Source of the DNA: Promethearchaeum syntrophicum
Lineage (GTDB): Archaea; Asgardarchaeota; Lokiarchaeia; Sigyniarchaeales; Promethearchaeaceae
Length of the DNA stretch: 32,000 bases
Direction: 5' to 3'
Assembly (NCBI RefSeq): GCF_008000775.2
Contig: NZ_CP042905.2
Span: forward strand, 1,200,001-1,232,000
Below the pieces are notes generated by a model. It was given only the letters and a program-made list of their open reading frames with translations, was not told the DNA's origin and did no database searches. Made by a program: the position numbers and the translations under genes. The stretch's first letter is position 1. Every line of letters starts with the position of its first letter. This document shows, piece after piece, positions 1 to 32,000 of this stretch.

Positions 1-2
1 AA

Positions 3-650
3 TTTCCACTCTATATCATCAGCTATGATACTCATCTTCCCTCGGATCATACCAGTGAATCGATTGCAAGAGATTTTCATGAATTTTTACGAGATATCGT
101 ACAAGAACCTGGAATCATTATGGGTATCTCCTATGGAGGCAGTATTGCAATTCCATTTGCAGCAATGTATCCGGAATGGGTTAATAAATTAATTTTAATG
201 GTGAGTACTTATACCGTGCGCGGTGCCGGGGTTGAGTTAGCCAAAGAATTACTTCGTTTGGCTAAAGAAGGCAAACCATTCACCTTAAAACGCAAGATTG
301 AAGATCTTTACCACTTAAAAATTCTACGAAAAATTTTTCAATTACAATTCTGGCGAGAATGGCCAGATTTAGAAGAATCTATGAATCCGTTGTCAACCTT
401 TATTAATGCATATTCCCATCTTCTGAATTCTCCACAATCAAGAAAGAAGTACTTATCAAAGATCGATGCTCCCACATTAATTATTGGCGGTACCGAAGAT
501 CAATTCGCCAGTGTTGAAGATTATGAAGAAACACGGGATTTGATTCCAAACGCGTTCTTAGAACTGTATGACGGTCAAACTCATACCGTTCCGATTGAAA
601 AAATTTTCGATGTAAGTGACATCATTAAAAAATTCATTCGCAATCAATAA
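3..650 (+). CDS. alpha/beta-fold hydrolase, 5' end cut by window edge
   Basis: The frame stays open from nt 3 up to the listed ATG at 120 (FPLYIISYDTHLPSDHTSESIARDFHEFLRDIVQEPGII-MGISYGGS). It has a nucleophile elbow G-I-S-Y-G-G (GxSxG), then the acid in GGTEDQF and the His in DGQTHTV, matching Ser-Asp-His triad order. Confidence 0.75.
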   Translation, partial: FPLYIISYDTHLPSDHTSESIARDFHEFLRDIVQEPGIIMGISYGGSIAIPFAAMYPEWVNKLILMVSTYTVRGAGVELAKELLRLAKEGKPFTLKRKIEDLYHLKILRKIFQLQFWREWPDLEESMNPLSTFINAYSHLLNSPQSRKKYLSKIDAPTLIIGGTEDQFASVEDYEETRDLIPNAFLELYDGQTHTVPIEKIFDVSDIIKKFIRNQ

Positions 651-676
651 TCTAATTTATGATGACACTATCGAAG

Positions 677-687
677 TTTTTTTTTTT
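677..687 (+). terminator. oligo-T tract (T11) downstream of the hydrolase gene
   Basis: Eleven consecutive T on the + strand, 27 nt after the stop at 648-650. Archaeal termination commonly uses oligo-T. T-runs are frequent in this AT-rich DNA, so support is weak. Confidence 0.35.
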
Positions 688-697
688 AATAAAGGTT

Positions 698-1828
698 CTA
701 TTTCGTTTTGAAAAAATAAGGAATTTCTCCGATATTCTGAGCGACATTTAATGGAGTACCTAATTGATGCAAAATTAGATGTATTTTTTGTTCCAATTCA
801 TCACATTTGTTCAGTGTTTCAGACCAATTTAAAGCGCAAATCAAAGGTAATAAATCAGGAAACCCCTTGGAAAAATAATGAGTTTGGGTTTTAGAAAAGG
901 GAAGATATTCTCCAAAATATTTCTGTGGATTATCAAGATAGGATAATCGATCTCCAATCCAAAGTTGTAATTCAGAGGCGGCATAAGATGCAGTCATTAA
1001 ATCTTGTTTTTTGCAAGCAGCGCGAATTTTATTTAAATATTCAAGAAAACCCAAGAATTCTTCCTTTATATCATGAACTGGAGGATCTAAAGTTTCAATA
1101 TAAGCGTTTTCAATATCTTTCTGAGTTCTTTCCGATAGTTCCTCACATACGGTTAAAATTTGATTCCAGTCTTGAGATACTAGAAGAGTTTCTACTTTTT
1201 CTGGAAAATGTTTTGGTAGTTTTGAAAATTGAAATGCTTCATGCATATTAGATCCCCAGTTTTTTGTAAGATATGTGTCATTTAATCGAGCATACACAGT
1301 GATTATATTAAAAATAAGTTCCCAAATTCCGTAGCGACCACTAACCCGATCATTGATTTTAATAGATTGTTTTAAATGATAAAATATACTCCACGGGTGA
1401 TAATCTTTCTTTATCAATGCCACATTGTTTTTATGATCACTAATTATTTTTCTAATCTTCTGTTGAAATTTTGTAAAACGATTTGTACATTTTTCACCTC
1501 TACTATAAAGTATTTTACAATCAAGAAGTCCAGAAATTTGGTATAGCCACATCGATGATTTAATTTCTGTGGTTGTTTTTTCCAATTTTTCAAAAGAACT
1601 TGCCCATGCATCAACAGGATGCTCTTGAAACATAAAGTTTAGATTTACTTGTGATTTAAATTGTTCTTTATCAGCCTCTGAATCAAATAAAGTAATCATA
1701 TCTAAATCAGAATATTGTGAACTGGAATCTCGGGCGACCGATCCATAAACTACTATGAGTTCTATCTCTGCAATGGATTTACTTAAAGTAGAGGCTATCT
1801 CTTCAGCAAGTTCGAGAAGTGATGACAT
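698..1828 (-). CDS. nucleotidyltransferase-domain protein (Pol-beta superfamily) with large helical C-terminal region
   Basis: NTase signature IVVYGSVARDSSSQYSDLDMITLF (G-S ... D-x-D) lies near the N-terminus, followed by about 300 aa that look helical. I prefer the ATG at 1828 (MSSLLELAEEIA) over the longest-ORF ATG at 1894. The extra 22 codons are low-complexity, and a TATA-like TTTATATT lies about 21 nt upstream of 1828, which would fit a leaderless mRNA. Confidence 0.7.
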   Translation of the reverse strand: MSSLLELAEEIASTLSKSIAEIELIVVYGSVARDSSSQYSDLDMITLFDSEADKEQFKSQVNLNFMFQEHPVDAWASSFEKLEKTTTEIKSSMWLYQISGLLDCKILYSRGEKCTNRFTKFQQKIRKIISDHKNNVALIKKDYHPWSIFYHLKQSIKINDRVSGRYGIWELIFNIITVYARLNDTYLTKNWGSNMHEAFQFSKLPKHFPEKVETLLVSQDWNQILTVCEELSERTQKDIENAYIETLDPPVHDIKEEFLGFLEYLNKIRAACKKQDLMTASYAASELQLWIGDRLSYLDNPQKYFGEYLPFSKTQTHYFSKGFPDLLPLICALNWSETLNKCDELEQKIHLILHQLGTPLNVAQNIGEIPYFFKTK

Positions 1829-1926
1829 ATACAATTCTTTGGTGAAGAAATATAAAAAAATTTTGAATTTACATAAGCCCAATTTGAATTCCATACTTTT
1901 TTTACTAAGAAGATAGAATAATACTT

Positions 1927-2832
1927 ATGACTTTTTCAATCGTAGCTTTTGATCCCAAAACGGGGGATTTAGGCGTTGCCGTTCAAAGTAAGTTTCCATG
2001 TGTCGGATCAGTGGTTCCTTGGGCAAAAGCTAATGTAGGAGCCATAGCAACTCAAGCATTTGTGAATACCACCTATGGTCCGATGGGTTTAAAACTCCTT
2101 GAAGAAGGATATTCTGCTAGTGAAGTGCTATCAAAACTTCTAAAAGATGATGATTTACGTGAACAACGGCAAGTGGGTATAATTGATGCTAAAGGAAATG
2201 CCGTAGCATTTACGGGAAAAGAATGTTTTTATTGGGCTGGGCAAGTAGTTGGAGAGAATTTTAGTTGTCAAGGAAATATTCTGGTTAGTGATGAAACCGT
2301 CAGAAGTATGGCTGAAGCTTTTAAAGAAACGGAGGGAGATCTTGCAGATAAATTATTAGCTGTTTTATCTGCGGCCGATGAAGAAGGTAGGGGAGATGTT
2401 CGAGGAAAACAGTCTGCAAATTTATTAATTGTTAGGGAAAAAGGGGGATATGGTGGTTATACTGATATAATGGTCGATATTAGGGTAGATGATCATAAAG
2501 AACCAATAAAGGAACTCAAACGGATATTTCATATATATGATATGATAATGCTTGAACGAGAAGATCCAATGAACTTAATTAAAATCGAAGGTGATGTTTC
2601 TCTAAATATAAAGCGTGTTCTTATTGAGTTGGGATATTTAAAAAAAGATCCAAATAAAATTTCGGACCTATGGGAGGAAATAGATAGTAAGGCTTTTGAA
2701 AATTGGATTGGTATTAATAATTATGAAAACAAATGGAAAACTGATGGGACTGTTTGGAAATCAGTTTATAATTACTTAATTAAAGAAAAAGGCACCCCAA
2801 TGGTTCAACTTAAAAAAATGTCTGAGATTTAA
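1927..2832 (+). CDS. DUF1028 family protein (Ntn-hydrolase-like) with C-terminal putative peptidoglycan-binding-type helical domain
   Basis: MTFSIVAFDPKTGDLGVAVQSKFPCVGSVVPWAKANVGAIATQAF matches the conserved N-terminus of DUF1028 proteins as I recall it. The tail IKRVLIELGYLKKDP...AFENWIGINNYENKW resembles the PG_binding-like domain that often ends this family. Confidence 0.75.
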   Translation: MTFSIVAFDPKTGDLGVAVQSKFPCVGSVVPWAKANVGAIATQAFVNTTYGPMGLKLLEEGYSASEVLSKLLKDDDLREQRQVGIIDAKGNAVAFTGKECFYWAGQVVGENFSCQGNILVSDETVRSMAEAFKETEGDLADKLLAVLSAADEEGRGDVRGKQSANLLIVREKGGYGGYTDIMVDIRVDDHKEPIKELKRIFHIYDMIMLEREDPMNLIKIEGDVSLNIKRVLIELGYLKKDPNKISDLWEEIDSKAFENWIGINNYENKWKTDGTVWKSVYNYLIKEKGTPMVQLKKMSEI

Positions 2833-3838
2833 AATCTGTTTTTTTTCCCATTATTTCTAAACCCCCATAATTACTTTGGTCTCTAAAAACTAGCTCATAG
2901 TTTTTATCCGGATTATAATTCTTATTCTTTTTTAAAAAAGTGATTTTTAATTGTGCTTTAATAGTTTCTGCGCATTTTGCTGTCATTTGTCCTTTGATGG
3001 GAGCTTTCATTAAACCGGTGGAAATTATCGGATTTTTACTTTTTGAGGCTTGAATATAAAGCAAATATTTAGGAGAATGCACAATAATTTTGCATAATTC
3101 TGGAGATATCGTTTCAATTCGATATTGACTTAAATTATATGTTGCAAACCGATGAAATTCTCCTTTATCATATAAAACGCACAAAAAACCTGTGAATTGT
3201 ATCCCTAAATAATTTATTTGTGCAATAGAAAGCATAAAAGATCTCTCTGATTCTTCAAAATGATTTCCTTGCATCCATATCCATTTTTTTGGAAAAGAAT
3301 CTCCCCAATCTTTTTCAATATATCCTTTTCCACCAGCAAATGAAATTTTATTGTTATTATATTTTAAATCACCAAGGATTCCATGGTTCATCGATACAAT
3401 CCCGTGATAACATTCCATTTTGGGTAAATATGAAAATATTCCCATAATTCCAGAATTTATGCCATGAAAGGGTATTGGGTTTAAATTTTCAAATTTAAGG
3501 GTTCCTTTTAACTGAATTACGGCAGATTGAACATCAATGTGAATAAATTTTTTCGAAAAATAGTTCTTGCCAATTTTAATTTCAAATATATTCTTCTTTG
3601 TACTGAAATCTGAAATTGGAAACGTTAAATAATAATATTTTGCTGTTATTCCATCCAATATTTGAATAAATGCATGAGAATTAGATTCTTGGGAATTTAA
3701 AGCAATACCGGGAATTATTGCTAAGATAGTTTTTTTCGTAAAATCAACAATTTTAAAATACCACCCTTCAAAATATTGCTTTTTTTGAAATTTTCCTTGA
3801 AAAATAGAAGGATTTTGAATTTGGAAGAAACTCTTCAT
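2810..3838 (-). CDS. tocopherol cyclase (VTE1) family protein
   Basis: Collinear motif matches to plant VTE1, recalled from memory. YFEGWYFKI matches [33 protein letters not shown] matches [37 protein letters not shown] matches LVCVHYDGKMYEF. GGLEIMG matches AAVEIGGG. Confidence 0.8.
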   Translation of the reverse strand: [342 protein letters not shown]

Positions 3839-3902
3839 TAAATATAATTTTATTTTAACACACTATTTATTTACTCGCATTTATTTTTATAAAATTCAAT
3901 TA

Positions 3903-3994
3903 ATTAGGATAAAAAACATCTAGGTATTCTTGAATGTATATCCAATTGTAGCTTTGCTGGAATACTTAAAATATCCTTATTTTTCAAAAAAGTG
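3903..3994 (-). pseudogene. decayed copy of the 3' end (last winged-helix-like repeat, stop codon and 3' flank) of the 744-aa gene at 5079-7313
   Basis: The minus-strand reading of 3920-3991 gives HFFEK*GYFKYSSKATIGYTFKNT*. The true gene end is DILKKQGYLKYSRSAPRGYSFKNT*. The terminal FKNT-stop is the same, and an in-frame TAA replaces the CAA (Gln). The 3' flank also matches: TAGGATAAAAAACATCTA at 3905-3922 versus TAGGAAAAAATCTA at 5068-5081. This fragment is not in the ORF track. Confidence 0.45.
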
Positions 3995-4032
3995 ATTATT
4001 ACAGCTATTTCTCATTAAATCAAAAAGGATTT

Positions 4033-5019
4033 CTAAATTTCAGACTTATTTTTAGTATTCTTTAATTCATGTCTTTTTCTACGATAATACACAATGGGTC
4101 TGTCACCTTGAATTAAATTTTCATCAGATTTCCAACTGGAAGATTTAGGTGATTGAGTTTCCACAACACGTCGATCTTGATGGAGTATTATGATACTACC
4201 TAATTTTCCAAAAAATGATGCAATTTGTTTCAATATAGGAAATTTTAGAAATCGTTGGTAAAATCTGGCATAAACCAGTGTATTTGCTTCATCAACTGGT
4301 GTGAATGCCACAAAAATTCTTCCGTCTTTAGATAATTTATTTTGCCATATATGAGGAAATTTAAAATACAGCATTGGCGGATATGGTGGCTTTTCTAAAT
4401 CTGTGATTTTTTTTGGCAATTTTCCATTTTCTTTACGATTCATAAACCACACTGTTTCAAGATCATCTGCAATTTCTACGATCGGACCTTCAACCACAGT
4501 TCTTCCTCCTCTACCAATTGTATTGTGATGAACATAAGGTAAATGAACCACATCAAGCTGATTTTCTATTACCCGAGAATAATGAGTCTTCCATTGGTCA
4601 CGGATAGTATAATAATGAAAATCATCCGATAAATCATCAAACCATGGAATGGGAGGATACTCTTCGCGAGGTTCACCCCACCATATCCATATAAATCCAT
4701 GTTTTTCTCTTACTATATAATTCTTAACTTGAAATCGATCTGGGACAACTGCTTTAATACTATTCGCAGGAATCAGTTTGCATTTCCCTGTACTATCATA
4801 TTCTAAACCGTGAAATGGGCATTGAATATTATCATTAATAATTTTTCCCAAACTTAAAGCAGCCCCTCGATGAGAGCACTTATCAAATAAACAATGAATT
4901 TGGTTTTTATTATCGCGCCATAAAACTAATTTTTCGCCAAGTCGGAGAACACTTATTGGTTTATTCTTTTTTCGCACTTCTTTACAATCTAAAATCGCAT
5001 ACCACTGATTTCTAATCAT
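4033..5019 (-). CDS. Rieske [2Fe-2S] non-heme iron oxygenase, alpha-subunit type
   Basis: Rieske ligands CSHRGAALSLGKIINDNIQCPFHG (C-x-H ... C-x2-H). A downstream mononuclear-iron motif NQLDVVHLPYVHH (D-x2-H-x4-H) is also present. Confidence 0.85.
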   Translation of the reverse strand: MIRNQWYAILDCKEVRKKNKPISVLRLGEKLVLWRDNKNQIHCLFDKCSHRGAALSLGKIINDNIQCPFHGLEYDSTGKCKLIPANSIKAVVPDRFQVKNYIVREKHGFIWIWWGEPREEYPPIPWFDDLSDDFHYYTIRDQWKTHYSRVIENQLDVVHLPYVHHNTIGRGGRTVVEGPIVEIADDLETVWFMNRKENGKLPKKITDLEKPPYPPMLYFKFPHIWQNKLSKDGRIFVAFTPVDEANTLVYARFYQRFLKFPILKQIASFFGKLGSIIILHQDRRVVETQSPKSSSWKSDENLIQGDRPIVYYRRKRHELKNTKNKSEI

Positions 5020-5078
5020 GTTATTTTAAGTTTGGTTTGAATATTAATTAATATTTATATTAAAAAGTAGGAAAAAAT

Positions 5079-7313
5079 CTATGTGTTCTTAAAACTGTAT
5101 CCTCTTGGAGCACTTCTGGAATATTTTAAATATCCTTGCTTTTTCAAAATATCAAATAATTGTTCAGGGCTATAATTACCATGAAGAGTTAGTTCAAATT
5201 CAAATTTATTTAGAACTGCGTTCTTTGAGGTCATAATCTTGGTTTTTTCAAATATTTTTTTCACCTGCATTAAAATTACATCTTCTATTCGGGTTTCAGA
5301 TTCTATTTTTTCTGCAGTAACTTCTTCCGGGATGATTTCCTTTAAATTTTTTCCTTCAATATAATGGTATCCTCTTGGTTTTTTCGCAGAATAAGAGATT
5401 ATAGATCGATCTTTTAAGATTTTTAATAATTTTTCTGCAAGGTTCGTTCCTAAATTAAATTTGTCAAATTCTTCAAATATTTTTGCTTTAGAAGATATAA
5501 ATTGTTGATCGCGAAATATTTTCCTTCCTTCTTCTATCATTTCATCGGTAATTGTAGGTTTTAAAGCAACTTTTACAAGTGTCGAAGGTTCTTCTGAACC
5601 GATAAATGTATATCCTCGGGGTGCTGAACGAGAGTAAGTTAAAAACATTTTCGATTTGAAATAATCAAATATTGGACTGATTTCTATTTCTGGGATATCA
5701 TTATTCCGTAATAAATTAATTAAAATCGCTTTTGAAGCAAAAAATCGTTCTTTTTCTAATATAGATTGCGCTTTCTCAAGCATTGGACTTTCAATTATTT
5801 TTTGGATAGTCCTGGTTTTGATAGGCGCTTTTGGTTTCGAAATAGTATCACTTGGAGATGTTTGATCTACTAAATAGTACCCACGGGGATTTGCACGTTG
5901 GTACCTAATTATTTCATGTTCTTTTAAATTATTAAAAAATTTATTCGCTTGTACTCCGTCAAGTCCTCCCGAAGCAAAAGCTGCGAATAATTTTGCTTTT
6001 GTTTCAAAATATTCTACATCATTAAAAATTGTTGGAATTAATTCAGACTGGGGAATTTCTGTCGAATATCTTCTAATTCTTTTAGCATTTCCTGCCGAAG
6101 CTGATTCAAATTCATCGTTTGATGCTGCGATCTCTGACTGTGACTCATCCGCCGCGAGAGCATAAGCGGAGTCATTGCCCGTACTGAAAAGAGAAGCAAC
6201 TTCTTCAGTTTCACCCTCAATTGGAACAGGGTGGAATGGTGCTGCCATTAATGGTTCTAAAATTTCTGACCCATAATGGAAATCATTTATAATATTAATT
6301 GCATAATCATAACCCGCAAAAATAATATCCTTTTCTGAATTTAATGTAAAATCTGTTGTTAATATCCTGTTTATAACTCCGTGTATTTTATATCGCCATC
6401 TTCTGCGAATTTGAGATAACAATGCATCGGGGAATTCAAATGAAATTAAAAAAGCTGACCCCATTCCAAGTAATACCTCATTTCGAGAATTTCCATTGAT
6501 ATCAGAAATTAAAATTGAAGTAATACGATCTTCTACGGGGGTTTTTAGAATAATGTTACCATACATATCTAAGAAATACAAATTTTTATCATTTCCACCA
6601 GTTACAATATACGGATATCCTGAAGAATCTAAAATCCCAATATCACAAGCTAGAAGCGGTTTTTCTCCTGAAAATTCCCAAATTAGGGTGCCATTAAGAG
6701 AATTTAGAACTGATAATCCTCCTTCTTTAAATATAATAACTATTTCTAAACGATTGTTCCATAAAACATCTGCAATTTTTACGGATTGGATTCTAAAAGG
6801 TAACTCTTTACGCCATAGTTCTTCTAAACCACTTTCAGTAAGAGAAAATACTCGTAAAGTTTTGTCCCAAGAGCCTGCAATGATTTCTAAATTAGAATCC
6901 CCATTTAGATCGGCAGTAGTACAGCTATTTACGAAATTTTCAAACGTTTCAGAACAAAATTCGAAAAAGTTCTTTGTTTCTTCGTCAAATTTTAGAACTC
7001 TTAAAGTATTATCTCCTAAACCAATTATGATTTCAGATTTCCCATTTTTTGTTAGATCTGCGGTAGACACACATCTAACCCATGTTGAAAATTCAATTTT
7101 TTGAAAAATTTCTAACCTGTTAAAATTTAAAATATACAAGTTATTATCTTGATTGGCAACTGCTATGAATTTATCCCTTTCATTCTCTCCGATCGAAACT
7201 ATAGCGGCATCCCTAATAACACTGGGTAATTTTTTACGGAGAATAGAATGAATATGTTGCACAATCATCGATTTTTCATGACCTCGATTTTCAGTAGAGA
7301 CGGTTCTTTCCAT
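5079..7313 (-). CDS. cytoplasmic 7-blade FG-GAP/WD40-like beta-propeller protein with acidic linker and four C-terminal winged-helix-like repeats
   Basis: Seven blade-like units, e.g. ADLTKNGKSEIIIGLGDNTLRVLKF, ADLNGDSNLEIIAGSWDKTLRVFSL, LDSSGYPYIVTGGNDKNLYFLDM and SDINGNSRNEVLLGMGSAF. I see no signal peptide. The C-terminal third holds four repeats, each ending in Y-(S/Q)-(R/A)-x-x-P-R-G-Y. Confidence 0.75.
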   Translation of the reverse strand: MERTVSTENRGHEKSMIVQHIHSILRKKLPSVIRDAAIVSIGENERDKFIAVANQDNNLYILNFNRLEIFQKIEFSTWVRCVSTADLTKNGKSEIIIGLGDNTLRVLKFDEETKNFFEFCSETFENFVNSCTTADLNGDSNLEIIAGSWDKTLRVFSLTESGLEELWRKELPFRIQSVKIADVLWNNRLEIVIIFKEGGLSVLNSLNGTLIWEFSGEKPLLACDIGILDSSGYPYIVTGGNDKNLYFLDMYGNIILKTPVEDRITSILISDINGNSRNEVLLGMGSAFLISFEFPDALLSQIRRRWRYKIHGVINRILTTDFTLNSEKDIIFAGYDYAINIINDFHYGSEILEPLMAAPFHPVPIEGETEEVASLFSTGNDSAYALAADESQSEIAASNDEFESASAGNAKRIRRYSTEIPQSELIPTIFNDVEYFETKAKLFAAFASGGLDGVQANKFFNNLKEHEIIRYQRANPRGYYLVDQTSPSDTISKPKAPIKTRTIQKIIESPMLEKAQSILEKERFFASKAILINLLRNNDIPEIEISPIFDYFKSKMFLTYSRSAPRGYTFIGSEEPSTLVKVALKPTITDEMIEEGRKIFRDQQFISSKAKIFEEFDKFNLGTNLAEKLLKILKDRSIISYSAKKPRGYHYIEGKNLKEIIPEEVTAEKIESETRIEDVILMQVKKIFEKTKIMTSKNAVLNKFEFELTLHGNYSPEQLFDILKKQGYLKYSRSAPRGYSFKNT
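5082..6020 (-). repeat. 4 in-frame tandem protein repeats of about 81-90 aa (periods 267/243/270 nt)
   Basis: The PRGY Tyr codons sit at 5877, 5610, 5367 and 5097. The repeat ends read IIRYQRANPRGYYLV, FLTYSRSAPRGYTFI, IISYSAKKPRGYHYI and YLKYSRSAPRGYSFK. Each is preceded by a helical F-x-(S/T)-K-A/N-x-(L/I) segment. Confidence 0.8.
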
Positions 7314-7389
7314 AAAAAACTTGCACTAAATTATTCTTAAATATTATGATAATATCTGGATGTTTCGTTTTAGAAAAAATAAAAATGTG

Positions 7390-8307
7390 TTAATTTAAAT
7401 CAGAATGGTGAAAATCAGTAGTTGTAGAGGTTGGTGTTGTTAAAACTTTCGTATTTCTTAGTCTGAGCTGAGAATAAGACCATATTTGTTTTGCCCGAGT
7501 TCGTAAGGTAACCTCAGTAATTCGCGCAATTTGAGCAATACTTGATTGAGTTCGCTTTTCTTCAGTATCTTTAGCTGCGAGATATAAAGTTGCAGCTGCA
7601 ATTCCTTTCGGATCTTTTCCCGTTCGTTCTAAACCCGCTCTTCTGGCTGTAAAAAGAAGTTTCTTAGCTTTTTGTTGAATTGGCATGGATAATTTTAATT
7701 CATTTCCAAACCGAAATATTAAACGTTCCGAACAAATTGGGCTATACCTCAATCCTAATTCTGGTAGAACTTCACGCACTATCAAAGCTAGTGATTTATG
7801 TATGTTTCTAAGTGGAAGAAGTGAAAAATCAACGACCTCTTCTAAAAGTCTGGGATATTGATGAACCCGTATTGCAGCATAGACGCTGGCAGCGATGAAA
7901 CCTTCAATTGAACGTCCCATAGTCAATTTTTTTTTTGCGGAAATTTTATAAATAGACCAAGCTGTTTCTTGGATAAAATTTGGAATTGCTAAACGATTAG
8001 AGAGGGTACTCAACTTTGGTTTAGCTTCCCAATAATTTCTCTCAAGAGAATTTATCAAAGAACCTTGAATTTTACTAAGTCTAGCAAATAATGCCCTACG
8101 TTGCGGTTGAAGTTGTTTACCTCTAGCATCAGTATTAAAATTTCCAATAATCGTTCTATTCCCGAAACATCTCCAAAGAGGTTCTGTACGGCGTCTACTG
8201 CTAATTTCACTTGCATTATATGCTCTACGTTCTGAATTAATGAGATAAGGTGACAAAACTGTACCACAATTCACACAAACAAACTCTGATGAATTATTCA
8301 AGATCAA
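7390..8307 (-). CDS. tfb: transcription initiation factor TFB (TFIIB family) paralog, N-terminus uncertain
   Basis: Second Zn-ribbon knuckle FVCVNCGTVL. Two cyclin-fold repeats: GFIAASVYAAIRVHQYPRLLEEV and GIAAATLYLAAKDTEEKRTQSSIAQIARITEVTLRTRAKQI. The listed start is TTG. The frame stays open upstream to 8424 with no ATG, GTG or TTG. Confidence 0.85.
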   Translation of the reverse strand: MILNNSSEFVCVNCGTVLSPYLINSERRAYNASEISSRRRTEPLWRCFGNRTIIGNFNTDARGKQLQPQRRALFARLSKIQGSLINSLERNYWEAKPKLSTLSNRLAIPNFIQETAWSIYKISAKKKLTMGRSIEGFIAASVYAAIRVHQYPRLLEEVVDFSLLPLRNIHKSLALIVREVLPELGLRYSPICSERLIFRFGNELKLSMPIQQKAKKLLFTARRAGLERTGKDPKGIAAATLYLAAKDTEEKRTQSSIAQIARITEVTLRTRAKQIWSYSQLRLRNTKVLTTPTSTTTDFHHSDLN

Positions 8308-8589
8308 CTTTGGATCGGGGCAACATGGCTCATCTGGAGTGTACTCTAATTCAACTTGCCTGCGAGTATTTCCATGGCTGTGATTATTCGAAATAAATAC
8401 ATTTTTTCGTTTTTTAATTAAAAATCACTCCTTTGTCTGCTGAATTTCCATTCACACATTTCTAATATAAATCATGTTATTAAATTTATCGGCAAAAATA
8501 AGAAAAAATTGATCGGAAGAAGAAATTTAGCATCAATTATCTTTCTATAGATTAAATTATATTAATCATAAAATCAATTATATTAATAA

Positions 8590-9675
<1,086 letters not shown>

Positions 9676-9809
9676 GAAGTGAAAAGAATTCGCTTTGACC
9701 TTTTTTCAATTTTTTCATTTATTAATTAAAATTTTTTAATAGAATTTTGTGGTAATTTAGATATTATTCATAACATTAAATTTAAATTCACAAAGAAAAA
9801 TGTTTTGAT

Positions 9810-11903
9810 ATGGAAGTGCTTATCAGTTTCATAATAAAAAATCTTGAAGGCTATACCGATCGGAAAATTCAGAAAGATTTTCCTGAAGATATGCTTTTTA
9901 TCGAGGTATTAAATGAAATCCTAAAAATAATAAATGGTAATATCACTTTGGACAAAATTTCAGTGATTTCAGCGATGAAAGGTCTATTTTCCTATGAAGA
10001 TGCTCGAAAAACTGTAAAAGAAATTGTTGCTATGCATTTATTTGAATTTACAATTACGAAGAGAGATTTAGTTAACGGACCCAACTTGATGTTAAAAGAA
10101 ATAACCTCAACCCAACCTGAAGAAGATTCTTCAAAAGGAATGCAATATGGATACTTAAAACCTAAAATTGAATCCAAACCAACTCCTCAACCAGATTTTA
10201 TTCAAGAACCAGTTCACATTCAAGAACTTGTTCCAGAACCAACTCAAGAAATTAAATCTCTTGAGTCTGAAATTATTGGTGAAAAATTAAGTGATATAGG
10301 TGCAATCGGAGGAAAAAAAGACACATCAGAAGTAGAATTGTTTTTTGCTGAAAAGAAAGAAAGAAAAAAGGTAAAAAATGAAATATTAGATGCAAAAGAA
10401 GCAATAGATAGAATGGATGATATGTTAAAAGAATCACCAGTAGAAGATCTGCTTTATAAAGCAAAGAAAGAAACTAAATTAACCGTTGATGATAGTTTAG
10501 AAGATAAATTAAAAAAGTCAGAAGAAAAAGATTTGAAATTATCCACTCATGCTCCTTCTGCTCCCGCAAGTCCACCTGCTAGTCCGCCTAAATCTCTCCC
10601 CCTATCGTCTGGATCTGCTCCACCACCACCTGGATCTGCGCCTAAATCACCTCAAACCCTTCGTGGTGGAATGACAGAAGAATTAAAAACTTTATTCTCA
10701 AAAACGAAGGAAGAGGAAACGGTTGAACCTCCTGCGGAACCTGCTGCTGATCTTTTTGCTCGTCATCATATGTCAAAAAGGAAACCTAAGTTATCTACTG
10801 AATCTGTTTCTGAATCTGCTCCTGAACGACGACGTGACTCATCAAAACCTTCACCTAAAAAATCTTTTCCTCCTCCCTCTCCGTCACCTCCTCCTCCTTC
10901 TCCAGAACCTGCTGTTACATCAGCAAGCTCTCAACCATTTTCAATTAAGCAAAAAAAGAAAGGTAAAAAAATGGGAGCAAGAATGAGGTCTTTAGCTGTT
11001 AAAACTGAAGAAGTTGAAGAGACTGCTATCAGTTTAGGTGAAAAAATTAAGGAAAAGAAAATCGCGGATGATTTTGATAATGATTTTGGAGCTGTAGAAG
11101 AAAGAGAAGAAGAAGTGTTAGAAAATTTCATGGAAACAAAGGTTCCAACAGAATTCCCTCCGTCTCAAGAATCTACAATATTGCCTGAAATGGCCGGATT
11201 AGCTAAAGAAATTGAGACTTCAAAGGAATATCAAAAAAATATCGCAATTGAATATTTTGATAAAATGAACCCAAAGAAATATTACCCTCTTCTTATCGAT
11301 ATCTCAGATTTAGAGCAAGCAACCACTATTAGCGAGGAAAATATCCTCACTGGAGAACGAAAGGTTCAGGTAAAAGAAACAATGGCTGTTGTTCTTAAAA
11401 GTAGTATTGTTAAAGTCAAACCGATGTTCCCCGGATGTAGCATTGTCCCCGAAGAAAGATATACTGACCTTGATGAGAAAGAAGATAAACTGACTTTTTA
11501 CGTTACTCCACTTGTGGATGATGAAATTGAAGCAGGTCGGATTGAATTTATCGATAGTGAAGGAAACATATTCCATTCTGCTCCCACACCAACAAAAGTC
11601 GAAGATCCTAGATATGCAAGGGTAATTGCATTATATGGTGGTCTAGCAAGTTTTCTTCCTAAAATTTTAGAGGGTTTAGGTTTTAGCTTTACCGAAGATA
11701 CGAATATAGCCACTCTCCTTCCATTTTTGCAATCAGTTCTTGGTGATATGAATCTTTCCAATTTTATCGGAATATCTGGAATACTAATCACAATTATCAT
11801 TTGCATAATCACTGTGATAGTTAGAAAACCGAATTCGGTTAAGAAAAAGTTTAAAGTCGCGCGAGTTGGTAGGTTAAAATCCGCAACTAAGGCGGTAAAG
11901 TAG
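9810..11903 (+). CDS. tail-anchored, largely disordered proline-rich protein of unknown function
   Basis: Small N-terminal globular region. EPVHIQELVPEPT spacer motif at nt 10203-10250. K/E-rich coiled-coil-like segment. Pro-rich block 1 APSAPASPPASPPKSLPLSSGSAPPPPGSAPKSP (nt ~10551-10650). Pro-rich block 2 FPPPSPSPPPPSPEP (nt ~10861-10915). Beta-rich C-terminal domain. A single C-terminal TM span FIGISGILITIIICIITVIV (nt ~11763-11822) is followed by a basic tail. Confidence 0.7.
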   Translation: MEVLISFIIKNLEGYTDRKIQKDFPEDMLFIEVLNEILKIINGNITLDKISVISAMKGLFSYEDARKTVKEIVAMHLFEFTITKRDLVNGPNLMLKEITSTQPEEDSSKGMQYGYLKPKIESKPTPQPDFIQEPVHIQELVPEPTQEIKSLESEIIGEKLSDIGAIGGKKDTSEVELFFAEKKERKKVKNEILDAKEAIDRMDDMLKESPVEDLLYKAKKETKLTVDDSLEDKLKKSEEKDLKLSTHAPSAPASPPASPPKSLPLSSGSAPPPPGSAPKSPQTLRGGMTEELKTLFSKTKEEETVEPPAEPAADLFARHHMSKRKPKLSTESVSESAPERRRDSSKPSPKKSFPPPSPSPPPPSPEPAVTSASSQPFSIKQKKKGKKMGARMRSLAVKTEEVEETAISLGEKIKEKKIADDFDNDFGAVEEREEEVLENFMETKVPTEFPPSQESTILPEMAGLAKEIETSKEYQKNIAIEYFDKMNPKKYYPLLIDISDLEQATTISEENILTGERKVQVKETMAVVLKSSIVKVKPMFPGCSIVPEERYTDLDEKEDKLTFYVTPLVDDEIEAGRIEFIDSEGNIFHSAPTPTKVEDPRYARVIALYGGLASFLPKILEGLGFSFTEDTNIATLLPFLQSVLGDMNLSNFIGISGILITIIICIITVIVRKPNSVKKKFKVARVGRLKSATKAVK

Positions 11904-11942
11904 AAAAAAGATATTTTTTTACCTGATATATATTTACAAAAG

Positions 11943-11960
11943 TTTTTTTTCCTTTTTTTT
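11943..11960 (+). terminator. T8-CC-T8 tract downstream of the 697-aa gene
   Basis: TTTTTTTTCCTTTTTTTT lies about 40 nt after the stop at 11901-11903, in a convergent intergenic region. This is an archaeal oligo-T terminator type. Confidence 0.4.
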
Positions 11961-12065
11961 CGAGTTCATCTAATATCTGTAAAATGATAAAAAATTGATA
12001 TAAGAGGATTATTGAAAGATAATAATGAAAAAATGAAATTTATTTAATGTTTAATGAGATTTCTA

Positions 12066-12251
12066 TTAATCTTTATCCCATGACCATTCTATTCCACACT
12101 TACCACAGATATATTTTTTTGCAAAAATTACTGGATAATCCATTATCTGATGAGTTTTGTCATCTACTTCTCTAATCATATTCCGGGTATAATTTCCACA
12201 CTTTGGGCACTCTAATCGAGAGCCTCCTTTCTGAACAAATTTTTCGCTCAT
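12066..12251 (-). CDS. stand-alone zinc-ribbon protein, paralog of the gelsolin protein's C-terminal domain
   Basis: CPKCGN ...30 aa... CGKCGIEW. It shares 33 identical positions of 56 in my ungapped hand alignment with aa 295-354 of the 8611-9675 product (VQKG..RL.CP.CGN....MIREV.D.T...MDYP.I..KKYICG.CG.EW). Confidence 0.75.
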   Translation of the reverse strand: MSEKFVQKGGSRLECPKCGNYTRNMIREVDDKTHQIMDYPVIFAKKYICGKCGIEWSWDKD

Positions 12252-12447
12252 TCAATTTTCACTTACTTATATTTTTACTTTTTTTTTCCTCTAAAACTCA
12301 TTGGTATTCCATTTTAGGGAGGATCATTTATTTTAGGTTTTAATGACCTATTAATGTTTAAGAAAAGCAATTGAAGAAAGAGAGAAAAAAATTGTAATTA
12401 TTATAAATTTTTTCTAGTGAGATTGGAATATTTTGGAGATTTTTTTA

Positions 12448-13002
12448 TTAGTTTGGTTTTTGAATTTCAATGTGGTAGATTCTTTCTATTTCCGGATGAA
12501 TTGAACCTCCCACAACACAAGTTTTTTTAGCTTTTTCTGCGATTTTTTCAATTTTTTCCATTGGTTCTTCTGTAATTAGCTTGGATGTAATTACAAATGA
12601 TTTTACACGGGCTGGAATAATGCCAAGGCTATATCTACGATCAATTAATGCGGAGATATGGACGCGAACATCCTTTACATTAAGGTTATATGCTGTGATA
12701 TAAAATAACCAATTAGTTTCCAGACAGCTTGCAAAAGCGCTGATTAACATTTGAACAGCATTCATGGCCGTGTTATCACCCGCTATACTTAAAGGTTCAT
12801 CAAGTTTTGCGGAATGCTCACCGGCTATAACACTCAATTGAAAATTTTCGATTTGAGTAGATGTAACTTCATATTTAGTTTCAAAGGGGGTAGAATCTAT
12901 GGTTTTATTGAGTCGGTCTGAGTGGTTTATTTCGTTATGAATTTTTTTAAGTTCAGTGAAATTCTTTTTCATCTTGGCAATTCTGGCAGATTCGATTAGC
13001 AT
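12448..13002 (-). CDS. OsmC/Ohr-family (OsmC-like) protein
   Basis: LSVIAGEHSAKLDEPLSIAGDNTAMNAVQMLISAFASC matches the OsmC core (..DEP...GG....P.ELLLAALA.C). The second conserved Cys context is KKTCVVGGSI. The true start may be an internal Met. Confidence 0.65.
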   Translation of the reverse strand: MLIESARIAKMKKNFTELKKIHNEINHSDRLNKTIDSTPFETKYEVTSTQIENFQLSVIAGEHSAKLDEPLSIAGDNTAMNAVQMLISAFASCLETNWLFYITAYNLNVKDVRVHISALIDRRYSLGIIPARVKSFVITSKLITEEPMEKIEKIAEKAKKTCVVGGSIHPEIERIYHIEIQKPN

Positions 13003-13144
13003 ATTAATTGATTAGATTAAAGTAGCATAAAATTTAAAGTTCAAAGGTTTTTTAAAAGAAAACATCAGAAATGTAAAATAAACCTTAAATTTTCTCTAGT
13101 TATTCAAGAACTTGAAATGAATTAAATTAAGGAGTGATTAAAAA

Positions 13145-13372
13145 ATGGTTGAAATAAATTTGGATATAACTAATAAAGTATGCCCTTTTTGTTTGTTGTT
13201 AGTGAAAAAGAAGCTAGCACCCATGATGAAAAATGATATTCTAATTGTGAAATGTGATCATCCGCCAGCAGCCACTGACACAATTCCATATGCTATGAAA
13301 AAAGCTCATTATCCTTGCGAATCAAAACTGTTGGAAAGCGGATTATGGGAGTTAAAAATAACCAAAAAATAG
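13145..13372 (+). CDS. TusA/SirA-like sulfur-carrier family protein
   Basis: LDITNKVCPFCLLLVKKKLAPMMKNDILIVKCDHPPAATDTIPYAMKK resembles TusA LDARGLRCPEPVMMVRKTV...LLIIADDPATTRDIP, including the conserved Cys-Pro. A GGAG-type SD is present (aaggagtgattaaaaaATG). Confidence 0.6.
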   Translation: MVEINLDITNKVCPFCLLLVKKKLAPMMKNDILIVKCDHPPAATDTIPYAMKKAHYPCESKLLESGLWELKITKK

Positions 13373-13383
13373 AGAATAATGAA

Positions 13384-14289
13384 TTAATTAAAATCAAAAA
13401 ATAGTTTTAGTCCTTCACTTTGAATAAAACCAAAGTTTTTAATAAGAAGATTGAGAAGTTCTAATAATTCTTGACCGCGTTGCAGCGTTTTCTCGTCTGT
13501 TTTAATATATTTATATTTTGGGGTTCCTGCTCTGGCTTTTTTTCTTAGAAATAGTTGATTTATTATTTCCTCCAATGTTATGCCTTTCACGGTAGACTTC
13601 GTATCGAAAAATAATGAGAAGATCACTTCTTTTTCCAGATCATTTTCCACAAGTGCATTTATTATCATTTGAATGCGATTTAATAAAACAGTTTTTTGAA
13701 GTAATGCTTCTTTTCGTTTTTTTTCGATAACGGTTATTTCCTTTTCAACAGTATGCAGTTGTTGCCCTAATGCTTTTAAGGAAAAATTTAACTGCGTATA
13801 ATCCATTCTAGATCGGGAGGAAGAGGTAATGGCTGTTTTCGGATCATGATTTAAAACATCCATCGCGTCTGCTAAATCTGATGGAGTATTTTCGCACTGC
13901 AAGGAGAAATAATTTGGAGTTAAATCAATTTTGGAAAAAATTGCAATTTGATTAGAGATCTGGTAATATTGTTTTTTCTGATCGGTTTGAGAAAGTGATA
14001 TTTCAATAATTCCAAATTCAACCAGCTTATCTAAATGTTTTTTAATAGCTTGCTTAGAAACTCCAAGATCAATTGCAAGATCGGAAGCGAACCTTGGAAA
14101 TTTGGAAAGTTTGGAAAGAATTTTTCTTCTAATATCGTTACCAATTAATTCAAAAAACATTTCATCATTAAACGACCCATCATTTCTTAACATCTTCTCT
14201 CTCCTTCCCGGAAATACCATTGGGACAGTTGAGGTTGGTTCTAGTTTTTTTTTATTCTTTTTTATTTCCACTTCTCTTTTCTTAGCCAT
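13384..14289 (-). CDS. ArsR-type winged-helix transcription regulator with long coiled-coil C-terminal extension (Phr-like architecture)
   Basis: The wHTH region IGNDIRRKILSKLSKFPRFASDLAIDLGVSKQAIKKHLDKLVEFGIIE fits the ArsR pattern. The C-terminal half (QLHTVEKEITVIEKKRKEALLQKTVLLNRIQMIINAL) looks coiled-coil. Confidence 0.7.
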   Translation of the reverse strand: MAKKREVEIKKNKKKLEPTSTVPMVFPGRREKMLRNDGSFNDEMFFELIGNDIRRKILSKLSKFPRFASDLAIDLGVSKQAIKKHLDKLVEFGIIEISLSQTDQKKQYYQISNQIAIFSKIDLTPNYFSLQCENTPSDLADAMDVLNHDPKTAITSSSRSRMDYTQLNFSLKALGQQLHTVEKEITVIEKKRKEALLQKTVLLNRIQMIINALVENDLEKEVIFSLFFDTKSTVKGITLEEIINQLFLRKKARAGTPKYKYIKTDEKTLQRGQELLELLNLLIKNFGFIQSEGLKLFFDFN

Positions 14290-14329
14290 ATTGTTGACCT
14301 GAATTTGTCTGTTGAAATTAATTTTCTAT

Positions 14330-16558
14330 TTACATATATAAATCCTTTGAAAGTGCACCGTCTAGTTTTTGATATGCCTTCTCAGAACGCTTAGATGATT
14401 TAATTACAGAATTAATCGCTGTATCAAAATGAGTTTTTTTGATTTTCACAGAGTCTTTATCATCATCAGAAATATCCTTGAAATCTCCCTTTGAAATATA
14501 ATCTCGTATAGCAGCTTGAACTGATTCTTTGCATAAGGATTCAATATCTGCTCCTGTTTTTCCTTCCATATCAGATGCTAATGATTTTATATTCACATCA
14601 TTATCTAATGGAAGTCCTCGTAAGTGAATATTAAATATTTTTTCCCGTACTTCAATATTTGGTAAGCCGATTTCAATTTGTTTTTCGAATCTTCCTGCGC
14701 GAATCAGAGCAGGGTCAAGAATGTCAGGACGATTAGTTGCTGCAACTAAAACAACATCTTTTAAACTATTTAATCCATCGATTTCAGTCAGTAATTGGGA
14801 AACAATTCGTTCGGTAACTTGATTACCGCTATTTTTACTTCCCCCTCTTGCTGGTGCTATTGCATCTAATTCATCCATAAAAATAATACAAGGTGCTGCA
14901 GTTCTGGCTTTATGAAATGTCTCTCTGACTTTTTTTTCACTTTCTCCCACCCATTTGGAGAGAAATTCAGGACCTCTGACGGATATAAAATTAATTTCGG
15001 ATTCATGAGCTAAAGCTTTGGCTAAAAGCGTTTTTCCTGTTCCGGGTAATCCATATAGTAAAATACCTTTTACAGGTTTGGCATTTAAAAATTTGTGAAT
15101 ATTCGGAAATTTTAATGGCCATTCGACTGCCTCTTGTAACGCTTGTTTTGCATCATTTAAACCTCCAACATCATTCCAAGTTTCTACTGGAGTAGATATT
15201 AGGACTTCTCGTAATGCAGAGGGTTCGATATTCGCTAAAGCACGCTCAAAATCATTCTGGGTTATTATTAATCTTTCTAAAACTTCAGGAGAAATAACCT
15301 CTTCATCTAAATTTATGTCGGGTAGAATTCTACGTAGTGCAATCATTCCTGCTTCTTTGCATAATGCTTGAAGATCTGCACCAACAAATCCATGTGTCTT
15401 TTCTGAGAGGAATTTCAAGTTTACATCATCCCCAACTGCCATTCCTCGTGTATGAATCTGTAAAATTTCAAGACGCCCGCTTTTATTAGGAACACCAATC
15501 TCTAATTCACGATCAAACCTTCCGGGTCTTCTTAGAGCTTCATCTAGTGCATTTATTCGATTTGTAGCACCGATAACAACCACATTTTCTCTTGCATCTA
15601 ATCCGTCCATGAGAGATAATAATTGTGCAACTACTCGACGTTCTACTTCCCCTTGAACTTCTTCGCGTTTTGGGCTAATGCTATCTATTTCATCAATGAA
15701 AATTATTGCTGGTGCATTTTCTTGTGCTTCTTTAAAAACTCTACGTAAATTCTCTTCTGATTGACCATAAAACTTACTCATTATCTCTGGACCGCTCAGG
15801 GTGATAAAATGCGCATCTGTTTCGTTAGCCACTGCTCTTGCTAATAAAGTTTTGCCCGTTCCTGGAGGACCGTGGAGTAATAATCCTTTTGGTGGTTGAA
15901 TGCCTAATCGATTGAATATTTCTGGATGTCTTAATGGGAGTTCGATCATTTCTCTGGTTTTTTGAATAGCATCTGCAAGACCACCTAAATCTTCATAAGT
16001 TGTTCTTGGAATTACTCTTTCTAGTTCCTTAGTATCTACCGGTCGCTTTAAAATCTCAACTTGTGTGTTTCTGTTAATTTGTACGGCGTCCTTCTTTGGA
16101 GTAAAATTTTTACAAACGAAAAATACAGGACCACTCATTACATCAAAACTGATTAAATCCCCTGCCATGACTACGCGGTTTTCTAACACTTTAGCAAAAA
16201 TATTGGGATTTCTAACATTTATAGGCCTATCTAATGGTGCAAATTGAATAGTTTGAGCGGGATGAACCTCAATTTTCCTAATTAATACCCTTTCATCAAT
16301 GCTAGCTTTTAAATTTAACCTTAAAGAGCCGTCAATTCTGATTATTCCCGAATTTGTATCTTCTGAATAACCATGCATGACCAAGGCAGCAGTTTTTTTA
16401 TTATTTACTGGATTTTTTAATTCTATTCCATCACCAGCGTGAAGATCTAATTCTTTTTGAATTAAAGGATCTAATCTGGCAAAACCTCGACCAGCATCAC
16501 GTCTTCTTGAGTCAGAAATTCTTGCATATACATCTTGATCTTTTTTATCGTGTGGCAT
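14330..16558 (-). CDS. cdc48: Cdc48/VAT/p97-type double-ring AAA+ ATPase
   Basis: Cdc48-N-like start ([25 protein letters not shown]). D1 has Walker A GPPGTGKT and Walker [11 protein letters not shown]2 has GLPGTGKT and IIFMDELDA. The C-terminus ends ...DLYM. I use the ATG at 16558; the listed TTG at 16570 is the alternative. Confidence 0.95.
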
Positions 16559-16572
16559 AATATTGTTCAACT

Positions 16573-17229
16573 TTATTTATTTATTTCTATCTTTGTTTTA
16601 GGCGCGCTTTTTATTTTCTTAAGAAAAATTTCGAGAATACCATCTTTAAAAATTGCCCGAGATCGGATTGGATCAATTTCTGATTGTAATTGGATTGTTC
16701 GGTAGTAATGGGATATATTTCTAGTCCCAAGGGCATAGATGTCCACATCCCATGGCGAAGCCCGTAGTTCTATATCATCTTCCTGCATTCCTGGAACTTC
16801 GATGATTATTACTAATTCCTCTTCACTCTGAAAAAAATCAATAAATGGTTTAGAATCTGCTGATTTGTAATAAACATGATTTCTTTCTACATAATCGAGC
16901 GCTTGAAGGAATTCTTTAAGGGCAATTGGATTAACTTCACTCTCATTTTCAACATTGAATCTGTTCTTTGATCCAGGATTATATGAGATATTAAATGCCC
17001 ATGCTCTTTCTCCATGTGGATAAACTCGGTATAAATCCTTTTTTACCTGAATTTCTTCTTCAGTTAAATTTTCCTCCATAATTGGTTCAAAAAGGTAATC
17101 GAATCTTTTGCCGTCTGTTTCATCGTTAAAAATTTTGTTTAGATTATTAGCGATTTTTTCCTTTAATTCTTGACTAACAAAAAATTCCTTAGCATAATTT
17201 TTAGCGTTTTTCCAGCTCCATTCGGGCAT
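16573..17229 (-). CDS. Hsp20/alpha-crystallin-domain protein with long N-terminal extension
   Basis: C-terminal ACD: EELVIIIEVPGMQEDDIELRASPWDVDIYA...RTIQLQSEIDPIRSRAIFKDGILEIFLKK. It carries the A-x-F/Y-x-(N/D)-G-(V/I)-L-x-I signature. Its stop at 16573 abuts the cdc48 start. Confidence 0.75.
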   Translation of the reverse strand: MPEWSWKNAKNYAKEFFVSQELKEKIANNLNKIFNDETDGKRFDYLFEPIMEENLTEEEIQVKKDLYRVYPHGERAWAFNISYNPGSKNRFNVENESEVNPIALKEFLQALDYVERNHVYYKSADSKPFIDFFQSEEELVIIIEVPGMQEDDIELRASPWDVDIYALGTRNISHYYRTIQLQSEIDPIRSRAIFKDGILEIFLKKIKSAPKTKIEINK

Positions 17230-17342
17230 AAGTTTTTCACATTTTAGACAAATTATTATCGAAACTACTTTTTGTTGCTATGTACCAAAATTACCAAAAA
17301 TCATATTTAAATCAATGTAAAAAAATCTTCTTGCATTTTTAA

Positions 17343-17924
17343 TTAATCAATTTGCAATTTCTTTGCTTTTTTTTTGCTTCGCACGATTTTCTCTAATTCA
17401 ATATCTAGAATCCCATTTGAGTATCTAGCTTTAGCGATACTATTATTTACTGGTACTGGTAATTGGATTATTTTATGATGGTGAGGTGTTTTTATTTCAA
17501 TTTCTCTTGAAGCTGCTTGTAATTGGATGTTATGTTTTTTAACACCAGGAAGTTCAATTATTATTTTGAGCTTCTCATCTTCATCAAAGATATCAAAAAA
17601 TATATCTCTAACCACGTTAAGATTATTTCCATTAGAGATTTCTGGTATTTTACTAGGTAAAATTATATCTTTGCGAAATGCTTCTGTATTATTTAAGAAT
17701 GATCGGTTTGAATTTCCAAATTGTGAAAAATTTGATTGGAACTCCATCATATGTTTCTCTAGTTTTTTTAGTAATTCTGGATTTACAGTCTTTCCGTTAA
17801 TTTTTAATTCGGGTTTATCCATCCCGCTATTGTATGTGTATGACATTGAAAAATCCTTAGAATTCTCAATCGACCCTGAATATTCTTCCAATATCTTTCT
17901 TATTATATCAAATAAATTTTCCAT
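17343..17924 (-). CDS. Hsp20/alpha-crystallin-domain protein, paralog of 16573-17229
   Basis: EKLKIIIELPGVKKHNIQLQAASREIEIKT...HKIIQLPVPVNNSIAKARYSNGILDIELEK. I use the ATG at 17924 (MENLFDII); the listed start at 17942 is TTG. Confidence 0.7.
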   Translation of the reverse strand: MENLFDIIRKILEEYSGSIENSKDFSMSYTYNSGMDKPELKINGKTVNPELLKKLEKHMMEFQSNFSQFGNSNRSFLNNTEAFRKDIILPSKIPEISNGNNLNVVRDIFFDIFDEDEKLKIIIELPGVKKHNIQLQAASREIEIKTPHHHKIIQLPVPVNNSIAKARYSNGILDIELEKIVRSKKKAKKLQID

Positions 17925-18028
17925 TTTTTCTCTCTCTCCCAAAAGACAACTTTTAGTTCACTAATATTATAAGAAATTTCGAATATTTAAATGTTTTTAG
18001 TATAAAAATCAGTTTTCATAATAAAAAA

Positions 18029-18087
18029 TTGACCTCCAAGCTTCAAAAACGAAATAAATATATTTTATTGTAGTTGGTCTCCAAGCT
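18029..18087. promoter_or_regulatory. direct repeat TTG(A/G)(C/T)CTCCAAGCT x2, 45 bp apart, in divergent intergenic region
   Basis: Copies at 18029-18042 (ttgacctccaagct) and 18074-18087 (ttggtctccaagct) match at 12 of 14 positions. They are relatively GC-rich islands in AT-rich spacer. Copy 2 abuts a TATA-like TTTTAAAA (18089-18096) that ends 22 nt before the MFS ATG. Confidence 0.35.
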
Positions 18088-18117
18088 CTTTTAAAATGAA
18101 TTAATATTAAATGAAAT

Positions 18118-19464
18118 ATGGAAAATATTGATAAGAAAGAGGCTTTGTCAGAAATAAATACAAATTTAAAACCTCAAAATAAAAACGCTCGGAACTCCTT
18201 TCAAGCATTTATTTTTTTTTGGATTGGACAATTATTCTCAATCTTAGGCTCTAACATAGTTAGTTTCGTTTTAATTTGGACAATAACAGAACTCGCTCCA
18301 GAAAATAACACCGTGCTATCTATTGCCGCGTTTTTAGCTTTCATACCTTTTGTAGTATTCGTTCCAATTGCTGGTGTGGTTGCGGATAAGTGGAATAAAA
18401 AATCTATTATTCTAGTTGCAGATTCCCTGCAAGCAGCTCTCACACTTGTATATATTATCATTATAGCTTTAGGAAATCTTCAAATTTGGCATATTTATGC
18501 AATAGGTTTCCTTAGAGGAACCTGCGGTGCATTTCATGAACCCGTTTCATTTTCTGTGCTTTCCATCATGACTCCAAAAGATAAATTGAGTAGAATGAAC
18601 GGCTTGAATACGCTATTTAGTAGCCTTGTTAGGATTATCGCTCCCGTTATTGCAGGATTTTTGATGATATATCTAGACACAATGTGGGTTTTATCTATTG
18701 ATATTATTACCTTCTTAATTGCATTGGTTCCAATCATATATATTGCGTTTCCAAATGTTTTAGAGAGTTCTAAAGAATCCGATTTGAAAGGCGAAGGAAA
18801 GGGTTCGTTTTGGGGGCATCTGAAAGAAGGTTTCACTACTATTAAAAATATTCCTGGTTTAATGATGATAATGTTAATGGCAACTCTTTCAAATTTTTTC
18901 TTCCAACCATTAGATGCTCTCTTACCTAATTTTGTTAGAGTTTCACACTCAGGTGGGCAGCAAGAATTAGCATACTTTCTGGGATTTCTCAATTTAGGTG
19001 TGTTTTTGGGAGCAATTATAATGACTGTTAAGAAACATTGGAAACACATGGCAATAACTATTACGATAGGACTATTTTCAACATCAGTTGGTTATCTTGC
19101 ATTAGGATTGGTTCCTCCTGGCAGTTTTATTGCTCTGTATATTTTTGCGGCACTCTTCTTAGTCATGAATCCGATAGTCAACGGTCTTTTTCAAACGGCA
19201 ATTGTTTTTATGATTCCACCTGAAAAAATGGGACGTGTTATCAGCGTTTTAATCACTATGAGTTCAATCGCCAGTCCATTGGGGCTAATTATAGCAGGGC
19301 CTGCCGCTGATTTACTAGGTTCAATTCCAAAACTGTATATCATTTGTGGTATATTAAGCGCTGTATCAGTTGCATTGACAATTTTTCGAAAAGCTCCTTG
19401 GAATATGATGAAAGAAGGTCAAAGACTTCAGGATGAAGCAATGAAAGCAAAAGCTGAGGAATAA
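18118..19464 (+). CDS. MFS transporter
   Basis: About 12 hydrophobic spans by eye. The loop motif GVVADKWNKK after TM2 resembles the MFS signature G-x3-D-(R/K)-x-x-(R/K)-(R/K). Confidence 0.8.
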   Translation: MENIDKKEALSEINTNLKPQNKNARNSFQAFIFFWIGQLFSILGSNIVSFVLIWTITELAPENNTVLSIAAFLAFIPFVVFVPIAGVVADKWNKKSIILVADSLQAALTLVYIIIIALGNLQIWHIYAIGFLRGTCGAFHEPVSFSVLSIMTPKDKLSRMNGLNTLFSSLVRIIAPVIAGFLMIYLDTMWVLSIDIITFLIALVPIIYIAFPNVLESSKESDLKGEGKGSFWGHLKEGFTTIKNIPGLMMIMLMATLSNFFFQPLDALLPNFVRVSHSGGQQELAYFLGFLNLGVFLGAIIMTVKKHWKHMAITITIGLFSTSVGYLALGLVPPGSFIALYIFAALFLVMNPIVNGLFQTAIVFMIPPEKMGRVISVLITMSSIASPLGLIIAGPAADLLGSIPKLYIICGILSAVSVALTIFRKAPWNMMKEGQRLQDEAMKAKAEE

Positions 19465-19496
19465 TTTTTTATTTTTATTTTTTATGCAAGATTTTT

Positions 19497-20186
19497 TTAC
19501 AAATATCTTGTATACATAACGATCCATATTATTGAATTGAATGTTCCATGAGCTACAATAGATACAATTAAATCTCCTTTTTGAAACATCGTAATCAAGG
19601 AAAGTAGGACTCCAAAAGCAAAATAATATAACCAGAATGTTAGAAAAGTTGCCCATGGAACTATACCTGGAAACACATGAAACAACATAAATAGGGTACT
19701 GCTCAATACAACACCAAAAATCTTATTTTTATGATTGAATTCTTTTAGCAAAACACCCCGAAAACAAAATTCTTCAGCAAATGCGACACTAGTAAAGATA
19801 ACAATAACTCCAACAATAATTAACGTCCAAATTATAAGAGGATCTGGCGGAGGCGGAGGGGGAGTAGTATTAACTGAACCTTCAGATGCTATATTGTAAA
19901 ACTCTTCGCCCATTATCTTAATGATTACATTTTTAATTGTAACTGCAAGCAGTCCACCAAAATAGTAGAAAAAGACTCCTATGAAGATCCCCATTATAAT
20001 ATCTGCCAGCCTAAACCAAAAATTTCGATCCAACATTTCGTTAGGGATTATTCGGTGGCGGAATTCGTATTTTAGGTCTTTCTTTTGCAATTTAAAAACA
20101 ATCATTGGAATGATAATGAAAATCAATTCTGCAGCAGAAAACAGAAAAAATACCCCAGCTGAAGTTGCTACATCAAGTAAAAGCAC
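19497..20186 (-). CDS. CPBP-family (CAAX/Abi) intramembrane protease
   Basis: All three family motifs are present: AEEFCFRG (E-E-x3-R), FMLFHV (F-x3-H) and HGTFNS (H-x3-N). It is a multi-TM protein. The listed start is GTG. Confidence 0.8.
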   Translation of the reverse strand: MLLLDVATSAGVFFLFSAAELIFIIIPMIVFKLQKKDLKYEFRHRIIPNEMLDRNFWFRLADIIMGIFIGVFFYYFGGLLAVTIKNVIIKIMGEEFYNIASEGSVNTTPPPPPPDPLIIWTLIIVGVIVIFTSVAFAEEFCFRGVLLKEFNHKNKIFGVVLSSTLFMLFHVFPGIVPWATFLTFWLYYFAFGVLLSLITMFQKGDLIVSIVAHGTFNSIIWIVMYTRYL

Positions 20187-20264
20187 AAGGTGAAATAGAA
20201 TTTTAATCGTTTAAATGTTGGTCTTAAAAAAAAGGATAAAAAAAAGAATTTAAAAAGATGATTA

Positions 20265-20855
20265 TTATGCTGAAATCTCTTTAACATTAAGGAAATAGGG
20301 ATTTGAAGCCAAAAAATATCCATTTGTCAATTTATTTAGACCATTTGCATTACCATTTGAGTTCCACCACACATTGATTGAGTAGGATCCTGCTTCTAAA
20401 GTGGAAGTTTTTGCTTCTAGATATACAGAATATGGGTAAAATTCTGCAAAAATAAAACTAGAATTGTCGATACCTCTCTGATGGAAGATAACAATTGTTT
20501 GATTTACAACACCCTCGATTTCTAATGTAATATTAAATGAAAATGCATTTCCATGCATTAAATCAGGGTGGATATACAAAAACATTGAAGCACTAAACGT
20601 TACTTCAAGCGAAGAATTACCATTAGTAGTTATTATTGTTTCCATAGAAGGTATGATCGTCTCATTTAAATCGCTATCGGATTTTTCGATATATGTTGAA
20701 TTTTCAAGGGTCGTACTTTGAAGAATAAGACCAGAAGGAATTTCTTCGGAGTCTGCTGGTTTTGGGACTAAATATGGTACCATGAAATATGAAATTGCCG
20801 TCATGATAATCAGACTGATCCCAATGCTCAATACAACTTGACCTTTATTTCCCAT
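20265..20855 (-). CDS. secreted or surface-anchored beta-rich protein of unknown function, possible class III (pilin-like) signal
   Basis: N-terminus MGNKGQVVLSIGISLIIMTAISYF has a basic K-G-Q followed by a hydrophobic span. Six N-x-S/T sequons are present (NST, NET, NSS, NIT, NQT, NSS), which suggests an extracellular glycoprotein. Confidence 0.5.
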   Translation of the reverse strand: MGNKGQVVLSIGISLIIMTAISYFMVPYLVPKPADSEEIPSGLILQSTTLENSTYIEKSDSDLNETIIPSMETIITTNGNSSLEVTFSASMFLYIHPDLMHGNAFSFNITLEIEGVVNQTIVIFHQRGIDNSSFIFAEFYPYSVYLEAKTSTLEAGSYSINVWWNSNGNANGLNKLTNGYFLASNPYFLNVKEISA

Positions 20856-21035
20856 TATTTTAACCTCTTATATTTTCTGATTAAAAAATTAAAAAGAATA
20901 ATAAATCTTTAAGAAAAATTAATTTATGAATATATAATTCTTTCCATCATTAAAATTCGGTTTAAATCATTTTGATGGAGATTTATAATAATTAGATAAA
21001 TGAAAATTTAAAAAATGTAAAAAATTAGTTTGGAA

Positions 21036-22025
21036 TTAATTTTTTATTTCGTATTGTGGATTAATCCTAGATAATATTACGTTTTTGGATTGAAATCCTT
21101 TAGGACCTTTCTCCTCGATCAAAAAAGAAGAACCGGCGCTAGCGATTTTAATAATTTCTGAGATTTTATTAAAAGTTCTTTCTTTAGGAGACAAATCTAT
21201 TAATCCTAAAAGGAGAATAGCCATGAAGCAATCTCCAGCTCCAGTTTCATCTTCACATTTTTTTGGATTGTATGCATTAAAATGCAAGATGGGATGTCCT
21301 GGAGCTTTAAAGTAAAGCCCTTTATCACCCAAAGTTGTAAAAATATAAGCTCCCGTTTCCCCTAAAAGTTCAGTCGCTTGTTTAAGTTCATTATGAGCAA
21401 GTTCTGTAACAGCCAAAGCTTCTTTATCGCTAGCTTTAAAAAACATTCTGGATCCGAATTTTTGAAGCATTTTAAAAATTAAGGGTCTAATCATGCTATT
21501 TTTTTTCAGTATTAAATTTCCTTCTTTATCAAAATCGCGAATTAATCCTTGTACATCAATTCCAATTATAGAATTATTGGTTATGTTATGATCAGCTAAT
21601 TTACTTAGAAATTCTGATGGAAATTCGTCAGCAATTGGAGTAAGATGGATGGCTTTTGCTGGGAGAAAATCAGGTGAAAATTCGATATCTTTAATCTCAA
21701 AATTCCTTGCTTTGGATATTAATCGTAGGTTTCTACCATTCTCATGATAATCAATTAAGTATTTTGTGGTTTCTTTTCCTTCTTTGATTATTCCTTTAAG
21801 ATCTATCTTCGTATCCTTAAATATCGAGAGATGTCCATCATCAAAATCCTTTCCTACGATTGATATAATCCCAATATTAGCTTTAGGATTATAATGATAC
21901 GAGGAAAGGCTTCCATAAGTAACTCCTCCCCCAAGTGATTGAGAATTTGTGTTACGGGATCTAACGATAATATTATCCAAAGCAAAATGCCCGATAAATA
22001 CAATATCTTTTTTCCAATCGTTCAA
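21036..22025 (-). CDS. PfkB-family carbohydrate or nucleoside kinase
   Basis: N-terminal GG motif (SLGGGVTYGS) and C-terminal ETGAGDCFMA (T-x-G-A-G-D motif). The listed start is TTG. Confidence 0.8.
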   Translation of the reverse strand: MNDWKKDIVFIGHFALDNIIVRSRNTNSQSLGGGVTYGSLSSYHYNPKANIGIISIVGKDFDDGHLSIFKDTKIDLKGIIKEGKETTKYLIDYHENGRNLRLISKARNFEIKDIEFSPDFLPAKAIHLTPIADEFPSEFLSKLADHNITNNSIIGIDVQGLIRDFDKEGNLILKKNSMIRPLIFKMLQKFGSRMFFKASDKEALAVTELAHNELKQATELLGETGAYIFTTLGDKGLYFKAPGHPILHFNAYNPKKCEDETGAGDCFMAILLLGLIDLSPKERTFNKISEIIKIASAGSSFLIEEKGPKGFQSKNVILSRINPQYEIKN

Positions 22026-22085
22026 CTTATTTCAGATATGTTTTTTAATATATTTAATTTATTTTCTTTTTGAGGAGAAAGAAAT

Positions 22086-23012
22086 ATGACATTAACGAGA
22101 AAACCGGTTGTTGCGGGGACATTTTATCCCAGATTAGAAAAAGATATTATAAAATTAATTGATGAAAGTTTTTTGGATGAAAATTTTGGAATTGGAAAAG
22201 AATTTACTATTGACAACACAAAAGATGGTAAAAGAAAGGTATTAGGAGGCATTTCTCCACATGCGGGGTATATTTATAGTGCTTCATGTGCAGCGCATAC
22301 AATTCAAGAGATATTTCGAGAGGGTGCACCCGATACTATAATAATTCTTGGCACACAACATACAGGTTATTATAATATTGGAATAATGAAAAATGGGATA
22401 TGGAAAACACCCTTAGGTGAATTGAATATAGATTCGGTAATAAGTTCAGATTTAATTCAAGAATCACCTGAAATTATTGAAGATGATTCTGCATTCAATG
22501 GTTTTCCCCACGGACGTGAGCATAATATCGAAGTTCAACTTCCTTTAATTCAATACGCAGCAAAAAAAGCAAAAAAAGAAATAACTTTTGTTCCCATAAA
22601 AATAGGACAGATGGAGAAGAATGTTTTACAAGATCTAGGAAAAGCGATAGCGAATGTAATAAAAAAATATCAAAATAAAGATATAGCTATTATTGCATCC
22701 TCTGATATGACTCATTATCAACCTAGAAATCCACATAATCCAGAATTTGAAATAAATAATACCCAAAAAATTCGTGATCAAGCAGTAATTGATGCATTTA
22801 AGGAATTTAATTGGGAGAAAACGCTTACCAAAGCAAATGAAACAACTGTATGTGGACCACAAACAATTACAACTTTAATGATTGCTGCAAAAGAGCTTGG
22901 ATATAAATATGCTAAAGACTTAAAATATTTCACAAGTTATGAAAAAATGGGATCTAGAACTCCTTGCGATTATTCAGTAGGGTATTTTAGTGGAATAATT
23001 TTAAATGAATAA
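22086..23012 (+). CDS. MEMO1-family protein (AmmeMemoRadiSam system protein B)
   Basis: Family motifs VAGTFYP, GGISPHAGYIYSASCAAH, SSDMTHY and TVCGP. An SD-like sequence is present (tgaggagaaagaaatATG). Confidence 0.8.
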   Translation: MTLTRKPVVAGTFYPRLEKDIIKLIDESFLDENFGIGKEFTIDNTKDGKRKVLGGISPHAGYIYSASCAAHTIQEIFREGAPDTIIILGTQHTGYYNIGIMKNGIWKTPLGELNIDSVISSDLIQESPEIIEDDSAFNGFPHGREHNIEVQLPLIQYAAKKAKKEITFVPIKIGQMEKNVLQDLGKAIANVIKKYQNKDIAIIASSDMTHYQPRNPHNPEFEINNTQKIRDQAVIDAFKEFNWEKTLTKANETTVCGPQTITTLMIAAKELGYKYAKDLKYFTSYEKMGSRTPCDYSVGYFSGIILNE

Positions 23013-23020
23013 GACTATCT

Positions 23021-23938
23021 TTACGATTTTTCTTTTTTTGTTCTTTTAAGTGAAGTTGGAATTCCTATTTGTGATTTTTGAACCTTTTTTACTACTTTTA
23101 TTTGTGCCTCATCATATTCTTCATTGTATCCCGGTGGATAATTAAAATAATGCAATTTGTTTAATTGCCAATCTCTAATTATTCTTTTGTAAACTTCATT
23201 TTCATTTATTTTACCACCGGCTCTTAGGGGGCCATGTTTTTTACCGATTCTTTCAATTAATTCATCAAGACTATCCGATTCTTCTAAATTCGAATTTTTC
23301 GCATATATGCCTATTTTGTACAATTTTTCAAACATTTTAACAGGGAGTAAATCATAGAGAGCTTCTACAACTGCCAAGGGATCTTTAACTTTATCTGCAA
23401 CCATGCATGCTTTTAAAGCGATAGCAGTTTCGTCTGTTTCATCTATTGGAATAACGCCCGGCGTGTCGATGAGATAGAGATTGTTTGTTAATTTAATTCT
23501 TTTAATTGCTCGTGTAAAACCCGCACTTGAAGAAATTCCTACTTTTTTTTTATTTTTAGTTAAAGCTTGGATTAATGAAGATTTTCCAGTATTAGGATAT
23601 CCAACAATTAATATATTTTCATTGCCACTTTTACCCAAGTCTCGTAATCTATGAAAGAGAAACATTGTTCCGCTATGAAATTTCGCACAGGTCGAGAAAA
23701 TTTCATAATTTTGTTGTTTAAAATAATTCACCCATGCATTAAATATCTCTTTCGGGACCAAATCCTTTTTATTTAGAACAAGGATTAATTTCATTTGGGG
23801 TTTATTTTGCTGCATAAATTTTTCTATAGCATGGTTATGAGTACCTAGGGGATTACGCGCATCAAGAATTTCCAAAACAACATCAGTATCTTTAAGAACT
23901 GCTTTAAATACATCCTGCCAATGTTGTTCTGTTTTCAT
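23021..23938 (-). CDS. circularly permuted YlqF/YawG-family GTPase (Nog2/Nug1/MJ1464-like ribosome-biogenesis type)
   Basis: The motif order is G4 LVLNKKDL, then G1 GYPNTGKSS, then G3 DTPGV. ILDARNPLGT at the N-terminus is also family-typical. I use the ATG at 23938; the listed GTG at 23947 is the alternative. Confidence 0.8.
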   Translation of the reverse strand: MKTEQHWQDVFKAVLKDTDVVLEILDARNPLGTHNHAIEKFMQQNKPQMKLILVLNKKDLVPKEIFNAWVNYFKQQNYEIFSTCAKFHSGTMFLFHRLRDLGKSGNENILIVGYPNTGKSSLIQALTKNKKKVGISSSAGFTRAIKRIKLTNNLYLIDTPGVIPIDETDETAIALKACMVADKVKDPLAVVEALYDLLPVKMFEKLYKIGIYAKNSNLEESDSLDELIERIGKKHGPLRAGGKINENEVYKRIIRDWQLNKLHYFNYPPGYNEEYDEAQIKVVKKVQKSQIGIPTSLKRTKKEKS

Positions 23939-23960
23939 TTTAAGCACTTTTTTAATAAAA

Positions 23961-24596
23961 TTAATGATTTATTAACGGAATCCTTGATTTCTTCCCCATT
24001 TTACGATTTTTCAATCCGATGTATTCTGATAAATGGAAACCAAAAAAGAAAACATATCCGAAAATAAAATACCAGTAATTAATAACAAATACAAAAACCG
24101 CAATAAACATTGATATTCCTATTAAAATTTCAAGAATTATCATTAATTTCGATGAATAATACCTTTGAACAAAAAAAAATTGTCGATTGTTTTTATCTTC
24201 TAATACATGTGATAAATCAATTCGTTCTTCAGGGGTTAATAATAGGCGTAATCCGAATATTTTATTATTATAGAAAAAATTTGTTCCCCAATCAATCAAA
24301 TCGATCAAAATATGACAGAAATATGCGATTCCGCCCATTAATACCCAAATTTCATTTAAAATTATCCCAATTATTATTATAATTAGTGATGGATAAATTG
24401 AGTGTGAGATTAACATCCGATGGTTATGATCTTTAGCATATTTTTTAAAAATAATATCGAAATCTAATATAAAACCACATAAAACTATAAAGGAGAAAGT
24501 AAATATGTTCAACTGAATGAAGTAATGTGTTACGGAAGCAATGATTAATCCGATCCCGAAATGAACATTAATATGCATAAGAAAAAATGTGCGCAT
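23961..24596 (-). CDS. membrane-bound metal-dependent hydrolase-like protein (DUF457/YdjM-like)
   Basis: Polytopic membrane protein with His-containing motifs MHINVHFGIG, LISHSIYPS and HILIDLIDWGT. The longest ORF (to 24740) would overlap the divergent gene by 110 nt, so I use the ATG at 24596 (MRTFFLMHINVH). Confidence 0.55.
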   Translation of the reverse strand: MRTFFLMHINVHFGIGLIIASVTHYFIQLNIFTFSFIVLCGFILDFDIIFKKYAKDHNHRMLISHSIYPSLIIIIIGIILNEIWVLMGGIAYFCHILIDLIDWGTNFFYNNKIFGLRLLLTPEERIDLSHVLEDKNNRQFFFVQRYYSSKLMIILEILIGISMFIAVFVFVINYWYFIFGYVFFFGFHLSEYIGLKNRKMGKKSRIPLINH

Positions 24597-24630
24597 TCTT
24601 TTAATTAATTTACTAAGGTGCAAGTAAATA

Positions 24631-25797
24631 ATGGATTTTGAACAATTTTTAGAAAAAAATGTAGAAATAAGTAATGCTCGAATAAAAAAGCTCCATGGAT
24701 TTGCTAAAAAAATCTGGAATAGGCAGAAAATAACTCCCATTGATCTCCATTACAAATGTTTAGATACTTGGGATAAGTTAAGCAAAGATCTTGATTGTAA
24801 AATACTTCCCTTAGTTAAGGTTAATGAAGATCGTCCGATTACAAATTTAATTTTTGGTTCTGGAAGTTTTACAACTGGAAAATTTCAAGCGGAACAATAT
24901 AATGTGGTTAAATCGTATTGCTCCGAACCACCGATAATTCTGCAGGGAATTGTTTCAAATAAATCAAAGATGCATGATAGTAATGCTTCAGATATTAGCA
25001 ATCAATTTTCAGTACCCTTAGTAGAACTTGATTTTATTGACTGGTATCATGAAAATATTGATAAAAATGAACAAAATCCAATCAGAGCAACGAAATATTT
25101 ATTTGGTGATAATGAAGAGAAACCTTCTTTACCCGATATTGCTCGAAAATTCTCAATCAGGCAAGATAGATATCATAAGATATTAGGTGAAGAAATCGCG
25201 CATACTATAAAAAATCAAACTGATATTGTTAGTGCACGTGGATATAATTTTCAATTTTGTGGTTCAATGTTTGCACATCAACCAAATCATCAACCTCATA
25301 TCAATGATACTCATCCTGCGGATTTAAGTTATATAGATTCTAAATCAAAGAAGAAACTTTATGCAGGCTGGCAATCGGGCGCAGTTGAATTAATGATGAA
25401 AGATAAAATTCATGAAACTTATCGAGGAAGCTTTATTGAAGTGGAATATATGAACAATTTTAATCAGATCAACACACTTGATGAGGGAGTGTTAATGGGG
25501 ATAGGAAAAGGAGTAACTCCTGAGTCAGACATGAATTTAACCCCGACTCAAATCCAATCTATTATGAAAATTATGGATGATTATTTCTTCTGCACATTAG
25601 AGCCTACTGGACTAATATTATTATGGGGAGTAACGGATAGACCTATTCCCGTAATCTATAAATCAAAAGAAGGCAAAATCGTAATTGTAAAGCAGAGAGC
25701 AGTTTTCGTTGGAAACAAATTCCATAGTGGTTTAAATGCATGGGGATCCAACTTAGATGAGGATATGAAAGAGCTCCAAGATTTTATATTTCCATAA
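24631..25797 (+). CDS. hypothetical protein, weak formyltransferase-fold resemblance
   Basis: The frame is long and clean. By eye, NLIFGSGSFTTGKFQ...ILQGIVSNK resembles vLiSGnGSNlqa...avisN. DIVSARGYNFQF...HINDTHPADL resembles DlivlAGfmril...iNiHPSLLP. The N-to-H spacing differs from PurN. Confidence 0.35.
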   Translation: MDFEQFLEKNVEISNARIKKLHGFAKKIWNRQKITPIDLHYKCLDTWDKLSKDLDCKILPLVKVNEDRPITNLIFGSGSFTTGKFQAEQYNVVKSYCSEPPIILQGIVSNKSKMHDSNASDISNQFSVPLVELDFIDWYHENIDKNEQNPIRATKYLFGDNEEKPSLPDIARKFSIRQDRYHKILGEEIAHTIKNQTDIVSARGYNFQFCGSMFAHQPNHQPHINDTHPADLSYIDSKSKKKLYAGWQSGAVELMMKDKIHETYRGSFIEVEYMNNFNQINTLDEGVLMGIGKGVTPESDMNLTPTQIQSIMKIMDDYFFCTLEPTGLILLWGVTDRPIPVIYKSKEGKIVIVKQRAVFVGNKFHSGLNAWGSNLDEDMKELQDFIFP

Positions 25798-25813
25798 TAA
25801 TACAGTGATAATA

Positions 25814-26944
25814 ATGAGAGGAGTAAATCCAAAATGGATTATAATCAGTGGAATATTTCTAGTTGGTTTATCGATTAGTAGTTTCTTAATTTTTACAAAT
25901 GGAACTCACATCGTTCAAATTGGAGGGTATTTTGATGGAACTGGTGATGATACTCAAGATGGTATAGCTACAGATATTTTTATAAAAAATGATATTGCAT
26001 TTCTAGTGGATGGTTCCGATGGATTAGAAATATTAGATATATCGGATCCTTTAAATATTCAGGAATTGGGGCAAATTGATAATGATGCTGGAAGTCTATA
26101 TGCGAGAAAAGTATTTGTAAGTGAAGATGTTGCTTATTTAGCCGTAAAAGACAATGGACTTAAATTAGTTGATATTTCAGATCCAAGGAACCCTACCAAA
26201 ATAGGGTTTTATTGGAATAATTGCTCAATTTTAGATGTAATTATATCAGAAGATGTTGCCTATATTGCTGCTGGAGAAAATGGGGTAGAAATCCTCAATA
26301 TATCAAATCCAAGTAATATTGTGCAAATCTCAAACTATACAGATAATTACAATATTACATGGGGATTAGATTTTAATGAACAAGAAAATCTCCTCTATGT
26401 GGCAGATCGTAGTGATGGTCTTGAAATTTTGGATGTTAGTAATTTAAACTCTCCTGTTGAGTTAGGTCAACTTAAATTGGAAAGAGCAATTGAAATTGAA
26501 GTTATTGGAAATTACGCATTTATTACTCTTTACGATAACGGCTTATCTATTATAGATGTTAGCGATCCTTCAGATCCATTAGAAATCTCAAATTTTGAAT
26601 ATGGAGTTATAAAGGATGTTGCTGTCAATGGGACTTCTTGTTATTTGGTTACAGATCGTGGATTAGTAATGCTCGATGTTTCAGATCCCGTTAATCCAGT
26701 GATTGCCAATATTTATGCTAATCAATATAGTGCTAATGGAGTTTTAATAATTGAAGATTTGATTTTTTATGCAAATGGTTATTCAGGATTAGAAATTTTA
26801 CAGATTAAGCCTACTCATTTGAACTATTATCTTGGAGGTTTTTTTTTAGTTCCTGGATTAATTATGGTGTATTTTGGATTAAAATTATCAGGAAAAATTA
26901 ATGAAGAACAAGAGAGGATGGAAAAATTCGTTAGAAATTACTAA
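25814..26944 (+). CDS. LVIVD-repeat beta-propeller protein with N- and C-terminal TM spans
   Basis: At least seven repeats of type A(F/Y)(L/I)A..(D/E)NGL.(I/L)(L/V)D(I/V)S(D/N)P..P. Examples are DGSDGLEILDISDPLNIQELG, KDNGLKLVDISDPRNPTKIG, GENGVEILNISNPSNIVQIS and YDNGLSIIDVSDPSDPLEIS. Hydrophobic spans are WIIISGIFLVGLSISSFLIF and GGFFLVPGLIMVYFGL. Confidence 0.8.
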   Translation: MRGVNPKWIIISGIFLVGLSISSFLIFTNGTHIVQIGGYFDGTGDDTQDGIATDIFIKNDIAFLVDGSDGLEILDISDPLNIQELGQIDNDAGSLYARKVFVSEDVAYLAVKDNGLKLVDISDPRNPTKIGFYWNNCSILDVIISEDVAYIAAGENGVEILNISNPSNIVQISNYTDNYNITWGLDFNEQENLLYVADRSDGLEILDVSNLNSPVELGQLKLERAIEIEVIGNYAFITLYDNGLSIIDVSDPSDPLEISNFEYGVIKDVAVNGTSCYLVTDRGLVMLDVSDPVNPVIANIYANQYSANGVLIIEDLIFYANGYSGLEILQIKPTHLNYYLGGFFLVPGLIMVYFGLKLSGKINEEQERMEKFVRNY

Positions 26945-27768
26945 TTTCTGATAACTTTTAATCCGGTAACTTCAACTTTTTCTCCATTCCTTTTTTTTCT
27001 AATTTTGTTTGGAAATGATATATTTACATCTCTATTTAGGAAAGTAGGTTCTTTAGAAGCCTCATCGATCAATAACTGGACCGGACTTGGAGAACCTTTT
27101 TGGAAGTGAATAATTTTACTTTGACCAACAAAATTCCGGTCCATCTGTTTAAAGATCGAATTGCATGAAGCAATTGGGATCCTGTTTTCAAGTGCTCTCG
27201 CTTGAAGATATATATTATAATTATACATTCCTGTTTCTCGAATAAGAGTAGGACTAAAAATTATTTCTGCGCCATTATTCGCCGCAAGACTTGTTAAAGA
27301 AGAAGAAATCGTCAAATCAAAACATATTAAAATTGAAAAGGTAGTATCTAATTTAGTATCTCGAAAAACTTGAAGTTCCTTCCCACTTTCTAAGATTTCT
27401 TTTTCCAATCCATAAAGATGGATTTTATCTTGACGAAACATCTCATTACCTTGAGAATCAAAATAATAAGCAGTTACAAACGGGCGCGTGAATTCTTCAT
27501 GTTTTTCCCAAATTCCTCCCGAAATAATCGGGATGTTATATTCTTTTACCCATTGTTTTACATATTGATATTGAATTCCACGTTCTGATTGAAATATTTG
27601 GTCTGGTTTCAAATTATTAAAATCAAGAAAATACCACCTCTCAGGAAGACAGATTATATCTGGATTTTGTTGGCATGATTTTTCAATCAAGTTCTCTAAA
27701 TGTCTGAAATTTTTATCGTTATCCTTTGAAACTAACGATTGAACTAAAGATATATTGATATTTTTCAT
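26941..27768 (-). CDS. carbon-nitrogen hydrolase (nitrilase superfamily)
   Basis: Glu-Lys-Cys triad contexts in the expected order: ICLPERW, FRQDKIHLYG and SILICFDL. Confidence 0.75.
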   Translation of the reverse strand: MKNINISLVQSLVSKDNDKNFRHLENLIEKSCQQNPDIICLPERWYFLDFNNLKPDQIFQSERGIQYQYVKQWVKEYNIPIISGGIWEKHEEFTRPFVTAYYFDSQGNEMFRQDKIHLYGLEKEILESGKELQVFRDTKLDTTFSILICFDLTISSSLTSLAANNGAEIIFSPTLIRETGMYNYNIYLQARALENRIPIASCNSIFKQMDRNFVGQSKIIHFQKGSPSPVQLLIDEASKEPTFLNRDVNISFPNKIRKKRNGEKVEVTGLKVIRN

Positions 27769-27803
27769 CAAATTCACGAATTATTTATAAATTTTGTAAT
27801 ATC

Positions 27804-28430
27804 TTAAGGTTTGTACCATTTAAAGGAAAAATAAGATTTAGTTATAGGGTTTGCCATAATAAATTTTTTCTTAACACTTGTTGCTAATCTGGCGCTTCTA
27901 ACTACATCAATAGAACTTATATTTGAATGATTTGCTAGAACTTGGATACAAAATGACGAATGGTCAATACCTGGGCCTTTTCTATAGACTATGAAATCCG
28001 CCCCAAATTTTTGACCTGGTCTTGGAACATATTTTTTATCTCTTAAATCTTCATATATTCGATATTTATCATCAAAGGCGGGGTATTTCTCACAAGCAAA
28101 TTGAAAGAATTCTTCTTCAGACAGTTTTTTTTTGGTTTTTTCCAAAAATATGTCAATCTTTTTATTTTTAAGCAAATATAAAGCTTCAAAAAGTGTTAAT
28201 TCCAGAGGTTTAGTAAAAATATGACCTTTAGGTTTTCTAATTCCGATCGGGATTCCAAAATATCTCCCAAAACCATATAAGATAGACGCGTAATAATGGT
28301 TAAAAACAATTATTTTAGATCCAATTAAAGTAGCATTTATAGGTGTTTTGGGAAATTCACCAGATTCCAGCAATTTTTCTAATTCTTTTTGATCTAAATT
28401 TGGATCTATGAAATTTGATAGAGGAGACAT
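27804..28430 (-). CDS. endA: tRNA-splicing endonuclease, catalytic subunit
   Basis: GADFIVYRKGPGIDHSSFCIQVL and VRSARLATSVKKKFIMA carry the Tyr/His/Lys contexts of the archaeal EndA catalytic domain. Confidence 0.8.
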   Translation of the reverse strand: MSPLSNFIDPNLDQKELEKLLESGEFPKTPINATLIGSKIIVFNHYYASILYGFGRYFGIPIGIRKPKGHIFTKPLELTLFEALYLLKNKKIDIFLEKTKKKLSEEEFFQFACEKYPAFDDKYRIYEDLRDKKYVPRPGQKFGADFIVYRKGPGIDHSSFCIQVLANHSNISSIDVVRSARLATSVKKKFIMANPITKSYFSFKWYKP

Positions 28431-28482
28431 CTAAAATATAATAAATTAAATATAGAGAAAAAATTTTTCGATATTATTATTC

Positions 28483-28998
28483 TCAGTTCAATTTAAAACC
28501 GCAATTATGGCATATTTTCGTGGTTCGCGGGTTTGTGAAGGAACATTTCGGGCATTTCATAATAATTGATTGTTCATTTTGATCTTTCGCTTCCCAATTC
28601 AACTTATATGAGCAGTTATAACATATTTTAGTTTTTTTTGTGTTGACAAATCCACAATTAGGGCATTTCTTAATAATAGAAGCAGTATAATGTCCATCCA
28701 ATTTCACTAATCTTTGGATTTTTAAATCCATATCACTAGATTTTTTGGGTTTTTCTGGTTTTTTATTCTTATTTATCCTTTTATTTACTGCTTTTGGATT
28801 AAAGATAAACGGAATCAGAAACAGAGCAATAGATTCACTAATTGTTAATAAATAACGATTTCCAGAGTGATCACCCTCATTTATTGCTTTGATATTTTCA
28901 AAGAGTAGATAAAGAAGTAAAAAAGTAATTAATAATGATAGAATTGGAACAAAAATTTTTCTAATTTTTTGAAATCCTTTATATTTTTCATTTTTCAC
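28483..28998 (-). CDS. membrane protein with two C-terminal zinc ribbons (double zinc ribbon)
   Basis: Two N-terminal hydrophobic spans and a K-rich linker (NKNKKPEKPKKS). The ribbons are CPNCGFVNTKKTKICYNCSYKL and CPKCSFTNPRTTKICHNCGFKL. It starts 13 nt after the atpI stop. Confidence 0.65.
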   Translation of the reverse strand: MKNEKYKGFQKIRKIFVPILSLLITFLLLYLLFENIKAINEGDHSGNRYLLTISESIALFLIPFIFNPKAVNKRINKNKKPEKPKKSSDMDLKIQRLVKLDGHYTASIIKKCPNCGFVNTKKTKICYNCSYKLNWEAKDQNEQSIIMKCPKCSFTNPRTTKICHNCGFKLN

Positions 28999-29011
28999 CT
29001 AAAATCACACA

Positions 29012-31129
29012 TTATTTTTTACCAAATTCAATTAAACTATAATCTGAACTTATTTCTGTATATTTATAAGGAATTCCATCAGCTAGATAGAATTTTCCGA
29101 AGAATTCATAGAATGTTAATCTCAAAGCATGGATTCCTGCCAACATTCCTTCAAGAAGAATAACAAATAGATTACCAAATACTACAATCACTCCGATAGC
29201 TACTACAGAATCAAACATTTCAACAATTTTCATGACAACAAGCATTAATCCCATATGCGCCATTGCTAAAGCTAAGAGCCTTGAATAACTTGCTACATTG
29301 GAGAGGATACTTAAGAAAGTCTCTCCAACATCAACTGCCTGTTCTCCTAGCAATCCGCCAACAGATTCATTTTTCAAATATTTAATACCAAAAATTCTTC
29401 CTATAGGTTTACTAATCAATAAAAATATTGCTGGAATAATGGATAATAATATAGGATAAGGAATAGAAGAATTAGGAGAAAGCCATTTGGTTATATCAAA
29501 ATTATATGTAAATATCACTATTGCTCCTCCAATTAACATTAAGATTTTCAGAAATGGTTCAGCAAAAGCTAAAAAGACTTTTCCGTTATGAATGTCATTT
29601 ATCATTGCAAGAAACCAACCAATACAGATATGGACTACACCAACAAAAATTGACATTTTCAAAACTGTTGTAATATTATGCATAGGATTTACAAAAAGTG
29701 GCGTGAATAAACCTTCAACTCCAAAAAATGATCCATATAGCAAACCTCCAAGACAAGCCGCTAAACCTAACCAGATAAATAGAAATCCTGCATCATACAT
29801 ACTATTTTTTTTATTTTTTAGATTCATGACGGCCATTAAGACCCCTATAAGTATTAACACAAGACCTTGTCCTATGTCACCAAACATCAATCCAAATAAT
29901 AATGGATATGTTATTGCTACAATTGGTGTTGGATCTAACTCGGAATAATTTGAAACTCCATATAATTTTGTCAAAATTGTAAAGGGTTTAAAAATTTTAT
30001 TGGGTTTAATCAGAGAAGGTACAATCAATTTAGCTTTTATTCCTTCTTCCTCTTCATATTCATATTCTTCAGAATGCGTACCATGAATACTCTTTAAATT
30101 TGATTTTGATTTTTCTTTTGGTTGATCTTCCATTATGTGGGACACTATACGGATTTCGCCCTCAAATCTCTCGATTAAGGCAGTAGTTATCTCCTCTTTA
30201 TTTTCAGTTGGAATAAATGCCTTAAGTCTAATAATATCTCCCCTATATGTTTCTCTAAATTGTTTTTCAAGAAGATCATATTTTTTAAAACTCTGTAATA
30301 ATTCCATATATCCTCGAAATTTTGGGGCTTTATTTTTTTCTGAATCAATTAAAATCTTATTTTTTTCAATTCTTTCATTGCGAAATTTAATGACTTCATC
30401 TAATAAGATTAAATTTAAGCCAGATTCATTAAAATATACCTCAAAGTTTGTTATTTCAGTTGCGTTATGGCAAATTTCTGATATTTTTTGATGATAAGAA
30501 TGATGAAATATTGTAAAGAAAAAGGTGAAATTATCATCAAATTCTTTGAATTCGATTACTAGTGGTATTTCCTCATACTCTAAATTAACTTCCATATCAG
30601 TAAATTCCCCAGGTGTCGAATAAAATACTCTAAATTCCAACTGATTAAACCAATCTAAAGAAACACTTGTTGTATCGTACTCCGATAACCATATTAGGAT
30701 CTCTCTTAAGATCTCATCGTTTCTGATCTCTTCTTGAGTTACTTCAATATCTTTTATAAAACCTTTTAAATGTCGAATTTCAGGTGCAATTTGTTCATGT
30801 AATTGATTTATTCCATCAACCATTGATGAAATTACCATTTTATGTCTTAATTCTTTCTTAGGTTTTTCAATTTTCTCTGGTTCTAATTGGAAATGCTGGA
30901 AATAAAATATAATGTTATCTTCAATTTCACTAATTTTCTGTTTGATTTCGTCAAGAGCGGTGGATTCAGTCAAGAAATGTTCTCTTCGTAGATGATGGGG
31001 CGTCTTTTTTTCAGATTCTTCAAACAGTTTGATATGGATTTTATGTTTAGGAACTTCAATTAAAAACTGAGGTATTCTTGATTTATGAATTGAAATTTCC
31101 AGTAAACTCATTTTTTCGGGACGTAACAT
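29012..31129 (-). CDS. atpI: A/V-type ATP synthase subunit I (a-subunit)
   Basis: N-terminus MLRPEKMSLLEISIHK is family-typical. It has a long cytoplasmic coiled region and a polytopic C-terminus with the essential Arg context SYSRLLALAMAH, and ends GIHALRLTFYEFFGKFY. Confidence 0.9.
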   Translation of the reverse strand: MLRPEKMSLLEISIHKSRIPQFLIEVPKHKIHIKLFEESEKKTPHHLRREHFLTESTALDEIKQKISEIEDNIIFYFQHFQLEPEKIEKPKKELRHKMVISSMVDGINQLHEQIAPEIRHLKGFIKDIEVTQEEIRNDEILREILIWLSEYDTTSVSLDWFNQLEFRVFYSTPGEFTDMEVNLEYEEIPLVIEFKEFDDNFTFFFTIFHHSYHQKISEICHNATEITNFEVYFNESGLNLILLDEVIKFRNERIEKNKILIDSEKNKAPKFRGYMELLQSFKKYDLLEKQFRETYRGDIIRLKAFIPTENKEEITTALIERFEGEIRIVSHIMEDQPKEKSKSNLKSIHGTHSEEYEYEEEEGIKAKLIVPSLIKPNKIFKPFTILTKLYGVSNYSELDPTPIVAITYPLLFGLMFGDIGQGLVLILIGVLMAVMNLKNKKNSMYDAGFLFIWLGLAACLGGLLYGSFFGVEGLFTPLFVNPMHNITTVLKMSIFVGVVHICIGWFLAMINDIHNGKVFLAFAEPFLKILMLIGGAIVIFTYNFDITKWLSPNSSIPYPILLSIIPAIFLLISKPIGRIFGIKYLKNESVGGLLGEQAVDVGETFLSILSNVASYSRLLALAMAHMGLMLVVMKIVEMFDSVVAIGVIVVFGNLFVILLEGMLAGIHALRLTFYEFFGKFYLADGIPYKYTEISSDYSLIEFGKK

Positions 31130-31149
31130 ATATTTTCACTAATTTTTTC

Positions 31150-31788
31150 TTAGTCTTTTTCAATATCCAAAAATTCTTTAATATTTTTCATTCTAATAAA
31201 TTCCTCACGTTCTTCATCATTCAAAATTTCAGTGATTGTTAGGATAGATGCAGATAAGCGTGGAATAATGATTTCGTCCAGGGCATCTATACGTCGAGTC
31301 ACTTTTTTATTTTCTTCAGCTACATGATAGAGTAGATAATCACTCTCTGCAAGTTTCATTATTATTTTCAATATTTCTCTTAACTTTTTAATTAAAATAT
31401 CGATATAAAGCGTTGTGCTGGAGTATGAATAAGTAGGAAATTTTTTTTTAGGAAGAATTAACTCAATTTTAGGGACGTCAATCCCCATAGAATGGATATA
31501 AGTAATCTCTATTTCTGGTTCTAATGTAGTTTTAGTCAAATTTGCAATTCGATTGATTTTCCTTATGCCAATCGTTTCATATGCCTTTTTAAGAAGTTTA
31601 ATATTTTCTAAAAAATGTTCTCGCATTTCTAATCTTAGATTAAAATAATCCTTCGAATATTCTCTTAGTAATTTAAGAATTTGCATTCTCTTTAAATCGA
31701 GGAGATTTTCCCCACGAAGAGAGAACTGTTTCTTTTTTTTTAGTGAGTCAAGCTCTGGCTTTGTATTTTTTAAATTCTTAAATGACAA
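31150..31788 (-). CDS. atpD: A/V-type ATP synthase subunit D
   Basis: LLDLKRMQILKLL at the N-terminus and RIDALDEIIIPRL...LNDEEREEFIRMKNIK at the C-terminus fit subunit D. The TTG start is preceded by an SD-like AAAGGAGATAACAATAG. Confidence 0.8.
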   Translation of the reverse strand: MSFKNLKNTKPELDSLKKKKQFSLRGENLLDLKRMQILKLLREYSKDYFNLRLEMREHFLENIKLLKKAYETIGIRKINRIANLTKTTLEPEIEITYIHSMGIDVPKIELILPKKKFPTYSYSSTTLYIDILIKKLREILKIIMKLAESDYLLYHVAEENKKVTRRIDALDEIIIPRLSASILTITEILNDEEREEFIRMKNIKEFLDIEKD

Positions 31789-31794
31789 CTATTG

Positions 31795-32000
31795 TTATCT
31801 CCTTTTTACAAAATATTTTTTAATAAAATCTTTCTTAATCCTAGTTAATTCTCCCATTCCTAGGGGGCTCAATATATTCCAAGCAATATTTAGTGTCTCT
31901 TCGAAAGTTCTCTCAGTTTCTCCTTGATTGGCAAAGTAGGTCTCGAATAATTCTCCAAATTTTAAATACTTTTTATCAATGAGAGTTAAACTATCTGAAC
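31795..32000 (-). CDS. atpB: A/V-type ATP synthase subunit B, C-terminal 67 codons only (5' part outside window)
   Basis: My own translation of the minus strand from 31998 gives SDSLTLIDKKYLKFGELFETYFANQGETERTFEETLNIAWNILSPLGMGELTRIKKDFIKKYFVKRR*. It fits the conserved subunit-B tail pattern (F..F..QG..E.R....TL...W.LL..L....L.RI....I.KY). The stop TAA is at 31795-31797. It is not in the ORF track. Confidence 0.7.
   Translation of the reverse strand, partial: SDSLTLIDKKYLKFGELFETYFANQGETERTFEETLNIAWNILSPLGMGELTRIKKDFIKKYFVKRR

Follow-up and report, generated by a model that had tools for sequence, protein, structure and literature searches.

A proline-rich Promethearchaeum protein encoded beside a gelsolin gene carries a candidate membrane-anchor module of a large unnamed family

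By what means Asgard archaea fasten the machinery of their cytoskeleton and small GTPases to membranes is an open question of eukaryogenesis; eukaryotic lipidation routes for Ras-superfamily GTPases have, to our knowledge, not been shown in these organisms. The question arises in a concrete form at a locus of Promethearchaeum syntrophicum MK-D1 where a gene adjoins the one biochemically characterised gelsolin of this strain, which makes its product (the window protein) a clonable candidate for interaction tests. An earlier reading of the DNA (the original prediction) described this product as a tail-anchored, unannotatable scaffold candidate with polyproline blocks. What kind of protein is it, and how is it held at the membrane? 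The stretch of DNA analysed, called the window, comprises 32,000 nucleotides. The open reading frame is real, with the length and appearance first reported for it, and its product corresponds to the hypothetical protein DSAG12_01673 of P. syntrophicum MK-D1 (100% identity over 100% of the query).

9810..11903, + strand: whole gene, an open reading frame with ATG start encoding 697 residues

Searches of Pfam, NCBIfam and PDB sequences with the 697-residue protein gave no match, both terminal domains lacked a PDB match by sequence or by fold, and no literature was found on the locus tag DSAG12_01673 or on DUF7363, a Pfam family that is considered below. The label "unannotatable" is apt for the Pfam, NCBIfam and PDB sequence searches, but not for the C-terminal module, which belongs to a large family, albeit one without a name. 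Among 10 full or partial orthologues the two ends of the protein are highly conserved and the middle is variable, with mean pairwise identities of 76% for the N-terminal ~98 residues, 85% for the beta domain and 44% for the middle. A locus search with the alignment of close orthologues led to a single Promethearchaeum locus. The domain layout, family, fold class and conservation pattern reported here are direct observations. They most likely make the window protein one architecture within a larger family of signalling or scaffold proteins that are tethered to membranes, a family not described before.

The C-terminal part of the protein consists of the following segments.

11223..11600, + strand: Ig-like beta-sandwich, residues 472-597 (AlphaFold pLDDT 96-98)
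11607..11675, + strand: first hydrophobic helix (H1), residues 600-622 (helix in the model; family hydrophobicity statistics)
11676..11753, + strand: loop free of Lys and Arg, with short helices, residues 623-648 (family K/R density)
11754..11825, + strand: strong transmembrane (TM) helix (H2), residues 649-672 (Kyte-Doolittle 2.98; helix in the model)
11826..11900, + strand: basic tail, residues 673-697 (nearly invariant among orthologues)

A profile built from the C-terminal 238 residues matched 365 cluster representatives at E<=1e-3, 125 at E<=1e-10 and 45 at E<=1e-30, and these matches span the beta-sandwich and not just the TM helices. The putative anchor module is previously undescribed and, judged by these profile matches, defines a large unnamed family; the window protein itself combines the sandwich profile, two hydrophobic helices, a K/R-poor loop and a basic tail. 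An AlphaFold model of the module, computed from an alignment of 60 diverse sequences, has a mean pLDDT of 85.9 (only 45.6 with 11 close orthologues) and consists of an Ig-like beta-sandwich, two hydrophobic helices (model residues 141-163 and 190-213) and the basic tail. The beta-rich domain noted in the original prediction is thereby recognisable as a sandwich. Its signature G-C-x-x-x-P (FPGCxxxP) is invariant across the 60 diverse members (G83, C84 and P88), and an F-x-x-T-P motif is nearly invariant in the same set. Foldseek searches with the sandwich gave generic Ig-like matches only. Weak similarity of the sandwich part to Pfam DUF7363 (PF24063), whose function is unknown, was found in a few distant family members (three of 60; best E 8.8e-4), with scores below the gathering score (best 19.2 bits vs 28.3); the window protein itself did not match DUF7363.

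Relatives combine the module with Ras/Arf-like GTPase, FHA, STAS, kinase or TPR domains, and the connection is usually a Pro-rich linker. Ras, Roc or Arf domains account for 10 of 87, and STAS, FHA, Pkinase, HATPase_c_2, MshEN and HTH_17 domains also occur. In one member (P0152) FHA-type domains precede the module and also lie beyond the last TM helix, and in three others (P0110, P0154 and P0162) TPR repeats follow the module. The Pro-rich linker ahead of the module is found family-wide, bacterial members included, with a median of 14% Pro and runs of three or more prolines in 57%. These fusions suggest that the module is most likely used, mostly by Asgard archaea and also by some bacteria (taxonomy as given in the cluster names), as a tether for signalling domains.

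The single TM span that the original prediction had placed 20 residues from the end exists as a strong helix (residues ~651-671), but 26 residues follow it, and a second hydrophobic helix had been missed. The window protein shares with classical tail-anchored proteins, i.e. clients of Get3/TRC40, the lack of a signal peptide and a strong TM helix that lies no more than 30 residues from the C-terminus. It differs from them in the conserved hydrophobic helix ahead of the TM helix, and in that FHA or TPR domains follow the last TM helix in some family members. Moreover, its tail is not of the short translocatable kind, as the 26 residues after the hydrophobic core of H2 include 11 Lys or Arg. Across 60 members the K/R density falls from 0.143 ahead of H1 to 0.045 in the loop, and rises to 0.27 in the tail. 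The best 19-residue Kyte-Doolittle value of H1 is 1.38 in the window protein, against a family median of 1.63, and reaches a TM-like level of at least 1.6 in 32 of the 60 members. A single-TM tail anchor is thus doubtful, since it would leave a tail with a charge of +11 outside, and the family data fit a two-helix hairpin. The hydrophobicity of H1, the distribution of Lys and Arg, and the presence of cytoplasmic-type domains on either side of the membrane segment indicate that the module most likely forms a helical hairpin whose two ends lie in the cytoplasm. In the window protein, H1 is only marginally hydrophobic (it includes K618 and E621) and could lie on the membrane surface instead.

If the positive-inside rule is applied to a single TM helix, the basic tail comes to lie inside and the bulk of the protein outside. 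The protein would then be an extracellular stalk or S-layer-like glycoprotein with a type I anchor and an external Pro-rich region, and archaeal surface proteins do often end in a TM helix and a basic tail, as for instance an LVIVD protein in locus L005. Such an orientation appears extremely improbable. The N-terminus lacks a signal peptide (Kyte-Doolittle 1.53, vs 2.96 for a true signal peptide of a surface protein from a related genome), the folded and conserved N-domain begins at the initiator Met, and the protein has only two N-x-S/T sequons. The Ras, FHA, STAS, kinase and TPR domains fused to the module, which in some members flank the membrane segment, likewise argue for a location inside. 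As in the original prediction, most of the protein, the Pro-rich region included, very probably lies on the cytoplasmic side.

The combination of a cytoplasmic Ig-like beta-sandwich with a C-terminal hydrophobic anchor is reminiscent of VAP, the MSP-domain family of eukaryotic tail-anchored tethers, and a docking platform for short linear motifs is a plausible role in both. In VAP, however, the sandwich is N-terminal and a coiled coil precedes a single TM helix, whereas in the window protein the sandwich abuts two hydrophobic helices, and a 370-residue disordered linker and another domain lie upstream. The similarity is also not specific, as the best PapD/MSP-like Foldseek match (2e6j) had an E-value of 3.8e-3 and a TM-score of 0.27.

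We propose that the protein is a cytoplasm-facing, membrane-tethered adaptor carried by a beta-sandwich and hairpin anchor, a reading that we consider, taken as a whole, somewhat likelier to be right than wrong; the adaptor function, which is deduced from the architecture, is the less firm part of it. The sandwich, the two hydrophobic helices and the basic tail would anchor the protein to the cytoplasmic membrane as a helical or monotopic hairpin, with the N-terminus inside, a short K/R-poor turn that lies outside or at the interface, and the basic tail returning to the inside. A disordered, Pro- and charge-rich linker of ~370 residues would project the small N-domain into the cytoplasm, and would carry the helical LRGxMTEELKxLF motif, with Pro runs on its flanks, as well as a polybasic cluster and an acidic stretch. 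Mainly, the Pro runs would serve as extended spacers, and the conserved motifs and the N-domain would be likely docking sites for partners.

The gene neighbourhoods of seven distant family members were found to have no conserved neighbour, so that genomic context provides no functional handle for the family. Two of these seven lie within ~70 bp of a gene for an intramembrane protease, i.e. a presenilin in one case (P0019) and an Rce1-like gene in the other (P0010). The hairpin anchor might therefore be a substrate for regulated intramembrane proteolysis, which would release the cytoplasmic part as a freed factor. This we regard as very unlikely: there are only two such cases, they involve different protease families and one lies on the opposite strand, no intramembrane protease gene occurs near the window gene, and the high conservation of TM helix and tail fits a stable functional anchor.

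Between the two conserved ends of the adaptor proposed here lies a middle of 372 residues, which contains 11.8% Pro, compared to 4.0% in the 26 other ORFs of the window, is 35% charged and has few order-promoting residues. Its recognisable segments are listed below.

10287..10544, + strand: K/E-rich stretch, residues 160-245 (from the sequence), with the conserved segment DAKEAIDRMxxML
10548..10652, + strand: Pro block 1, residues 247-281, APSAPASPPASPPKSLPLSSGSAPPPPGSAPKSP (GC 0.57)
10659..10715, + strand: conserved short linear motif LRGGMTEELKTLFSKTKEE immediately following PPPPGSAPKSP, residues 284-302 (predicted amphipathic helix)
10863..10910, + strand: Pro block 2, residues 352-367, FPPPSPSPPPPSPEP (GC 0.56; P354 and P358 invariant)
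10944..10991, + strand: conserved polybasic cluster IKQKKKGKKMGARMRS, residues 379-394 (K382 invariant; K384 and K386 nearly invariant)
11004..11144, + strand: acidic stretch, residues 399-445 (from sequence composition)

Both Pro blocks quoted in the original prediction are present verbatim in the translation, and they are indeed GC-rich islands relative to the window (GC 0.319), which is a trivial consequence of the CCN codons for proline. All orthologues keep runs of three or more prolines, and the blocks have been retained in them. In the K/E-rich stretch, residues E191, K196, D200, M202 and M205 are nearly invariant in the orthologue alignment. The clearest element of the middle is the helical motif of the LRGxMTEELKxLF type, which occurs in one to three copies in 10 of 11 orthologues (it is missing from P0002). 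A related LRGEMxxELxxL sequence was observed three times in distant members, compared to an expected 0.02, and in none of 500 shuffles; the motif is conserved beyond chance within an otherwise fast-evolving region. On inspection, a relation to the ESCRT MIM1-type helical motif was rejected: although the hydrophobic register (M/L-x3-L-x2-L) agrees, other residues stand in place of the defining Arg and of the terminal basic residue.

FH1/VASP-type profilin ligands of eukaryotes contain runs of at least five consecutive prolines (XPPPPP type). The runs in the window protein are three to four residues long (longest PPPP), while some orthologues have PPPPP or PPPPPP. The Loki profilins have been reported not to bind VASP polyproline, and Heimdall LC3 and Thor profilins to bind weakly (PMC8410842); the contrast between Loki and Heimdall profilins given in the original prediction is correct. 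Its proposal that the Pro blocks are PPII ligands for profilin-, SH3- or WW-like readers is weakened. A role as generic extended spacer is at least as likely, since Pro-rich linkers occur throughout the family, bacteria included, and the neighbouring gelsolin has a PEPVxV spacer of its own.

The window gene is flanked by the following genes.

8611..9675, + strand: upstream neighbour MKD1-2DGel (Pfam Gelsolin, 2e-19; PMC9433394)
12066..12251, - strand: downstream neighbour, a free-standing Zn-domain protein, 63% identical to the gelsolin Zn domain

MKD1-2DGel is a characterised gelsolin with two gelsolin domains, a PEPVxV linker and a Zn domain (PMC9433394). Zn-domain genes, of the MKD1-2DGel type and free-standing, lie on both sides of the gene in all six close loci. 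The adjacency to gelsolin is confined to these close relatives, in which the gelsolins are 90-93% identical, and is missing from seven independent distant contexts. In the intergenic region between gelsolin and the window gene, oligo-T runs give way to an AT-rich stretch that resembles a promoter, so that the two genes are probably transcribed separately.

Could the protein nevertheless act in actin assembly? In that case it would be a classical tail anchor with polyproline blocks that attract profilin-, SH3- or WW-like readers and thereby organise the assembly of actin at the membrane, much as Ena/VASP, formin FH1 or WASP do. Like factors of these types it has Pro-rich blocks beside a short amphipathic helix, an arrangement reminiscent of polyproline plus WH2. 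Its gene lies directly downstream of that for the actin-severing gelsolin in six related contigs, and Asgard archaea have so far yielded no actin nucleation machinery (PMC9433394). Unlike those factors it has no detectable EVH1, FH2 or WH2 domains or motifs; WH2, RPEL and thymosin profiles gave no Pfam match at E<=10 with the motif segments or the whole middle, nor at E<=1 with the full protein. Together with the short Pro runs, the reported properties of Loki profilins, the family-wide occurrence of Pro-rich linkers, the restricted adjacency and the apparently separate transcription, this renders such a function rather unlikely.

The same neighbourhood allows for a docking receptor whose ligands would be the C-terminal Zn ribbon of MKD1-2DGel and the free-standing Zn-domain protein, and which would bring calcium-regulated actin severing to the membrane. 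The flanking position of both Zn-domain genes in the six loci and the similarity of their Zn domains are consistent with this, as is the proposal made for the Zn domain, by which it would bind some still unknown feature or complex of the cell (PMC9433394). We regard it as improbable, as the synteny comes from one shallow clade only, and in distant members that share the N-domain neither a Zn-domain nor a gelsolin gene lies within 6 kb. A membrane-side partner of Asgard actin in a broader sense, whose N-domain or helical motif binds Zn domains, or Lokiactin or profilin directly, appears quite improbable too. If true, the hairpin tether would link the calcium-regulated remodelling of actin to the cell membrane and to its protrusions, and no membrane-actin linker would have been described before from an archaeon. 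We treat the gelsolin and Zn-domain neighbours as context only, and at most as candidate partners of the adaptor; any link to actin control is no more than a suggested one. Without such a link, the protein still offers a useful entry to a new membrane-tethered scaffold family, and the gene points to a fairly widespread way of anchoring signalling domains by a beta-sandwich and hydrophobic hairpin.

The N-terminal part of the protein comprises a domain, its most conserved motif, and a spacer.

9810..10103, + strand: conserved N-terminal alpha/beta domain, residues 1-98
10062..10088, + strand: R-x-x-V-N-G-P-N-L, residues 85-93, the most conserved motif of the N-domain (from an alignment)
10173..10247, + strand: PEP-type spacer with EPVH, residues 122-146 (ORF translation and DNA comparison)

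The small N-terminal globular region of the original prediction corresponds to this N-domain of ~98 residues, which is also present in more distant members from Lokiarchaeia and Hodarchaeota. R85 and L93 are invariant within its signature motif. Profile searches with the N-domain against PDB and Pfam gave no match. A beta-grasp-like fold was considered and discarded, as hhalign against the ubiquitin-like N-termini of family members gave a probability of 1%.

The EPVH motif, also noted in the original prediction, was located at residues 133-136. An origin of the spacer as a recent copy of the gelsolin linker was rejected, as the DNA is only 63% identical to the 18-nt repeat (over 54 nt). The linker of MKD1-2DGel, with its PEPVQV pseudo-repeat (PMC9433394), is likewise a PEP-type, Pro-rich and predicted extended spacer. 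It consists of a regular 18-nt repeat, whereas the window protein has a single irregular copy; the EPVH tetrapeptide occurs in both.

The main new finding is that the protein previously considered unannotatable is a member of a sizeable, undescribed family, built on a membrane anchor that consists of a beta-sandwich plus a probable hairpin. Its sequence matches DSAG12_01673 (annotated 'hypothetical protein') at 100% identity, which assigns the window to Promethearchaeum syntrophicum MK-D1, a cultured Loki-type Asgard archaeon. No matches were found in Pfam, NCBIfam or the PDB sequences. A full-length search identified only about ten relatives, all unnamed and from Promethearchaeota-like genomes or metagenomes. 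An exhaustive profile search using its C-terminal 238 residues identified 365 cluster representatives at E<=1e-3, of which 125 reach <=1e-10 and 45 reach <=1e-30; these matches span the beta-rich part, and the transmembrane (TM) helices are therefore not their driver. Named members belong to Promethearchaeota/Lokiarchaeia, Hodarchaeales, Heimdallarchaeota and Planctomycetota, and are in every case annotated as 'hypothetical' or 'GTPase SAR1 family'. The layout of the window protein is as follows:

9810..11903, + strand: DSAG12_01673 gene, 697 aa, ORF with ATG start
10062-10088 (aa 85-93): motif R-x-x-V-N-G-P-N-L at the end of the N-terminal domain (N-domain, aa 1-98), strikingly conserved from Loki through Hod members
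aa 472-597: long-stranded beta-sandwich (AlphaFold model, pLDDT 96-98)
aa 600-622: 23-residue helix (AlphaFold model), followed by two short helices
aa 649-672: 24-residue helix (AlphaFold model), followed by a basic tail

The C-terminal module (sandwich, two hydrophobic helices and basic tail) is nearly always located at the C-terminus, with 13 members having >100 residues beyond it. When 87 full-length members were scanned with Pfam, the module itself was not assigned to any family. The domains fused to it include Ras/Roc/Arf (in 10 members), STAS, FHA/YscD-cytoplasmic, Pkinase, HATPase_c_2, MshEN, HTH_17 and TPR; PF24063 (DUF7363) gave sub-threshold matches in a few distant members. The N-domain and module of the window protein co-occur again in Loki and Hod members that are more distant. 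This anchor tethers diverse signalling domains, Asgard small GTPases included. Several Ras-like members (P0155, P0129 and P0115; L010 6001-7785) have their start at the WDxxGQE switch II motif or shortly ahead of it; they appear to lack the P-loop, and either their starts are mis-called or their GTPase-like domains are truncated.

AlphaFold modelling of the module with 11 close sequences reached a pLDDT of 45.6, and with 60 diverse sequences a mean pLDDT of 85.9. Foldseek searches against the PDB gave only generic Ig-like matches (best E ~1e-3, query TM-scores <=0.38), i.e. ZU5, TRAP subunits, the Hydin PapD-like domain and CARDB, of which the TRAP subunits likewise combine a sandwich with a TM helix. 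The modelled sandwich can thus be assigned to a fold class only (Ig-like). An FPGCxxxP motif has invariant G, C and P in the 60 diverse members.

All elements listed in the original prediction were found in the order stated, and both proline blocks match exactly; their raised GC content (0.56-0.57 versus 0.319 for the window) is due to CCN codons. The strong TM helix near the end does exist (aa ~651-671, Kyte-Doolittle 2.98), but it is followed by 26 residues, 11 of them K/R, and not by 20. In addition, a second, weaker hydrophobic helix at aa 600-622 had been overlooked. With a single TM helix and a +11 tail, the positive-inside rule would place the 650-residue bulk outside the cell. A signal peptide is absent, the best 12-residue N-terminal hydrophobicity being 1.53, versus 2.96 in an LVIVD propeller from a related contig, which is a genuine surface protein and has a signal peptide, a C-terminal TM helix and a basic tail; the N-terminus of the window protein is a conserved folded domain. 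Among the 60 members, the first helix has TM-like hydrophobicity in 32 (median 1.63; window protein 1.38), and K/R density is 0.143 ahead of this helix, 0.045 in the inter-helix loop and 0.27 in the tail. Member P0152 carries FHA-type domains both ahead of the module and beyond the last TM helix, and other members have TPR repeats beyond the last helix. Helix hydrophobicity, K/R densities and flanking domains therefore suggest that both ends lie on the cytoplasmic side, and the anchor is likely a transmembrane or monotopic hairpin. These family data make a classical tail anchor doubtful, while the proposed cytoplasmic orientation of the bulk and scaffold-like architecture are supported, and the window protein would be a membrane-tethered adaptor. 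Two distant members lie ~70 bp or less from an intramembrane protease gene (L009 4564-5931 and L003 4636-5934), with a presenilin beside P0019 and a Rce1-like gene beside P0010; the arrangement may be fortuitous or may point to processing of the anchor.

The orthologue alignment is strongly conserved at both ends (mean pairwise identity 76% in aa 1-98, 85% in aa 471-598 and 73% in aa 599-697) but not in between (44% in aa 99-470). The variable middle is 275–393 residues long and has 12–16% Pro throughout; the proline blocks are retained, with 1–5 PPP+ runs in each orthologue. In the window protein it is 35% charged, with a fraction of order-promoting residues of 0.19 versus 0.40 and 0.33 in the folded ends, a composition compatible with intrinsic disorder. 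Conserved islands are DAKEAIDRMxxML, LRGxMTEELKxLF (immediately C-terminal of PPPPGSAPKSP), a polybasic cluster KQKKKGKKMGARMRS and an acidic run. The helical motif LRGxMTEELKxLF, present in 1–3 copies in 10 of the 11 orthologues, is the best candidate docking site. A related LRGEMxxELxxL occurs in linkers of distant members (strict pattern, 3 observed versus 0.02 expected from shuffled linkers; loose pattern, 6 versus 0.34, a count attained in 0 of 500 shuffles). No WH2, RPEL or thymosin profile matched the motif, and inspection showed it to be missing the charges that define an ESCRT MIM1.

The 150 residues ahead of the module (115 members) have a median of 14% Pro, with PPP+ runs in 57%, independent of the upstream domain and in bacterial members too. 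The neighbouring gelsolin likewise has a PEPVxV spacer, for which extended structure was predicted (PMC9433394). Pro-richness thus appears to be primarily a spacer feature of such tethers, which weakens the proposed recruitment of PPII readers as a candidate role. The profilin caveat raised originally agrees with the literature: VASP polyproline is not bound by Loki profilins, and is bound weakly by Heimdall LC3 and Thor profilins (PMC8410842).

Two genes flank the family gene:

8611..9675, + strand: MKD1-2DGel, upstream; two gelsolin domains, PEPVxV linker and C-terminal Zn ribbon (Pfam)
12066..12251, - strand: free-standing Zn-domain protein, 61 aa, downstream; 63% identical to the gelsolin Zn domain

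MKD1-2DGel has been characterised biochemically as a gelsolin that severs actin in a calcium-dependent manner, and the actin nucleation machinery of Asgard archaea is still undiscovered (PMC9433394). The trio is conserved in six related contigs; with gelsolins that are 90–93% identical, these amount to a single shallow clade, syntenic over the entire region. Seven independent distant contexts were searched by tblastn (L003/L004 and L009-L011) or through Pfam gene tables (L012-L014); neither a gelsolin nor a Zn-domain gene was found within 6 kb, nor any common neighbour gene. The 134-bp spacer between gelsolin and family gene contains oligo-T runs and, after them, an AT-rich promoter-like stretch, an arrangement suggestive of separate transcription. 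An actin link is attractive, if weakly supported. The EPVH tetrapeptide common to both proteins reflects similar low-complexity spacers; as a recent copy of the gelsolin linker it was rejected, DNA identity being 63%.

The PEPVxV linker is encoded by an 18-nt tandem repeat (9319-9480, ~8 copies). Three overlapping ORFs, 9064..9492 (-), 9290..9562 (-) and 9296..9505 (+), are in all likelihood repeat by-products, not genes. In one related genome, the 704-aa LVIVD-repeat beta-propeller (L005 1174-3288) is inserted between gelsolin and family gene. A 744-aa beta-propeller protein (5079-7313, -; Pfam matches FG-GAP, BBS7 and BBS2_Mid, BBSome-like) is conserved in position in related contigs. Downstream, what looks like a gene cluster for stress or proteostasis functions (12448-17942, -), syntenic across related genomes, encodes OsmC, an ArsR-type HTH protein, a Cdc48-like AAA ATPase, a 218-aa protein and an ArsA-HSP20-like protein. 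Finally, a 342-aa protein (2810-3838, -) clearly matches the Pfam tocopherol cyclase family (2e-24), which is surprising in an anaerobic archaeon.
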